In this document: positions 1 to 64,000 of the stretch, in pieces
Numbering within the stretch: position 1 is the first letter of the stretch
Layout: every line of letters begins with the position of its first letter
From: Deferrisomatales bacterium
GTDB taxonomy: Bacteria > Desulfobacterota > Deferrisomatia > Deferrisomatales > JACRMM01
Reading direction: 5' to 3'
Assembly: GCA_033551855.1 (NCBI GenBank)
Contig: JAWSUI010000004.1
Coordinates: 57,243-121,242 of the forward strand
Length of the DNA stretch: 64,000 nt
Position numbers and translations under genes: made by a program
Notes under the pieces: model-generated
The model's database searches: none
Told to the model about the DNA's origin: nothing
Seen by the model: the letters and a program-made list of their open reading frames with translations, nothing else

Positions 1-196
1 CTTTGCCGGGACCGCGGTGTTTGCCCACTTCCACGAGGTGCTGGTGCCGGCCCTGTACCTGCCCACGAGCCTCGGTCCCCTCACCCTGGCCGACTGGCTG
101 GGGTCTCCAGCCCTCGCCACGGGCGTTCTGGCGGTGGGATTCGGCCTGTGTGCCTGGCTGATGGGCTATGTCTGGGGCCGCGGTGAGGAGGGCTGA
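1..196 (+). CDS. 3' end of a membrane protein, possibly YeeE/YedE (sulfur/selenium compound transporter) family; partial
   Basis: Frame 2 reads FAGTAVFAHFHEVLVPALYLPTSLGPLTLADWLGSPALATGVLAVGFGLCAWLMGYVWGRGEEG*; hydrophobic, with a G-x-x-TL-x-D-W-L-G pattern typical of YeeE-like C-termini. Confidence 0.45.
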   Translation, partial: FAGTAVFAHFHEVLVPALYLPTSLGPLTLADWLGSPALATGVLAVGFGLCAWLMGYVWGRGEEG

Positions 197-803
197 CGCA
201 GCCCTCGGCGCCGCTTTGCTGGTTTGTGCGTTCGGCGTCAGCCTGGCGGCGGGGTGCTCGCGGGAACCGGGAGAGGTGCCCGTCTCCGTGCCCCGGGGTT
301 ACGTTCCCCGGCTCGAGCTCTCCTTCGAGGGGCACCAGTACGGCTTCGGGCCCTTCGTGGGGTACTACTTCCGGCCGGACGAACCAGCCGATCTCACCCG
401 CCTGCGCTTCGTCTGCTACAACGAGCGGGGCTTCTACGCGTCGGATGCCCCCGTGAACGCCCTGCTCTACGAGGGGGAGGCGGTGCTGGCGCGGCTGCCC
501 GAGGGGCCCCAGGCGTTGCTCCGGGGCCCCGGGGACCGGATCGAGCCCCTGTTCTTCGATGAGGCGCCCCCGGAATGGCTCGCCACTCGGCCGGAGCCCC
601 AGGAGGAGTTCGTGCACTTCCACTCGGCCTACGACGCCGTCGGCCCGGCCCTGGTGGGGTACTGGCTCCGCCACGTCGCGGTGAGGGGATTCACCTATGA
701 CATGGGGGGGCGCGTGGGTCCGGGGGGGCCCTTGTACCATGCGGTGCCGCCGGGGCCGGACCTGGAGTTCCCCCGCATCATCGAGTTCGACCGGGGGCCG
801 TGA
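168..803 (+). CDS. hypothetical lipoprotein
   Basis: Hydrophobic signal ending in lipobox LAAGC; coding-like composition; overlaps the upstream stop; start may be GTG 183. Confidence 0.7.
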   Translation: MSGAAVRRADAALGAALLVCAFGVSLAAGCSREPGEVPVSVPRGYVPRLELSFEGHQYGFGPFVGYYFRPDEPADLTRLRFVCYNERGFYASDAPVNALLYEGEAVLARLPEGPQALLRGPGDRIEPLFFDEAPPEWLATRPEPQEEFVHFHSAYDAVGPALVGYWLRHVAVRGFTYDMGGRVGPGGPLYHAVPPGPDLEFPRIIEFDRGP

Positions 804-866
804 ACCCCGCCCCGTTCTTCTCCGAGACGGGGGGTCCAGGTTGGTCACGATCCGCCACCAGGTGTT

Positions 867-914
867 CGGGCGGGGCCGGGGAGCGGAGGGGCTCCCCGGC
901 CCCGGCACGTGTCA
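867..914 (+). repeat. Repeat family B, minimal copy (both termini, interior deleted); perfect hairpin
   Basis: cggggccggggagc-ggagg-ggctccccggccccg-gcacgtgtca matches the ends of the copies at 31181 and 46592. Confidence 0.7.
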
Positions 915-981
915 GGCGATGGATCCCGGCGCACCTTGCCTCTTGCGCCGGTGACCCGTCTCCAGGACACTGGCCGCGCCC

Positions 982-2793
982 ATGACTGCCCAGACCCTCC
1001 TCACCTTCGGTATCCTGGCGGCCGCCATCGTTCTCTTTCTGAGCGAACGGGTCCGGGCCGATCTGGTGGCCCTGTGGGTGGTGGCCGCCCTCGGGCTCAC
1101 CGGTGTCCTGAGCCCCCAGCAGGCCTTTTCCGGTTTCGGCAGCCCGGCCGTGGCCATCATCGTCTCCATCTTCGTGCTTGCCGAGGGGCTGCGGGTCACG
1201 GGCCTCACGGATCGGGTCGGCGCGCTTCTTCTCCGCCTCGGGGGACGGGGCGAGGGCCGGCTCGCCTCGGCGGTCATGCTCTCGGGGGCGTTCCTCGCCC
1301 TGTTCATGAACAACACTGCCGCCGCTTCGCTCCTCCTCCCCGCCGCCACCAGCGCGGGACGGTGGGCAGGCGTCTCGGTCTCGCGGCTGCTCATGCCCCT
1401 GGCGTTCGCCACGATTCTCGGGGGCACGGCGACCCTTCTCACGACCAGCAACGTGGTGGTGAGCGACATCCTGCGGGAGCGGGGCTACCGGGGGTACGGG
1501 CTCCTGGACTTCCTCGCCGTGGGCTTGCCCCTGGTAGCCGTGGGCGTGGCCTACATGGCGGTGCTCGGGGTGCGGCTGCTGCCCCGGCACTCCCCGGGCG
1601 AGGCCGAGCGGACCGGACCGCAGGGGGACTTGCTGCAGGTCTACCGCCTTGGCGAGCGGCTGTTCCGCGTCCGCGTCGAGCCGGGTTCCTCCCTTGACGG
1701 CAAGTCCCTGGCCGCGTGCAGCTTTCGGGAGCTCTGCGGGGCCACCGTCGTGGCCGTGGAACGAGGCGGTCGCGTATCCCTCTCCCCGGAGCCGGGGGAG
1801 GTGCTCCGAGGGGGCGATGTCCTTCTCCTGGAGGGGAAGCAGGAGGAGCTCGAGCAGATGGACGGCGAGCATTGCCTCCTCTCCCTGGAGGCGGCCGCAC
1901 CCCCGGCGGAACACCTGGAGTCCTCGACCGTGGCGGTGGTGGAGGCCGTGCTCTCCCCCCGGTCCGCCCTGATCGGCCAGACCCTGGCGGGGGCACACTT
2001 CCGGGAGAAGTACGGCATGACCGTGCTGGCCCTCTGGCGGGCGGGCAAGCCCACCCGCACCGGCCTCCGGGACCTGGAGCTGCGCTTCGGCGACGCCCTC
2101 CTGCTCCAGGGCCCCCGGGAGCGGATCCCGGTGCTGCGGTCGGACCCGGACCTGATCCTCCTGGAATCGGGGGTGGCCGAGCCCCGCAGGCCCGAGAAGG
2201 CCCCCCTGGCCCTGCTGATCATGGGCGCGACGCTGCTCTGCCTGCTCCTGGGGTGGCCGTCACCGGCCCTGGCGGTGTTGGCCGGGGCCCTGTGCATGAT
2301 CCTGGCGCGGGTCCTCCCGGCCGACCTGGCGTACCAGGCCATCGAGTGGCGCGTGATCTTCCTGATGGCGGGGATGTTGCCGATCTCCACGGCCATGGTG
2401 GAGAGCGGCGCTGCACAATTGTTGGCGGAGGGGATCGTGCGGGGTCTCGGGGGCGCCGGCCCCCTGGCAGTGGCAATGGGGGCGTTCGGCCTGTCGGCCC
2501 TCCTAGTGCAGACCATGAGCGGGGTTGCGGTGGCGGCGGTGGTGGCCCCCGTGGCCATCCTCGCGGCGGACACCCTGGGGCTGGACCCTCGGGCGATGGG
2601 CATGGCGGTGGTCCTGGGAAGCTCCATGGCCTTCGTGACTCCCCTCGGCCACCCGGTCAACCTCCTGGTCATGGGCCCCGGAGGCTATCGGTTTCGTGAC
2701 TTCCTCAAGGTGGGGCTCCCCCTGACCCTGCTGCTGTTCGCCGTGGTGGCGGCCCTGCTGCCCGTCGTCTGGCCCCTGCGCGGGGCACCTTGA
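982..2793 (+). CDS. SLC13/CitMHS-like permease with two TrkA-C (RCK_C) domains
   Basis: Multi-TM N- and C-termini; FMNN, TPLGHPVNLLVMGPGGYRFRDF motifs; two central TrkA-C-like repeats. Confidence 0.9.
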   Translation: MTAQTLLTFGILAAAIVLFLSERVRADLVALWVVAALGLTGVLSPQQAFSGFGSPAVAIIVSIFVLAEGLRVTGLTDRVGALLLRLGGRGEGRLASAVMLSGAFLALFMNNTAAASLLLPAATSAGRWAGVSVSRLLMPLAFATILGGTATLLTTSNVVVSDILRERGYRGYGLLDFLAVGLPLVAVGVAYMAVLGVRLLPRHSPGEAERTGPQGDLLQVYRLGERLFRVRVEPGSSLDGKSLAACSFRELCGATVVAVERGGRVSLSPEPGEVLRGGDVLLLEGKQEELEQMDGEHCLLSLEAAAPPAEHLESSTVAVVEAVLSPRSALIGQTLAGAHFREKYGMTVLALWRAGKPTRTGLRDLELRFGDALLLQGPRERIPVLRSDPDLILLESGVAEPRRPEKAPLALLIMGATLLCLLLGWPSPALAVLAGALCMILARVLPADLAYQAIEWRVIFLMAGMLPISTAMVESGAAQLLAEGIVRGLGGAGPLAVAMGAFGLSALLVQTMSGVAVAAVVAPVAILAADTLGLDPRAMGMAVVLGSSMAFVTPLGHPVNLLVMGPGGYRFRDFLKVGLPLTLLLFAVVAALLPVVWPLRGAP

Positions 2794-2881
2794 CCGACAC
2801 GGGCCGGGGGCTCCCCGACCCCGAGCACGTTCCAAGTGGTGAATCCAGGTTCATCCCTCGGGTTGACCCCGGGTCAGCACC

Positions 2882-4597
2882 TCACACGATCCAGAGTCCT
2901 CGGGTGAACCGGGGGTCAGGCACCTCGTCCACCGCCAGGTGGCCGAACTCCTCCTCGAGAAGCCAGAAGCACCCGCCCACGAATTCCCGGAGGTGGCCCT
3001 CTTCCGAGGGGGTGAGGTCGCCGGCCGCCTTCGCCCACTCCACTGCCGTGTCGTCGAGGCCGGGCTTGACCCGGCGAGGGGGGGTCTCCGAGGCCCACAC
3101 CCGGGAGAGCCCCTGCCGTACATCGTTCCGGGGGATGGGAGCGAAGCGGAAGGAACGCTCCAGGGCGGCATTCACGAGCGCCGTCAGGAACACCGTGCTG
3201 CCTTTGAGGTTCTCGGTCTCGACTCCGACCCGGGCCTCCTTGAGGTCGCCCAGGTGCAGCTCCACGATGCTGAGCAGGAAACGCCCCAGAAAGTCCGCCT
3301 GGTCTACGGTCCTCTCGGCCCGCCGCACTTCCCCGAGGGCCCGGAAGGGTCTGTAGGGCGGAGTCTCTCCCTCCCCGGCGTACCAGAGGGGATGGACCCG
3401 GAGCAGTCCCTCCAGCACCTCGGGCAGAGGGGAATCCAGGAAGAGAAGGCGCTCCTTGTGGCCCTGGGGCCAACCCTTTTCGAACAGGCCCCGGGCCCTG
3501 CCCCTCAGCGCCCGGATGGGGCCCCAGCCGGCCTGGAAGAGGTGCTGGAGCCAGTGTTCCTCCAGGGCCCGGGCGGCCGCTGCCTCGTCGAGATCGCACA
3601 GGGACTCCAGGCCGACGGAGACATAGGAGCTCACCTTTCGCAGCGCCGCCTGGAAGGAGCCCAGGTCGTCCAGGTCGAGCCGATCCGCGACCGCCACCTT
3701 GTTGGTGAGATAGGCGAGATCGGACCAGAGGCCGTCCAGGGTCGGTCCCGGGGGGACGTGCCGCAGGGCGTGCAGGAAGACGTCGGGTGTCGCGTCGGGA
3801 AGGGCGACGGGATACCGGGGGGGGGCCGCCGGCGGCTCGTCCGAGTCCCGCTTGGGGTCCCTGGGGCGACGGGGCAGCTCGTCGGCGGTCGACGCCCGGA
3901 GGGGGGCGTAGACCTCCAGGGCCTCCTCCCGCGGAGGAAATCCTCGAAGGGCCAGCCGCCGCTGGCGCTCCTGGTACTCCGCTTCCTCGAGCTCCGAGTC
4001 CAGGTCGCGCATGAGCGCCTCCACCAAGCGGGCATAGCGGTCGGGATCCGTATCGCGGACGATTCGCAACAGGTCTCGCACCAACGGCTCGGCCTCGGGG
4101 GACGTGGCAATGTAGTACCGGCCCTCCAGGGTGAAGGGTGCTCTGCCCGGCAGCTCCTGAAAGGGATCCCGCTCCTCGTCCGCGAGGTGCACGGCGGCGA
4201 CGCTGCCCAAGAGGAGCACCCACGTGGCGAGGTCCAGGCGCTGGAGCCATCGGCCCAGGGCTTCCTCCCCGCAGGAGTGGAGGCGCCCGAGCCACGGGAG
4301 GACGCGCTCCCTGCGGATCCGATCCCCCTTCCAGAGCTCCAGGTCCAGGACGAGCTCCACCTGTTCGGTGCGCGCGTGGCGCAGCACGTCGGGGACGTTG
4401 TCCGCGTCGAGCTCCTTGAGGGTGAAGTAGAGCTCCTCGGGGGGCATGAGACCGACCACGGCTCCGAGGTTGCTCGAAACCAGGAGGCGGTCTTCGCGTT
4501 CGTGCCCGCGCACCGAGAGCACCGCGTCGATCTCCCGCCGCAGCGGCGTTGGCGTGGGCGAGGGGAAAACGGGTCGGGGCCGGGGGTGGTGAGGCAT
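2882..4597 (-). CDS. conserved hypothetical protein (DUF6178-like)
   Basis: Long ORF with coding-like composition; PEELYFTLKE...LDLELW, RRLALRGFP motifs resemble the deltaproteobacterial DUF6178 family; start chosen at ATG 4597. Confidence 0.7.
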   Translation of the reverse strand: MPHHPRPRPVFPSPTPTPLRREIDAVLSVRGHEREDRLLVSSNLGAVVGLMPPEELYFTLKELDADNVPDVLRHARTEQVELVLDLELWKGDRIRRERVLPWLGRLHSCGEEALGRWLQRLDLATWVLLLGSVAAVHLADEERDPFQELPGRAPFTLEGRYYIATSPEAEPLVRDLLRIVRDTDPDRYARLVEALMRDLDSELEEAEYQERQRRLALRGFPPREEALEVYAPLRASTADELPRRPRDPKRDSDEPPAAPPRYPVALPDATPDVFLHALRHVPPGPTLDGLWSDLAYLTNKVAVADRLDLDDLGSFQAALRKVSSYVSVGLESLCDLDEAAAARALEEHWLQHLFQAGWGPIRALRGRARGLFEKGWPQGHKERLLFLDSPLPEVLEGLLRVHPLWYAGEGETPPYRPFRALGEVRRAERTVDQADFLGRFLLSIVELHLGDLKEARVGVETENLKGSTVFLTALVNAALERSFRFAPIPRNDVRQGLSRVWASETPPRRVKPGLDDTAVEWAKAAGDLTPSEEGHLREFVGGCFWLLEEEFGHLAVDEVPDPRFTRGLWIV

Positions 4598-4700
4598 GGA
4601 GCGGGCCTCCGTCGGATGGCGGGTTGGGCGGGGGGCGCCGCAAGGGTAGCACGGCTTCCGCGACTCCTTCCAGGCGCGGAAGCCTCCCGGAGTCCCCGCC

Positions 4701-4752
4701 TGACACGTGGTCGGAGCCGGGGAGCCCTCGGCTTCGCCCCGCAATCCGCGGC
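4701..4752 (-). repeat. Repeat family B terminal fragment
   Basis: tgacacgtggtcggagccggggagccctcggcttcgccccgcaatccgcggc is similar to the start of the 46592 copy. Confidence 0.7.
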
Positions 4753-4756
4753 CTCT

Positions 4757-4885
4757 GGCCTCCCACTCACCCGCTTCCCTCATCTCCCTCCCCCATCGGG
4801 GGAGGGCCGGGGTGGGGGCCTCCCACTCATCCCGCTTCCCTAGTCTCCCTCCCCCATCGGGGGAGGGCCGGGGTGGGGGCCTCCC
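4757..4885. repeat. Two tandem ~60-bp REP-like units with palindrome ccctcccccatcgggggaggg
   Basis: Units 4757-4816 and 4817-4877 are nearly identical; a related palindrome lies at ~22080-22113. Confidence 0.8.
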
Positions 4886-4996
4886 GGTCCCGCCCGAACA
4901 GTTGGTGGTGGATCTTGGGCCTCCTGGAAGGTCCGTTGCGCAAGGGAACGGCAGAGCGCTGCGGTTGCGGGCAGGGAAGCCTGTTGCGTAGGATGG

Positions 4997-6550
4997 GTGC
5001 CGACCCCGGAGAGGAGGTGTGCGGTGATCCCAGGGAGGCGACTAGGTGCGTCAACCGTTCTAGCGCTCGCGGCGGCGTTCGGTTTCCTGCTGGAAACCGG
5101 CTCGGCCGGCGCATCGCCGGCCCCGAGTCTGGAGGGTCGGGTCGCGGAGCGGCGGCTGGCCAACGGCCTGACTGTCCTCGTGCTCCCCCGTCCGGCTTCC
5201 CCGACGGTCAGTCTGCAGATGACCTTCCGGGTGGGGGGGGTGGACGAGCCGGCAGGCCAGACGGGTACCGCACACCTGCTGGAGCACATGCTCTTCAAAG
5301 GAACCCGGACCCTGGGCACGGTGGACTGGAAGCGCGAGGAGCCCCTCCTGGCCCGGATCGAGGCCGTCGGGCGGGAGCTGGACGCCGAGCGCCGGCGGGG
5401 CCGTGCAGCGGACGCCTCCCGGCTGGAGGAGCTCGCCGCCCGGCTGGAGGAGCTCCAGCGGGATCACCGGCCGCTGGTGGTGAAGGACGAAATCGACGCC
5501 ATCTACGCGCGCCACGGTGCCGTGGGGTTCAACGCGTCCACGAGCGCCGACCTCACGAGCTACACCGTGAGCCTGCCCTCGGACCGGCTCGAGCTCTGGG
5601 CCGCCATCGAGGCGGCGCGCATGGGGGACCCCGTGCTGCGGGAGTACTACGTGGAGCGGGAGGTCGTGCAGGAGGAGCGGGCCCAGCGATTCGGGGGGGA
5701 CCCGGGCGGCCGCCTCTACGAAGCCCTCCTGTCCGCGGCCTTTGCCGCGCACCCCTATGGAAATCCGGTGATCGGGTGGCCCTCGGATCTCGCCGTGCTC
5801 GACATCGAAGACACGCATTCCTTCTATCGGCGGTACTACGGGCCCGACAACTGCGTGATCGCCGCCGTGGGGGACGTGGAGCCCGACGGGTTCTTCGCCC
5901 TGGTGGAACGGTATTTCGGGGGGATTCCGGCGCGGGGAGTCGGCCGGGCGCACCGGACCGAGGAGCCGCCCCAGACGGGACCCAGGCGGGTGGAAGTCAC
6001 CTTCGATGCCGAGCCGCGCTTGGCGGTGGGGTTCCACAAGCCCACCCTGCCGGAGCGGGACGACTACGTCTTCGACGTCATCGCGGGTGTGCTGTCCGAC
6101 GGGCGCAGCTCCCGCCTGGTGCGCGAGCTCGTCGACCGCAAGCGCGTGGCCGCCGCGGTTCGGGCCGTGAACGGGATTCCCGGCGCTCGCTACCCGAACC
6201 TTTTTGCCGTGTTCCTGACCCCCCTCGCCCACGTGACCCCCGAAGAGGCCGAGGAGGCCCTGCTCGAGGAGCTCCGGCGGCTGGCGGAGGAGCCGCCTTC
6301 CCCCGAGGAGATCTCCCGGGTCGTCCGCCGGCTCGAGGCCGCCCGGGTGCGGTCGCTGGTGTCCAATGCGGCCCTCGCGCGGCAGTTGGCGTACTTCCAG
6401 GCGGTGGCGGGGGACTGGCGCTACCTGGAGGAGCACGCGGCGGTCTTGGCCGGAGTGACGCCCGAGGAGGTGGCTGCGGCGGCCCGGACCTACCTGACGG
6501 CGGCGAACCGCACCGTGGCCGTTCTCCGGGGCGAAGGGGGCGGCTCGTGA
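4997..6550 (+). CDS. M16 family (pitrilysin-like) zinc peptidase, catalytic subunit
   Basis: Inverted zinc motif HLLEH, NASTSxDxT, HPYGNPVIGW; signal peptide; start uncertain. Confidence 0.9.
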   Translation: MPTPERRCAVIPGRRLGASTVLALAAAFGFLLETGSAGASPAPSLEGRVAERRLANGLTVLVLPRPASPTVSLQMTFRVGGVDEPAGQTGTAHLLEHMLFKGTRTLGTVDWKREEPLLARIEAVGRELDAERRRGRAADASRLEELAARLEELQRDHRPLVVKDEIDAIYARHGAVGFNASTSADLTSYTVSLPSDRLELWAAIEAARMGDPVLREYYVEREVVQEERAQRFGGDPGGRLYEALLSAAFAAHPYGNPVIGWPSDLAVLDIEDTHSFYRRYYGPDNCVIAAVGDVEPDGFFALVERYFGGIPARGVGRAHRTEEPPQTGPRRVEVTFDAEPRLAVGFHKPTLPERDDYVFDVIAGVLSDGRSSRLVRELVDRKRVAAAVRAVNGIPGARYPNLFAVFLTPLAHVTPEEAEEALLEELRRLAEEPPSPEEISRVVRRLEAARVRSLVSNAALARQLAYFQAVAGDWRYLEEHAAVLAGVTPEEVAAAARTYLTAANRTVAVLRGEGGGS

Positions 6551-7977
6551 GGCCCCGGCGGGTCGCGCCGCGGGCAGGGGGGGTGCGCCTCGGGGCGGTG
6601 ATCCTCGCCCTGGGGGTCCTGGCCTGGGGCTGCGGTGGTGGGCGAGGCCTGGATCCACGGACGGCGCGGTTCCCCGGGCCGGAGCACCGCTCCCCCCCGC
6701 TGGTGGAGGCCGTGCTTTCCGGGGGTGCGCCGGTCTTCCTCCTCGAGGATCGAGCCGTGCCCCTGGTACGGGTCTACGCCGTGTTCCGGGGTGGGAGCCT
6801 CTACGATCCCGCGGCCCGGGCGGGGCTCGCGGCCGTTGCGTCCCTCACCTGGCGGACCGGCGGTGCCGGGGAGCTCTCCCCGGAGGCGGTCGACGAGGCC
6901 CTCGAGGACCGGGCGATCGCTCTCGACCTCGGGATGGGCCGGGAGAGCGGGTGGGCAACCCTGTCGGTCCTGCCGGGGGACCTGGAGCGGGGCTTGGAGC
7001 TCCTCTCGCTCCTCCTTTTCGAGCCCGCCTTCGCGGAGGAGCGGTTTGCCTGGGCGGTGGGCCAGGTCGGCGAGGGCATTCGTCGGGAAACGGACTCCCC
7101 AAGGGAACTGGCCTTTCGCGAGCTCCGTCGTGGCCTGTACCCCGGCCACCCCCGGGGAGTGGTCCCCACGCTGGAGACCATCGGGCGCGTGACCCGGGAC
7201 GACGTGGTGGGCCTGCACCGGCGTCTGCTGGGGGAGGGGGCCTGGGCCCTCGGCGCCGTGGGGGACTTCGAGGGGAGCGAGCTGCTGGGGCGCCTCGAGG
7301 CCCGTCTCGGGTCGCTTCCGGGGAGCGGTGGGGGGTTCCCCCCCGTACCCGTGCCCGCGGAGCCGGAGCCGCGCACCGTGCTCGTGCCGCGGCCGCTGCC
7401 CCAGGCCACGGTCCTCTGGGCCCGCCTGGGTCCGGGGCGCCTGAGCCCGGACTTCCATCCCCTGGACCTGGCGGATCACCTCCTGGGGTCCGGCGGGTTC
7501 TCGTCGCGGCTGATGCGGGACGTGCGCTCGGATCGCGGGCTGGCCTACAGCGTTGGGAGCTTCTACCAGGCCCTGCCCGATTTCGGCGTGCTCGGCGTTC
7601 ACGCCGCCACCCGGGTGGCGGCGGTGGGACAGGTCGTGGACCTGCTCCGCTCCATCCCCCGCGAGGCCTCCCGGGAGGGGTTCCCGGACGAGGAGGTGGC
7701 CGCGGCGCGGGAGGCCCTGGTGAATCGCCATGTATTCCGGTACGAGGATCCCGCGAGCGTCGTCCGGGAGCGTCTCGGCCTGCTCCTGGACGGCCTCCCC
7801 CCCGACCTGCCGGCCCGCTACCCGGAGGGGGTGCAGGCCGTGGAGGCGCGGGCTGCGAGCGCCGCGGCGGCCGCCTTCGATCTGGACGCGGGCGTGCTCG
7901 TGGTGGTGGGCGATGTGGACCCGACGGACCCGCGGTGGGCCGGCAGGGGTCCGGTGGAGGTGGTGACGGTGCCGTGA
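6547..7977 (+). CDS. M16 family peptidase, non-catalytic partner subunit (probable lipoprotein)
   Basis: GTGA overlap with the previous gene; LAWGC lipobox; LGSGGFSSRLMRDVRSDRGLAYSV motif; no HxxEH. Confidence 0.85.
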   Translation: MRPRRVAPRAGGVRLGAVILALGVLAWGCGGGRGLDPRTARFPGPEHRSPPLVEAVLSGGAPVFLLEDRAVPLVRVYAVFRGGSLYDPAARAGLAAVASLTWRTGGAGELSPEAVDEALEDRAIALDLGMGRESGWATLSVLPGDLERGLELLSLLLFEPAFAEERFAWAVGQVGEGIRRETDSPRELAFRELRRGLYPGHPRGVVPTLETIGRVTRDDVVGLHRRLLGEGAWALGAVGDFEGSELLGRLEARLGSLPGSGGGFPPVPVPAEPEPRTVLVPRPLPQATVLWARLGPGRLSPDFHPLDLADHLLGSGGFSSRLMRDVRSDRGLAYSVGSFYQALPDFGVLGVHAATRVAAVGQVVDLLRSIPREASREGFPDEEVAAAREALVNRHVFRYEDPASVVRERLGLLLDGLPPDLPARYPEGVQAVEARAASAAAAAFDLDAGVLVVVGDVDPTDPRWAGRGPVEVVTVP

Positions 7978-8004
7978 GGGGGGCCTCGTCCGCTGTCGGC
8001 GCGG

Positions 8005-8175
8005 GAACGACGTGGCGGTGGCCGCGAGCACGAAGACCCACATCGGGATCTGGCGGCCGGCGATGAAGTAGTCCGAGGCGGTCTTGGCCTTGAAGTAGCC
8101 CTTGATGCCCCAGAACAGGCAGTAGGCCCAGTAGATGGCCACGAAGACGAACAACCAGAATACGCTAGCTTCCAT
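8005..8175 (-). pseudogene. Truncated duplicate of the first 57 codons of the sodium:solute symporter
   Basis: 8005-8195 matches 10582-10772 with 9 mismatches over 191 bp (hand count), RBS included; homology ends abruptly after ATATSF. Confidence 0.85.
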
Positions 8176-8343
8176 GGATGGGTTCCCTCCTCAAGCGTCG
8201 GTTTGCCAACAGGGGCTGCGCCTGCAGGGCTTCTCCTTTCTCCCCGGCGCCTCGGGCATGGGCGTTTCATCGTACGAAAACGCTTCGCGCCTCCTGAAAA
8301 AACGAACGCGTATGATCCGAAAGACGTAGGCGCGAGTGCGCGG

Positions 8344-8372
8344 AGTCTAGAACACGGTCTCGGTGGCGTCAA
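8344..8372 (-). promoter_or_regulatory. sigma70-like promoter for the truncated SSS copy
   Basis: TTGACG-N17-TAGACT on the minus strand. Confidence 0.6.
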
Positions 8373-8422
8373 GCAACATTTCTCGACGTCCTCCCGGGGC
8401 CTGCGCGCCCTTGGTTTCCGTG

Positions 8423-8537
8423 CCCGGCGAACCGGCGTCAGAGGCCCGCTCCTGCCGGCAAGAGAACGCCGGGGTGCACGGGGGGCGCTCCCGCGCCGCG
8501 TCCGGAATCCTCCCGATATTTCGGCTCCCGAAGCAGC
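8423..8537 (-). repeat. Diverged half-copy of repeat family A
   Basis: cgccgcgtccggaatcctcccgatatttcggctcccgaagcagc and its upstream bases align with 57547-57660. Confidence 0.6.
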
Positions 8538-8546
8538 AGTGGTTGC

Positions 8547-8567
8547 GGTGGGCGGTGCCCACCCTAC
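8547..8567 (-). repeat. GTAG-type REP-like palindrome
   Basis: Reverse complement GTAGGGTGGGCACCGCCCACC (GTAG foot plus short hairpin). Confidence 0.55.
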
Positions 8568-8654
8568 GGGTCCTCGTCCCCCGTCGGCGCGGTGCGGGTG
8601 CTTCACGGGGTCACGGGGGTCGACATGCCCTCCGGGGCGATTCACGCCCCTTCT

Positions 8655-8699
8655 CCGCTCCCCGCTCCCCGCTCCCTGCTCCCCGACCCCCGACCCCCG
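8655..8699. repeat. Short heptamer tandem repeat (cgctccc/cgacccc)
   Basis: ccgctccccgctccccgctccctgctccccgacccccgacccccg. Confidence 0.6.
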
Positions 8700-8775
8700 T
8701 CTTCGCACGCAAAGGGAGAGGCGGCCCCGAAGGGCCGCCTCTCGACGTGCTGCGCTCGAAGTGCCGGATGCCGGG

Positions 8776-10752
8776 CTACACGCCGGGCTCCTCCAGGTCG
8801 AGGCGGATGGGTGACTTCTCGCTGTAGGTCACCTGGAAGTCCTCGCGGAGCGACTCCACCTCGCCGAAGTGGGTGGAGAACTCCAGCTTGTAGGCCAGGA
8901 GCCACATCATGTAGACGCCGATCAGCCACCAGACGATCTGCCACAGCCAAAGCGGCGCCATGCCGAAGGGCCAGTTGCTCGGGTCGGCCGCGTTCCAGAA
9001 GAAGAAGTTGTTTCCGAGCACCGCGCCCGGGCCGATCGCGAAGAAGAACCACCCGATGGTGACGACCCACGCCCAGGGCTTGAGCTTCTCCTTCTCGGGC
9101 GGGAGCCGGGTAAGGGACCGGAGCCAGGTGTGGTAGCTCATGCGCCGGTCGTACTCCTTCTTGTCGGGCTGGGTGAGCGCGCTGACGATCACCGCCACCC
9201 CGACGTTGAAGAAGACGCCCCAGCCGGCGCAGTGGATGGTGAGGGGGTAGTGGCCGAACCCGAGGGAGTCGCGGAAGGCCTTGAACCACGCGTACCCGAA
9301 GGGGTAGGTGATGGTCACGGCGAGGAGACCCGCCACCAGGCCCCAGGTGACGCCCTGGCGGGTGAGCCAGGGGAAGTAGAGGACGCCCGCGAGCGGGATC
9401 CACATCATGGTGCCGTAGGAGACCGCGAGCCCCCCGAGCATGACGAGCGCGTCGGTGGAGAAGGTCGCCACCAGGAGCGCCATGATCGTCACGCCCGCCA
9501 CCCACACGCGGCCCATCACCTTCTGCTGCCGCGCCGTGGCGTTGGGGTTGATGTGGCGCAGGTAGATGTCGCGGGTGATCATGCCCGCGGCGGTGGACAT
9601 GTAGGCCGCGCCCGTGGACTGCATGGCCGCCAGGGCGCACACGGCGAGTATGCCGACGAGCACGGGCCAGGCCTCCGCCAGGAGGTCGATCAGCGCCGGG
9701 ACGATGGCCGCCTGCTTGCCGCCGCCCAGGAGCTCGGGGGCGAAGACCCCTTGCTTGATCAGGACCCAGCCGCCAAGGCCCTGGAGGGCCGTGAAGACGA
9801 ACAGGCAAAGGCCCACGCCGAAGGAGCTCGCCCACACCTGCTGGGGCGCAAACGGCCGGGGGTTGGTGTTGGAGAAGCCCCACATGGTGAACGCCGGGGA
9901 GGACTGGATGCCCATCAGCGCCCACATGTAGGTGAGGATCATTACGCCCGTCCAGATCCCGCCCTGGGCCATGGCGGCCGAGGGCACCCACTGGATCGCC
10001 CCCGGTATGGCCACCAGGAGGTGGTTGCCTGCGGCCGAGAGGACCGGCGCCCCGTACAGGTTGGTGCCCCGGGCGATGTCTTCACTGATCATGGCGTTGA
10101 AGATCGAGGTGAACTCGCCCCAACCTCCGACCTTGACGATGGCGACGATCCCGAGGGCGATGATGCCGCCCATGAGGAGGATGCACTGGGCCGTGTCCAC
10201 GTAGGCCACGGAGCGCAGCCCCCCGAGGGCCACGTAGAGGAGCACCACCAGGGAGAGCGCCCACATGCCGAACTCGGTGGGCACCAGCCCGTGGCTCAGC
10301 ACGTTGAAGAGCACGCCCGAGGCGCGAAGCTGCAGGCCCAGGTAGGGCACCGAGAAGAAGAGCGCCACGACCACCGTGAGCGCCCGCATGGCCTCGCTGC
10401 TGTAGTAGTCGGAGTACATCTCGCCGGGCGTGATGTAGCCGTAGCGCTTGCCCATCATCCAGACGCGCTTGAGGAACATGGTGCCCGTAAAAGGAATCGT
10501 GACGACGTAGAACGACGCGAACGCGTACTGGAGCCCCTCGCGCCAGACGAGGGCGGGGTGGCCGACGAAGGTCCACCCGGAGAACGACGTGGCGGTGGCC
10601 GCGAGCACGAAGACCCACATCGGGATCTGGCGGCCGGCGATGAAGTAGTCCGAGGCGGTCTTGGCCTTGAAGTAGCCCTTGACCCCCCAGAAGAGGCAGT
10701 AGGCCCAGTAGATGGCCACGAAGACGAACAACCAGAGTACGCTTCTTTCCAT
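8776..10752 (-). CDS. Sodium:solute symporter (SSS) family protein with a C-terminal two-TM extension
   Basis: DYFIAGR, ATSFSGWTFVGHP, GGLRSVAYVD, AAMQST motifs; RBS GAGGAGG. Confidence 0.92.
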   Translation of the reverse strand: MERSVLWLFVFVAIYWAYCLFWGVKGYFKAKTASDYFIAGRQIPMWVFVLAATATSFSGWTFVGHPALVWREGLQYAFASFYVVTIPFTGTMFLKRVWMMGKRYGYITPGEMYSDYYSSEAMRALTVVVALFFSVPYLGLQLRASGVLFNVLSHGLVPTEFGMWALSLVVLLYVALGGLRSVAYVDTAQCILLMGGIIALGIVAIVKVGGWGEFTSIFNAMISEDIARGTNLYGAPVLSAAGNHLLVAIPGAIQWVPSAAMAQGGIWTGVMILTYMWALMGIQSSPAFTMWGFSNTNPRPFAPQQVWASSFGVGLCLFVFTALQGLGGWVLIKQGVFAPELLGGGKQAAIVPALIDLLAEAWPVLVGILAVCALAAMQSTGAAYMSTAAGMITRDIYLRHINPNATARQQKVMGRVWVAGVTIMALLVATFSTDALVMLGGLAVSYGTMMWIPLAGVLYFPWLTRQGVTWGLVAGLLAVTITYPFGYAWFKAFRDSLGFGHYPLTIHCAGWGVFFNVGVAVIVSALTQPDKKEYDRRMSYHTWLRSLTRLPPEKEKLKPWAWVVTIGWFFFAIGPGAVLGNNFFFWNAADPSNWPFGMAPLWLWQIVWWLIGVYMMWLLAYKLEFSTHFGEVESLREDFQVTYSEKSPIRLDLEEPGV

Positions 10753-11143
10753 GGGTGGTTTCCCTCCTCAAGAAGCCGATGATTCCGGGGAGAGCCGTTT
10801 TGGACCGGCTCTCGTGCGATCTCCACCGTTCGGCAACCTCTCTCACCTCCTCTCGCTCGATGGTCTGCGGCGCCGACGTCCCAACCGGCGTGATGGCTCC
10901 CGAGCCGGCCGGAATCTCCTTCCAGTGCGGTCTCACCTCCTTCCTGGACCAACGATTGTCGGCGCACGGTGGCGCACTTTATAACATCATTTCAAAGATC
11001 ACAAGCCCGAGAATCGATTTATTCGGCCGCCTATCGAAGTACGTGTGCGTAGTATTATGGTACATAGATGCTGTTACCACTAGTACATGCATAAGCGCAT
11101 TTTAGTACCCAGGATAGCGCGGTGCTCCCCGCAGGACCGCCCC

Positions 11144-11172
11144 TTGACATGCCTTCCGGGCGCACGTAGCTT
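11144..11172 (+). promoter_or_regulatory. sigma70-like promoter for the TPR gene
   Basis: TTGACA-N17-TAGCTT. Confidence 0.55.
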
Positions 11173-11286
11173 ACCCGTCTGCGTCGGGCATCCCCCTGCG
11201 CCGTTTCCGCGATCGGAGCCGCTGCCCCGCCTCGAAACTCGGCGAGGGGGAGCACCCGTCGGGAGCGCTCTCACCGAGGAGAACCA

Positions 11287-11787
11287 ATGGTCAGAATGTT
11301 CGGGACGCTTGGCGCCTGGCTCGCCGTCGCAGGGGCGACCCTCCTCCTGGCGGGCTGCCCGCCCCGACTGGAGGAGGGAGAGCGGCTCGTCAAGGACGGC
11401 AACGAGTACTTCAAGGCCGGGAGTTACCAGCGGGCGGACGATGCGTACACCCGGGCCCTGGAGCTCCGGCCCGGGGAAGCGGGGGTGTGGGTGAACCGGG
11501 GAAACACGAGGATGATGATGGGCAACCCGGATGGGGCCCTGGCGGACTACGAGGCGGCCCTCGCTCTCGATCCGGGCTTTGCGCAAGCCTGGGCGAACCG
11601 GGGAATCCTCCGGGACGAGCTGGGTGACGCCGAGGGGGCGATGGAGGACTACCGGAAGGCCTTGGAGCTCGACCCCAAGCTGGGGAAGCCGCCGAGCATC
11701 TGGCGGCGGATCGTGTACAACCCGCCGCTGGAGACCATCAAGACCCGGCTGGAGTACCTGGAGGCATTGAAACGGAGCCGGCGCTGA
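11287..11787 (+). CDS. TPR-repeat lipoprotein
   Basis: Lipobox LLAGC; three TPR motifs (e.g. AWANRGILRDELGDAEGAMEDYRKALELDP). Confidence 0.88.
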   Translation: MVRMFGTLGAWLAVAGATLLLAGCPPRLEEGERLVKDGNEYFKAGSYQRADDAYTRALELRPGEAGVWVNRGNTRMMMGNPDGALADYEAALALDPGFAQAWANRGILRDELGDAEGAMEDYRKALELDPKLGKPPSIWRRIVYNPPLETIKTRLEYLEALKRSRR

Positions 11788-11803
11788 CTGCGGGGAAGGG
11801 ACG

Positions 11804-11962
11804 TCAGGAGCCCCTCAGCCAGATCAGCGCGAAGAGGAAGGCGCCCTGGAGGATGAGGATGATCCCCAGGACCCTCAGCAGGCGGTTGCCGCCTTTCGCC
11901 GACAGCAGGAATACGACTCCTGTCAGGGCGAAGATCGCAGCCAGAGTCTGAACCGCTCCCAT
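11804..11962 (-). CDS. Small two-TM membrane protein (52 aa), absent from the ORF track
   Basis: MGAVQTLAAIFALTGVVFLLSAKGGNRLLRVLGIILILQGAFLFALIWLRGS*; RBS GGAGGAGAGGAG. Confidence 0.7.
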   Translation of the reverse strand: MGAVQTLAAIFALTGVVFLLSAKGGNRLLRVLGIILILQGAFLFALIWLRGS

Positions 11963-11983
11963 CGCGTGCTCCTCTCCTCCCGG

Positions 11984-12340
11984 TCAGGGCCCTGGTCGGG
12001 GGTAGTTCCAGATCAGGGCCAGGAGCACCACCGCCACCAAGAACAGGACGAGCATCAGCGCCCGCAGGACGACCGCGAGCCGGCGCCCCACGGGCACGGA
12101 GACTTCGCCGTCCGCGGCCTTGCAGGCCGGGCACAGGTACTTGCGGCCGAACAGCCGCCACAGGCTGTAGACGAGGCCGGGGACGAGAAAGGCGATCCAG
12201 AACACTCCCTCCAGCCAGGTCTTCCCAGGGGCGTATGGCTCCGCAGGCCCTTCGTAGCTGCAGCGGCGGCATCGCACGATGACGTCGGGCAGGAGGAGGG
12301 GCGCCTCCTCCTGCTGCGGATCCTGGGGGGGTGTGCTCAC
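11984..12340 (-). CDS. Membrane protein with a split CxxC...CxxC zinc ribbon
   Basis: CRRC, hydrophobic segment, CPAC, then a C-terminal TM; RBS GAGGAG. Confidence 0.75.
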   Translation of the reverse strand: MSTPPQDPQQEEAPLLLPDVIVRCRRCSYEGPAEPYAPGKTWLEGVFWIAFLVPGLVYSLWRLFGRKYLCPACKAADGEVSVPVGRRLAVVLRALMLVLFLVAVVLLALIWNYPRPGP

Positions 12341-12429
12341 GATGTCTCCTCGAAGGATGGATGCATCCCTGTGCCGTGGTGCGCCGGGGCGTACCGGGTT
12401 GTCTGTGCGGCGGCCCCTCGCCGCACCCC

Positions 12430-13092
12430 TCAGTGGGCTCCGGCGGTCAGCTCCCGGATGGAGAAGGCGGTCAGGGCTCCCACGTTGTGGATGTTCAGCT
12501 TCCTCATGATGTTCGACTTGTGCTTGTCGGCCGTGCGGGAGCTGATTCCCAGGCGGTCGCCGATCTCGCGGCTGGTCAGTCCTTCGGCCACCAGAGCCAG
12601 GAGCTCCCGCTCCCGGTGCGTCAATTCCCGGAGGGGGGCCGGGACCCCCGGGAGCTCACTCTCGGCGGCGAGGTAGACCTCGAGCACTCGGGCCGTCACC
12701 TCGGGCCCGAGGTACGGAGACCCCCGGGCAGCCCGAACGACGGCCATCCGGATCTCGTCGGGATCGGCCTGTTTGAGCACGTAGCCGTCCGCTCCGGCCC
12801 GGAAGGCGGCCCGGACGCTCTTGTCGTCGAACTCCTCGGTGAGGATCAGGACCCGCGTCTCGGTCCTCCGGTCCTTGATCTGTCGGGTCGCTTCGTTCCC
12901 ATCCATGTCCGACAGCTCGGTTTCCACGAGAGCCACGTCCGGTCCCAGGTCCTCCACCAGTCGGATCCCCTCTTCCCCGGTCGCGGCCTGCCCGACCACC
13001 TCGATCTCCGGGTGGGCATCCAGCAAGATGCTCAGCGCCTCCCGGATCATGCCCCGGGGGTCGACGATGATGATCCGATGTGCGAGCGCCAA
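12430..13092 (-). CDS. NarL/LuxR-family response regulator (atypical receiver)
   Basis: REC fold plus LuxR HTH LTHRERELLALVAEGLTSREIGDRLGISSRTADKHKSNIMRKL; TTG start after GGGGAGG. Confidence 0.9.
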   Translation of the reverse strand: MALAHRIIIVDPRGMIREALSILLDAHPEIEVVGQAATGEEGIRLVEDLGPDVALVETELSDMDGNEATRQIKDRRTETRVLILTEEFDDKSVRAAFRAGADGYVLKQADPDEIRMAVVRAARGSPYLGPEVTARVLEVYLAAESELPGVPAPLRELTHRERELLALVAEGLTSREIGDRLGISSRTADKHKSNIMRKLNIHNVGALTAFSIRELTAGAH

Positions 13093-13330
13093 GCGCGACC
13101 CTCCCCTGCCACCCGTCCGGTCTTCTGCGTGTCCCGCTCTGGATACAAGCTTCACGGCGTGGCGTCAAGCGGCGATCTGCCTCGATCAGCCGCGTGTGGG
13201 TTGCGAACGCGTTCGCACAGGGAAGCCAGGGGTGGGGTCGCGGTCCTTGCGACGGCTGTCGCACGCCGGCGGCGGGCTGGGGGTGCCTCCGGACGTCTCG
13301 GGGGCGCTTCCGCTGGGGGCCCGGAACGGT

Positions 13331-14050
13331 TCAGCGGAGAGATTCGTCCACCAACCTCCGCAGAAAGTCGCGCAGGAGGTGCAGGTCTGCGAGGCTCAGG
13401 TCGAGGAACTGCAAGCCGACGCCGGGGGGGAGATTGGACTTCAGGAGGTATTCCGGGTGGTTCGCCCAGGCCACGCGGGCAGAGCAGCGCAACGGTTCCC
13501 CTCGGTCGGGGAGGTTGATCGACAGGGAGAGCGGGGTGCCGACCTCGAGGGGCTGGGTGGTCTCCAGGAAGAGCCCCCCCGTGCTGATGTTCACGGAGTA
13601 ATTGGTCAACTTCTGCCGGCCCTCCCGGGAGGTGTACGAGATCTCCAGCCGCGCGGGGTAGCGCAGGGCCGGGAAGTCGCCGGCATTCCGAGGTCTGCCG
13701 ATCACCTCCGCGAGCTTCGTTGGGGTGACGGGCTGGAACACCACGTCGTCACACCCCGCCGCGCGACAGCGCTCGAGGTCACCGGGCCGTCCGGGCTCGA
13801 CGACCACGACCACGGGGGTGGAGGCGAGCTCCGGGGTTCCTTTGACCTTGCGGCAAATCTCCTCCCCGTCCATGTCCGGCATGGAGAGCTCGGTCAGGAT
13901 GACGTCCGGCTTGTGCGTGCAGGCGAGGTCGACCAGCTCGCTGCCCGTCGAGGCCTCGATCAGCTCATAATCTTCCTGGAGCAGGCTCTTGTCGTCGAAG
14001 AGGCGCCCGAGGGCCAGGTCCTTCATGCACAACACCTGATTCCGTTTCAT
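13331..14050 (-). CDS. Receiver-like domain plus PilZ domain protein (TIGR02266-like)
   Basis: PDVILTELSMPDMDG receiver; C-terminal NISTGGLFLET...ARVAW...GVGLQF PilZ motifs. Confidence 0.85.
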   Translation of the reverse strand: MKRNQVLCMKDLALGRLFDDKSLLQEDYELIEASTGSELVDLACTHKPDVILTELSMPDMDGEEICRKVKGTPELASTPVVVVVEPGRPGDLERCRAAGCDDVVFQPVTPTKLAEVIGRPRNAGDFPALRYPARLEISYTSREGRQKLTNYSVNISTGGLFLETTQPLEVGTPLSLSINLPDRGEPLRCSARVAWANHPEYLLKSNLPPGVGLQFLDLSLADLHLLRDFLRRLVDESLR

Positions 14051-14139
14051 CGATGGACGCCCCTGTGGTGGTAGTGGCCGTTCTGATCCGCGGCTCTATC
14101 CGTATCGGCACGTTCCACGGGCTACCTTACAAGAAAATT

Positions 14140-14348
14140 GGATCATCCGGGGAATGACCGGGCGCTCGTGTCCAGGGACGATCGGGGCGGCCCGACCACG
14201 TAGGCGGACGGCCGCTCGACGTGAACAGCCCCTTCGGGAGTCGCGATGCCGCGAGGATTCCGGATGCGGCCGGGGAGAACACCTGCCGTGCAGCCCGGCA
14301 TCGTCTGCCGGGGTGGGCGGGCCCACCCGGTCGTCTGCCGGAAGAACC
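14140..14348 (+). mobile_element. Repeat family A, 209-bp MITE-like element
   Basis: Near-identical inverted copy at 57540-57748; ~24-bp imperfect terminal inverted repeats. Confidence 0.75.
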
Positions 14349-14568
14349 AGGAAATTGCCTGGCGCCCCGCGTCGCGCGCTGCCCGGAAGCACCCCGGCCG
14401 CACGGGATCCGCGTGTGTTCTCGGGTACTTCTCGCCCCTGCCGCGCCTCCTGGCCGGCGGCGAAGGCCAAGGAGGACGGAACCCCCCGCCTCCCATGGGT
14501 TGCCGACTTCCTCGGGGGGTCGGATACTTCGCACCTCCACGGAAGCCTGCCGACTGGGAGGAAGGGAC

Positions 14569-15951
14569 GTGAACGTGCGCTTTCTGGGGGCGGCCGGAAC
14601 GGTGACGGGAAGCTGCTCCCACCTCAGTGCGGGGGGGCTGCAGCTTCTGGTGGACTGCGGCCTCCACCAGGGCCCGGGGGCCGACGAGGCAAACCGCACG
14701 CCGTTTGCGTTCCCGCCGCCGGCTCTCGACGTCGTCTTCCTCACCCACGCCCACATCGACCACTCGGGCCTCCTGCCCCGGCTCGTCCGGGAGGGGTTCC
14801 GAGGCAGGATTCTCGCCACCGCCGCTACCGCCGACCTCGTGGAGGTCATGCTCCGGGACTCCGCCCAGATCCAGGAAAAGGATGCCGAGTGGCTCACCCG
14901 TCGGGCACAAAGGGCCGGCGACGAAACCCGGCGCGAGCCCCTGTACACCCCGGCGGACGCGGAAGCCGTCGTTCCCCTCGTCCGAAGACAGCCCTACGGG
15001 CAGGTCACCCCGCTCGGCGGCGGTCTCGAGTGCCGCTTCCTGGACGCGGGGCACATCCTGGGGTCGGCGTCCCTCGAGCTCTGGTACCCGCACCAGCGGG
15101 GGAAGCGGAAGATGGTCTTCTCGGGGGACGTGGGCAAGCGCGACAACCCCATCGTCCGGAACCCCCAGACCGTGGACGCGGCCGACTACGTGGTGGTGGA
15201 GTCGACCTACGGCGACCGGCTCCACAAGGGCCTCGCCGAGAGCATCGACGAGCTGGCCGAGGCGGTGCGCGACACCGTGGCCCGCGGCGGCAACGTGCTC
15301 ATCCCCTCCTTTGCCGTAGGGCGGACCCAGGACGTCGTGTACCTGCTCAACCGCCTAGTCCGGGAGGGGCGGCTCCCCCGGTTCGACCTCTACGTGGACA
15401 GCCCCCTCGCCCAGGAGGCCACCCGGGTCTATCTCGCCCACCCGGAGGCCTTCGACGAGGAGGCGCAGGCGCTGCTGCGCCGGCGGACCACCCGGGGACT
15501 CCGGCTCCACTTCACGACCACGGTGCGGCAGTCCCAGGCGCTCAACCGGGTCCGTTCGGGGGCGGTCATCCTGGCGGGCAGTGGCATGTGCGAGGGGGGC
15601 CGGATCGGGCACCACCTGAAGCACAACCTCTGGCGCCCGGAGTGCAGTGTGATCTTCGTCGGCTACCAGGCCGAGGGCACTCTGGGCAGGAAGATCGTGG
15701 AGGGCGCCCCATTGGTGCAGATCCTCGGGGAGGACATCGCGGTCCGCGCCGAGGTGCACACCATCGGGGGGTTCTCCGCCCACGCCGACCGAGAGGAGCT
15801 CCTCGACTGGCTCGACGCCTTCACCACGAGCCCCGAGGTCTTCCTCGTGCACGGGGAGCCCAGGGCCGCGGCCGCCCTCGAGGACGCGATCCGCCGGCGC
15901 CTGGGGCTCGTCACGCAGCGTCCCGAGAGGGGGCAGGCGTTCGAGGTTTGA
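14569..15951 (+). CDS. MBL-fold beta-CASP RNA-processing nuclease
   Basis: GAAGTVTGS, LTHAHIDHSG, AGHILGS, ESTYGDR, FSAHAD motifs. Confidence 0.92.
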   Translation: MNVRFLGAAGTVTGSCSHLSAGGLQLLVDCGLHQGPGADEANRTPFAFPPPALDVVFLTHAHIDHSGLLPRLVREGFRGRILATAATADLVEVMLRDSAQIQEKDAEWLTRRAQRAGDETRREPLYTPADAEAVVPLVRRQPYGQVTPLGGGLECRFLDAGHILGSASLELWYPHQRGKRKMVFSGDVGKRDNPIVRNPQTVDAADYVVVESTYGDRLHKGLAESIDELAEAVRDTVARGGNVLIPSFAVGRTQDVVYLLNRLVREGRLPRFDLYVDSPLAQEATRVYLAHPEAFDEEAQALLRRRTTRGLRLHFTTTVRQSQALNRVRSGAVILAGSGMCEGGRIGHHLKHNLWRPECSVIFVGYQAEGTLGRKIVEGAPLVQILGEDIAVRAEVHTIGGFSAHADREELLDWLDAFTTSPEVFLVHGEPRAAAALEDAIRRRLGLVTQRPERGQAFEV

Positions 15952-16054
15952 CAGACAGGCGGGGGTGTGGGGTGCACCGGTTTTCGAGAAGGCAGGTCCT
16001 CAGCGGCGCAGGAAACGGTACGGGGCGCCGGGCAGAGGGAGGCGACGGGGGGCA

Positions 16055-16090
16055 GAAAAGAAAAAAGCACCCGGATTTCGGGCGCTTGCA
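16055..16090 (-). terminator. Intrinsic terminator downstream of selC
   Basis: Minus strand aagcgcccgaaatccgggtgctt followed by ttttcttttc. Confidence 0.75.
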
Positions 16091-16097
16091 AGTGCGA

Positions 16098-16195
16098 TGG
16101 CGGAGGTGTATGGGAATCGAACCCACCTACGACGCTGTTCACGCCGCACACCGGATTTGAAGTCCGGGAGAGCCACCAGTGCCCTAGACACCTCC
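16098..16195 (-). tRNA. selC: tRNA-Sec (anticodon UCA)
   Basis: 8-bp acceptor stem GGAGGTGT/ACACCTCC, anticodon loop CT-TCA-AA, long variable arm, GGTTCGATTCC, G-CCA end. Confidence 0.95.
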
Positions 16196-16202
16196 GCCGC
16201 GC

Positions 16203-16232
16203 ATTCTAGACGGCGGGTTCGCCGGGCGTCAA
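16203..16232 (-). promoter_or_regulatory. sigma70-like promoter of selC
   Basis: TTGACG-N18-TAGAAT just upstream of the tRNA. Confidence 0.7.
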
Positions 16233-16348
16233 TGCGTGGCAGAGCGAGACACGCCGTCCCTTGTGCGCTCCCCTTCCGGTTGAAGCCCATGCCGGGCCGG
16301 GGGTAGGCTGCCGGGGCACGATCGCGACCGTCGGGCGTCGAGGGAACG

Positions 16349-16972
16349 ATGCCGCCTTGGATGCAGGTTTTTCTGGGTTTTGCCGCCTACGCCGCCGTCC
16401 ACTCCGCCCTGCTCACCCGAGGGGCGCGGCGGGCGCTCGAGGCCGTCCTGGGGGCCCGGGCGTTCCAGGGGCTCTTCCGGGTCCTGTTCAACGTCCAGGC
16501 TGTCGCTCTGCTTGCCGCCTTTGCGGCCTGGGCCGTCTCGCTGCCGGACCGCGAGCTGCTCCGGGTGGGCGGGGCCGGCGCGGCCCTCTTGTGGGGCGTT
16601 CGCCTCGCCGCACTGGGGTTCATCGCCCGCTGCGCCTCGTCCCTCGGGGTGTCGGGGTTCCTGGGGCTCGACGACCTGCGGGCCTGGCGGGCGGGACGGC
16701 CGCCGCCTGGGGACGGAGTGGAGAGCGGCACCCTCGTCCTCGACGGCCCGTACCGCTGGGTGCGCCACCCCATGTACGCGGCGGGCTTCGTCGCCCTCTG
16801 GGCCGCACCCCGCTGGACGGCCAACGGTCTCGCCTTCGCCGTGGCGGCGAGCCTGTACCTGTGGATCGGCTCCCTCCACGAGGAGAGGCGGCTGGTGAGC
16901 TATTACGGGGAGGGCTACCGGCGGTACGCTCGGGAGACGCCCCGGTTCGTGCCCCGGTGGAAGGGTCGATGA
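16349..16972 (+). CDS. Isoprenylcysteine carboxylmethyltransferase/NnrU-like membrane methyltransferase
   Basis: GPYRWVRHPMY, EERRL...YGEGYRRY...PRF motifs; TM helices. Confidence 0.85.
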   Translation: MPPWMQVFLGFAAYAAVHSALLTRGARRALEAVLGARAFQGLFRVLFNVQAVALLAAFAAWAVSLPDRELLRVGGAGAALLWGVRLAALGFIARCASSLGVSGFLGLDDLRAWRAGRPPPGDGVESGTLVLDGPYRWVRHPMYAAGFVALWAAPRWTANGLAFAVAASLYLWIGSLHEERRLVSYYGEGYRRYARETPRFVPRWKGR

Positions 16973-17231
16973 CCCGGGGCGCCGCCGCTCGCCCCGCCCG
17001 CGAACCGGCCGGACGGAGGAGCCCGGCCCCCTGGAATCCGCTCGTCGCAGTGTCGCGGATCGAGAGGCGAAACGCAGGGGCTCCCGGACCCCGCTTGCCG
17101 AGCAGGCGGGGGATCCGGGGCCCCCCGGGCGCTTGACTTCACCTCCGCCTCTGATAGGCTGGCGCCCTCCGGGTGGGCCCCCGATCGCTGCGGGCTTTCG
17201 GCACCCGGCACATACCTCTTGGGGAGGGCAG

Positions 17232-17795
17232 ATGTTCAATTTCGCGGTGTACCGGAAGTTCGTGACCCTCAACAACGGGAAGAGGGTGCTCTTGCGGCCC
17301 TTGCTGGCCGAGGACCAACAGCGCCTCTTCGATCTCTTCGCCAGCGCCTCGGAGGAGGACACGAAGTTCCTCAAGGACGAAGTGAAGAAGCCCCAGATCG
17401 TGGAGCGCTGGATCGCCCACCTGGACTACGACCGGGTGATGCCCCTCGTGGCGTACTGCGACGAGCGGCTCGTGGGGGACGTGGCGCTGTATCGGGGCAC
17501 CAAGACCGTTCGCCACGTGGGCGAGATCCGCATCTTCCTGGCCTCGGATTTCCGCGGCGTGGGGCTGGGAAGCAAGATGCTCCAGGAGACCTTCGAGATC
17601 GCGAAGAAGGTCAATCTGCAGTTCCTCAAGGCCGAGGTGATCCTGGACCACGTGAAGGTGGTCAAGGCCTTCCGGCGGCTGGGGTTCGATCTCCGGTGCA
17701 CCCTGGACGACTACTTCCTGCGCCGGGACGGAGTTAGCCACGACATCGCCCTCATGATGAAGCGCCTGACGAAGCCCGAGGAGTACACGTTCTGA
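17232..17795 (+). CDS. GNAT family N-acetyltransferase
   Basis: FRGVGLGSKML acetyl-CoA motif; FRRLGF; RBS GGGAGG. Confidence 0.88.
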   Translation: MFNFAVYRKFVTLNNGKRVLLRPLLAEDQQRLFDLFASASEEDTKFLKDEVKKPQIVERWIAHLDYDRVMPLVAYCDERLVGDVALYRGTKTVRHVGEIRIFLASDFRGVGLGSKMLQETFEIAKKVNLQFLKAEVILDHVKVVKAFRRLGFDLRCTLDDYFLRRDGVSHDIALMMKRLTKPEEYTF

Positions 17796-17812
17796 CCCCG
17801 ACGGGACGCCCC

Positions 17813-18028
17813 GTGACCGAGGTGGCGATCCGCACCGATTTCATCCGGTTGGACCAGTTCCTCAAGCTCGCCGAGGCCGTCGCCGGGGGCGGGGAGGCCA
17901 AGGTGCGGGTGCAGGCGGGCGACGTCCAGGTCAACGGCGAGGTCGAGACCCGCCGGGGGAGAAAGCTCCGGCCGGGGGACGAGGTGGTCCTCGACGGCCG
18001 GCCCTTACGGGTGAGCCCGGGGCGCTGA
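17813..18028 (+). CDS. S4-domain RNA-binding protein (YbcJ/YaaA-like)
   Basis: IRLDQFLKLA...GGEAK...VNGEVETRRGRKLRPGD. Confidence 0.9.
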   Translation: MTEVAIRTDFIRLDQFLKLAEAVAGGGEAKVRVQAGDVQVNGEVETRRGRKLRPGDEVVLDGRPLRVSPGR

Positions 18029-18193
18029 CGGGCGTCGCCCGGAGGGCGTCACAGTGAAACTCGCCCCCTCCCGGGTCTCCCCAACGTCGCAGGACGGGGC
18101 TTGCCCCGCCGGACCCGGCGGGCAAACCGCGGGCCGCAGGAACCGGCCGCCCTACCCATCTAGCCTGCGGAGCCACCCGACGTCATGGGCGAC

Positions 18194-18523
18194 TCACTCC
18201 CCCGACACCTTGCCCCTCCCGGACTTCACCTCGGCGTGCCGCTTCTTGGCCAGGAGCCTGCGCTCCTGGGAGGCCCGCGTGGCCCGCGTGGCGATGCGGC
18301 GCTTCTTCTTTCGGTTCCGGCGGGCCAGGGCGTCGATGAGGCGTTCCAGGGCTGCGGCCCGGTTGTCGGCCTGGGACCGGCGTTCGGTGGCGCTGACCAC
18401 GATCCCGGTCGGGAGGTGTCGGATCCGCACCCCCGTCTCCCGGCGGTTTCGGTGCTGCCCCCCCGGGCCCGACGCCCGGAAGAAGGTGATCTCCAGGTCC
18501 TCTTCCCGCAGGGCTTCGCTCAT
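18194..18523 (-). CDS. Stand-alone GGQ peptidyl-tRNA hydrolase (ArfB/C12orf65-like)
   Basis: [24 protein letters not shown]; basic tail RIATRATRASQERRLLAKK. Confidence 0.88.
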   Translation of the reverse strand: MSEALREEDLEITFFRASGPGGQHRNRRETGVRIRHLPTGIVVSATERRSQADNRAAALERLIDALARRNRKKKRRIATRATRASQERRLLAKKRHAEVKSGRGKVSGE

Positions 18524-18876
18524 CCCTTCACCCCGTAGCCCCGGCCGGCCAGCAGCGGGCGCAGGCGGTCGCGGTGCTCCCCCTGGAGCTCGGCCTCGGC
18601 CCCCTTGAGGGTGCCGCCGGTGCCGCAGAGGCCCTTGAGCTCGCCGAGGAGGGCCTTCAGCTCCGCCGGCGGGAGCGCCTCTGCGGCGAGCACGGTGACC
18701 GGCTTGCCCCGGCGCTTTTCCATCCGCAGGCGGATCGTGGGTTTCCCGGCCGGGGCCGAGGAGGGCATAGGTGAGGCGCACCGGCAGCGGTCCCCGGGGT
18801 GACCGCACCGGGCGCACGCTTCCACGAGGGACCACCCCTGCCCACCGGATCGGCCGAGCCGCCGCGGCACGGTCAT
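18520..18876 (-). CDS. yciH: SUI1/YciH translation initiation factor
   Basis: RRGKPVTV, LKGLCGTGGT, ELQGEHRD; N-terminal Cys cluster. Confidence 0.88.
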   Translation of the reverse strand: MTVPRRLGRSGGQGWSLVEACARCGHPGDRCRCASPMPSSAPAGKPTIRLRMEKRRGKPVTVLAAEALPPAELKALLGELKGLCGTGGTLKGAEAELQGEHRDRLRPLLAGRGYGVKG

Positions 18877-19448
18877 GATCCCGCCGCCCCTTCCCGCGGT
18901 TCCCAGAGGACCCGGGCCGGGGCGCCGTCCCCCGCACCGACCGCGAGGGGGAGGCAGTAGAGGGTCCCCTCTCCCCGGGGCACGCCCGCGAGACGCAGGT
19001 TTTCCACGAGGGCAACGCCCGCGCCCAGAAGCGCCCGGTGACAGGGGAGGTCCCGGGAGTCCACGAGATCGACGCTCGGGCCTTCCACCCCCACCAGCCT
19101 CACGCCGCTGGCTGCGAGCGCCCGGGCCCATGTCAGGGTAAGACCGTCCGGGCAGCCGGCGAGGAGCAGCCGCTCCGCTCCCAGGGGCGGCCCCCCCAAG
19201 TCTCCGGCGTCGAGGAGCACGGCCGGGCCCACCCATAGCTCCAGGGGCAGGGTGTCGATGGTGCTTCCGTTCGGCAGGAGGTGCGCCGGGGCGTCCACAT
19301 GGGTGCCCGAGTGGGTCCCGAGTTCCAGGCGGGTGGTCCGGAACCCGTCGGCGTCCAGGGTGGCGTTGGTGCGCGCGCGCACCGGCTCGTCCCCCGGAAA
19401 CACCGGGGTTTCGGGGCCGAGGGGGTGGGTGAGGTCGAAGAGGCGCAT
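18873..19448 (-). CDS. Cyclase family metal-dependent hydrolase (kynurenine formamidase-like)
   Basis: DLTHPL, FPGD, HSGTHVDAPAH, ENL, GDGAPAR motifs. Confidence 0.9.
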   Translation of the reverse strand: MRLFDLTHPLGPETPVFPGDEPVRARTNATLDADGFRTTRLELGTHSGTHVDAPAHLLPNGSTIDTLPLELWVGPAVLLDAGDLGGPPLGAERLLLAGCPDGLTLTWARALAASGVRLVGVEGPSVDLVDSRDLPCHRALLGAGVALVENLRLAGVPRGEGTLYCLPLAVGAGDGAPARVLWEPREGAAGS

Positions 19449-19629
19449 GGGGTCCCGAGAGTGGATCGGTTCGAGAGGGCCCCATCGTACACGAACCCCA
19501 GGCCGGCCTCCATGTTGCTTCCGCCTTGGTCCCGGAACCAGGAAAACCAGACCGGATTTCGCCTTCTCAAGCCCTTCGGCCGCCCCTATACTCGGGCCGT
19601 CCCGCTCTCCCGATTCTCCGGGGCCGGCC

Positions 19630-19998
19630 ATGGGCAATCTACTCGCTCTCGTTCTGGGCGCCGCCATTGGGGCCTGGGGCCGCTACGCCCTGGCCGGGTG
19701 GGTGTCCCGCGCCGCCGAGACGGCCTTCCCCTGGGGGACCCTTGTGGTAAACCTCGCCGGGTGCCTGGCGATCGGGCTGACGTGGGGCCTGGGGGAGCGG
19801 CTCTTGTGGCCGCCCGCCTTCCGGGTCTTTCTTTTCGTCGGGGTGCTGGGTTCCTTCACGACGTTCAGCACGTTCGGGCTGGAGACCCTGCACCTGCTCC
19901 GCGCCGCCGAGTACGGCCGGGCGGCGTGGTACGTGCTGGGGTCGAACCTGGGGGGCCTTGGCTTGGTCTGGTTGGGGATGGCCGTGACCCGCGGGTGA
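19630..19998 (+). CDS. crcB: Fluoride efflux channel CrcB/FluC
   Basis: GAAIGAWGRY, FPWGTLVVN, GVLGSFTTFSTF. Confidence 0.93.
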   Translation: MGNLLALVLGAAIGAWGRYALAGWVSRAAETAFPWGTLVVNLAGCLAIGLTWGLGERLLWPPAFRVFLFVGVLGSFTTFSTFGLETLHLLRAAEYGRAAWYVLGSNLGGLGLVWLGMAVTRG

Positions 19999-20027
19999 CC
20001 GGCGGGTCAACGGGAGGAGGCGATGGG

Positions 20028-20366
20028 ATGACCCTGCCCGAAGAAGGGATGCTGTTGCGGGTCTTCGTCGGCGAGGCCGACCGCTGGGAGGGGAGGCCCC
20101 TCTATGAGGCGGTGGTGCTCAAAGCCCGGGAGGCCGGTCTCGCCGGCGCCACGGTGCTGCGGGGGCTCATGGGGTACGGGGCGCACAGTCGCCTGCACAC
20201 GGCCAAAGTGCTCCGGCTGTCCGAGGACCTGCCCATCGTCGTGGAGGTCGTCGACACCGAGGAGAAGCTCACGGCGTTCCTGCCCTGGCTGGACCGGGCA
20301 GTCGGAGAGGGGATGGTGACCCTGGAGCGGGTCCGTGTCCTGCGGTACCGTTCCCGGGAGGGGTGA
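20028..20366 (+). CDS. DUF190 family (PII-like) protein
   Basis: LRVFVGEAD, GLAGATVLRGLMGYG, LSEDLP; the usual crcB partner. Confidence 0.9.
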   Translation: MTLPEEGMLLRVFVGEADRWEGRPLYEAVVLKAREAGLAGATVLRGLMGYGAHSRLHTAKVLRLSEDLPIVVEVVDTEEKLTAFLPWLDRAVGEGMVTLERVRVLRYRSREG

Positions 20367-20370
20367 GGGC

Positions 20371-21579
20371 TCAGCCGCGGCCCGCCAGGCGGCGCAGCTC
20401 AAAGAGCACCTGGTGGCAGAGCCGCTCCCGCTCCGCCTGGCCGCCGTAGGCGAGTGGGAGCGCACGGGCGAAGGAGCCCGCCGGCGTCCACACCCCGGCC
20501 CACCCTTGCCCCTCCCCCGTGCCCGGCTCCACCTCGGACCGGAGGCACGCCGCGACCCCCGCCGATGCCCCGTGCGCCTCGGCGGCGCGCCGGGCGAGGG
20601 CCTGGACCCCTCGGGCCGCCGCCCCTTCTCCCCGGGGCTTTCCCGCCCAGTCCCGCACGGCCGAGGGCGGGAGGACGGTGCCTCCGCGGTAGGCCGGGTT
20701 TTCTGCGTCCCGGAGCCACTGGGCCAGTGTTCCCGCCGTGAACCCCTCGGCGGACGCAACGGTCCACCCCGCGGCGGCGGCTGCGGTCAGGGCGACCCGG
20801 GGGTGAGTGTCCTCGTCGGCACCGCAGAGGTACTTGGCCAGGCGGGCCCGGACCAGGGCTTCCGCCCCGGCGAGGAGGGCGCGGGCCTCGCCTTCGGCCG
20901 TCGCCCGGGCCGTCAGGACGACCCGTACCTCTCCCGGTGAAGACAGGGTTCCCACGTAAGGGTTTTTGCCGGGGCCCATGAGGTCGACGATCGCCTCGCC
21001 GGCTCGACTCTCCCCGATCCCGGAGAACCGGAGCACCCGGGTCAGCACGGTGCCGAGCCCAAGGCGCGCACGCAGGCGCGGCACCACCCAGGTGTCAAGC
21101 AGGTGGCGCAGCTCCCGGGGCACACCGGGCAAGGCGACGAGGTACGCGGCGCCGATCTCCAGGGCGAAGCCCGGGGCAGTGCCCACGGGGTTGGGAATGG
21201 GCTCTGCCCCCGCCGGCACGAGGGCCTGGACCCGGTTGGAGGGGGACATCTCCCGGCCGAAGCGCCGGAACGCGTCCCGGATGTCTTCCAGGAGCTCGGG
21301 CCGCAGCTCCAGCTCCCGCTTCGTCACCCGGGCGACCGCGTGGCGGGTGCGGTCGTCCTCGGTGGGCCCGAGGCCCCCGGCCACCAAGACGACGGCGCTG
21401 CGGGAGGCGGCAGCCGAGAGGGCGGCCTCGAGCTCGGCGTCCTCGTCGCCGACCACCGTGGTGTAGCGCAGGGGGCAGCCCAGGGCCGCCAGTCGGCGGG
21501 CGAAATCGGGGCCGTTGGTGTCGGCGGCCCCCAGCAGGAGCTCGCTTCCCACGATCACCGCTTCTGATCGGCAGTCCAC
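20371..21579 (-). CDS. cinA: CinA family protein (MocF domain plus degenerate PncC domain)
   Basis: VGSELLLG..DTN, GGLGPTEDDRT, GTAPG, LPGVPREL. Confidence 0.88.
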   Translation of the reverse strand: MDCRSEAVIVGSELLLGAADTNGPDFARRLAALGCPLRYTTVVGDEDAELEAALSAAASRSAVVLVAGGLGPTEDDRTRHAVARVTKRELELRPELLEDIRDAFRRFGREMSPSNRVQALVPAGAEPIPNPVGTAPGFALEIGAAYLVALPGVPRELRHLLDTWVVPRLRARLGLGTVLTRVLRFSGIGESRAGEAIVDLMGPGKNPYVGTLSSPGEVRVVLTARATAEGEARALLAGAEALVRARLAKYLCGADEDTHPRVALTAAAAAGWTVASAEGFTAGTLAQWLRDAENPAYRGGTVLPPSAVRDWAGKPRGEGAAARGVQALARRAAEAHGASAGVAACLRSEVEPGTGEGQGWAGVWTPAGSFARALPLAYGGQAERERLCHQVLFELRRLAGRG

Positions 21580-21683
21580 CGTCCCTCCTCTCGCCGGGAA
21601 TGTACGGCACGCAATCATACCAGCCGCCGCACGCCGGGAAAGAGTGCGCAGGCTCCACCGGAATCCCCCGTCTTCCACGTCCT

Positions 21684-21733
21684 CGGAGCCGGAGAGCCCC
21701 TCCGCTCCGCCCCGCAATCCCCGGCCCTTCGAA
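21684..21733 (-). repeat. Repeat family B terminal fragment
   Basis: cggagccggagagcccctccgctccgccccgcaatccccggcccttcgaag is similar to 46603-46653. Confidence 0.65.
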
Positions 21734-22244
21734 GAGACGACCCCAGGAGGGCGTGTCTCTCGTCTCACCCCATTCCCAACCGTCGTCGGAGCTTCCGGCC
21801 ATTCCATGGGTGCGAAGAACCATCGTGTTCTCGCGCAGAGGCGCCGGGAAGGAACCAAGCCAAGGCTCCTCTGCGTCAGAGTCGCCGGGCGAGGGAGAGC
21901 GCTTCGTCCGAACAGGGACGCGCCCCCGCAAGAAAACCAGATCGGCACAGAAATCGTAGGCGCAGCGGCTCTCGGCCATCGGGAGCCAGGTCCCGGACTT
22001 CTCGTGCCCGTCTACGAAAGGGCGCCGCGAGAGATCTTCAGGGCGCACGCGGCCCCAGGCTTCCCTCCCCTTCACGCCCTCCCCCTCCCGACCTCCCCCT
22101 TGAAGGGGGAGGGGCAAACAGGGGGCGGATGCCGCTCACACAGATCGCAACGGAACCGGAATCCCTCACGCGGCATCGCGCCACGCCTCCAGGCCCTCGA
22201 TCGGGGCGTTGCCGAGGTTTCGCCTGAGCGGGGGCGATGGTAGC

Positions 22245-22616
22245 ATGGGGATCCAGCGGCTCGGGGGGCGGGCCGGGGAAGGGGATGAGCCGGTGGGAGG
22301 CGACAAGGTCATCCGGGTGGACTTTCGCAGGGGCCGTGGCCGGGCGCCCGGGGGGTTCGGCGGAGGCCCGCGGCTTCTCCTGGGCGTGTTCCTGGGGGTC
22401 TTGACGGTGGAGCTGCTCCTGGTGTCGGCCCTCTTCCCGGAAACGATTGCGTCGTTCTTCTTCGGCCCCACGGTGATCGCGGTGGCCGTGATCGCCACCC
22501 TCTGGACCCGGCGGGTCATCGCCCGGGCCCAGGTGTCCCGCCTCCACCGTCGGACGGTCCGGCGGGCCCGGGACGTGGACGGCCCGGACGACCACCGAGG
22601 GCACACCCTACACTGA
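22245..22616 (+). CDS. hypothetical membrane protein
   Basis: KVIRVDF N-terminal motif, two TM helices, C-terminal ...GHTLH; start uncertain. Confidence 0.65.
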   Translation: MGIQRLGGRAGEGDEPVGGDKVIRVDFRRGRGRAPGGFGGGPRLLLGVFLGVLTVELLLVSALFPETIASFFFGPTVIAVAVIATLWTRRVIARAQVSRLHRRTVRRARDVDGPDDHRGHTLH

Positions 22617-22722
22617 ATCGGGAGGGCCGATCCGCCGATCCCGGTGCACCGGATCCCGGATCCCGGGAACCGGGGGAGACGTGCGGGCCGGGCTTGCCGG
22701 CTGCCTGCCTCGAGGGGCACCC

Positions 22723-23754
22723 ATGAGACTTCGTTTCACCCGGACGAACGGGCCTGTAGACGAGGCCATCGACAGGCTTGTCGAACAGGTCGGGCCCGTG
22801 CACCACCCGGACCTGGTGCGGGAGATGATCCTGGCCGCCCTCAAGGCAGGCCAGGAGGACGAGGAACGGGCCGACCTGCGGCTGATGAACATCTCACTGA
22901 AGGAGATGCGGTTCACGGCAAAGGTGTTCGGGCCCTACCGGCACGTCCGAAAGGTCACGGTGTTCGGGTCGGCGCGCACCCGCCCCGAGGAGCCCATCTA
23001 CCGAATCGCCCGGCTCTTCGGCAGGCGGTTGGCCGAGGCGGGGTACATGGTGATCACGGGCGGGGGCGCGGGCATCATGCACGCCGCCAACGAGGGGGCC
23101 GGCGCGGAGCACTCCTTCGGGGTGAATATCCAGCTCCCCTTCGAGCAGCACCCCAACCCGATCCTCATCGGGAACCCGCGGCTCATCAACTACCACTACT
23201 TCTTCAACCGCAAGGTGGCGTTTCTGCGGGAGGCACACGCGGTGGCCCTGTTCCCCGGGGGGTTCGGCACCCTGGACGAGGCCATGGAGACCTTGACCCT
23301 GATCCAGACCGGAAAGAGGCCGCCTCTCCCGCTCGTCTTGGTGGACGAGCCGGGCGGCACGTACTGGAACCGGTGGATTCACTTCCTGGAAGAAGAGCTC
23401 CTGACCGAGGGGTACATCGGCGAGTCGGATTTTCGTCTCTTCACGCGGGTGGACTCGGTGGATGACGCCGTGCGCGAGATCGACCGCTTCTACCGCAGGT
23501 ACCACAGCCTTCGCTGGGTCAGCGGGCGCCTGGTGGTGCGGCTCACCTCGGAGCTCGAGCCCGCCGCCGTGCGGGACCTGGAGGGGCGCTTTGCACCGAT
23601 CCTCACCCCCCAGGGGGGCATCCGCCCTTCCGGGGCCCTGGAAGCCGAGGCCGACGAGCCCGAGATCGGCCACCTCCCGCGCTTGGTGGTCGATTTCGCC
23701 CGCAGCGACTTCGGTGGTTTGAGGCGGCTCATCGATGCCATCAACGAGTACTGA
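22723..23754 (+). CDS. LOG family (TIGR00730) phosphoribohydrolase
   Basis: VTVFGSART, ITGGGAGIM, PGGFGTLDE. Confidence 0.92.
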   Translation: MRLRFTRTNGPVDEAIDRLVEQVGPVHHPDLVREMILAALKAGQEDEERADLRLMNISLKEMRFTAKVFGPYRHVRKVTVFGSARTRPEEPIYRIARLFGRRLAEAGYMVITGGGAGIMHAANEGAGAEHSFGVNIQLPFEQHPNPILIGNPRLINYHYFFNRKVAFLREAHAVALFPGGFGTLDEAMETLTLIQTGKRPPLPLVLVDEPGGTYWNRWIHFLEEELLTEGYIGESDFRLFTRVDSVDDAVREIDRFYRRYHSLRWVSGRLVVRLTSELEPAAVRDLEGRFAPILTPQGGIRPSGALEAEADEPEIGHLPRLVVDFARSDFGGLRRLIDAINEY

Positions 23755-23760
23755 CCGGTC

Positions 23761-25032
23761 ATGAGAGACCGTTGGAGAGAGCTCCAGGAGGGGCTGCAGG
23801 CCGCCCGGGGGCGTCGACGGGCGCGGCGCCGGCTGGCGGCCGTCCTCCTCGGCCTCCTGGTCCTGTCGGGGTACGCGGCCGGGCGACTGGCGCCGCGGTT
23901 CGAGGCGCCCGGGCCCCGCCCCGAGGCGCAGGTGCCGGAGCTCCCCCTCCCGGGCCCGACCTTTCGCGAGCTTCTCGGGCAAACGACTTGGCCCACACCC
24001 ACCTTGGGCGCGGACGGGGGCTACGAGGAGTGGATGGAGGGGCACCGGGTCCGCTACACCCTGGACCCCGAGCTCCAGGAACAGGCTCTCTCGGTGTTCC
24101 GCCGGTATCGGGTGCCCTACGGTGCGTTGGTGGCCATGGAGCCGGCTACGGGGAAGCTCCTGGCCCTGGCGGAGTACTCCCACCAGGAGCCGGACCTTCG
24201 GGATTTCTGCCGTCGGGCCACGTATCCGGCGGCGAGCCTGATCAAGATGGTGACGGCCGTGGCAGTGCTGGAGGCGGAGGTGGCCGAGCCCGAGACGGAA
24301 ATCCGCTTCGAGGGAAATCCCTACCGGCTCTTCCCCCGGAAGATAGAGCCAGGTAATCGGGCGCGGGAAAACAACGCCAGCACCGTCGCCGAGGCCTTCG
24401 GTACCTCGAACAACGTGATCTTCGCCAAGCTCGGCGTGGAGCTGGGGCCCGAGTTCCTGGAGGACGCCCTGGAGCGCTTTGGTTTCAACCGGTCGATTCC
24501 CTTCGAGTTTCCCCTCCAGGAAAGCAGGGCCACGGTGCCCCGGGACCGATACCCCCTGGGCCGCACCGCGGCCGGGTTCGGGGCTGTCTACCTGAGCCCG
24601 GTGCACGCGGCGCTGATGGCCGCCGCCGTGGGCAACGGCGGGGTGATGATGCGGCCCTACCTGGTGGGGGCCGTGGAGGACGGCAACGGGAGGCTGCTCT
24701 ATCAGGCCGCACCCGCGCCCCTGCTCCGCACCACCAGTCCCGAGGTCGCCCGCCGCGTGCGCGAGATGATGGTGAAGACGGTCACCCGGGGCACCTCTTC
24801 CCGGGTGTTTCATCGGTATGCCCGCCGACTGTCTCGGGACGTGGGGGTGGCCGGCAAGACCGGGAGCCTCACGGGGAACGACCCGCCGGGCCGGTACGAG
24901 TGGTTCGTCGGCTTCGCCCCCCTGGAGGACCCGAAGATTGCGGTGGCGAGCCTGATCGTCAACCACGACCTGTGGCACATCAAGGGCACTTACGTGGCCC
25001 AGGCCGTCATGAAGGAATTCTTCGGGATGTGA
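23761..25032 (+). CDS. Penicillin-binding protein (transpeptidase domain)
   Basis: SxxK (ASLIK), SxN (SNN), KTG motifs; N-terminal TM. Confidence 0.9.
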   Translation: MRDRWRELQEGLQAARGRRRARRRLAAVLLGLLVLSGYAAGRLAPRFEAPGPRPEAQVPELPLPGPTFRELLGQTTWPTPTLGADGGYEEWMEGHRVRYTLDPELQEQALSVFRRYRVPYGALVAMEPATGKLLALAEYSHQEPDLRDFCRRATYPAASLIKMVTAVAVLEAEVAEPETEIRFEGNPYRLFPRKIEPGNRARENNASTVAEAFGTSNNVIFAKLGVELGPEFLEDALERFGFNRSIPFEFPLQESRATVPRDRYPLGRTAAGFGAVYLSPVHAALMAAAVGNGGVMMRPYLVGAVEDGNGRLLYQAAPAPLLRTTSPEVARRVREMMVKTVTRGTSSRVFHRYARRLSRDVGVAGKTGSLTGNDPPGRYEWFVGFAPLEDPKIAVASLIVNHDLWHIKGTYVAQAVMKEFFGM

Positions 25033-25034
25033 GG

Positions 25035-25562
25035 ATGAGCGACGGCGTGAAGCTGCTCAGGTCCCCGCGGCGGCCCGAAGTGGAGATCCGGGAGATGGAG
25101 ATCGATGATCTCGCGGTGGTCTTCCACATGGGCGACCGCACCTTCACCTCGGAGACCCCGAACCTGTACCGCACGTGGGACGAGTACGAGGTCACGGGGC
25201 TCTTCACCACCGAGCCGGGGTACTGCCTGGTCGCCGAGGACCGGGAGTCGGGCAAGGTCGTCGGGTTTGCCATGGGAACGACCGTGACCAAACCGCGCTC
25301 CCCCTGGAAGTACGGATACCTGGTGTGGATGGCGGTGCACCACGAGTTCCGCAAGCTCGGCATCGGCGACCGGCTCGTGCGCCGGCTGGCGGATCGGATG
25401 GTGGAGCAGGGGGTGCGGATCCTGCTCGTGGACACCGATGCCAAGAACCTCCAGGCGCTGGCCTTCTTTCGGGCTCAGGGCTTCGAGCACCCCCACCCCC
25501 ACGTGTATCTGAGCATGAATCTCGATGACCTTCGCCGGAAGCGGCAGAAAAAGGGAGCCTGA
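25035..25562 (+). CDS. GNAT family N-acetyltransferase
   Basis: AVHHEFRKLGIG, NLQALAFFRAQGF. Confidence 0.88.
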   Translation: MSDGVKLLRSPRRPEVEIREMEIDDLAVVFHMGDRTFTSETPNLYRTWDEYEVTGLFTTEPGYCLVAEDRESGKVVGFAMGTTVTKPRSPWKYGYLVWMAVHHEFRKLGIGDRLVRRLADRMVEQGVRILLVDTDAKNLQALAFFRAQGFEHPHPHVYLSMNLDDLRRKRQKKGA

Positions 25563-26632
25563 TGCCGGAGGTGCGTCCGGAGCGGGTGCAGGAGGTCTTC
25601 TGGGGGCTGGTAGAGCGCTACAGCCCCTCGGGGAAGGAGCAGGAGGCGCTGACCTACCTCGAGGAGGTGTGCGCCGCCCACGGCTGTCCGTACGGGGTGC
25701 AGCCGGTGGACGAGGACCGGTACAACCTCGTGCTCGGCAGGCCCGATGCGCCGCTGGTCTTCGTGGGGCACGTGGACACCGTGGATGCCTGGGACCTGGA
25801 GGACTTTGGCCCGGCGGAGGTCGGCGGGGGGTGGGTGCGGGGGCTGGGCGCGGCGGACATGAAGGGTGGGTGTGCCGCGCTCCTGGAGGCCTACCTCGTG
25901 CTGCGGGAGGCCGGGCTCGGGCGGGAGGTCGGCCTGGCCCTGGTGGTGGGGGAGGAGGAGGAAGGGGACGGGGCCGCCGCCTTCCTGCGGGAGGCCCGGC
26001 CGGGCCGGGTCGTGATCGCCGAGCCCACGGGGCTGCAGTTGTGCACCGGTCACTACGGGTACGTGGAGGCGGTCTTGTCGGCCCGGGGCCGCCGCGCCCA
26101 CGCGAGCGTTCCCGAGCTCGGCCGGAATGCCGCCGAGGCCGTCCTCACCGTCCTCCACGGGCTCCTCCAGGAACCTTCCCTGGCCGCCAAGGACGGCCCG
26201 GTGCTGAGCATCCGCCATCTGGAGACCTCCAATCCGGGCTTCGCCGTGCCCGCCCGGGCCGCGGCCTGGGTGGATCTCCACGTGCCCCCCGCCTATCGGG
26301 TGGAGCGGGTGATCGGCGTCGTGGACCGGGTCGTGGCCTCGGCGGGCGGCGACGCGGTGACCGTGAATTACCCCTGCCGCCACGAGGGGTTCTCCCTCGA
26401 CGACGACGACCCCACGATCCGCGCATACCGATCGGCCGGGGGGCGGGATTTCGGCGTGTTTCGCAGCCACAGCGACGGGAACCTCTTCCACGCCGCGGGG
26501 GTCCCCGCCGCTCTCCTGGGGCCCGGCAGCCTCGACTACGCCCACACGGAGGAAGAGCGGGTGGAGTTGGCCGAGGTGATCGAGGCGGCGTGGGTCTTCG
26601 TGCGCCTGGCGCGCTCCTTCCCGGGGGTGTGA
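25562..26632 (+). CDS. M20 family metallopeptidase/deacylase (ArgE/DapE-like)
   Basis: GHVDTV, GLGAADMKGG, GEEE, EPT, AHTEEE. Confidence 0.9.
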   Translation: MPEVRPERVQEVFWGLVERYSPSGKEQEALTYLEEVCAAHGCPYGVQPVDEDRYNLVLGRPDAPLVFVGHVDTVDAWDLEDFGPAEVGGGWVRGLGAADMKGGCAALLEAYLVLREAGLGREVGLALVVGEEEEGDGAAAFLREARPGRVVIAEPTGLQLCTGHYGYVEAVLSARGRRAHASVPELGRNAAEAVLTVLHGLLQEPSLAAKDGPVLSIRHLETSNPGFAVPARAAAWVDLHVPPAYRVERVIGVVDRVVASAGGDAVTVNYPCRHEGFSLDDDDPTIRAYRSAGGRDFGVFRSHSDGNLFHAAGVPAALLGPGSLDYAHTEEERVELAEVIEAAWVFVRLARSFPGV

Positions 26633-26769
26633 CGGTTCGCCGCCTCCCGGCCGTGCCGAGGAGGTGTGGCCGGGGTCCCGGCGCCGCCGGCGCGGCCGCT
26701 TGCAGCATCCCCCGGCAGTGTTACTCTTCGGGTCCGCCCGCTGCCGCACGGTCGAGAGGAGACGATTCG

Positions 26770-27150
26770 ATGGAAGAGGACGTGGAAGTCTACGACGTGG
26801 AAGAGGCAGCCCGCGTGGTGTCGGACCGGACCGGGATGGAACGGGACGCCGTGGAGGAGATCCTCGAGGCCGAATTCCTCTTCCAGGCGGCGTTGGGAGC
26901 CATCGAGATCCCGGAGGACGACGAGGGCGAGGAGTTCATGGAGGAGGTCCGCCAGCTTCGGGAGGCCCACGGGGACCTGATTCCCGCCGTCGATGCGGAC
27001 CTGGACGAACTGGACGACCTCGACGACCGCCTCGTCACCTTCGTCAGCCGGCTCACCGGCGCGGAGCCCGCGGCCGTCGAGGACGTGCTGGACGAGCACA
27101 TCCTGTACCTGGAGGAGCAGGGGCTCCTGGAGCCGGCCGAGGAAGAGTGA
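26770..27150 (+). CDS. Highly acidic hypothetical protein with an internal duplication
   Basis: RBS GAGGAG; repeats SDRTGMERDAVEEILEAEF / SRLTGAEPAAVEDVLDEHI. Confidence 0.75.
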   Translation: MEEDVEVYDVEEAARVVSDRTGMERDAVEEILEAEFLFQAALGAIEIPEDDEGEEFMEEVRQLREAHGDLIPAVDADLDELDDLDDRLVTFVSRLTGAEPAAVEDVLDEHILYLEEQGLLEPAEEE

Positions 27151-27218
27151 GCGGAAGAGGGTCTGGTGCACCGACCGGCCCCCCGGGGCCTGGCAGCCGC
27201 GAGGGTGGGGATGGCCCT

Positions 27219-27941
27219 TCAGGCCTCGGTGCGGCGCACTCCGCCCCGAGGGGTCCACGGCGGGGGGCCCTCGGGGGGTAGTGGTTCGAAACACTCCACC
27301 CAGTAGCCGATGCGCGCTTTCTGGAAGCCCTCCACCTTCAGCCCCACCTGTTGCCCCGGTTTCGCTTCCCGCACGGCATCGGGCCCGATGTGCAGGGAGG
27401 CGATCTTGCCCTCGTGCATCGGCCCGGCCGGCCCGATCACGCGATAGCGCTTCCCCAGGGCCAACGTGCCCTCCAGCACTTCACAGCCCAGGATCATCCC
27501 TCTTCGGCTGCCCTTGAAGAGGGCGATCACCTTGGCCCGGGCGGTGACCCGTTCCCCGGGGGGACTCGGGACGAGGCTCCGGGCGATGCGGCGCGCGTCC
27601 TCCGAGAGGTGGTAGATCACCTCGTAGAGCCGCACCTCCACGCCCTGCTCGCGCGCGTGCTCCTCCACTCGCGGGCCCGCCGGCACCTGGAACCCCAGGA
27701 CGAGCTTGCTGCCGGTGGCCGCCATGAGCACGTCCGACTGGGTCACTTCCCCCACTCCGGCCTGGATCACGCGGAGCTCCACCCCCTGCGGCGCGGCGCC
27801 GGCCAGCGCTGCCGCGGCCGCCTCCAGGGTGCCTGCGGTGTCCGCTTTGAGGACCAACTCCAGGACGGTGGCGGCCGAGGCGCCCGGTAGGGGGGCGGCG
27901 GCAGGCGGCGGGGGAGGCGGGTGGCGCTTGCGGTGGGACAC
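27219..27941 (-). CDS. Stand-alone IF2 C-terminal (C1+C2) domain protein without a GTPase domain
   Basis: LVLKADTAGTLEA, GVGEVTQSDV, YEVIYHL, GCEVLEG, EGKIASL correspond to IF2 domains III-IV. Confidence 0.8.
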   Translation of the reverse strand: MSHRKRHPPPPPPAAAPLPGASAATVLELVLKADTAGTLEAAAAALAGAAPQGVELRVIQAGVGEVTQSDVLMAATGSKLVLGFQVPAGPRVEEHAREQGVEVRLYEVIYHLSEDARRIARSLVPSPPGERVTARAKVIALFKGSRRGMILGCEVLEGTLALGKRYRVIGPAGPMHEGKIASLHIGPDAVREAKPGQQVGLKVEGFQKARIGYWVECFEPLPPEGPPPWTPRGGVRRTEA

Positions 27942-28094
27942 CGGGTCACTCCGGAGTGCGGGGCGGCGGCCTCGGGGAAACATACCCCCGTGCCGTCGCT
28001 CCCGCCAGTGGCCCCCGATCCTGGGAGGCTCGGCCTCCGGTGCCCGAAGGGCTCTCGGCCGGCTTCCCGGCACCCGGCGACGGAGGACGGGGCC

Positions 28095-29813
28095 TCAGGC
28101 CGGGGGTGTCCTCGCCGCTTCGGCGAAGCGGAACCGGGGAAGCGTCGCGGCCTCCCGGGCGACCGGCTCCAAAACTTCGTCGGTGAACAGCAACGCGTGC
28201 CTCGACCCGTCGCTGAGCAGCACAGCCCCGCCGGGCTCGCGGCGCATGTCTCCGTCCTCCGGGACGAGGCGGAACTGCAGGCTCCGCAGCTCCCGGGCCT
28301 TGAGCCGGGCGAGGGGCCCGGACAGGTCGCGCTTCAAGGACCGAAAGGGCCGCCGCAGGTCTTCCAAGGTGGCGTAGCCCCGCTGTCGAATCCGGTCCGC
28401 CACCCTTCCGGGAAGGGGGGCCGCTCGGGCCACGAGGTCGGGCGGGATGGCCAGCACGGATCCCGCCACGGAGGCCAGATAGGCAGGAGACGGCGCCGGC
28501 TCCTGTGGTTCCGGACCCTGGCTCTGGACGTCGCCGCCGCTGGCCGACGCTCCTCCGGAGGACTCCCCCTGGTGCGGGTCCAGGGCGTGAACGCTGGCGG
28601 TGAGCGCTTCCAGGGCGTCGTAGACGCGCTGGAGCTCCGACTGCCGGAAAGGGGAGGGGAGAGTCGGTCCGGCCCGTGCCTCGTCCGCCCCACGCTCCGC
28701 CTCCGGCACGGCGGCGAGGCGGCAGGCCAGCTCCAGCGCCGAGGTGAGCTCCCCCTGCACCACGTCGCAGAAGCCGGCGCCGTCCATTCCCGTGCCGGAC
28801 GGCGCGTCGGGGGAAGACTCGCGCCACCGCTCTGCCTGGGCGCGCACCGTGCTCTGCAGGCCCTGGAGGCACGCCAGCAGCCGTTCGGCCGTGCCGCCGG
28901 AGTGGTCCGCCGGCCGCTCGGGCGGCGGCTCCGGCCTGTCGGCGCCGGCTTCGGGTTCGGCATCGTCCGCTTCCCGGGGGCCGGGCGGGTGCCCGCCGGC
29001 GTCCCGTGGAAGCGCCGGGTTGGCCTCTTGGCCCAGGGAGCCCGCGCCCTGTTCGAGCTCTCCCCCAGGTGCGGGTGGAAAGCCCAGGGCTTCCGTCTCC
29101 GGTTGGGCCTGGTGTCTCTCCCAGGGGATGGGGGCCTCCTCGGGCTCGGCAGCGCCCCGAACCAGGGCTTCTTCGGAGACCGGCTCCTGGGCAGTTGCCG
29201 CCACGGGGGTGATTCCCTCCCCCCGCCTGCCCCCGGCCGGAGGCGAAGGTCGGTCGGCGGCCGCGGGCTGCGGCTGCGCCTTCTCGTCCGGCCGCCTCCG
29301 CACCTCGGCCTGGAGTCGTCGGTACTCTTCCAGGATCCCCGCCACCGCGGTCTTCTTCTCGGAGGCGGACGGCGGCGGCTCTGCGAGCAGGGTCTCCAGG
29401 GCGCTCAGGGAGGCCGTCGGGAACCCGACCGCGAGGGGGTTCGCCCCCTCGCCGGCGGCACGGAGGTACTTGCCGACCTTCCCGGCCATCTCGAGTACCG
29501 CATCGACGTGCCGCTCCCCCCCGAACCCCTCCCGCAGCGCGGATACCTGGTGCTCGAAGGCGCGGATCCCTTCCTCCTCGACCTCCCATTCCAGGGAGAG
29601 GACCGCTTCCCGCAACCCGTTGAGGACGGGGGAGCCGCCGAGCGGCCCGCTGCCGGCGTGGGCTTCTTCGCCCACCTCTTCCCGGGCCGCCCCGGTCATC
29701 TGCATCGTCGGGAAGGGGGAGTTGGGCACGAACAGCCGGTCAATGGCCTGGTCGATGTAGGCGTCGATCTCTGCCGCGTCGATGGTCTCGAGCGACCGGT
29801 CGGTGGTGTCCAT
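28095..29813 (-). CDS. Hypothetical protein of the mglBA operon (helical N-domain, low-complexity linker, possible CheW-like C-terminus)
   Basis: RBS AAGGGAGG 26 bp after mglA; VLSLEWEV helical domain; C-terminal LAIPPDLV...ALLFTDEV pattern. Confidence 0.7.
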   Translation of the reverse strand: MDTTDRSLETIDAAEIDAYIDQAIDRLFVPNSPFPTMQMTGAAREEVGEEAHAGSGPLGGSPVLNGLREAVLSLEWEVEEEGIRAFEHQVSALREGFGGERHVDAVLEMAGKVGKYLRAAGEGANPLAVGFPTASLSALETLLAEPPPSASEKKTAVAGILEEYRRLQAEVRRRPDEKAQPQPAAADRPSPPAGGRRGEGITPVAATAQEPVSEEALVRGAAEPEEAPIPWERHQAQPETEALGFPPAPGGELEQGAGSLGQEANPALPRDAGGHPPGPREADDAEPEAGADRPEPPPERPADHSGGTAERLLACLQGLQSTVRAQAERWRESSPDAPSGTGMDGAGFCDVVQGELTSALELACRLAAVPEAERGADEARAGPTLPSPFRQSELQRVYDALEALTASVHALDPHQGESSGGASASGGDVQSQGPEPQEPAPSPAYLASVAGSVLAIPPDLVARAAPLPGRVADRIRQRGYATLEDLRRPFRSLKRDLSGPLARLKARELRSLQFRLVPEDGDMRREPGGAVLLSDGSRHALLFTDEVLEPVAREAATLPRFRFAEAARTPPA

Positions 29814-29838
29814 GGCGCCTCCCTTCGGGGAACGGCTG

Positions 29839-30450
29839 TCAGCGGCCCAACAGTTTTCGGGTGACGTGCTTGACGGTACGCTTGCTGATCTCCCGGAGGG
29901 TCTCGAAGACTCCGTCCCCCTGGAGGGCGCTCGCCGGAAACGCCCCCGCACGGAGGTCCCGGTTGAGGCCCCGGTCGAGCTCCTCGAGGGGGATGAGGGG
30001 CACGCCCTCCCGGTCGAGATCCCGCTTGTTGTACTGGAATACGAGGGGCAGCTGGGCGAGGTCCATCTGCTCCTGTGCGAGGTTCTTCCGGAGGTCTTCC
30101 AGGCTCTCCAGGTTCTGTTCCCACTGTTCCGCCCGGGAGTCCGCCACGAAGACGACCCCATCGACCCCCCGTAGCACGAGCTTGCGGGTCGTCGTGTACA
30201 TGATCTGCCCCGGAACCGTGTACAGCTGGATACGGATGTTCATCTTGTGGATCTTGCCCAAGGCGAGGGGGAGAAAGTCGAAGAAGAGTGTGCGGTCGCC
30301 TTGCGTGTCGATCTTGATCATCTTGCCGCGGACGGCTTCGGCCATTGCCTCGTGCAAATGCGCCAGATTGGTCGTCTTGCCGCAACGACCTGGGCCGTAG
30401 TATACGATCTTGACTTGTATTTCGCTGCGCGCTAGATTTACGAATGACAC
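29839..30450 (-). CDS. mglA: MglA small GTPase
   Basis: KIVYYGPGRCGKTTNL, DRTLFFDFLP, LYTVPGQ, QYNKRDL. Confidence 0.93.
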   Translation of the reverse strand: MSFVNLARSEIQVKIVYYGPGRCGKTTNLAHLHEAMAEAVRGKMIKIDTQGDRTLFFDFLPLALGKIHKMNIRIQLYTVPGQIMYTTTRKLVLRGVDGVVFVADSRAEQWEQNLESLEDLRKNLAQEQMDLAQLPLVFQYNKRDLDREGVPLIPLEELDRGLNRDLRAGAFPASALQGDGVFETLREISKRTVKHVTRKLLGR

Positions 30451-30857
30451 GTCGCGGCTCCCACGTTCAATATATTCGTGATCTCTTCTGTTATTGTTGC
30501 AATGCGCAGGCGGATGAGTCCCAGTGGAACGTTCTTTCCGAAAATAGTTATGATAAAATAATTCTCGCCCAATTTCGTATAGTGAACATTTTCATTCTTC
30601 CCTTTATGGAAAAGGAGAGCGAAGTCCTTTTCTCCTATGAGCTTTGCGATCTCCTCCGTGGCCCCGTAGTTGGCTGCGGAGAGCGCGGCCAGGGCCACGA
30701 TGTCCAGGGTCGACGGGTCCCCCCGGTGGACCAGCACGTGGCCGGCCCGGTCCACGAGCAGGACGCAGTCGGCGCCGGCGCGCAGGAGGTTCCGGTCCAA
30801 GAGGGAAGCGATGTCTTCCAGTGCATCCCTGCACAGGACGGTGTCCACAGGTCTCAC
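30438..30857 (-). CDS. mglB: MglB roadblock/LC7 GAP
   Basis: LLVDRAG, LAALSAANYGATEEIAKLIGE, LGLIRL; directly upstream of mglA. Confidence 0.9.
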   Translation of the reverse strand: MRPVDTVLCRDALEDIASLLDRNLLRAGADCVLLVDRAGHVLVHRGDPSTLDIVALAALSAANYGATEEIAKLIGEKDFALLFHKGKNENVHYTKLGENYFIITIFGKNVPLGLIRLRIATITEEITNILNVGAATCHS

Positions 30858-31180
30858 CCCTCCGGCGGTGGGAGGCGGCCGCGTGCTGCACGCCGGGCGG
30901 CCCTCGGATTCGTTGCTCGCACGGCGTTAGGTATCGTCCGACATTTCCGACACCTTGAGCGGTCTCCCCCCCGCCAGCCGCCCAGACCGCGCACGTCTTC
31001 TGCCTCGCCCGCAGCTGCGCACACCTCTCGAGGCGGGAAGGCTCGGGGGCGCGCCTGTCCGGATTGCCCCCCGTCTTCTGCCCAGGTGGGCGGTCCAGCC
31101 GGTCGTCTCCCGGCCGGCCTCCGCGCCCGATACGGGGGTGTGACGGCCGCCTCCCGCGTCAAGATCCACGACCAGATTCT

Positions 31181-31350
31181 CGGGCGGGGCCGGGGAGCCG
31201 TGGAGCGCAGCCCCGCATCGCCTCGACCGACCCGCAGAAGCCGGCGCAAGCGGGTGAAGCCCGGCGTACCGGAGGCTGCGGCGCCTCCCCTTCGAATCGC
31301 CGCGGATCGCGGGGCGGAGCGGAGGGGCTCCCCGGCCCCGGGCACGTGCC
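31181..31350 (+). mobile_element. Repeat family B, full-length MITE-like copy
   Basis: Ends ggggccggggagcc...ggctccccggcccc are inverted; colinear with the inverted copy at 46592-46762. Confidence 0.7.
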
Positions 31351-31509
31351 CGGTGGATTCAGGCGCGAGTCCTCCCTTGTGTCGGAACCCGGTCGTGTCG
31401 CATCATCGCGAGCCTTGGGCAGTACGATGGGAACGTCGCCGGCCCCCCGGGAGCTCGCCGCCGAAGGCCGGCGTGGCGGGATCCTCCGGCACGGTGCGCA
31501 TCCAAGGCG

Positions 31510-32607
31510 GTGAAGGCCCGCCCCTTTCTTCGACTCTTCGTGAGGAATCTCTTCTTGACGTCCGATCTTCTCCCCTCCGGGAAGGACCCTGCGCCGGTCA
31601 CGGTCCCCCGGCTCTGGATGGCTCCGATGGCCGGGGTCACGGATGCGGCCTTCCGCCAGCGGCTTCGCCGGAACGGCTGCCGGCGGCTGTACACGGAGAT
31701 GGTGTCGGCTGCGGCGCTCCACCGGGGCAACCGGAGGACTCGAGGGTATCTCCAGGTTCCGGACGGGGGCGAGGACCTGGGCGTACAACTGTTCGGGGCG
31801 GTACCCGAAGAGCTCGCGTCCGCGGCGGAGCTGGCCCAGGAGGCCGGATTCCGTCACGTGGACCTGAACATGGGGTGCCCGGTGCGCAAGGTGGTCCGAA
31901 CGGGCGCCGGCGCGGCACTGCTGAACGACCTCGGGCGCGCCGAAGCCTGCCTGAGGGGCCTTCGCCGGGTCGTCAGGGGGATTCTCTCGGTCAAGATCCG
32001 GGCGGGTTGGGACGAAGGGAGCATCAACTTCCTGGAAGTGGGGCGTCTGGCGGAGGCTAGCGGGGTCGACCTCGTTACCTTTCACCCCCGGACCCGGGCC
32101 CAGGGGTATGGGGGGCGGGCCGACTGGGGGATGGTTCGGGCCCTGGCCGCGGACCTGTCGGTGCCGGTGGTGGGAAACGGGGACGTCACCTCTGCACGAG
32201 AGGCCGCCGCCCGGCTTTTCGAGAGCGGCTGCCAGGGCGTCATGGTGGGCCGCGCTGCCCAGGGGGCTCCCTGGCTATTCCGGCAGGGGGAGCGGCTCGC
32301 GGGAGGGCTGGAGCCCGGCCCAGCCCCGGAGCCGTGGGAGATCGGCCGGGACCTCTGCATGCAGCTGGAGGACCAGGTGCGCTGGAAGGGTACCGCCGTG
32401 GCAACCTTCGAGATGAGGAAGTTTGCCGCGTGGGGCGCCCGGGGCCTGCCAGGGGCTGCAGAGTTTCGCCGCCGCCTGCAGACGGCGGCGGACGTGGAGG
32501 CGTTGCGGCGGGAAGTCGAGGGGTATTTCGGAACGGCGGGGGGGAGTCCCGGGGGAGCCGCCCGGGGGAGGGCTGAAGGTCGTGTCGGACTTGCCGGGAT
32601 CCCCTGA
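31510..32607 (+). CDS. dusB: tRNA-dihydrouridine synthase B
   Basis: APMAGVTD, DLNMGCPV, SVKIRAGW, HPRT, GNGDV, VMVGR. Confidence 0.92.
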   Translation: MKARPFLRLFVRNLFLTSDLLPSGKDPAPVTVPRLWMAPMAGVTDAAFRQRLRRNGCRRLYTEMVSAAALHRGNRRTRGYLQVPDGGEDLGVQLFGAVPEELASAAELAQEAGFRHVDLNMGCPVRKVVRTGAGAALLNDLGRAEACLRGLRRVVRGILSVKIRAGWDEGSINFLEVGRLAEASGVDLVTFHPRTRAQGYGGRADWGMVRALAADLSVPVVGNGDVTSAREAAARLFESGCQGVMVGRAAQGAPWLFRQGERLAGGLEPGPAPEPWEIGRDLCMQLEDQVRWKGTAVATFEMRKFAAWGARGLPGAAEFRRRLQTAADVEALRREVEGYFGTAGGSPGGAARGRAEGRVGLAGIP

Positions 32608-33223
32608 GCCCATCGCGGTGGTGAGCGCAAGCCCGTGCCTCCGGCTCCGGGTGCGGGAGGCCCTGGAGCCCCTCGGGCTCCAGGTGGAGCCCGCTTCGGA
32701 CGCCGCAGAGTTCGCCAGGCACCGGCGCCAGCGCCCCTTTCTCCTGTGCTTCGTCGATGCCCGGGGGGCCCACGGGGCGGAGGAGTCGCGGACGTGCCTC
32801 CAGGCCCGCCCAGCGGAGCGCTACGTGCGGATTCTCGGCCCGTGGCAGGGGGCGACGACGGATGGGGAAGCGGAAGGGATCGGCGTCCCCTTTGGGTTCC
32901 TCCGGGAGCCCTTCGGGGAGGAGGAGGTACGGGCGTGGGCCCGCCGGGCCGCCGCAGAGGCTCGGCTTCTCCACGGGGACTGCTCCCTCGAGGATCTCCT
33001 CTACGGACGCTTCCGGTCGTTCCTGAGCAATCTGGGCACGCAGACCACCAGCCCCATGCACGCCGTGGTCCTGGAACGGGTGGAGCGCCCTCTCCTGCGG
33101 GCGGTGCTGGAATGGGCCGGGGGCAACCAGACCCGTGCTGCCGAGGTGCTGGGCATCCACCGGAACACCCTCCGGGCCAAGGTCCGTTCTTTGGGGGTCG
33201 AGCCCTCCCGGCACGGCCGCTGA
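32582..33223 (+). CDS. Fis-type HTH regulator with a degenerate receiver-like N-terminus
   Basis: VERPLLRAVLEWAGGNQTRAAEVLGIHRNTLRAK HTH_8; follows dusB; start uncertain. Confidence 0.8.
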   Translation: MSDLPGSPEPIAVVSASPCLRLRVREALEPLGLQVEPASDAAEFARHRRQRPFLLCFVDARGAHGAEESRTCLQARPAERYVRILGPWQGATTDGEAEGIGVPFGFLREPFGEEEVRAWARRAAAEARLLHGDCSLEDLLYGRFRSFLSNLGTQTTSPMHAVVLERVERPLLRAVLEWAGGNQTRAAEVLGIHRNTLRAKVRSLGVEPSRHGR

Positions 33224-33239
33224 GCCCCCGCTTCCTTCC

Positions 33240-33336
33240 GGCTCATCCGGGAAACGGCGGGGGAGAACACCTACCGTGCAGTCCGGCCTCGTCTGCCGGA
33301 GTGGGCGGGCCCACCCGGTCGTTGGCCGGAAGAACC
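33240..33336 (+). mobile_element. Repeat family A, internally deleted copy (97 bp)
   Basis: Left end ggctcatccggg joined to the right ~85 bp of the 209-bp element. Confidence 0.72.
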
Positions 33337-33381
33337 CCTCTTTCCCCCCGGTGCCGATCCTTCCGTCCTCTCGCGCCCTTC

Positions 33382-33612
33382 TCAGGCGCCGGAGCCCGGC
33401 GGTATCCCGATGTCCCGAATCTCGCGGATCTTCGCCTGGATGCCCCGGATGACCCGCTCCAGGTGCTCCTGCTCGCGGCGGTCCTCCAGGATCTCCGCCT
33501 CCTGCAAGGCCCGCCGCTTCTTCTCCAGCAGGGACTGGAGCTTGAGCAGGGACTTGCGCAACTCCCGGTTGATCGCGTCCAGCTCTTCTCGAAACGATGC
33601 GGGAAGACCCAC
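33382..33612 (-). CDS. Small coiled-coil hypothetical protein
   Basis: RBS GAGGAGG, GTG start; heptad Leu/charged pattern; promoter TTGTCC-N17-TAGCGT at 33643-33671. Confidence 0.7.
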   Translation of the reverse strand: MGLPASFREELDAINRELRKSLLKLQSLLEKKRRALQEAEILEDRREQEHLERVIRGIQAKIREIRDIGIPPGSGA

Positions 33613-33768
33613 GGTATCCTCCTCGGAGCACGGTGCCCCCGTACGCTATCACACGCCCCGGGGCCGGACAACGCTTGCCAACCGCCGTGCCCACGTACTG
33701 GATTCCCCGCCCGGCGGTTGCTCAGGGCCGGGGCGCGCGTTAGAGTTTTTTCCCGTTGGGTGCCGTTC

Positions 33769-33797
33769 TTGACTGCCTCGGGCCGCTGCCCTATAGT
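33769..33797 (+). promoter_or_regulatory. sigma70-like promoter for the ybeY operon
   Basis: TTGACT-N17-TATAGT. Confidence 0.65.
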
Positions 33798-33907
33798 CCG
33801 GTGAGCCCCCGGGGAAAGTGCCCACATCGCCAGGGGTTGCCCTCGTCGGGCGGTGGTCCGGTGTCGAGGGCCTGCGAATCGGTGCCCTGGCGGGGGAGAA
33901 GAGGCCC

Positions 33908-34354
33908 ATGGAGATCTGGATCCGCGACGACTGCCCGGAGGCGGGCATCGACGAGGGCACCTTGCGGGGGAGGCTGGAGAGGGTCTTGCGTGCCCTGGGG
34001 TGTGAAGAGGCCGAGCTTTCGGTCTGGCTGTGTGACGACCCCACGATCCGGGAGCTCCATCGGCGGTATCTGGGGGAGGACACCCCGACCAACGTCATCA
34101 GTTTCTCGCAGCGGGAGGGGGAGTACGCAGACGTAGACCCGGAGCTCTTGGGCGACGTCGTGGTGAGCGTGGAAACCGCGCGGCGCGACGCGGAGGAGGG
34201 CGGGGGCCGACTGGACGAGGAGGTGACGTACCTGTGCGTACACGGCGTCCTCCACCTGCTGGGCTACGACCACGAGGGAGACCAGGCCCACCGGGCGCCG
34301 GAGATGGAAGCCAGGGAGGCCGAGCTCTTCCGCCTAGCCCTCGATGAAGCCTGA
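33908..34354 (+). CDS. ybeY: rRNA maturation endonuclease YbeY
   Basis: PTNVISF, LGDVVVS, HGVLHLLGYDH. Confidence 0.95.
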   Translation: MEIWIRDDCPEAGIDEGTLRGRLERVLRALGCEEAELSVWLCDDPTIRELHRRYLGEDTPTNVISFSQREGEYADVDPELLGDVVVSVETARRDAEEGGGRLDEEVTYLCVHGVLHLLGYDHEGDQAHRAPEMEAREAELFRLALDEA

Positions 34355-35042
34355 GACCTGGCTCCAGACGCTCAACTGTGCCGTGGAGGGGGTCGTCCAC
34401 GGGGTGCGTACCCAGCGCCATCTGCGCTGGCAATCCTTGGTCTGCCTGGCCGTTCTCCTCGTGGCCCCCCGCCTGGGTGTGACCCCCGCCGAGTTCGCGC
34501 TCCTCTGCCTGGCGGCGGCCCTCGTGCTCGTGGCGGAGCTGACGAATACGGCTGTGGAGGCCTCGGTGGATCTCGCCTGCCCGGACGTCAACCCCTTGGC
34601 CCGGGCGGCCAAGGATGTGGCAGCCGGGGCGGTCTTGGTGGCCTCCTTCGCAGCGGTGGCCGTGGGTTGGGTGGTGCTCCTGCCGGCGATGCAAGGGCCC
34701 GCCGGAGCGCTCCTTCGAGAGGCGAACGCCCGGAAACCCGTGGTGCTTGCGGCTTCGCTCCTGGCGGTGCTCGTGGTGGTGATCCTGATCAAGGGTGCCG
34801 TGGGGCGCGGGCAGGCCCTTCGAGGGGGGTTCCCCTCCGGACATGCGGCCGTCTCCTTCGCGGTGGCCGCGCTCCTGACACTCCACACCCAGGACCTGAT
34901 CGTGGCCGTGCTCACGGCGATTTTGGCCCTCATGGTGAGCCACAGCCGCCTGCTCCACCGCATCCACACCCGAGCCGAGGTGGCCGTCGGAGCGGTCCTG
35001 GGGACGCTGCTCGGGGCGGCCCTTTTCTGGATTCTTCACTGA
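34344..35042 (+). CDS. dgkA: Diacylglycerol/undecaprenol kinase fused to a PAP2 phosphatase domain
   Basis: ELTNTAVEASVD, AKDVAAGAV; GGFPSGHAA, SRL..RIHT. Confidence 0.88.
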   Translation: MKPETWLQTLNCAVEGVVHGVRTQRHLRWQSLVCLAVLLVAPRLGVTPAEFALLCLAAALVLVAELTNTAVEASVDLACPDVNPLARAAKDVAAGAVLVASFAAVAVGWVVLLPAMQGPAGALLREANARKPVVLAASLLAVLVVVILIKGAVGRGQALRGGFPSGHAAVSFAVAALLTLHTQDLIVAVLTAILALMVSHSRLLHRIHTRAEVAVGAVLGTLLGAALFWILH

Positions 35043-35050
35043 GGGAGCAC

Positions 35051-35926
35051 ATGGGCACCGACGGTGGAGGCCCGCTGCGGGCACTGTTCCGGGACCTCCT
35101 GGGCCGGCGTCCTCGCCCCAAGCGGGACCTCGTCAAGGAGATCGAGGGGCTCATCGAAGCGGGCAAGGCGGAGGGCCTCTTCAACGCGGACGAGGAGGAC
35201 ATGCTCCTCTCGATCCTGTCCTTCCGAAAGACCTTGGTTCGCGAGGTCGCCGTTCCCCGCACGGAGATGGTCACCGTGGAGGTGGGGGCAGCCTTGGAGG
35301 ACCTGGCCCGGACCATGGTCCAGGAGGGGCACTCCAGGGTCCCGATCTACGAAGGGGACGTGGACCACGTGGTGGGATTCGTGACGGCTCGGGACGTCCT
35401 GCACTTCTGGGGGGCCCCTCCTCCGTACCCGCCCCTGCGCACCCTGCTCCGTCCGGCCTATTTCGTGCCGGAGACCATGAGCCTCGAGGCCCTCCTGGCC
35501 GAGTTTCGCCGCCGCCGGCTCCAACTGGCCATCGCCGTGGACGAGTATGGGGGGGTCTCTGGTTTGGCTACCCTGGAGGACGTGCTGGAGGAGATCGTCG
35601 GGGACATCCAGGACGAGTATGACGAGGAGGACGCGGAGATCCGGGAGGCGTCGGACGGGCTGCGGGTCGATGCCCGCACCGAGCTGGAGAAGCTGGAGGA
35701 GAGGCTTGGGATCGAGCTTGGGAAAGACGTGGACTACGAGACCGTGGGGGGGCTCGTCTTCCATGCCTTGGGTCGAGTGCCCAAGGCGGGCGAGACCTTC
35801 CGCTACGGAGGGCTGGAGGTCGTGGTCCTCGATGCGGACCGGCGGCGGGTCAAGGAGGTGAAGGTCCGCAGGCTTCCCCAGGAGGAGCCCCGTGGCGATC
35901 GGCCAGACACCCCGGTCGGGGACTGA
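35051..35926 (+). CDS. CBS-domain CorC/HlyC family protein
   Basis: GHSRVPIY, VDEYGGVSGLATLEDVLEEIVGDIQDEYD, ETVGG. Confidence 0.92.
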   Translation: MGTDGGGPLRALFRDLLGRRPRPKRDLVKEIEGLIEAGKAEGLFNADEEDMLLSILSFRKTLVREVAVPRTEMVTVEVGAALEDLARTMVQEGHSRVPIYEGDVDHVVGFVTARDVLHFWGAPPPYPPLRTLLRPAYFVPETMSLEALLAEFRRRRLQLAIAVDEYGGVSGLATLEDVLEEIVGDIQDEYDEEDAEIREASDGLRVDARTELEKLEERLGIELGKDVDYETVGGLVFHALGRVPKAGETFRYGGLEVVVLDADRRRVKEVKVRRLPQEEPRGDRPDTPVGD

Positions 35927-35948
35927 CGCGGTCCCCGGAAACCGGGAG

Positions 35949-37520
35949 GTGCAGGAAGCGCGGGGCGGGTGGTTCCGGGACCCGGTCCTTTGGGGGCTCT
36001 GCCTCTGGGGGGCCTTCGTGGCGGCCCTGGGGTTTCCTCCCGGCCCGGTCTGGCCCTTGGCCCTGGTCGCGCCGGCGCCCCTTTGGGCCTCGTCCGTGGG
36101 GGGCTCCCCCGGGCGGGCCTTTTCCCGTGGCTGGGCGTACGGGGCAGGCTTCTTCGGCTGTCTTCTCTGGTGGATCGTCCCGACCGTGGTTCGGTACGGG
36201 GGGCTCCCTTGGGCCGCCGGGGGAGCGTGCCTGGTCCTCCTGGCGGGTTACTTGGCGCTCTATCCCGCCGCCGGCGCCGCCGCGGTGGCCGCGGCCTCCC
36301 GGCGGAGTCCCGCCGGCGCCCTGGTACTTGCCCCGTTCCTGTGGGTCGGCCTGGAAGGGCTGCGAGGATCTCTGCTCACGGGTTTCCCGTGGGGAGACCT
36401 GCCCCAGGCGCTATGGCAGCAACCGTGGGCCCTGGCACTGGCCCCCTGGGTCGGGATCGAGGGCGTGCGGCTCTGGACCGCGACGCTCGCCTCGGCCTCC
36501 GCTTGGGGGCTTCTGCGGTGGGGAAACCGGGTCCCGGCCGGTGCCGCCCCCCTGGGGTTGGCGGTCGGGACGTGCGCCGTTTCGCTCGTGCTCTGGCTCC
36601 TCCCGCCGCCGCTCCCGCCGGAGCAGGGGCGTCTGCGGGCCGCCGTCATCCAGGGCAACATCGAGCAGGCCCAGAAGTGGGATCCCGCCTTCCGCCAAGC
36701 CACCCTCGGGACCTACGCCGAGCTCTCCCGGCTGGCGGCGCGCTCGGAGCCCGACCTGTATGTGTGGCCGGAGACGGCGGTCCCGTTGTACGCGCAGGAT
36801 CCCAGCCCGGAGCGGAGCGGGCTTGAGGCGCTGGCTCGGGAGTTGGGCGCCCCCCTGATCTTCGGGGCCCCGGCCTATGAGAGGGGGGAGGACCGGGTGG
36901 AGTACCGCAACGCGGTCTTCGTCATGGCTCCCTCGGGGCGCCTCCTGGGGCGTTACGACAAGGTGCACCTGGTTCCTTTCGGGGAGTACGTGCCCTTCGG
37001 GAGGTACCTCCCCTTTCTCGACAAGCTCGTCGCCGGCGCGGGCGACTTCACCTCGGGGCGGGCGGTGGAGCCCCTTCCCCCGACGGAAGGGCTCCCGACC
37101 CTCGGCGCCCTCGTCTGCTTCGAGGTGATCTTTCCCTCCCTGGCGGGGGAGCTCGCGCGGCGGGGCGCCCAGGTGCTGGTGGTGGTCACCAACGACGGTT
37201 GGTTCGGCCGGACGCCCGGTCCCTACCAACACCTGGCCTTTGGGGCGTGGAGGGCCGCCGAGGCGGGGGTGCCGCTGCTACGGGCGGCCAACACCGGGGT
37301 GAGCGCGGTCTTCGACGCCAGGGGGCGGCTGCTGCAGGCCTCGGCCCTCCAGGTGGCCGATGTCCTCGCGGCGGAAGTTTCCTACGGCGCCCCCCACCGG
37401 ACCCCCCAGCACCGGATCCGCCCCTTGGTGTGGCCCGGGTGTCTCGTCTTGGCTCTCCTGGCGCTTTTTGCTATGGTTTGGAGTTTACGCGCCCCGGGGG
37501 GGCCGGATCCACATAGGTGA
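35949..37520 (+). CDS. lnt: Apolipoprotein N-acyltransferase
   Basis: TGFPW, QGNI, WPETA, YDKVHLVPFGEY, VCFE, TNDGWF, RAANTG; start uncertain. Confidence 0.93.
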   Translation: MQEARGGWFRDPVLWGLCLWGAFVAALGFPPGPVWPLALVAPAPLWASSVGGSPGRAFSRGWAYGAGFFGCLLWWIVPTVVRYGGLPWAAGGACLVLLAGYLALYPAAGAAAVAAASRRSPAGALVLAPFLWVGLEGLRGSLLTGFPWGDLPQALWQQPWALALAPWVGIEGVRLWTATLASASAWGLLRWGNRVPAGAAPLGLAVGTCAVSLVLWLLPPPLPPEQGRLRAAVIQGNIEQAQKWDPAFRQATLGTYAELSRLAARSEPDLYVWPETAVPLYAQDPSPERSGLEALARELGAPLIFGAPAYERGEDRVEYRNAVFVMAPSGRLLGRYDKVHLVPFGEYVPFGRYLPFLDKLVAGAGDFTSGRAVEPLPPTEGLPTLGALVCFEVIFPSLAGELARRGAQVLVVVTNDGWFGRTPGPYQHLAFGAWRAAEAGVPLLRAANTGVSAVFDARGRLLQASALQVADVLAAEVSYGAPHRTPQHRIRPLVWPGCLVLALLALFAMVWSLRAPGGPDPHR

Positions 37521-37527
37521 CGCCGAC

Positions 37528-38626
37528 ATGGACATCCACGACAAGATCGAAGAGCTACAGGAGCGCCTCGCAGACTTGTGGAGGCATCTTTGACCTCGGC
37601 GCCAAGGAGAAGCGCGCCGAAGAGCTCGATGACCGCATGGCCCAGCCGGGTTTCTGGGACGAACCCGAGGCGGCTGCCGCGGTGGGCCGGGAACGCAACC
37701 GTGTGCGGGCCGAGGTGGACGACTGGCGGCGGCTGCAGGGGCAGCTGGAGGACTCCGCGGTAGCCTTGGAGCTCCTCGACGAGGAAGAGGACGCGGCGCT
37801 GCGCCGGGAGACCGAACAGCGGCTGGAGGCCGTCGAGGCCGGCGTGCGGGCCGTCGAGCTGCGGAAGATGCTGTCGGGAACCCACGACGATGGGCCTGCC
37901 ATCGTGGCAGTCAACGCCGGTGCCGGGGGCACCGAGGCCCAGGACTGGGCAGAGATGCTCCTGCGGATGTACCTGCGCTGGGCCGAGAGCCGCGGCTACG
38001 AGACCGAGGTGGTGGACCTCCTCCCGGGAGACGAGGCCGGGATCAAGAACGCCACCTTCACCGTGGCCGGGCCGTATGCCTTCGGGTACTTGAAGGCCGA
38101 AGAGGGGGTCCACCGCCTGGTCCGGATCAGCCCCTTCGACGCCCAGGCGCGCCGACACACCTCCTTCGCCAGCGTGAGCGTCTACCCCGAGGTGGCGGAG
38201 GACGACGAGGTGGAGGTGGACGAAAAGGACCTGAAGGTGGATCTCTACCGGGCGAGCGGGGCAGGGGGGCAGCACGTGAACCGGACCGAGTCGGCTGTGC
38301 GCATCACCCACCTGCCCACCGGGATCGTGGTTGCCTGCCAGAGCGAGCGCAGTCAGCACAAGAACCGGGCCAACGCCCTGCGCGTCCTGCGGGCCAAGCT
38401 CCTCGACCTGCAGCGTCAGGAGCGCGAGAGGGAGCGGGAGGCCCTGGAGGCCGAGAAGAAGGACATCTCCTGGGGCAGCCAGATCCGCTCCTACGTGCTC
38501 CAGCCCTACCAGAAGATCAAGGACCACCGCACAGACCTGGAAGAGGGGAACGTCCAGCGGGTTCTCGACGGGGATCTCGATGAGTTCATCGAGGCCTATC
38601 TCCTGATGACTGCCGAGGCCCACTGA
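37528..38626 (+). CDS. prfB: Peptide chain release factor 2 with programmed +1 frameshift
   Basis: ORF1 ATG 37528 to CTT-TGA-C at 37588-37594 preceded by GGAGG; ORF2 has SPF, GGQ and WGSQIRSY. Confidence 0.96.
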
Positions 38627-38714
38627 CGGAACCTCCCGTCCCTCGGCGGGGAGAGCCGCGGGCCGGACGTGCCCGGGCTCCCCCTTGCGCCCTCCGGGTC
38701 CGGACCCCCCGGCC

Positions 38715-39842
38715 TCACGCCGCGAGGGCCTGGGTGGGCGCGCGCACCGCCGAAATCCGACGCTCGTAGGCCTCCCGACAGATTCGGACGTCCTCGAGGA
38801 AGGCGTCGAGCTCTTCGAGCCGCAGGGCCTGGGGACCGTCGCACAGCGCCGCCTCGGGCCGGGGATGGAAGTCCACCAGGATCATGTTGGCTCCGGCGAT
38901 GACCCCCTGAGCCATGGCGTGCCACACGTCCAGGATGCCGTCCGTCGCCACGAGGCGGCGCCCCACCGAGTGGGACGGGTCGATGCACACGGGGAGTCTC
39001 GTCTGGCGCTTCACCACGGTTACGTGGCTGAAGTCCACCAGGTTCCGGTGCGGGTCCCCCAGGTTCGTCTTCACGCCCCGCAGGCAGAACACGATCCGGT
39101 GATTCCCGTTGGTCGCGATGTACTCGCAGGCGTTGAGGCTCTCCTCCAGGTCGATCCCCATGCCCCGCTTGAAGAGCACCGGGAACTCGGTCTGGCGCCC
39201 CACGTGTTTGAGGAGCTCGAAATTCTGGGCGTTGCGGGTGCCGATCTGCACCATCACCCCCGTGGGGTGTCCGGCTTCCCCCAGCGCGTCGGAGATCTCC
39301 TCCAGGTGGGACTCGTGGGTCACCTCCATGGCGAGCACCTCGATCCCGTACCGGCCAGCCAACTCGAAGACGTAGGGCAGGCACGCCCGGCCGTGCCCCT
39401 GGAAGTCGTAGGGGGAGGTGCGAGGCTTGTAGGCCCCCATGCGGGCCGTCCGCAAGCCGGCCCGCTGCAGGGCGGCGAACATGGTCTCCGCGTGCTCCGG
39501 CGTGTCCACGGCGCACAGGCCCGCGAAGACGTGGAGGTTGTCCTGGGAGAAGGTCAGGCCCCGGTATCCGAAGCCCACCGCGTGGGCCTGGCCGTCGTGG
39601 CGGCCGATGACCCGGTACTTGGAGCTCACGCGAATCACCCGCTGGACGAAAGGAAGCTCCTCGAAAGCCGCCGTCGGCACCTGGCGGGTCGGCCCGAACA
39701 CATAGACCTCGCTGATGACCTGGAGGGAGCCCTCCACGTTGTGGAGCCGCAGGGCGAGGTCCGGGTAGCGGCTGGCCACGGCCTCGAGTTGACGCAGCTC
39801 CTCCGAGTTGCCTTGGATCTCGTTCTTCAGGACGACGATCAT
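38715..39842 (-). CDS. aroF: 3-deoxy-7-phosphoheptulonate (DAHP) synthase, type I-beta, with N-terminal ACT-like domain
   Basis: AGLCAVD, GAYKPRTSPYDFQG, QIGTRNAQNF, KRG, DPSH. Confidence 0.92.
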   Translation of the reverse strand: MIVVLKNEIQGNSEELRQLEAVASRYPDLALRLHNVEGSLQVISEVYVFGPTRQVPTAAFEELPFVQRVIRVSSKYRVIGRHDGQAHAVGFGYRGLTFSQDNLHVFAGLCAVDTPEHAETMFAALQRAGLRTARMGAYKPRTSPYDFQGHGRACLPYVFELAGRYGIEVLAMEVTHESHLEEISDALGEAGHPTGVMVQIGTRNAQNFELLKHVGRQTEFPVLFKRGMGIDLEESLNACEYIATNGNHRIVFCLRGVKTNLGDPHRNLVDFSHVTVVKRQTRLPVCIDPSHSVGRRLVATDGILDVWHAMAQGVIAGANMILVDFHPRPEAALCDGPQALRLEELDAFLEDVRICREAYERRISAVRAPTQALAA

Positions 39843-39870
39843 GGGGGTCCTCCTCCCCGGGGTGCCCGGG

Positions 39871-39950
39871 GAAACGAATGGGGCCGTGGGTGCTTGCGCC
39901 CACGGCCCCAGACGGTAACGGCCACGGGCGCTCTCGCTGCCCGTGGCCGT
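39871..39950 (-). promoter_or_regulatory. Attenuator hairpins upstream of DAHP synthase
   Basis: Hairpins 39918-39950 and 39879-39910 share acggcc/ggccgt segments; the second is followed on the mRNA by UUCGUUUC. Confidence 0.65.
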
Positions 39951-39974
39951 GTGGGGTACTGTCTGTGCTCGGCT

Positions 39975-40061
39975 CTACTTCATACCCCGGCCCGCGGGCA
40001 GCTCTCCAAACGGAAAGCCCCAAAAAGAAAAGCCGAAGAAGAAGGGGAACCGGGTGGCCAT
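39975..40061 (-). CDS. Phe/Trp-rich leader peptide (pheL-like)
   Basis: MATRFPFFFGFSFWGFPFGELPAGRGMK*: 8 Phe and 1 Trp in the first 18 codons; GGAGG upstream. Confidence 0.8.
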   Translation of the reverse strand: MATRFPFFFGFSFWGFPFGELPAGRGMK

Positions 40062-40270
40062 CGTTGTCTTCCGCCCTCCACGCCGGGATGTGATCGGCGC
40101 GACAGGGCTACCTGTATAGACCGGCCGGCTCCCCGCTGTCCAGGACAATCGCACCCTGTGGCCACCTAGGGCCCGATGCCGGCACCGGCGGGTGCGGCCC
40201 CCGGCCCCGGGTGCCTGCTGCACGGCGCCTGCTATACTGGGACCGTCCGCCATCCCGCCGGAGGAGGCCC

Positions 40271-40804
40271 ATGTGGAGAACCCGGAAGACGAGGACCCCG
40301 TTCGGGGGGGGCTTCCCGCCGTCCCGAAAGCTGCTTTGCCTGTTCGGTGCGCTTCTGTGGGTCGGGTGCGCCGGGGCTCCCCTCGACACGTCCCGGGTGG
40401 ACCCGTCGCTCCTCCCCGGGGAGGTGGTCGCCGCGCCGGCCCGGGCCGCCGGTCGGACCGTCCAGTGGGGGGGATTGGTGGTCCAGACCACCAACCGGGT
40501 GGGGGAGACCGACCTCGAGATCCTGGCTTACCCTCTTGCCCGAGGAGGGGAGCCCCGCACCGGTCGCCCTCCCCTGGGTCGCTTCGTGGCCCGCAGGGAC
40601 GGGTACCTGGATCCCGCGGAATACGCACCCGGGCGGGCGGTCACGGTGGTGGGCGGCGTCCTGGGCACTCTGCAGGGTCGCGTGGGGGAGGCGGAGTACA
40701 CCTACGGGCTGGTGGCCGCTGAGCAGCTTCACCTCTGGCCCCCCGGTCGCCTCTCCCGGGAGCCCCGTGTGCAGTTCGGGATCGGCGCGATCTTCAGCCG
40801 GTAG
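40271..40804 (+). CDS. Slp family outer-membrane lipoprotein
   Basis: Lipobox WVGC; VQWGG, GRFVA..GYLDPAEY, GRAVTVVG, LHLW. Confidence 0.88.
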   Translation: MWRTRKTRTPFGGGFPPSRKLLCLFGALLWVGCAGAPLDTSRVDPSLLPGEVVAAPARAAGRTVQWGGLVVQTTNRVGETDLEILAYPLARGGEPRTGRPPLGRFVARRDGYLDPAEYAPGRAVTVVGGVLGTLQGRVGEAEYTYGLVAAEQLHLWPPGRLSREPRVQFGIGAIFSR

Positions 40805-42002
40805 AACGGGAAGGGCCCTGCTCCGGGGCGGTGGGGGAGCTCCCCCGGGTGGCTGGGTCAAGCGGTCCCGTCCCGCCCCGGACCCGGAACGCGGCCACGG
40901 CCAGCAGGATCGCGAGCGCCCAGAGGGCCGGTGAGAAGCTCCCCCCCAGGTCGTAGGCCAGGCCTGCGCCGATCGGCGCCAAGGCGGCAGGAATGTTGGC
41001 GGAGAAGAGCCAGCCATACACCTGGCCCAGCCGCTCGGGGCCCCACAACCGGGCCGCCGAGGCGGCGTAGAGCACCAGGACTCCGCCGTAGTTGAACCCG
41101 GCGGCCGCGGCGAAAGCGAGGAATCCGGCGGCGGATCCCGTGAGCCAAGGAGCGGCCGCGAGGAACCCGGCCTGACACAGGAGATTGGTCCGGATGGCGG
41201 TCGCCGATCGGAGCCGGTCGAAGGCTAGGCCCCAACCGACGCGGCCCCCGGCGTTCCCCAGGGCGAACAGGGAGATCGCCGCGACTCCTGCCCGCGGGCT
41301 CTCCGGGAAGAGTTCCTTCAGGTTGGCGTTCACGGCGAAGCCTGCGGCCAAGCCGGCGAACATCGCGAGGTACAGAACACGGAAGGCCGGCCGGCTCAAC
41401 ACCTGCCCCACGGGGAGTGGTCCCTGCGGTCGCGCCGTGGCCCCCGGAGGACTCCGCAAGGCGGCGCCCGCCGCACCGGCGACGAGCAGAAAGACCAGCC
41501 CCAGCACGCCGAAGATCTGGAACGGAGTCGCCCCGCGGGATGCCATCAGCAGCCCGGCCACCTGGCTCACCAGCGCGGCACCCCCTCCGAAACCCGCCAC
41601 GGCGAGGCCGGTGACGACTCCTCGGTGCCTGGGGAACCACTGGACGCAGGTCGCGATGGGAACCAGATAGGCCAGACCTGCCCCCACGCCCGCGACGACG
41701 CCGATCCCCAGCACGGTGAGGGAGAAGTGGTGTGCACCCAGGCTCGCCACCATCCAGCCGCACCCGAAGAGCACGCCTCCGGCGGCGGCGCACCTCCGGG
41801 GCCCCAGGCGGGGCAGGAGAGTGCCTGCGAGCACGGCAGTGGCCGGGAAGACGAAGTAGAACACCGAGAAGGGCACCTGGACCGGACCCTGGAGGAGCCC
41901 CGTGAGCTCTTTGAGCCCCTGGACGTAGACCGACCAGGAGTACGTTGCCCCCAGGCACATCTGCAAGAGGACCGCCGCCGCGAGGATTCCGTAACGGTTC
42001 AC
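40794..42002 (-). CDS. MFS transporter (OFA family)
   Basis: GATYSWSVY, WFPRHRG..TGLAVAGFGGG, NAGGR. Confidence 0.9.
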   Translation of the reverse strand: MNRYGILAAAVLLQMCLGATYSWSVYVQGLKELTGLLQGPVQVPFSVFYFVFPATAVLAGTLLPRLGPRRCAAAGGVLFGCGWMVASLGAHHFSLTVLGIGVVAGVGAGLAYLVPIATCVQWFPRHRGVVTGLAVAGFGGGAALVSQVAGLLMASRGATPFQIFGVLGLVFLLVAGAAGAALRSPPGATARPQGPLPVGQVLSRPAFRVLYLAMFAGLAAGFAVNANLKELFPESPRAGVAAISLFALGNAGGRVGWGLAFDRLRSATAIRTNLLCQAGFLAAAPWLTGSAAGFLAFAAAAGFNYGGVLVLYAASAARLWGPERLGQVYGWLFSANIPAALAPIGAGLAYDLGGSFSPALWALAILLAVAAFRVRGGTGPLDPATRGSSPTAPEQGPSRSTG

Positions 42003-42799
42003 GTCGGCTCCGCCGCGCCCTTCCCGAGCCCCCCGTGGGCGCGGCGAAGGTACTCCACCTCTCGCCAGTCGATCCCGAGGAGCCGTGCGCCCTCGGCGTC
42101 CACCGCCACCGGGTCGAAGCCGGCGAGGATCCTGCCCAACGGCGGCTCGCAGGTGCGGCCTCCCAGGTGGTGCTCCGCCAGGCCGACGCTGGCGTCCACC
42201 AGGGCCAGGTCGGGTCTTCGGTAGCGGTTGAGCTCGTACACGGAGGCGTGCATGTGCCGGTGGAAGGCGGACTTCTTCCACGTCCCCCCGTGCCCGTAGC
42301 GGCTCGGGGGGGCGCACCCCATCATGTTCTTCAGGCTCAGGGTCACTCCAGCCAGGCTGTGGGCCTTGAGCACCGCGAAGGACACCACGAAGGACTCCAC
42401 CACCACCCGGGGCAGCCAGAGGGAGAGGAAGACAGAGCACTGGGGGTCCGAGAGCTCGACGAGGGGCGCCTCGTTGAGGTCCACGAGCTCGACGCCGAGC
42501 TCCCGGGCCACGCGGACGTAACCGAGGCGGCGGAAGACTTCCCCCGTGTCGAGCGCCGCGTCCCCCGTGCCTTCCCCGATCCGGATCTCGGCGGCCGACC
42601 AGCGGCGAATGGCGAGGACCAGGGCCTTGACGGCCTCGCACGGCAGGGTGACGGGGGGCGGCGAGGCGTTGACCAGATTGGGCTTGACGAGGATGCGTCT
42701 CTGGCGGGCGAGGACCGAGGGGGCGCCCACGGCCTCCAGCGCCGCGGGAATGGAGGCGGCGCAGGTGGTGAACGGCACCCAGTGCAGGGGCTTCGGCAT
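41999..42799 (-). CDS. DUF362 domain protein
   Basis: ILVKPNLV, IGEG, LKAH, TLSLKNMMG, DPVAVD. Confidence 0.88.
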   Translation of the reverse strand: MPKPLHWVPFTTCAASIPAALEAVGAPSVLARQRRILVKPNLVNASPPPVTLPCEAVKALVLAIRRWSAAEIRIGEGTGDAALDTGEVFRRLGYVRVARELGVELVDLNEAPLVELSDPQCSVFLSLWLPRVVVESFVVSFAVLKAHSLAGVTLSLKNMMGCAPPSRYGHGGTWKKSAFHRHMHASVYELNRYRRPDLALVDASVGLAEHHLGGRTCEPPLGRILAGFDPVAVDAEGARLLGIDWREVEYLRRAHGGLGKGAAEPT

Positions 42800-43406
42800 G
42801 GGATGCCCTTGGGGGTCGGGCCGGCAGGGTCTGCAGGGTTTCGAGGGATCCGCAAGATGGCCGGGCGGTTCCACCGGACCGTCCTCGGGAACGTGGACCC
42901 GTCCATGGTCTGGAGAAACATTGTTTCGCGGTGGCGGGTTCCTTGTCCAGAGGGGGGGCGCGCCTGGACTACCGTCTCGGAGGATAGCGGGGTCGGGCCG
43001 CCCGTGCGTTTCGCCGTCAAGATCGAGGGTGTTCGAGGTGTTGCCCACCAGGGGACCGGCTGCACCGAGCTGCCCCGGTCTTGATGGGTCGCAGCGCCGC
43101 GGCCGATGCGGATCGCAGCCGCATTCCCGGACTCGCGGATCCCGCCCAGCCCGCGGCGGTGGAGGTGGGCTCCGGAGAAGCCGTGGCCCTTGCGTCGGTC
43201 TTCCGGTGGGTGGGTCGGCAGGGCGCGTCGGGCAAACGCGCCCTGCCCCCCGGGGTGCAGGCTGGAGCGAATTCTCCCGCGAGGCGCCCCCCCCGGCCGC
43301 GCCTCGCGCTCCCATGCCCGGAGGAAGTGCCGGCGGAGCGGTTTTCCGTATACTGGGGGGCCGGTGATTCGGGCCGTTCGGGGCCGGCGGGAATAGCGGA
43401 GGCGGC

Positions 43407-44987
43407 ATGGCAGGGGACGGGAAGCGGGTAGGCGTGGCGGAGCTCATGGCCGCCACCGGCGTCCCCTTCGGGACCAGCGGGGCCCGGGGCAGGGTCGCGG
43501 ATATGACCGACCGCGTCTGCTACGCCTACACGGCCGGGTTCCTGCAATACCTGGAGGCGCAGGGGCAGCACCCGCCGGGGGGGCGCGTGGCGTTGGGGGG
43601 GGACCTGCGGCCCAGCACCGGCCGGATCCTGCAGGCCGTGGCGGCCGCCGTGCGCGACCGGGGGGGCGAGCCGGTCCACTGCGGCCGGCTCCCGTCGCCG
43701 GCCCTGGCCCTGTTCGGCATGGAGGAAGGCATCCCCACGGCGATGGTCACGGGAAGCCACATCCCGGACGACCGCAACGGCATCAAGTTTACGCAGGCGG
43801 CCGGCGAGATCCTCAAGGACGACGAGGCGGGCATCCGTGCCCAGAGGGTGTGGCTGCCGGCAGACCGCTTCAGACCCTCGGGGGCACTCCGCGTCGGCAC
43901 CCGAAGGGTCCTCCCGCCCCCGTCGGAGGAGGCATCGGAACGCTACGCGCAGCGCTACCTGCGGGGCTTCCCGCGCGGGTGCCTCGAGGGACTGCGCGTG
44001 GGGGTCTACGAGCACTCCGCCGTCGGCCCGGACCTCCTGTGCCGGGTCCTGGAGGGGCTCGGTGCCGCCGTCGAGAGGCGGGGGCGCAGCGAGCGGTTCG
44101 TCCCGGTGGACACCGAAGCGGTCCGCCCGGAGGACGAGGAGCTCGCCAGACGGTGGGCGGCGGAGGGCCGGGTCGACGCCCTGGTCTCGACGGACGGGGA
44201 CGGCGACCGGCCCCTGGTCGGCGACGAGGCCGGTCGGTGGCTGCGGGGGGACGTGGCGGGTATCCTCGTCGCGCGGTTCCTGGGGGCCGACGCCGTGGCG
44301 GTGCCCGTGAGCGCGAACACCGCCGTGGAGCTCTCGGGGTGGTTCCGGCGCGTGGTGCGTACCCGCATCGGGTCCCCCTACGTGATCGAGGGGATGGCCC
44401 GGGCGCGGCAGGAGGGCTTCGCGACGGTGGTGGGGTACGAGGCGAATGGCGGGTTCCTCACCGCTTCCTCCGTTCGGCGCGCGGGCGTGGCCCTGAGCCC
44501 CCTGCCCACCCGGGACGCCCTCGTCGTCATCCTGTCTCTCCTGGTCCAGGCTGCCCGGGCCGGCGTGCCGGTCTCCGGCCTCGTCCGGGAGCTGCCGGCG
44601 CGGTTTACGGCAAGCGGCCGGGTCGGCGACTTTCCCACGGCCGCGAGCGCCGCCGCCCTGGAGAGGATCGGAGGACGGCCCGAGGGTGAGAGCCGACGGG
44701 CCTTCGCCGAGGCCTTTGCCGAGGCCCTGGGCCGAGAGGCGGGGGAGGTGGCGGCTCTCGACCGGACCGACGGCCTGCGCGCGATCTTCCGCAACGGGGA
44801 GATCCTGCACGTGCGCCCCTCGGGCAACGCCCCGGAGCTCCGGTGCTACGTGGAGGCGGCCTCGGAGGCCCGGGCGCGGGAGCTGCTCCGCGGGTGCCTC
44901 GCGGTCCTGGAGCGCTGGAGAGGGGGTGCGGTGTCCTTCACCCCGCCGCCACGGCCCGGCCGCCGGCCGAGCCCAGGTACTCCGTGA
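43407..44987 (+). CDS. manB: Phosphomannomutase/phosphoglucomutase
   Basis: FGTSGARG, TGSHIP, TDGDGDR, GYEANGG, RPSGNAPE. Confidence 0.92.
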   Translation: MAGDGKRVGVAELMAATGVPFGTSGARGRVADMTDRVCYAYTAGFLQYLEAQGQHPPGGRVALGGDLRPSTGRILQAVAAAVRDRGGEPVHCGRLPSPALALFGMEEGIPTAMVTGSHIPDDRNGIKFTQAAGEILKDDEAGIRAQRVWLPADRFRPSGALRVGTRRVLPPPSEEASERYAQRYLRGFPRGCLEGLRVGVYEHSAVGPDLLCRVLEGLGAAVERRGRSERFVPVDTEAVRPEDEELARRWAAEGRVDALVSTDGDGDRPLVGDEAGRWLRGDVAGILVARFLGADAVAVPVSANTAVELSGWFRRVVRTRIGSPYVIEGMARARQEGFATVVGYEANGGFLTASSVRRAGVALSPLPTRDALVVILSLLVQAARAGVPVSGLVRELPARFTASGRVGDFPTAASAAALERIGGRPEGESRRAFAEAFAEALGREAGEVAALDRTDGLRAIFRNGEILHVRPSGNAPELRCYVEAASEARARELLRGCLAVLERWRGGAVSFTPPPRPGRRPSPGTP

Positions 44988-46269
44988 TCTTCTCGGCGAG
45001 GGTGCGGAAGATCCCGGTGAAGCGATCCCGGTCGGGCTCCAGCAGGGTCACCCGAAACCCCAGCTCCTGGGTGCAGAAGGACGAGAGGGGGACCACGCAG
45101 ATGCCGGCCGACGCCAGCAGGTAGTACACGAACCGCTTGTCGGGGGGCAGGCCGGGGGGGGCCACCAGCCTCTCCACCAGCTCCCGCACCTCGGGGTTGG
45201 CCACCGGCAGGCTCTGGTCCTCCCGGAGCACACCTTCCTCGAACGCCACCGCCATGTAGAAGGCCCCGTTGGTGCGGTTGACCTTGAGGCCCGGCACCTC
45301 CCGCAGAATGCGGTAGGCGATGTTGGAGTGCTCCTCGTACCGCCGCTTGCGCTGCTCCAGATACGCCGGGTACTCGGGGTGGGTCAGGATCGGGGGGATG
45401 GCCTTCTGCGGAAGGGTCGTGGAGCACACCTCCACCATCTTGGAATCCACGATGCTCTGGACGTAGCGCCGGAACACCGGGTCCTTGTCCCCGTTGTACA
45501 CCTCGATCCACCCGCACCGGGCTCCCGGCCAGGGGAGCTCTTTGCTGATCCCCTTCATCGCGATGGCCGGCACGTCCCCGATCAGGTCGGAGAGGGGACG
45601 GGTCTTCCGGCCGTTGTACACGATGTTGTTGTAGATCTCGTCGCAGATGATGAAGAGGTCGTGCTCCCGGGCCAGGGCGATCATCTCGCGCAGGATCTCC
45701 TCGGGGTAGACCGCGCCGGTCGGGTTGTCGGGATTGATGATGAGCAGCCCGGAGATGGAGGGGTTGTACTGGATGGAGAGCCGCAGGTCCTCCAGGTCGG
45801 GGTACCAGTGGTTGCCGGGGTCGAGCAGGTACGAGACGGGGGGCTGCCCCGCGTGGGCTGCCTCGCCGGAGGAGTGCGTGGAGTAGGTGGGCGAGGGGCC
45901 GATCACCCGGGCCTCGCGCCGCAGGAGCCCGTAGACCTTCTGGATGGCGTCGCCCAGACCGTTGAAGAAGATGACGTCCTCCGGCGAGATCTGGATCCCC
46001 CCCCGGGCGTTCGTCCGCTGCGCGAGAAACCGCCGGGTGTCGTGGTCGCCCTTGGTGGGGCAGTAGGCGTAGGAGCAGTCCTGCATGGCCAGGTCGGCCA
46101 CGATCTCCTTCATCCAGAGCGGGATCCTCTCGCCCTTGGCGACGGGGTCGCCGATGTTCTCCAGGTTCACGGAGACGCCGAGCCGCTGGAGGCGTTCGGC
46201 GATCTCGACGATCGCCCGGATCTCGTAGGTCAGCTCCCCCGCCCCGATGTGCACGATATTGTTTCTCAT
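44938..46269 (-). CDS. alaA: PLP-dependent class I/II aminotransferase, AlaA (Glu-pyruvate) type
   Basis: LTYEIR, NIGDP, INPDNPTGAVY, DEIY, GISK...PGARCGW, GAFY. Confidence 0.85.
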   Translation of the reverse strand: MRNNIVHIGAGELTYEIRAIVEIAERLQRLGVSVNLENIGDPVAKGERIPLWMKEIVADLAMQDCSYAYCPTKGDHDTRRFLAQRTNARGGIQISPEDVIFFNGLGDAIQKVYGLLRREARVIGPSPTYSTHSSGEAAHAGQPPVSYLLDPGNHWYPDLEDLRLSIQYNPSISGLLIINPDNPTGAVYPEEILREMIALAREHDLFIICDEIYNNIVYNGRKTRPLSDLIGDVPAIAMKGISKELPWPGARCGWIEVYNGDKDPVFRRYVQSIVDSKMVEVCSTTLPQKAIPPILTHPEYPAYLEQRKRRYEEHSNIAYRILREVPGLKVNRTNGAFYMAVAFEEGVLREDQSLPVANPEVRELVERLVAPPGLPPDKRFVYYLLASAGICVVPLSSFCTQELGFRVTLLEPDRDRFTGIFRTLAEKITEYLGSAGGRAVAAG

Positions 46270-46320
46270 CCCGGTCCTCTCCGCGGGGCGGAATTCTCTG
46301 CCCCAGGTGTGAGCCTCGTA

Positions 46321-46384
46321 CCCGCAAACGGCGAGAGGCCGCGAGCGCTCTGCCCACGGCCTCTTCCTTCGTCCCTTTTGCGGG
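46321..46384 (-). promoter_or_regulatory. Leader stem-loop with alternative pairing to the Ala-leader coding sequence
   Basis: Outer cccgcaaa/tttgcggg and inner agaggccg...cggcctct stems; its loop-side segment is complementary to codons just after the Ala run. Confidence 0.6.
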
Positions 46385-46390
46385 AGGTCT

Positions 46391-46510
46391 TTATCCCCCG
46401 CCCCCGACGAGGCACCGGGCAGCACACGAGCGCTCGGCAGCAGCGGCTGCCGCGCCCGTAGCTCGGGCCGAGCGATCCATCCGGGGGCAAGTGCCAAATA
46501 CACAACCCAT
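46391..46510 (-). CDS. Ala-rich leader peptide upstream of the alanine aminotransferase
   Basis: MGCVFGTCPRMDRSARATGAAAAAAERSCAARCLVGGGG*; RBS GGAGGAG; six consecutive Ala codons GCG GCA GCC GCT GCT GCC. Confidence 0.72.
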   Translation of the reverse strand: MGCVFGTCPRMDRSARATGAAAAAAERSCAARCLVGGGG

Positions 46511-46591
46511 GGGGTCTCCTCCGCGGCGCCTTTCCTACCACGGCGGACGCGCGGAAGTCAACGCGCGCCAGCCAAGCCATGATCCACCGCC

Positions 46592-46762
46592 TGACAGTTG
46601 TCCGGGGCCGGGGAGCCCCTCCGCTTCGCCCCGCAATCCGCGGCAATTCGAAGGGGTGTCCCAGCAGGGCCCGGTGCGCCGGGCTTCACCCGTTTGCGCC
46701 GGACTCGGTGCGTTGGTTGATGCGGTACGGGGCTGCTCTCCGGGGCTCCCGGTCCCCGTCCC
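46592..46762 (-). mobile_element. Repeat family B, full-length MITE-like copy
   Basis: Reverse complement is colinear with 31181-31350. Confidence 0.7.
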
Positions 46763-46818
46763 ACGATGCGGTGGTGCATCTTGGCCTCTGCGATGCGGTG
46801 GGTAAGGTAGCGGCGGCG

Positions 46819-46850
46819 AAAAAGGAAAGGGCGGACCTCCGTGTCCGCCC
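46819..46850 (-). terminator. Intrinsic terminator after the nitroreductase-ending operon
   Basis: Minus strand gggcggac-acggag-gtccgccc followed by tttccttttt. Confidence 0.75.
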
Positions 46851-47045
46851 CGCCCGGCGCGGGAATGGGGATCGTCCGTGTTCCCCTCTGGGGAACCTCC
46901 CGCGAACCTATCCGAGGGCGGCCGGGAGCTGCCCGGTGTCCGATCTCCCATCGGCCGGCCTTGGTGGGATCTTGAGCGGGGGCCCGGCCAGGGGCCCGGC
47001 CGAGGCCTCGGCGGGCACCTCGGCTCTTCCGGGAGACCGGCCGTG

Positions 47046-47621
47046 TTACGGGAGAACGATCTCCTCCAGGCTCCGCTTGGGCACGTGGTGCACGCCCTGG
47101 GGGTCGCGCCAGTAGCGGATGTCGCCGCCCGGGGGCAGGGCCTCCAGGACGACGGTCTCGGCCGGTCTGCCGAGGGCCAGGACCAGCCGGATCTTCAGGT
47201 GGATCGGGATGCCCAGGGCGTTCCGCAACCGCTCCCGCTGCACGTTGCCGATCATGCACCCGCCGAGGCCCCGCTCCACTGCGCCCAGGTAGATCGTCTG
47301 GGCGGCGATGCCGTCGTCGCACCACCAGTCCTTGGCGATCGACTCGTCCACCAGGAGCACGACGTAGGCGCTGGGGCGCTCCCCCGGGACCGGCCCGGGC
47401 CAGTCCGTCAGGTACCCCGCCCACCCCAGGCACGGAAAGATCGCGTCGTTGGTCTGCGGGTCCGTCGAGAGAAAATACTTGAGGGGCTGGCGGTTGGCGG
47501 CCGAGGCGGTGTGCCGCGCCAGGTCCACCAGTTCCAGCAAGACCTCGCGGGGGACCCGGTGGGACTCGTCGAAGCGGCGGTAACTGCGGTTGCGGAGCAC
47601 CAGGTCGCGCAGGCTCTTCAA
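47046..47621 (-). CDS. Nitroreductase family protein
   Basis: NRSYRRF, ASAANRQP, GLGGCMIG, ALG, HHVPKR; TTG start overlapping the previous stop. Confidence 0.9.
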   Translation of the reverse strand: MKSLRDLVLRNRSYRRFDESHRVPREVLLELVDLARHTASAANRQPLKYFLSTDPQTNDAIFPCLGWAGYLTDWPGPVPGERPSAYVVLLVDESIAKDWWCDDGIAAQTIYLGAVERGLGGCMIGNVQRERLRNALGIPIHLKIRLVLALGRPAETVVLEALPPGGDIRYWRDPQGVHHVPKRSLEEIVLP

Positions 47622-48073
47622 GGGGGGCTCGCTTTCTTCTCGAGTGGGGAGAAGGGAAGGTGGGGGAGCACCATCATGGTGCCGGTGCCGTGGCCCACGA
47701 GATCCTCGGCTCCGTCGTAGAGGTGCATCTCGACCACGTCCTGGCGCTTGCCCCGCTTGAGGATCCTCCCCTCGGCGCGGAGGTCGGTGCGGGCCGAGGG
47801 CTTGAGGAAGTGGATCGACATTTCCGAGGTGGCGATCCAGGAGGACTCGCCGTGGGCGACGGCGGCGGCGAACCAGCCGGCGGTGTCCAGGAGCGCGGCG
47901 TAGACGCCGCCGTGCACGCCGCCCATCGCGTGGTCGAGCCCCGGGTTGTACGGCAGGTCCACGACGGCACGGTCGTCGTCGGTGAAGGAGAGCCGCATGC
48001 CGAAGGTCCTGGCGATGGGGGCGATCTGGTTGAAGCTCCGGAGCAGCTCCGCCCGGCGCTGGGCCTTGCTCAT
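47618..48073 (-). CDS. PaaI family thioesterase
   Basis: GGVHGGVYAALLD hotdog-fold motif. Confidence 0.9.
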   Translation of the reverse strand: MSKAQRRAELLRSFNQIAPIARTFGMRLSFTDDDRAVVDLPYNPGLDHAMGGVHGGVYAALLDTAGWFAAAVAHGESSWIATSEMSIHFLKPSARTDLRAEGRILKRGKRQDVVEMHLYDGAEDLVGHGTGTMMVLPHLPFSPLEKKASPP

Positions 48074-48879
48074 GGGTGTCCTCCTTCCCCCCCTCGGCCG
48101 GCGTCGAGCTCGGCCCAGACCGGCGCGTGGTCCGAGGGCTTCTTCCACTTCCGGGGGCTCTCGTCCACGTCGCTCCCGCGGCAGTGCTCGGCCAGGCCCG
48201 GGGTCGCCCAGAGGTGGTCGATCCGCAGTCCCTGGTTCCTCCAGTACGCCCCGCCCCGGTAGTCCCACCAGGAGTACCGGCCGCCCTCGCCGTGATGCCG
48301 GCGGAAGCAATCGACGAAACCGAAGGCCCGCAGCTCCTCGAGGGCGGCCCGCTCGGGGGCGGAGAAGAGAACGCGGCCTTCCCAGGCCTCCGGGTCGTAC
48401 ACGTCCCGGGGCTCGGGGGCGACGTTGAAGTCGCCGCAGAGCACGAGGGGATCGGCGGGGCTGCAGGTCCGGTCGAGATACTCCCGCAGGGCCCGGAAGA
48501 ACTCCAGCTTGTAGGCGTACTTCTCGCTCCCGACGGCCTCACCGTTGGGCAGGTAGGCGGAGACGACCCGGATGCCCGCGACGGTCACGGCCAGGAGGCG
48601 GCGCTGGGCGTTCAGGGGGTGGTCGGGGGGAAGGTGGGCGAGGCCGATCACGGGGTCGACGGGTTCGTCCCGGGCCAGCACCGCCACCCCGTTGTACGTC
48701 TTCTGACCCGCCACTACCGCGAAGTATCCCGCCTCGCGGAGCGCGTCGGCCGGGAAGTCGGCGTCCTGCACCTTGAGCTCCTGCAGGCAGAGCACGTCGG
48801 GGCGCGCACGCTCCAGCCAACGCAGCAGGTGGTCCAGCCGGGCCCGAACGGAGTTGATGTTCCACGTGGCGATCTTCAC
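48070..48879 (-). CDS. xth: Exodeoxyribonuclease III
   Basis: ATWNINS, LQELK, YLPNG, GDFN, YSWWDYR, LRIDH, SDHAP. Confidence 0.95.
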   Translation of the reverse strand: MKIATWNINSVRARLDHLLRWLERARPDVLCLQELKVQDADFPADALREAGYFAVVAGQKTYNGVAVLARDEPVDPVIGLAHLPPDHPLNAQRRLLAVTVAGIRVVSAYLPNGEAVGSEKYAYKLEFFRALREYLDRTCSPADPLVLCGDFNVAPEPRDVYDPEAWEGRVLFSAPERAALEELRAFGFVDCFRRHHGEGGRYSWWDYRGGAYWRNQGLRIDHLWATPGLAEHCRGSDVDESPRKWKKPSDHAPVWAELDAGRGGEGGHP

Positions 48880-48882
48880 GGG

Positions 48883-50388
48883 TCAGAGAACCTCCACTCC
48901 CCGCGCTTCGGCCAGCCGGCCCTGGACCCTGAGGAACTCCGTCTCGGCCTTGCGGGCGTCGCTGCGGGCGCGGTGCCAGTTGAGCTCGGCCTCGCGCTGC
49001 CGGCTCTCGGCTTGCAGCACGTCCCCGGCGGTGGCCCGGCCCGCGTCGAAGCGGGCTTGTTCGGCCCGGGTCTCGTCGGCCCGAGCCGAGGCGGTCACCT
49101 CGGCCAGTTCCACCTTGCGCCGTAGTCGGTCGAGCTCCACTGCGGCCCGCCGGACTTCGGACTGGATCACCAGACCCAGGTTCTCCACCGCGGCCTCGGC
49201 CCGCTGGACTTGGAAGTCGGCACGCCGGGCCCGGGCGCCCTCGGCCCTCCGCCCCAGGGTCTGCTGCACGCTGAGGCCCACCCTCCAGTCCTCATAATCC
49301 TTCTCGAACATCTGGCGCCAAGTGCTCCCCAGGCGGGTCTCCCGTCCGTGGCGCGCGTAGGAGGCGAAGAGGTCCAGGCGGGGCAGGAGCCCGTCGCGGG
49401 TCTCGATGACCTCGAGCTCGCCGTTGGCGAGCTCGAGGCGTGCCTGCAGGAGGTCCGGTCTGCGGGTCAGGGCCTGGGCGGCCCAGGGGGCCGGGTCCCC
49501 CGGTGCGGCGGCGGCCGAAGGCTCGTCCACCGGTTCCAGTGCGGCGGTCCAGGGCAGGTCGGCGCCGGGCCCGAGGCGGCGGACAAGGTCCAAGCGCGCG
49601 GTGTCCAGGGCGGCGCGGGCGTCCTCGAGAGCCTCCTCCCGGGCGGCCACCTCGGCCCGAACCGCGGCGAGCTCCACGGCGGGCCTTCTGCCGGCGGCGA
49701 CCAGCGTCTCGGCGTCGGCCAGGAGCCGGCGGCTCGCGTCCAGGGACTGCCGGCGCACGTCGAGGGCGCGACGGGCGAAAGAGAGGTCCCAGTACGCCCC
49801 CTCGATCCCGGCGAGAAAGGCTTCCATCGCACCCACGAACGCGTACCGGCCCACGGCGGCGAGGTTCTCGGCCCGGCGGAGGCGGGCCAGGTTCACCGAC
49901 GGCCGAAGCCCCTGGAAAAGGGGCTGGGTGAGCCCGAGGGCGAGCCGCGACCCATACTCCTCGGGGGAGAAGTTCGTGCGGGTGCGGCTCGTATCGGCCC
50001 CCAGGGTGAGCTCGGTGCCGGTGGGCAGCGGTTGGGTGAGCTCCGCGCTCGCCTGGTCGTCCCGGGACCGCCGCACCCCCTCCCCCGCCACCTCCAGGGC
50101 CCCCTGGCGCGCAGTGGTAGGCAGGGTCGACTCCCCGCGGCTGAGGGAGGCCGATACGGTGGGGTCGAAGGCGGCCCGGGCCTCGTCGGGCAGGGTGGAC
50201 TGCACCGCCGCCCCCAGGCGCTCCACCCGGAGCTCCGGGCTCCGCTCCAGGGCCAGGAGAACGGCCCCTGGGAGGGTGAGGGGCACGGGCTCGGCCGCCG
50301 GGGCCGGCCCCGCCACGGCGAGGAGCACACCCACCGCAACCAGGGATGCCGCCCCCGAGGCTCTCGGCCCCCACCCGGCCCTACTCAT
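48883..50388 (-). CDS. TolC family outer-membrane efflux protein
   Basis: Signal peptide; LTQPL repeats; RPDL; LLPRLDL. Confidence 0.88.
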   Translation of the reverse strand: MSRAGWGPRASGAASLVAVGVLLAVAGPAPAAEPVPLTLPGAVLLALERSPELRVERLGAAVQSTLPDEARAAFDPTVSASLSRGESTLPTTARQGALEVAGEGVRRSRDDQASAELTQPLPTGTELTLGADTSRTRTNFSPEEYGSRLALGLTQPLFQGLRPSVNLARLRRAENLAAVGRYAFVGAMEAFLAGIEGAYWDLSFARRALDVRRQSLDASRRLLADAETLVAAGRRPAVELAAVRAEVAAREEALEDARAALDTARLDLVRRLGPGADLPWTAALEPVDEPSAAAAPGDPAPWAAQALTRRPDLLQARLELANGELEVIETRDGLLPRLDLFASYARHGRETRLGSTWRQMFEKDYEDWRVGLSVQQTLGRRAEGARARRADFQVQRAEAAVENLGLVIQSEVRRAAVELDRLRRKVELAEVTASARADETRAEQARFDAGRATAGDVLQAESRQREAELNWHRARSDARKAETEFLRVQGRLAEARGVEVL

Positions 50389-51598
50389 ACCGGAGTGCCT
50401 CCACCGGGTGGAGCCGGGCGGCTTTCCTGGCCGGGTAGTAGCCGAAGAAGACGCCCACCCCGAGGGCGAAGCCGACGGCAAGGGCGGGGGCGCCCGGGGT
50501 GATCACGGTGTGGAACGCCCCCGAGCGGTCCACCAGCACGGTGATGGCCACCCCGAGGCCGAGGCCCAGGAGCCCCCCGAAGGCGCTGAGAACCAGACTC
50601 TCCAGGAGGAATTGGCGCAGGATGTCGCGCCGGCGCGCGCCCACCGCCTTTCGCACCCCGATCTCCCGGGTTCGCTCGGTGACGGCCACGAGCATGATGT
50701 TCATGATCCCGATCCCGCCCACCAGCAGGCTGACCCCGGCCACGCTGGCCAGGAGGGTGGTGAACGTGCGGCTCACCCCTTCGAGGGTCTGGAGGTACTC
50801 GGTGGAGCTCTGCATGTAGAAATCGTCGGGCGAAGCCTCGCGCAGGCCGTGCCGGGCGCGCAGCACCCGGCGGATCCCCTCCTGGGCCTCGCCCAGTGCG
50901 TCCTCATGGGCCACCTGCACGTAGATCGCCCGCAGGTGTTCCACGCCGAAGAGCCGCTTCATGGCCGTCGTGTAGGGGATCAGGATCTGGTCGTCCGGGT
51001 TGAACCACCCCTGGTCTCCCCGCTCCCGGAATACCCCGAGCACCGTATAGCTGTGGCCCCGGACCTTCACTGCCGCGCCCACCGGGTTCGCGCCCCGGTC
51101 GCCCCAGAGGTCCTCCACCACCTTGGAGCCCAGGACGGCGACGCGGGCCATGCGCCGCTCGTCGGACGAGTCGAAGATGCTTCCCTTGGCCAGGGGGAAG
51201 TTCCGGACGTCGAAGTAGACGTCGGAAACCCCTCGGACCGTGGTGCGGGTGTTGCGGTTCTCGAATTTCGCCTGGACGGTGCCGGTCACCTCCGGGGTGA
51301 CGGCGACCACGCCCGGGACCCCTTCCAGGATAGCCTGGGCGTCGCCCACCGTGAGGCGCTGGAGGGCGTCGGTGCGCACTCCACCCAGCCCCCGGGTACC
51401 CGGCCTCACCGTCAGGACGTTGGTGCCCCACTGGCGCACGGACTCGGTGACCTCGACGCGGGCCCCCTCCCCGATGGCCAGCATGGCCAAGACCGCCGCC
51501 ACGCCGATCACCACCCCGAGCATGGTCAGGCCGGAGCGCAGCTTCGACCCGGCCAGGCTCTTGAGGGCGAGCTTCGCCACCGTCCACCACAGCATCAC
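50381..51598 (-). CDS. MacB-like ABC permease
   Basis: RSGLTMLGVVIG, GGIGIMNIMLVAVTERTREIGVRKAVGA, PARKAA. Confidence 0.93.
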   Translation of the reverse strand: MMLWWTVAKLALKSLAGSKLRSGLTMLGVVIGVAAVLAMLAIGEGARVEVTESVRQWGTNVLTVRPGTRGLGGVRTDALQRLTVGDAQAILEGVPGVVAVTPEVTGTVQAKFENRNTRTTVRGVSDVYFDVRNFPLAKGSIFDSSDERRMARVAVLGSKVVEDLWGDRGANPVGAAVKVRGHSYTVLGVFRERGDQGWFNPDDQILIPYTTAMKRLFGVEHLRAIYVQVAHEDALGEAQEGIRRVLRARHGLREASPDDFYMQSSTEYLQTLEGVSRTFTTLLASVAGVSLLVGGIGIMNIMLVAVTERTREIGVRKAVGARRRDILRQFLLESLVLSAFGGLLGLGLGVAITVLVDRSGAFHTVITPGAPALAVGFALGVGVFFGYYPARKAARLHPVEALRYE

Positions 51599-52272
51599 GA
51601 ATCCTGGAGGCGCCCGTCCCGGAGCACCAGCCGGCGCCGGCAGTGCCGGGCGACGATGTGGTCATGGGTCACGATGATCAGGGTGCGCCCCTGGGCGTTG
51701 AGCTCCTCGAAGAGCTCGAGGATCTCCTCCCCCGTGCGGGTGTCGAGGTTGCCCGTGGGCTCGTCCGCGAGGAGGATGCGGGGTTCGGTCACCAGCGCCC
51801 GGGCAATGGCCACGCGCTGCCGCTGGCCTCCGGAGAGCTGCTGGGGAAGGTGTTGCAGCCGGTCCGAGAGGCCCACCCGGTCCATGGCCCGGAGCGCCTG
51901 CTGCCGAAGGTCGCGGCTGCGCAGCCCCCCGGCGTACAGCAGCGGCAGCTCCACGTTCTCCAGGGCCGTCGCCCGGGGCAGGAGGTTGAAGGTCTGGAAG
52001 ACGAAACCGATCTTGCGGTTCCGCACCGCCGCCAGGTCGTCCTCTCCCAGGCCCGCCACGTCCCGGCCGTCGAGGTGGTAGGAGCCGCCGTCCGGGGCCT
52101 CGAGGCAGCCGAGAATCTGAAGGAGCGTCGATTTGCCGCTGCCGGAGGGGCCGGTCACCGCCACCTTCTCCCCCTCCTCGATCTCGAAGGACACGCCGTC
52201 CAGGGCCTGCACCGCCTGGTCTCCCAGGTGGAACACCTTTCGAATCCCCGCGCACTCGATCAGGGCGGCCAT
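51595..52272 (-). CDS. ABC transporter ATP-binding protein (MacB/LolD-like)
   Basis: GPSGSGKST, LSGGQRQR, LADEPTGNLD, VTHD. Confidence 0.95.
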   Translation of the reverse strand: MAALIECAGIRKVFHLGDQAVQALDGVSFEIEEGEKVAVTGPSGSGKSTLLQILGCLEAPDGGSYHLDGRDVAGLGEDDLAAVRNRKIGFVFQTFNLLPRATALENVELPLLYAGGLRSRDLRQQALRAMDRVGLSDRLQHLPQQLSGGQRQRVAIARALVTEPRILLADEPTGNLDTRTGEEILELFEELNAQGRTLIIVTHDHIVARHCRRRLVLRDGRLQDS

Positions 52273-52276
52273 CGGG

Positions 52277-53602
52277 CTATCTTCCCCCGAGCCGCCGGAG
52301 GAAACCCGCCCTGGCTCGGGTCTCGGCGGCACGACTCGGGGCCGCGTCCCGGCGCCAGGCGCTGGGGGCCACGGGGCCCAGCAAGACCACCTGCTCCCCG
52401 CCCGAGAGCCCCTGGCGGATCTCCACGCGGTGGGAGTCCCGCAGGCCGATCTCGACGGTTCGCTCCTCGGCCTCGGCCCCCTCCCGGACCACCCGAACCC
52501 GGGATGCGGTGAGGTCCACCGCTTCGCGGGGCACCCAGTGGGTTCCTGCCGACCGGGCGACCTCCACCTCCACGTCCGCGGTCATCCCCGGCCGCAGCAG
52601 GACGGTCTTCTCCCCCTCCACCGAGACCTTCACGTCGAAGAGCACCACCTGTTGTTCTTCCCGGCCCACGGGCGCGATCTGGACCACGCGGCCCTCCAGC
52701 ACGTGGTCCCGGAACGCCTCGGGCCGGATCCAGGCCGTCTGCCCCAGCCGCACCTGGCCGATGTCCACCTCGTCCACCGCCAGGAGTACGTACAGCCGGG
52801 AGAGGTTGGCGATCTTCAGGAGGGTCGTCCCGCCCCCGACGTTCACGAGGGCCGAGGAGACCACCTGACCGGCCTCGACGAGGGTCTCGGTGATGACCCC
52901 GGAGAGGGGCGCGAGAATCCGGGTTTCGGCCAGCCGGCGCTCGGCCTCCTGGAGGCCCAGTCGCGCGGCCTCCAGGTCGGCTTCCGCGCGCCGCACTTCC
53001 TGGCGGGACCGCTCCACGTCTTCGTCCCGGGCCCTGGCCCTGGCCCGGGCGGCCTCGGTCCGTTCCACAGAGGCACGGGCCTCTTCCGCGCGGGTCCGGC
53101 TCGCCTCGACATCCTCCTGGCTGACGACGCCGGCGAGAAGGAGCCCCTCGTCCCGGGCCAGCCGGGCCAGCGCCTCCTGGAGGCGGGCCCGCACTTCGCC
53201 CGCGGCGGCCTCGGCGTCCCGCAGGGCGAGGGCCCGCTCGGCCTCGGCCACCCGAAGGGCCGCCCGGGCGGCAGCCAGGCGCGCTTCCGCGGCTTCCACC
53301 TCGATGAGCTGGCGTTCCCGGTTGCGCTGCTCGTCCACCGGGTCGAGGGCGCACAAGAACTCCCCGGCGCTCACGACGTCCCCGGCCTGGAAGGGGAACT
53401 CCACGATCTCGCCCGAGGCCTTGCTCTTGACCTCCACCTCGGTCTCGGGCTCGACCTTGCCCGTGGCCGAGACGGTGATCACGAAGTCGCCCGCTTCCAC
53501 CGCGGCCGTCTGGGGCGCCTGGGGCTGAGGTCGAGCCCCGAGGTCGGAGCAGGCGACGAACAGCAGGAAGGCGAGGACGCAAAAGGGCAGGAGTCGCTTC
53601 AT
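52277..53602 (-). CDS. Efflux periplasmic adaptor subunit (MacA-like)
   Basis: Lipobox FVAC; SATGKVEP, APLSG, DEVDIG, LRPGMTA. Confidence 0.9.
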   Translation of the reverse strand: MKRLLPFCVLAFLLFVACSDLGARPQPQAPQTAAVEAGDFVITVSATGKVEPETEVEVKSKASGEIVEFPFQAGDVVSAGEFLCALDPVDEQRNRERQLIEVEAAEARLAAARAALRVAEAERALALRDAEAAAGEVRARLQEALARLARDEGLLLAGVVSQEDVEASRTRAEEARASVERTEAARARARARDEDVERSRQEVRRAEADLEAARLGLQEAERRLAETRILAPLSGVITETLVEAGQVVSSALVNVGGGTTLLKIANLSRLYVLLAVDEVDIGQVRLGQTAWIRPEAFRDHVLEGRVVQIAPVGREEQQVVLFDVKVSVEGEKTVLLRPGMTADVEVEVARSAGTHWVPREAVDLTASRVRVVREGAEAEERTVEIGLRDSHRVEIRQGLSGGEQVVLLGPVAPSAWRRDAAPSRAAETRARAGFLRRLGGR

Positions 53603-53858
53603 CGCTTCGGGGAAGGAAGGGGGGGGGGCGCGCTCTCGATACCGTAACAGACCTGTCCCCGAGACGCCAGCGGGGTGCCGCCGGCATGCCGCGACCCTGC
53701 TCGGCGAGCGGGGTCCGGGCTCGCCGCGGAGCGCAACGGCGGCGGCGGCGGATGGGGGGCTGCCTTCGAGGTCCCACCTCTGCCGCAGGCGGTTCGAGGT
53801 GCCGCGGGCCGAAATTTGGCGTTTCGGATTCGCCCGGTCCCGCTATACTGCGTGGATC

Positions 53859-54641
53859 ATGCTCAGGCGCACGAGGTGGCGGGTCGTAGAGGAACCTTCC
53901 AGCCCCGGGGAAGCGATCTCCCGGTGGGTCGAGGCGCGGGCGCGGGGTGCGGCGGGGGCGGTCACCTCCTGGGGTTCCGGGATCTCCGGCCGGGAAACGC
54001 TTCGGCTCTTCTGGGAGCGGGACGGGGAGGAGGTGCCCCCCGGCGAGGATCTGGAGGAGGAGAACTGGACGCCCTTCTGGAGGGAGAGCCTCCGGACGAC
54101 GGCCGTCACCGAGCGGATCTCCCTGGTGCCCGCCTGGGAGGACGTTCCGACCGGGATCGCCTGCCCCCTTCGCATCGACCCGGGCATGGCATTCGGGGCG
54201 GGCGACCACCCCACCACTCGCCTGTGCCTGCGGGTCCTCGAGGATGTCGCTTCCGGGGAGGGCCTCCCCGCCCGGGTCCTCGACGTGGGGTCCGGCACGG
54301 GGGTGCTGGCGCTCGCGGCGGCGTGCCTGGGTGCGGCCGAGGTCGATGCCCTGGACATCGACCCCTTCGGCTATGCGGCCTGCCGCCGCAACGCCGCACT
54401 GAACGGGCTGGAGGAAAGGGTGAGGCCCCTGCTCCTCTCCCTGGACCTGCTGGACGGCGCCTACCCCCTGGTGCTCGCGAACGTCGTGGTCGGCCAGATC
54501 GAGGTGCTGGCCCCGTTCCTGCGCCTGCGCCTCGCGGCGGGGGGAACGGTCATCCTCTCCGGCTTCGAGTCCGAAGCCGCGTCGCGGGCGGCCCAGGTGC
54601 TCGGGCTGACGGTGCGGAGGACCCTGGAGGAGGGGGGCTAG
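53859..54641 (+). CDS. prmA: Ribosomal protein L11 methyltransferase (ends at a suspicious TAG; natural end probably 54671)
   Basis: IDPGMAFGAGDHPTT, VLDVGSGTGVL, DID, LANV, ILSG. Confidence 0.85.
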   Translation: MLRRTRWRVVEEPSSPGEAISRWVEARARGAAGAVTSWGSGISGRETLRLFWERDGEEVPPGEDLEEENWTPFWRESLRTTAVTERISLVPAWEDVPTGIACPLRIDPGMAFGAGDHPTTRLCLRVLEDVASGEGLPARVLDVGSGTGVLALAAACLGAAEVDALDIDPFGYAACRRNAALNGLEERVRPLLLSLDLLDGAYPLVLANVVVGQIEVLAPFLRLRLAAGGTVILSGFESEAASRAAQVLGLTVRRTLEEGG

Positions 54642-54667
54642 GCGGCCGTGGTGCTCCGGTCTCCGGA

Positions 54668-55927
54668 GTGACGACCCCGGGGGGGGCTGTTGCGGACGGC
54701 GCCCCGGCCGGACGCCCCGGGCCGGGCTGGGGGGTCCTGGTCGCCCGGCTGGCCGTCGCGGTCCTCGGCCGACTGCTGCTCAACACGGCCCGCCGCTTTC
54801 CCTATCCCTTCGCTCCGGTCCTGCAGCGGGGCCTGGGGGTGTCCCTCCCGGCGGTCACCTCCCTGATCGCGGTCAGCCAGGCCACGTCGTTCCTGAGCCC
54901 CCTCTTCGGCCCCCTCGGGGACCGCTGGGGCCAACGGTCCCTGATGCTGGGGGGGCTCTGGCTCCTCGCGGCGGGGATGCTCGGGGCGGGGGCGATTGCC
55001 ACCTATGGGGCGGTGCTGGCGGGGATCTTCCTGGCGGGGCTCGGCAAGAGCATCTTCGACCCGGCGGTGCAGGCCTACGTGGGTGAGCAGGTCCCCTACC
55101 GGCGCAGGGGGTTCGCCATCGGCCTGGTGGAGCTCGCCTGGTCGGGAGCCGCCCTCCTGGGGATACCCATTGTCGGGCTCCTGATCGCGGCCTGGGGGTG
55201 GAGGGCCCCCTTCCTGGTCCTGGGGGCGCTCGCCCTCGTCGCCGCCCTTGCCCTGGCGCGGGTCCTTCCCCGGTGGGGGCACCGCCCCGGTCGGTCGTCC
55301 CCGCGGGGGGTGTGGGCGGGGTGGGGAGCCCTCCTCCGGGAGCCTGCGGCATGTTCCGCCCTCGGATTCGGGTTCTTCCTCAGCGCGGCCAACGACAACC
55401 TGTTCGTGGTGTATGGGGTTTGGCTCGAGGGGTCCTTCGGCCTCGGGGTCGCGGCCCTGGGGGCGGCCACGGTCGCCATCGGGGCCGCAGAGGTGGGGGG
55501 AGAGCTCCTGACGGCCCTGGCGTCGGACCGGATGGGGCTGCGCCGAGCCGTGCTCGGCGGCACGGCCGTCGCGGCTGTGGGCTATGCCCTGCTGCCCCTG
55601 AGCGGGGCCTCGTTGCCGGCCTCCCTGGGTGGCCTCTTCCTCGTCTTCCTGGTGTACGAGTTCGCCATCGTCACCTCCTTCTCCCTGATGACCGAGGTGC
55701 TCCCTCGCGCCCGCGCCACCATGCTCTCCGCCTACGTGGCGGCCCTGGGGGCCGGCCGCCTGGTGGGGGCGCTGGCCGGAGGCCCGGTCTGGCTCGCGGG
55801 CGGCCTTCCCTTGACCGGGCTCGTCTCGGCCGGCCTCACCGCCGCAGCATGGGTGTGCCTCGCCCGGGGGATGCGGGGCTGGGCGCCCGCCGGCGCCGCG
55901 GGGGACCCCCTGCCCCCCATGGAGTGA
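54668..55927 (+). CDS. MFS transporter
   Basis: GPLGDRWGQR and SDRMGLRR motif-A repeats; multi-TM. Confidence 0.88.
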   Translation: MTTPGGAVADGAPAGRPGPGWGVLVARLAVAVLGRLLLNTARRFPYPFAPVLQRGLGVSLPAVTSLIAVSQATSFLSPLFGPLGDRWGQRSLMLGGLWLLAAGMLGAGAIATYGAVLAGIFLAGLGKSIFDPAVQAYVGEQVPYRRRGFAIGLVELAWSGAALLGIPIVGLLIAAWGWRAPFLVLGALALVAALALARVLPRWGHRPGRSSPRGVWAGWGALLREPAACSALGFGFFLSAANDNLFVVYGVWLEGSFGLGVAALGAATVAIGAAEVGGELLTALASDRMGLRRAVLGGTAVAAVGYALLPLSGASLPASLGGLFLVFLVYEFAIVTSFSLMTEVLPRARATMLSAYVAALGAGRLVGALAGGPVWLAGGLPLTGLVSAGLTAAAWVCLARGMRGWAPAGAAGDPLPPME

Positions 55928-55995
55928 GCGCCCGGCGCTCGTGAGGGGGCGGTCCGCCGGTCCCCGGTCCCCGCTTACGGGTCACCGATCACCGC

Positions 55996-56535
55996 TCAGG
56001 CGCCCGCGGCGCAGGCTCGGTGTTCAGGGCCCCCCGGCCGGCTCTCCAGGTAACGCCGGAGGGCCTCCAGCCCGTCGGGGGTGAAGGGGCTGGTCTCCGC
56101 GGCGGCGAGGACGTCGGCCAGCGGGAGGAACCGGCCGCTCTCGACTTCCTCCTCCTGGAGGGTCAGGGGAGCGTCGGTGACGCAGGAATACACGCGCCCC
56201 CACACCCGGTTCCCCCCGTCCTCGTGGTAGAAGTCCAGGTGAGGCACGAGGGGCACGCCGCGAACGCCCAACTCCTCCTCGACCTCCCGCGCGGCCCCCT
56301 CGTCGTACTCCTCCCCGGCGAGGACCACGCCCCCGGCCGCGACATCGTCGTGGGACGGGTAGACGTCCTTGGAGGCCGTGCGCCTCTGGACGAAGAGCTC
56401 CCCGCGGGAGTTGAAGACGAGCACGTACGTGGCCCGGTGGGGCAGGCGACGGGCCCGCATCTCCCGCCGCGTCGCCGAGCCTGCCACCCGGTTTTCGAGA
56501 TCGACGATCGTCACCCGTTCTTCGGGAGAACCCAC
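55996..56535 (-). CDS. NUDIX hydrolase (YfcD/IDI-like)
   Basis: HRATYVLVFN, QRRTASK, GGVVLAGEEYDEGAAREVEEELG Nudix box. Confidence 0.9.
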   Translation of the reverse strand: MGSPEERVTIVDLENRVAGSATRREMRARRLPHRATYVLVFNSRGELFVQRRTASKDVYPSHDDVAAGGVVLAGEEYDEGAAREVEEELGVRGVPLVPHLDFYHEDGGNRVWGRVYSCVTDAPLTLQEEEVESGRFLPLADVLAAAETSPFTPDGLEALRRYLESRPGGPEHRACAAGA

Positions 56536-56624
56536 CGCGGCGCGCTCCGGTTCGAGGGGCGGTCACGGACCGCCGGGAAGGAGGCTCAGGGTAGCACGGG
56601 GGGGCGATTCGCGCGAAGAGGCCG

Positions 56625-56834
56625 TCAGTGGGTGGCGGTGCGGGTGCCGCCGGCGGTGCCGAAGGATTCGAAGGCCTCCGTCACGAGGTGCTGGGCGGCC
56701 TGGCGAGCCATGGCCTGGTGGAGGCGGTCGATGTAGTGGAGAAGCGCTTGGATGTCCGCGCGCATCTGGCGTTCCGTGAACCCACACGGTTCGTCCGCGT
56801 ATCGGTCTCGGATGTCCCGGTAGCGCATCGACAT
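56625..56834 (-). CDS. Small hypothetical protein
   Basis: RBS AAGGAGG; helical 69-aa ORF. Confidence 0.6.
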   Translation of the reverse strand: MSMRYRDIRDRYADEPCGFTERQMRADIQALLHYIDRLHQAMARQAAQHLVTEAFESFGTAGGTRTATH

Positions 56835-56997
56835 GGAAGGCCTCCTTGCCGCGGTGTCGCCAGCGTCCGCACTGGCCCCCGGTCGCTGGGCACTGATCGG
56901 GCCAGGGGGCGGCCCACTTTAGCCCCTGCGCGGGATTGCCGGGTCGTCTCTCCCTCCGGCGCATGCCTCGCCCGCGTGCCGCCCCGGAGGGCCGCGC

Positions 56998-57026
56998 TTG
57001 ACGCACACCTCCCCCCATGCCACTAT
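56998..57026 (+). promoter_or_regulatory. sigma70-like promoter of tRNA-Arg
   Basis: TTGACG-N17-CACTAT. Confidence 0.65.
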
Positions 57027-57039
57027 CACCCCCTCTCCC

Positions 57040-57116
57040 GCGCCCGTAGCTCAGTTGGATAGAGCGTCGGACTTCGAATCCGCAGGTCGCACGTTCGAGT
57101 CGTGCCGGGCGCGCCA
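57040..57116 (+). tRNA. tRNA-Arg (anticodon UCG)
   Basis: GCGCCCG/CGGGCGC acceptor stem, TAGCTCAGTTGGATAGAGC D-arm, CT-TCG-AA loop, GTTCGAGT T-arm, CCA. Confidence 0.95.
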
Positions 57117-57124
57117 ATAAAATC

Positions 57125-57158
57125 AAGGGGTTACGCGGTCGTCGCGTAGCCCCTTTTC
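57125..57158 (+). terminator. Intrinsic terminator after tRNA-Arg
   Basis: aaggggttacgcg-gtcgt-cgcgtagcccctttt. Confidence 0.75.
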
Positions 57159-57295
57159 GGCCTCTTCTGCCCTGTTTCTACCCACGGCGCGGGTCTCGGC
57201 GGCCCAAACTTCCCGCTACGGAAAGGGCTCTTCAGCAGGCAGCCGTAGGACGCGAAGCGGGGGAAGCAGGGTAGGGGTAGGGGGCGATCGGATGC

Positions 57296-57491
57296 CGAGG
57301 GCGAAAGGGGATGAGACCGGTCGCGCCGTGGGCTCAGCCCAAGCCCCAGGATGGGTCTGGCTTTCCACCGAAAACCGAGGTAGAAACGCCCCCAAGGGGG
57401 TGCTCGTGCGATCGACTTCCGGAGCGGTCTCGAGCTGGGCTCATCCTGGGGAGGCGTTCACGGCCCTCTCCCGCACTCTCTGTCGCCCTCG
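57296..57491 (+). ncRNA. Candidate structured RNA (nested rod with many G-U pairs)
   Basis: Nested stems 57296-57304/57483-57491, 57325-57333/57456-57464 and 57344-57362/57433-57451. Confidence 0.4.
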
Positions 57492-57539
57492 CTCCCCCGT
57501 CCCGGCCGCCGGGGTCTGCCAGACAGACCCCACGAAAGA

Positions 57540-57748
57540 GGTTCCTCCGGCAAACGACCGGGTGGGCCCGCCCACTCCGGCAGACGAGGCCGGGCTGCAC
57601 GGTAGGTGTTCTCCCCCGCCGCGTCCGGAATCCTCGCGACATCGCGACTCCCGAAGCGGCTGCTCACGTCGAGCGGCCGTCCGCCTACGTGGTCGGGCCC
57701 ACCCGATCGTCCCCGGAGACGAGTACCCGGTCATTCCCCGGATGAGCC
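57540..57748 (-). mobile_element. Repeat family A, 209-bp MITE-like element
   Basis: Inverted near-identical copy of 14140-14348. Confidence 0.75.
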
Positions 57749-57960
57749 ACAAGAGAACCCCCGGAGACCCGAGCGCCATTGCCGAAGCGGCCCCGCTCAA
57801 CAGGTTGTATCCGGAATGCCGGCTCCTCAGCACCCTGCACCTGGCCACGGTCGCCGACCGTCACGGCCCTCCCTCCGTGTCCGCGGAACGGCACTCCGGA
57901 TGGAGCGCTATCCGTTGATCCAGTAAGATGAACGGCGCAGAACCATAAAGGAGAGAGCGG

Positions 57961-58170
57961 ATGAGAACCTACACCGCAGTGGTGGAAAAGTGTTCAGACA
58001 CGGGTCTGTACGTCGGGTACGTGCCTGGTTTTCCGGGCGCACACTCGCAAGGTGAGACCATGGACGAACTAGGCGAGAATCTCAAAGAGGTAATAGAGAT
58101 GCTGCTCGAGGAGGGCGAGCCGAGGCTGGAGGCCGAATTCGTGGGCACCCAGAACGTCGTGGTCGCGTAG
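57961..58170 (+). CDS. hicB: HicB family antitoxin (short, no DNA-binding domain)
   Basis: YVGYVPGFPGAHSQGETMDEL..NLKEVIE. Confidence 0.92.
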   Translation: MRTYTAVVEKCSDTGLYVGYVPGFPGAHSQGETMDELGENLKEVIEMLLEEGEPRLEAEFVGTQNVVVA

Positions 58171-58172
58171 CC

Positions 58173-58397
58173 ATGGGCGATGTTCCCGTCCTCAAGCCAT
58201 CAGAGGTGATTGCGATACTCGAGCGCCTGGGGTTCCATGAGGTGAGGCAGAGGGGCGGTCACAAGCAGTTCAGACACGTGGACGGTCGGGGAACCACCGT
58301 ACCCTTTCACCAAGGGCGTGACATCTCTCCCATCCTCCTCCGCCAGATCGCGCGAGACATCGGCATGACGGTTCGCGAGATGCTCAAGCATGGGTGA
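58173..58397 (+). CDS. hicA: HicA family toxin
   Basis: LERLGFHEVRQRGGHKQFRH...TTVPFH...LLRQI. Confidence 0.92.
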   Translation: MGDVPVLKPSEVIAILERLGFHEVRQRGGHKQFRHVDGRGTTVPFHQGRDISPILLRQIARDIGMTVREMLKHG

Positions 58398-58400
58398 GAG

Positions 58401-58466
58401 GGCGAACCCCGGCACTCAGGCGGACAGGCGCTGGCGCGCGTGTCCCCCGGATGACGCACGTTAAGT
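58401..58466 (+). other. Degenerate integron attC-like site
   Basis: GGCGAAC...GTTAAGT (GTTRRRY) 4 nt after the hicA stop, with an internal GGACA/TGTCC stem. Confidence 0.45.
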
Positions 58467-59410
58467 GTGAAGAACCTGAAGACCTCATCATAGCTGCCCG
58501 ACAGACTGACTGCGATGGCGTACAGAGTCCGCTGCGCTGGAGACCCGACGTCACCGAACGTGGACCTGCTCCGCCCAGTGCACAGTTTCGGTGGTGCCGG
58601 CGCGCCAATAGTTACGAGATTCGCCCCTGCCTCATGTAGACATCTTGTAGACGGGGAGGGTGATACTCGGCAGTAAAGGGAGCATCCCAGCTCCCACCCC
58701 TTCGGCTCCCTCGCGCGGCAAGGCTGCCCCCCCGGCCTGCCCGCTTGGGGGCCGATCTCTTCTCGGGGACCAGGCGCACCACGCGGCCCGATCCTTCCCG
58801 CTACGGAACGGGCTCTTCGGCCGGCCAACCGGGGGACACCAGGGGGGGTTACCAGGGCAGGCGAGGGGAGAAGCCACGGAAGGAGATCGGGGTCGCGTGC
58901 GTCCCGCGAGGACCCTCCCGGGGAAGGGGGAGTGTGACGCTCCCTCTTGCTGCGTTGTATAGGCTCCGCAGAGGGCAAAGGAAACTGCCCTGCACGCGGC
59001 GGTCGGCCGGTTGGGGAAAGGGAGCCGCTTCCCGCCACCTCGCGCCTCCCGGTGCCGAGGCAACCGTCGGACAGGGCACGGCGCTCCATCCCCGTCACCC
59101 TCAGGGAAGAAGGAGGAACCATGAACGGACCTTCGCGGCCGACGATTTGGGAACCGAAGTACCATCTCTCCCGGCCGGGGCGGGGTGCGGAGCTCCCCGG
59201 GTGCGCGTTTGCGGCACCGTGCGGGGCAGAGGGTTAGGCACGGACCGTGCAGACCCCTCTGGCCCATCATCCGCGTCCCACCGGGGCGCGCGACCAGACG
59301 ATGTTTCGAGTGCCGCCACGGCAGCGAAACCGCCGAAAACCGGCCTTTGGAACTGGTGTGCCGAGATCGTCGACGGAAGAACACAACCCTGTCACTCATG
59401 GAGGAAGACG

Positions 59411-60325
59411 ATGAAACGCTTCAAGACTTCGTCTCTGTTGATTCTCGCGGCCGCCCTGGCGGCTCTCGTCGCGTGCGGCGTCGACAGCGGCAGTGACGGC
59501 CCGACGGGCACCGTGCAGCTGGCCTTGACCGATGCGGTGGACCACAACTTCAGCGAAGTGGTCGTGGCGATCAAGGAGGTGCGTGCCGTCCCCGCCGGCG
59601 CCGAAGGGGCCGGGGAAGGGGGCTTGCCCCTGATCGTCGCGTACGAGCCCCCGCTGATCGTCGACGTCCTCGAGCTCGCCTACCAGCAGCAGTTCTTGGG
59701 GGAAGCGGTCGTGCCCGCCGGGGACTATTCCCAGCTCCGGTTGGTTCTGGAGGCGAACGGCCCACCGTCTCCGGTCAACTATATCGTCCTCGCCGACGAC
59801 CCCACCGGGGTGAAGATCCCGATCGACACGCCCAGCGGCCAGCAGTCCGGGCTCAAGGTGGTAGGGAAGTTCACGGTCGGCGCGGGCGAAATCACCGCGG
59901 TCGTGCTCGATTTCGATCCGGCGCGGGCGATCGTCGAGGCGGGTCAGAGCGGCACGTGGGTCTTCAAGCCGACGGGGATACGGGTCGTCCAATCCGTCGA
60001 GATCCTCTCCGCTTACGGGGCGATCACCGGCGTCGTGGCGCAGGCGGTGGAGGGTGATCCGGGTGAGCCTTCCCCGGCCCCGGCCCCGGTCACCGAGGCG
60101 ACGGTGTACGCGATCCCGGTCGGCGGCACGGCGGCCGTCGCGGCAGGGCAGGTCAGCACCGAGGACGGCTCGTTCCGCCTCCTCCTGCCGCCCGGCGCCT
60201 ACGAGTTGCAGGCGACGGCCCCCGGTTTCCAAGAGTTTGTGTCTTCCAGTAGTTTAACCGTAGTGACCGGGGCGGACACCGACGCCGGGGTCATTCTCCT
60301 CGAACCGATCCCCACCACCCCGTAG
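59411..60325 (+). CDS. DUF4382 domain lipoprotein with carboxypeptidase-regulatory-like C-domain
   Basis: Lipobox LVAC; LALTDA, PSGQQSGLK, LDFD, FKP; LPPGAYELQATAPGF. Confidence 0.85.
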   Translation: MKRFKTSSLLILAAALAALVACGVDSGSDGPTGTVQLALTDAVDHNFSEVVVAIKEVRAVPAGAEGAGEGGLPLIVAYEPPLIVDVLELAYQQQFLGEAVVPAGDYSQLRLVLEANGPPSPVNYIVLADDPTGVKIPIDTPSGQQSGLKVVGKFTVGAGEITAVVLDFDPARAIVEAGQSGTWVFKPTGIRVVQSVEILSAYGAITGVVAQAVEGDPGEPSPAPAPVTEATVYAIPVGGTAAVAAGQVSTEDGSFRLLLPPGAYELQATAPGFQEFVSSSSLTVVTGADTDAGVILLEPIPTTP

Positions 60326-60333
60326 AACCTCCG

Positions 60334-60373
60334 GCGAAGGCGGACCGCCCCGCGGCGGTCCGCCTTCGCTTTC
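60334..60373. terminator. Strong hairpin between convergent genes
   Basis: gcgaaggcggaccgcc-ccgc-ggcggtccgccttcgc-tttc. Confidence 0.7.
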
Positions 60374-60592
60374 CCGCGCGGGATCGATGCCCCCGACGGT
60401 CTGCGCTCTCTCTCCGCCCGCGTCCCCGAGGTGCCCCCCCGCAGAACGTCACCGCGATACGGGACCGGCGGGACTGCCGATCTACCTCCGGTCAGGCGAA
60501 ACACCCTGCCGTGGTTCTGGCTTGCCGCAATCCGTTTCCGCGCGCACCCGCGACAACGCCGCCGCCGCGGGGGGAGGGCCCGTTGCGTCCGG

Positions 60593-61120
60593 CTACTTCC
60601 TGCGCGTGTACGCGAGCTCCATGGTCCGCGCGCCCTCCGGCCGCATCCCGTAGTCGCGAATCTCGAACCGGTGGTGGTCGGCGTCTTCCAAGTGGGTGAG
60701 GTACCCCATCAGCTTGTCCTGCTCCCCCGTCACCGGGTCGTTGGCCACCCCGAAGAGCGCGAGGGTGCCGCCCTCGGCGTCCAGGTTGCCCTCCATGGTG
60801 AGGAGCGCGGTGCCCAAGCTGTCGCACCACACGGCCACGTACTTCTTCTTGAGGTTGTCGTACCCCGTGACACCGTAGCCCTGGAAGGGCCTGCCCATCA
60901 TCTCCATCCGGACCTCGTCCTGAATCCACAGCCCCGGCAGCAGCCAGCGGGTCTCCACGGTGCCGCGGCTCTCCGAGATGGGGCCCTCGGGGCCCTCCAT
61001 CCAGAGGCGGCCCTGGACGTCCCAGCTCCCCACCATCCGGCCCAGGAGCTCGTGGGGCTTGCCCGGCGTCCCCGCCGCGACCCACGCTTTCATCATGGCC
61101 TCTCGCTGCTTCTCGTCCAT
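60593..61120 (-). CDS. DUF1579 domain protein
   Basis: PGKPHELL..MVGSW, GYDNLKKKYVAVWCDS, MELAYTR. Confidence 0.85.
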   Translation of the reverse strand: MDEKQREAMMKAWVAAGTPGKPHELLGRMVGSWDVQGRLWMEGPEGPISESRGTVETRWLLPGLWIQDEVRMEMMGRPFQGYGVTGYDNLKKKYVAVWCDSLGTALLTMEGNLDAEGGTLALFGVANDPVTGEQDKLMGYLTHLEDADHHRFEIRDYGMRPEGARTMELAYTRRK

Positions 61121-61303
61121 CGTCGCCCCTTTCGCTCCCCCTCGGTTCCCCCCGCCAGGGGGATGCGTCAACCCGGAGGGGCCGGACCGCGGTCCGGCCT
61201 CCGGCCCTTGTGGCGGCGGGGCTTGGGGGTATCTTCTCCGGCATGCCTGGGAGGGCGCTTTGTTGCCGGGGCGCAAGGGCCACGCCCGCCGGAGGAGACG
61301 CAC

Positions 61304-61774
61304 ATGATCGGTATCGTCCGCTTCACCCTCAACGGCCGCGCCGTGAACCTCGAGGTCGACGGCGAGAGGCCCCTCCTCTGGGTCCTGCGCACGGACCTCG
61401 GGGCCACGGGCGCCAAGTACGGCTGCGGCGAGGGACACTGCGGCTCCTGCACGGTCCTGGTGGACGGGGCGGCCGTGCTCGCCTGCCAGACCCGCGTGCG
61501 GGACGTGGCGGGGAGGCAGGTGTTGACCATCGAGGGCCTGGAGGCCGACGGTGAGCTCCACCCCCTGCAGCGCGCCTTCGTCGAGCACGGCGCCCTGCAG
61601 TGCGGCTACTGCACCCCCGGCATGATCCTCAAGGCCCACAGCCTCCTCGCCGCCAACCCCCGCCCCACGCAGGGGGACGTGCGCCGCGGGCTGGAGGGGA
61701 ACCTCTGCCGGTGCGGGGCGCACAAGCGGATCGTGGAGGCCGTCCTGGCGGCTTCCCGGGAGACGGGAGGGTGA
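61304..61774 (+). CDS. (2Fe-2S)-binding subunit of a molybdenum hydroxylase (IorA/CoxS-like)
   Basis: GCGEGHCGSCTV, QCGYCTPG, NLCRCG. Confidence 0.94.
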   Translation: MIGIVRFTLNGRAVNLEVDGERPLLWVLRTDLGATGAKYGCGEGHCGSCTVLVDGAAVLACQTRVRDVAGRQVLTIEGLEADGELHPLQRAFVEHGALQCGYCTPGMILKAHSLLAANPRPTQGDVRRGLEGNLCRCGAHKRIVEAVLAASRETGG

Positions 61775-61779
61775 GCGCC

Positions 61780-63936
61780 ATGGGAGACGGCCGAGAGCGG
61801 GGCGGCGCCGGAACCTCCGGGTGGTCGCTGCCCCTCGACCGCCGGGAGTTCCTCCTGCGCGTCGGCGTCCTCGGGGGCGGGATCCTCGTCTACGCCTCCC
61901 TCGGCGCGCCCCCGGCGCGGGCCCGGTTTCGGGAGCGGCGACGCCTGACGGGGCCCCTGCCGGGGGACTTCAACGCCTTCCTGCGCATCGGCGTCGACGG
62001 CAGGGTCGCCTGTTACACCGGCAAGGTCGAGATGGGCCAGGGGATCGACGCGTCCCTCGCCCAGATCCTGGCCGACGAGCTCGACGTCGACTACGGGTCC
62101 ATCGACATGGTGATGGGCGACACCGACCTTTGCCCGTACGACCGGGGGACCTTCGGATCCCTGTCGATCCGCTCCTTCGGGCCCGTCCTGCGGGCGGCCG
62201 CGGCAGAGGCCCGGGCGGTCTTGCTGGAGCTCGCCGCCCGGCACCTCGGGTCGCCCTCCGGCGACCTGACCGTTCAGGGCGGTCTCGTCGTCGACCGGAC
62301 GGTCCCCGGCAAGCGGGTGACCTACGCGGAGCTCACGAAGGGGAGGGTCATCGAGCGGCACGTGGAGCACCGACCGGCCGTCAAGCCGGAGGAGGAGTAC
62401 CGCGTGGCCGGTACGTCCCCGCCGAGCCGTGACCTCCTCGACAAGGTCACGGGCCGCGCCCGCTACGGCGCGGACACGCGGTTGCCGGGGATGCTCTACG
62501 CCAGCATCCTCCGGCCTCCGGCCCACGGCGCCCCGTTGCGATCGGTGGACACTTCGGCGGCAGCGGCGATGGAAGGCGTCCGGGTCGTCGAGGAGGACGG
62601 ACTCGTGGCCGTGCTGCACGCGACACCGGACGGCGCCGCCAAGGCCCTCTCCGCGATCCGGGCCGAGTTCGGGCCGGTTCCCGATACCCCCGACAACCGG
62701 GGGATCTTCGACCACATCCTCAGGACCGCTCCCGCCGGGAACCTGCTGACCGAGAGGGGCTCCCTGGAAGAGGGGAGGAGGCGCGCTGCGAAGGTCTTCG
62801 AGCACACCTACCTCGATCCCTACCTCGCCCACGCGCCCCTGGAGCCCCACGCCTCGACGGCGGTCTTCGACGGGGACCGCGTCACGGTGTGGGCGTCGAC
62901 CCAGAGCCCCTTTCGGGTCCGGGACCGCGTGGGCGAGGCCCTGGGCCTGCCCCCGGAGAAGGTCCGCGTCATTCCGACGGCGGTCGGCGGAGGCTACGGC
63001 GGGAAGAACACGAACATCGAGGCGGAAGAGGCCGCCCGGCTCGCCGCGCGCACCGGTAGGCCGGTCCAGGTCGCCTGGACCCGCGAAGAGGAATTCTTCC
63101 ACGACGATTTCCGGCCGGCAGCGGTGGTCAAGGTCGCCTCCGGACTCGACGGCTCGGGCCGCATCGCGTTCTGGGACTACGCGGTCCACATGGCCGGCGA
63201 CGACGGCGCGCGGACCTTCTACGACGTCCCCCACCTGCGCGAGGTCTCCCACGGCCACTGGCGGGGGAGCCGGGGGGTGCACCCCTTTGCCACCGGCCCC
63301 TGGCGGGCCCCCGCCACCATTACCAACACCTTCGCCCGGGAGGCGCAGACGGACGTCATGGCCGCCGCCGCGGGCGCCGATGCCGTGGCGTTCCGGCTGG
63401 CCCACCTGTCGGACCGGAAGATGCAGGCGGTCCTCACCGCCTGTGCCGCGAAGTTCGGCTGGACGCCGGCCGCGTCCCCGAGCCGAAGAGGCTTCGGGGT
63501 GGCCTGCGGCATCCGGTCCGAGACGTATGTGGTGACCATGGCCGAGGTGACGGTCGATGCCGGGACCGGCGAGGTGCGAGTGGAGCGGGTGGTGTGCGCC
63601 CAGGACATGGGCCTCGCCGTCAACCCCCGGGGGGCTGCCCTGCAGATGGAAGGCTGCCTCACCATGTCTCTGGGCTACACCCTGAGCGAGGAGCTTCGCT
63701 TCCGCGGGGGCGACGTCCTCGACCGGGGCTTCGACACGTACGAGATCCCGCGTTTCTCGCGCGTGCCGAGGATCGAGACCGTCCTCGTGCGGTCCGACGA
63801 CACGCCGGCCAAGGGCGGGGGGGAGCCGGCCATGGTGTGCGTGGGGGCCGCCGTGGCCAACGCGGTTTACGACGCCACGGGGGTGCGGCTCCACCAGCTT
63901 CCCCTGACGCCGGCGCGGGTCAAGGCGGCCCTGTGA
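61780..63936 (+). CDS. Molybdopterin-binding aldehyde/isoquinoline oxidoreductase large subunit (IorB-like), Tat-exported
   Basis: DRREFL Tat motif; KVEMGQG, HAPLEP, GGGYGGK, WRAP, GGGEP. Confidence 0.92.
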   Translation: MGDGRERGGAGTSGWSLPLDRREFLLRVGVLGGGILVYASLGAPPARARFRERRRLTGPLPGDFNAFLRIGVDGRVACYTGKVEMGQGIDASLAQILADELDVDYGSIDMVMGDTDLCPYDRGTFGSLSIRSFGPVLRAAAAEARAVLLELAARHLGSPSGDLTVQGGLVVDRTVPGKRVTYAELTKGRVIERHVEHRPAVKPEEEYRVAGTSPPSRDLLDKVTGRARYGADTRLPGMLYASILRPPAHGAPLRSVDTSAAAAMEGVRVVEEDGLVAVLHATPDGAAKALSAIRAEFGPVPDTPDNRGIFDHILRTAPAGNLLTERGSLEEGRRRAAKVFEHTYLDPYLAHAPLEPHASTAVFDGDRVTVWASTQSPFRVRDRVGEALGLPPEKVRVIPTAVGGGYGGKNTNIEAEEAARLAARTGRPVQVAWTREEEFFHDDFRPAAVVKVASGLDGSGRIAFWDYAVHMAGDDGARTFYDVPHLREVSHGHWRGSRGVHPFATGPWRAPATITNTFAREAQTDVMAAAAGADAVAFRLAHLSDRKMQAVLTACAAKFGWTPAASPSRRGFGVACGIRSETYVVTMAEVTVDAGTGEVRVERVVCAQDMGLAVNPRGAALQMEGCLTMSLGYTLSEELRFRGGDVLDRGFDTYEIPRFSRVPRIETVLVRSDDTPAKGGGEPAMVCVGAAVANAVYDATGVRLHQLPLTPARVKAAL

Positions 63937-64000
63937 GGGCCGGCTGGGGCGACGGTTCGGCCGCGGCAGGGGAGCTCTTTGCCCCGCACCAGTTCCCGGT

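Follow-up and report, generated by a model that had tools for sequence, protein, structure and literature searches.

Upstream of the aminotransferase gene at positions 44938..46269 (minus strand) of the window, the 64,000-nucleotide stretch of DNA that was analysed as a whole, we found a short alanine-rich reading frame followed by two mutually exclusive RNA helices. With a probability of roughly 0.7 we regard this arrangement as a trp/his-type ribosome-mediated attenuator, which would read charged tRNA-Ala and control an enzyme of the PRK06855 family, most likely a glutamate:pyruvate transaminase. That a ribosome-read alanine attenuator might lie in front of an alanine-aminotransferase-like gene had been put forward in a first-pass annotation of this DNA, and the proposal is strongly supported by conservation, covariation and geometry. 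The features of the locus are the following.

46532..46561, minus strand: promoter, read from the sequence, with the -35 box TTGACT (46561-46556), a spacer of 18 nt and the TG-extended -10-like box TAGGAA (46537-46532)
46522-46516, minus strand: leader Shine-Dalgarno sequence GGAGGAG, 5 nt before the ATG, read from the sequence
46510-46391, minus strand: leader reading frame of 39 codons, 10 of them for Ala
46460..46465, minus strand: conserved Arg16-Ala17 codon pair CGA-GCT, located 12 nt ahead of the hairpin that opens with the Ala run
46453-46436, minus strand: six consecutive Ala codons, A20-A25, in which all four Ala codons are used
46451-46446 with 46441-46436, extendable to 46463-46421, minus strand: region 1, a candidate pause hairpin in the Ala codons, obtained by folding
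46421-46406, minus strand: region 2, the 5' strand of the antiterminator, pairing with 46363-46351 (and 46373-46371)
46380..46401, minus strand: small hairpin at the leader stop codon, nested in the antiterminator fold
46384-46321, minus strand: outer stem around the terminator, ending 52 nt before the ATG at 46269
46334..46364, minus strand: terminator hairpin of regions 3 and 4, core of -23.6 kcal/mol, with 2 T in 8 nt
46276..46282, minus strand: Shine-Dalgarno sequence of the aminotransferase gene, read from the sequence
44938..46269, minus strand: PLP-dependent aminotransferase of 443 aa, NCBIfam NF005334/PRK06855, with an AlaA-like active site

The promoter and ribosome binding site, the 39-residue frame with its six consecutive Ala codons, and the hairpin nested in its outer stem about 50 nt before the gene were all found as the first-pass annotation had drawn them. 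A pattern of TTGAC plus a TG-extended -10-like box was matched in 62 of the 66 related leaders described below, and Shine-Dalgarno-like sites stand upstream of most of them. A strict sigma-70 scan called no promoter at the leader, and the hairpin was likewise not listed as a terminator. We infer that transcription starts just upstream of the leader. Upstream of the promoter lies a GC-rich hairpin with a T-rich tail (46851-46828, minus strand), which probably ends the preceding nitroreductase, thioesterase and exonuclease III genes and isolates the transcription unit. An in-frame GTG at 46503 lengthens the enzyme frame to 521 codons (46503-44938, minus strand) that run across the leader, so that gene callers may hide it. 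A longer enzyme starting at this GTG is ruled out by Met1-Arg2, which is invariant among the 26 aligned orthologues and fixes the start at the ATG at 46269. A frameshift from the leader into the enzyme is ruled out as well: only 4 of the 66 leaders have an enzyme frame that stays open as far back as the Ala run, and the leader-to-enzyme frame offsets are spread 27/17/22 over the three frames.

Taken alone, the Ala run lies within chance expectation. In this genome of 70% GC, 16 of 8687 short frames led by a Shine-Dalgarno sequence contain a run of at least five Ala, and 7 of them a run of at least six; the run by itself is thus not rare, and the question needed to be settled by comparison. Its codon choice is unusual, as had been remarked from the letters alone, since GCA and GCT together account for only ~11% of the Ala codons in the 1628 genes of the genome and yet supply three of the six codons of the run. 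The leader region also folds better than its shuffled versions (z = -3.3, 0 of 200 shuffles). Rfam covariance models run over 46000-47300 gave no family match, with one chance hit of 22 bits against a cut-off of 41 bits, and no NCBIfam family matches the leader peptide.

Orthologues of the enzyme were collected from 14 of the 21 genomes of the order and from 73 of the 401 genomes of the phylum, and named genome records, mostly of Desulfuromonadales and Desulfobulbales, added a further 80 loci. Among the first 95 loci, two of which have no upstream DNA, 70 showed a short reading frame with at least five Ala in ten codons; removal of one duplicate (L033) and of three loci without the terminator motif (L051, L102 and L103) left the set of 66 leaders. 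Their reading frames span 24-48 codons, with 32% Ala and Ala runs of 2-8. All 66 have kept a start codon and an open frame, and the stop codon lies 21-45 nt before the terminator. The peptides diverge freely save for Ala, no other residue being enriched, and the Ala codons are mixed (GCG 229, GCA 203, GCC 147, GCT 86), with GCA making up 31% of them in the leaders versus 7% in the enzyme genes.

The first-pass annotation had proposed to look for Ala-run reading frames upstream of orthologues, and we did so by a fixed rule, a frame of 12-60 codons with at least five Ala in ten that is followed by a U-tailed hairpin within 95 nt. The rule was applied to 144 of the 155 loci, 11 being skipped as duplicates or as too short. 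It matched 80 of the 144 orthologue upstream regions in the sense direction, one of these matches (L126) being false on inspection, against 0 of 144 in antisense and 0 of 15 paralogous aminotransferases, and this conservation excludes chance. The remaining 64 orthologues fail the rule, and the window itself fails its U-tail part. In an enzyme tree of 110 rows, built by a quick search, 70 leaders fall into one well-supported clade of 76 rows, and three of the six members of this clade without a leader are truncated contigs. Only two leaders occur in the other 34 rows. One clade rich in Desulfobulbales has no leader altogether, and leaders reappear in more distant orthologues too. The bacteria that carry such a leader are thus numerous relatives that reduce sulfur and metals. 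Omitted from the tree for its short translation was L037, whose leader is intact and whose aminotransferase frame stops after 96 codons (a sequencing error or a pseudogene).

A DNA pattern made from the leader only gave 59 metagenome loci, 5 of them duplicates. The PRK06855 enzyme comes next in 53 of these, another five end within ~260 nt, and the last is a match by chance. CGA stands in frame, in a short reading frame that ends before the hairpin, at 58 of the 59 loci. The pattern forces some Ala codons, so that only the downstream gene and the boundaries of the reading frame are independent here. No other target gene occurs among the 59 loci, the genome-wide list of Shine-Dalgarno-led short frames holds no second such leader, and the upstream regions of alaS, ald and ilvB of this genome carry no such Ala leader. 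A wider alanine regulon was rejected on these grounds.

The same comparison bears on whether the leader is read by ribosomes at all. GCN repeats are self-complementary and form a conserved hairpin, and the CGAGC motif is conserved at the level of bases, both of which would also fit an RNA-only element, a riboswitch or a protein-binding site, with a GC-rich hairpin that reads as Ala codons only incidentally. We consider such an element highly improbable, because a start, an open frame and a stop at the given distance before the terminator recur in 66 of 66 leaders and the frame in 58 of 59 pattern matches, because many leaders have their Ala run upstream of the hairpin, and because no Rfam family matched.

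Single loci show layouts of their own. In L011, L013 and L014 the first leader ATG lies ~8 nt past the -10-like box with no Shine-Dalgarno site, and these leaders look leaderless, unlike that of the window. In L139, L141 and L143 the leader is succeeded by a tandem of two terminator-like hairpins whose arms are similar. L129 has no Ala-rich reading frame, and its hairpin 88-63 nt upstream of the enzyme start, which is similar to the family terminator, is possibly the remnant of a lost attenuator. L075 and L078, which form a small clade with L039, have neither leader nor terminator and share the near-palindrome GGATACTGTATACA, ~180 nt upstream of the enzyme start in the former and ~50 nt in the latter; it is possible that this is a repressor site replacing attenuation. 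The gap between terminator and enzyme, usually 25-70 nt, reaches 110-330 nt in L013, L014, L043, L046, L067, L081, L082, L088 and L097, and some of these long gaps look like inserted repeats. Finally, L065, from a record titled Pedobacter, has an enzyme and a leader of almost the same type as the Pelobacter record L088 and is probably a mislabelled or mixed assembly.

We now turn to the two helices. The terminator stem covaries as the first-pass annotation had expected of it: in an alignment of 13 loci from the window's order 99.2% of the cells are paired, and 0 of 500 shuffles scored as high. The conserved antiterminator pairing joins 46421-46409, at the 3' end of the leader reading frame, with 46363-46351. 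For this 2:3 helix the expected covariation was not obtained in the same 13-locus alignment, where 179 of 500 column shuffles scored as high, although slid partners pair only 29-49% versus 89% for the helix itself. Against codon shuffles the helix came out better, at the 5% level, in no more than 25 of the 66 leaders (16 of 100 in the window). Among 54 of the 66 leaders, the two variable positions of the helix track the terminator arm with 13 mismatches versus 24.5 when permuted (0 of 5000), a result that overstates the covariation because the anchor was drawn from the same sequences and because kin are not independent. At the first variable position these 54 loci show C-G 19, U-G 17 and U-A 17 times with one mismatch, and at the second A-U 34, G-U 13 and G-C 6 times, again with one mismatch. 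Each variant of the arm arose in at least two separate branches of the enzyme tree, and in the distant leaders L139, L141, L143, L133 and L135 both antiterminator strands have been rewritten with their complementarity kept.

A different switch had originally been suggested for the window, built on a complementarity right after the Ala run. The 9-nt match behind it is real. The CGAGCGCUC helix (46436-46428) is nevertheless rejected as antiterminator, as it would lie under the stalled ribosome, reaches a P of at most 0.01 in full-length folds and is unconserved; from the switch strand named there, only the UGCCC part falls within the conserved strand 46421-46409.

The geometry of the switch was modelled. 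In the window the 2:3 domain, including the stop-codon hairpin, folds with -33.3 kcal/mol. With region 4 absent, the 2:3 helix is predicted to form when the A site is on codons 14-26, mostly with a P of 0.5-0.9, and to be blocked when it is at codons 27-37, in all four footprints that were tried. Codon 25 is the last of the Ala run and lies one codon short of the edge where the helix becomes blocked. A ribosome at the stop codon of the window leader would block the helix only with a 5' footprint of at least 18 nt, while a footprint of 15 nt leaves it at 0.84. At equilibrium a stalled ribosome does not keep the terminator from prevailing in the full leader (P ~0.99 in the window), so that antitermination must be kinetic, with the choice made during transcription, as is accepted for the classical attenuators. 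By a cruder measure, stall and stop did not differ for the window (0.80 vs 0.81), and no more than 45 of the 66 leaders showed a difference in the expected direction. In the naked window leader the 2:3 helix has a P of 0.33; the Ala-codon hairpin does little to sequester region 2, and an untranslated leader may thus partly read through.

We infer from this arrangement that the leader is translated, that it responds to alanine and that control runs in the following direction. RNA polymerase would start just upstream of the leader, and a ribosome would enter the 39-codon reading frame. When alanine is scarce, the ribosome would wait on codon A17 or on A20-A25 and leave region 2 (46421-46406) free to capture region 3 as it emerges; the terminator would be blocked and the gene transcribed. 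When alanine is plentiful, the ribosome would run on over region 2, that is over codons 27-39 and the stop, so that regions 3 and 4 could pair, and transcription would then end ~60 nt before the gene.

The mode of termination deserves separate consideration. The tail behind the window's stem is weak, as the first-pass annotation had already seen: its 2 T in 8 nt are the lowest value among the 66 leaders, with 2-4 in the window's genus. Control by Rho or at translation had been suggested on this ground. For the family as a whole we read the mechanism as intrinsic termination, since the relatives have clear U-tracts: at least five T stand in the 8 nt behind the stem in 60 of the 66 leaders, and Desulfuromusa kysingii (L097) is one relative with a strong tail. 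The short tail of the window is characteristic of the source genome, in which only 13 of 101 strong hairpins behind the 1628 genes are followed by at least five T in 8 nt, with a median of 2; this suggests U-poor termination in the window's lineage.

One could still imagine that the alanine sensing is the same and that its output in this genome is termination by Rho, or that region 2 blocks the enzyme's ribosome binding site in read-through RNA once regions 3 and 4 have paired. Besides the weak tail, this alternative can draw on the presence of rho in the genome, on the cost of opening the start region of the window, which is 19.2 kcal/mol in the terminator state versus 13.2 in the antiterminator state, and on the fold of the whole leader, which pairs region 2 with the Shine-Dalgarno sequence. 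The start-region effect is however not shared by other leaders: the corresponding costs are 9.0 vs 8.9 in L002 and 4.7 vs 7.0 in L003, and the mean difference over 6 weak-tailed leaders, out of 55 examined, is -1.2. Conserved translational control by sequestration of the Shine-Dalgarno sequence was rejected, the effect being seen in the window alone and not in its weak-tailed relatives. Since weak tails are normal in this genome and rare in the leader family, we judge such an output unlikely and keep intrinsic termination as the family mechanism, with Rho or translational help possible in this genome.

The leaders share a second regularity. Of the 66, 58 have a C(G/A)A-GC codon pair in frame, and GCGGC, the 5' arm of the conserved hairpin, follows exactly 12 nt after the first base of the pair. 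This hairpin is more stable than with resampled third bases of the Ala codons in 50 of the 58. The pair encodes Arg-Ala in 55 leaders, each time with the Arg codon CGA (55/55), which supplies 71 of the 1659 Arg codons in the enzyme genes; the other three have CAA (Gln). The Ala codon behind C(G/A)A is never GCC (0/58). Eight leaders lack the pair and retain their Ala clusters. Across the 58 folds, no consistent constant pairing partner for CGAGC was found. That CGA acts as a slow inosine-wobble codon is weakened by a tRNA-Arg with a UCG anticodon in the genome. As to the other tRNAs, tRNA-Ala(UGC) and tRNA-Ile(GAU) were not found in the source assembly, probably due to an unassembled rRNA operon, and two tRNA-Sec calls are present.

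The Arg-Ala pair recalls the RAP/RAG arrest motifs. Its retention in 55 of the 66 leaders could speak for a general translation-stress sensor, an Arg-Ala arrest-peptide leader or a system partly like the mycobacterial whiB7 uORF, for which alanine would be only one of several inputs; the whiB7 uORF responds to many amino acids and antibiotics (PMC10274678). The invariable CGA, the CAA (Gln) substitutes and the leaders without the pair argue for selection on bases or tRNAs and not on the peptide, only Ala is enriched in the leaders, and the target is a single metabolic enzyme. We think a stress sensor of this sort quite unlikely and continue with the alanine attenuator.

Bao et al. 2020 (PMC7282821) describe that stem-loops located 11-12 nt past the first base of the P-site codon inhibit the binding of tRNA to the A site. 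Like the dnaX and HIV frameshift stem-loops treated there, the leader hairpin stands 12 nt after the first base of CGA, at which point an Ala codon would occupy the A site. The leader differs from these in lacking a slippery site and in bearing no constant frame relation to the gene downstream (27/17/22). We tentatively put forward, with more doubt than confidence, that the hairpin at +12 slows the binding of Ala-tRNA and amplifies the alanine pause, which would make the element a dedicated hairpin-assisted attenuator and PRK06855 a further class of alanine transaminase. C(G/A)A-GC(A/G/T) would then park the ribosome with an Ala codon in its A site just as the stem-loop reaches the mRNA entry channel, and a mild drop in one tRNA-Ala isoacceptor could give a long pause even with only 2-3 consecutive Ala codons. 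The hairpin may instead be a pause hairpin for RNA polymerase, the codon pair having some other purpose. If the proposal is true, nature would here employ hairpin-induced A-site inhibition to sense a metabolite, with no frameshift involved. The fixed spacing from codon to hairpin offers an in vivo test of whether entry-channel hairpins tune amino-acid sensing.

We next consider the enzyme, which the first-pass annotation had called AlaA-type. It is AlaA-like, but belongs to the separate equivalog family NF005334/PRK06855, whose curated cut-off it passes with 730.8 bits against 443 over residues 1-434. In our literature search no paper naming the PRK06855 family, and hence no characterised member, was found. 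By sequence and by fold the nearest solved structures are those of E. coli AlaA (4CVQ) and Pyrococcus AlaAT (1XI9): a sequence search gave 165 bits for AlaA, 154 for Pyrococcus AlaAT and 92 for tyrosine aminotransferase, a profile search 181, 174 and 112 bits, and in Foldseek AlaA and Pyrococcus AlaAT take ranks 1-5 with 25-28% identity (query model with a mean pLDDT of 73). The structure alignment puts the identity to AlaA at 25%.

The AlaA structure paper (PMC4094517) lists Tyr15, Ile17, Arg18, Ile40, Gly41, Tyr129, Asn179, Asp207, Tyr210, Leu276 and Arg378 as active-site residues. Their counterparts Y15, I17, R18, I39, G40, Y129, N182, D210 and Y213 are invariant in the 26 orthologues, and so is K243, which aligns with AlaA Lys240 (this lysine was read from the alignment). 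Leu276 aligns with an invariant Val281, and Arg378 falls outside the aligned stretch, the invariant Arg406 being its likely counterpart by position only. The Y-x-I-R plug occurs in 109 of 110 proteins of the PRK06855 family and is absent from five other aminotransferases of the genome. Thus, the enzyme has in common with AlaA and P. furiosus AlaAT the fold, the plug Tyr15/Ile17/Arg18 and the PLP-binding residues, and differs from them in its low identity, its own NCBIfam family, the change of Leu276 to Val and an activity that is predicted, namely, most likely, the alanine-forming transamination between glutamate and pyruvate.

Alternatively, the leader could sense alanine as a proxy for the nitrogen or pyruvate status while the enzyme acts on another pair of substrates. 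The low identity to AlaA and the lack of a characterised family member leave room for this, the archaeal AlaAT profile PRK08363 favours two paralogues of the genome (241 and 232 bits) over our enzyme (193 bits), and the genome also encodes an alanine dehydrogenase (ald). AlaA and AlaAT are however far ahead of tyrosine aminotransferase in the profile and structure searches, and the specificity plug is conserved. Classical attenuators, moreover, respond to the end product made by the enzyme under their control. Another substrate pair seems very unlikely to us for these reasons, and with the preferred reading of an alanine-forming enzyme the leader itself predicts a function for PRK06855.

In summary, the conserved regulatory element is real, and the class of mechanism to which we assign it is itself decades old. 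The leaders trpL, hisL, leuL, thrL, ilvL and pheL of E. coli and Salmonella are the classical leader-peptide transcription attenuators. With such trp/his-type leaders our element has in common a short reading frame in which codons for one amino acid are clustered, an antiterminator over the 3' part of this frame, an exclusive terminator, in most of the leaders with a U-tract, and a gene behind it that is probably biosynthetic. The frame has its own start, the Ala cluster is free at synonymous sites and the two pairings are exclusive, with the stall geometry taken from the model. Our element departs from the trp/his-type leaders in several ways: it would read alanine and act on just one aminotransferase, its hairpin in the amino-acid codons barely ties up region 2, a C(G/A)A-GC pair stands at a fixed distance of 12 nt before this hairpin, and there is no sequence relation to the Rfam leaders.

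To our knowledge, textbooks do not list alanine among the amino acids that leader peptides sense directly on their own biosynthetic genes. Lopatovskaya, Seliverstov and Lyubetsky reportedly predicted in 2010 an alanine-dependent leader-peptide attenuator of alaS in bacteria; the target there is a different one, and alaS of the present genome has no such leader. In the literature search, with most subscription journals and supplementary attenuator lists outside its scope, we found no Ala leader in front of PRK06855, and the main text of a genome-wide attenuator survey mentions neither alanine nor aminotransferases (PMC2965389).

The closest tested precedent is the mycobacterial whiB7 uORF or "Ala leader" of Poulton et al. 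(PMC10274678), which is Ala-rich and acts by stalling and antitermination at an intrinsic terminator. On alanine starvation whiB7 raises the alanine aminotransferase AspC, indirectly via a transcription factor. An Ala-rich uORF, stalling, antitermination and, as the net result, more alanine aminotransferase under alanine starvation are what we propose here as well. The whiB7 uORF is longer and responds to several signals, whereas the leader described here stands directly on the enzyme gene, has 24-48 codons and is enriched in Ala only. The element would thus be a direct and compact alanine case next to whiB7, the sole tested one that we found, which works via its transcription factor. Its natural variants across Desulfobacterota number well over a hundred, and it is short enough for reporters in E. 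coli.
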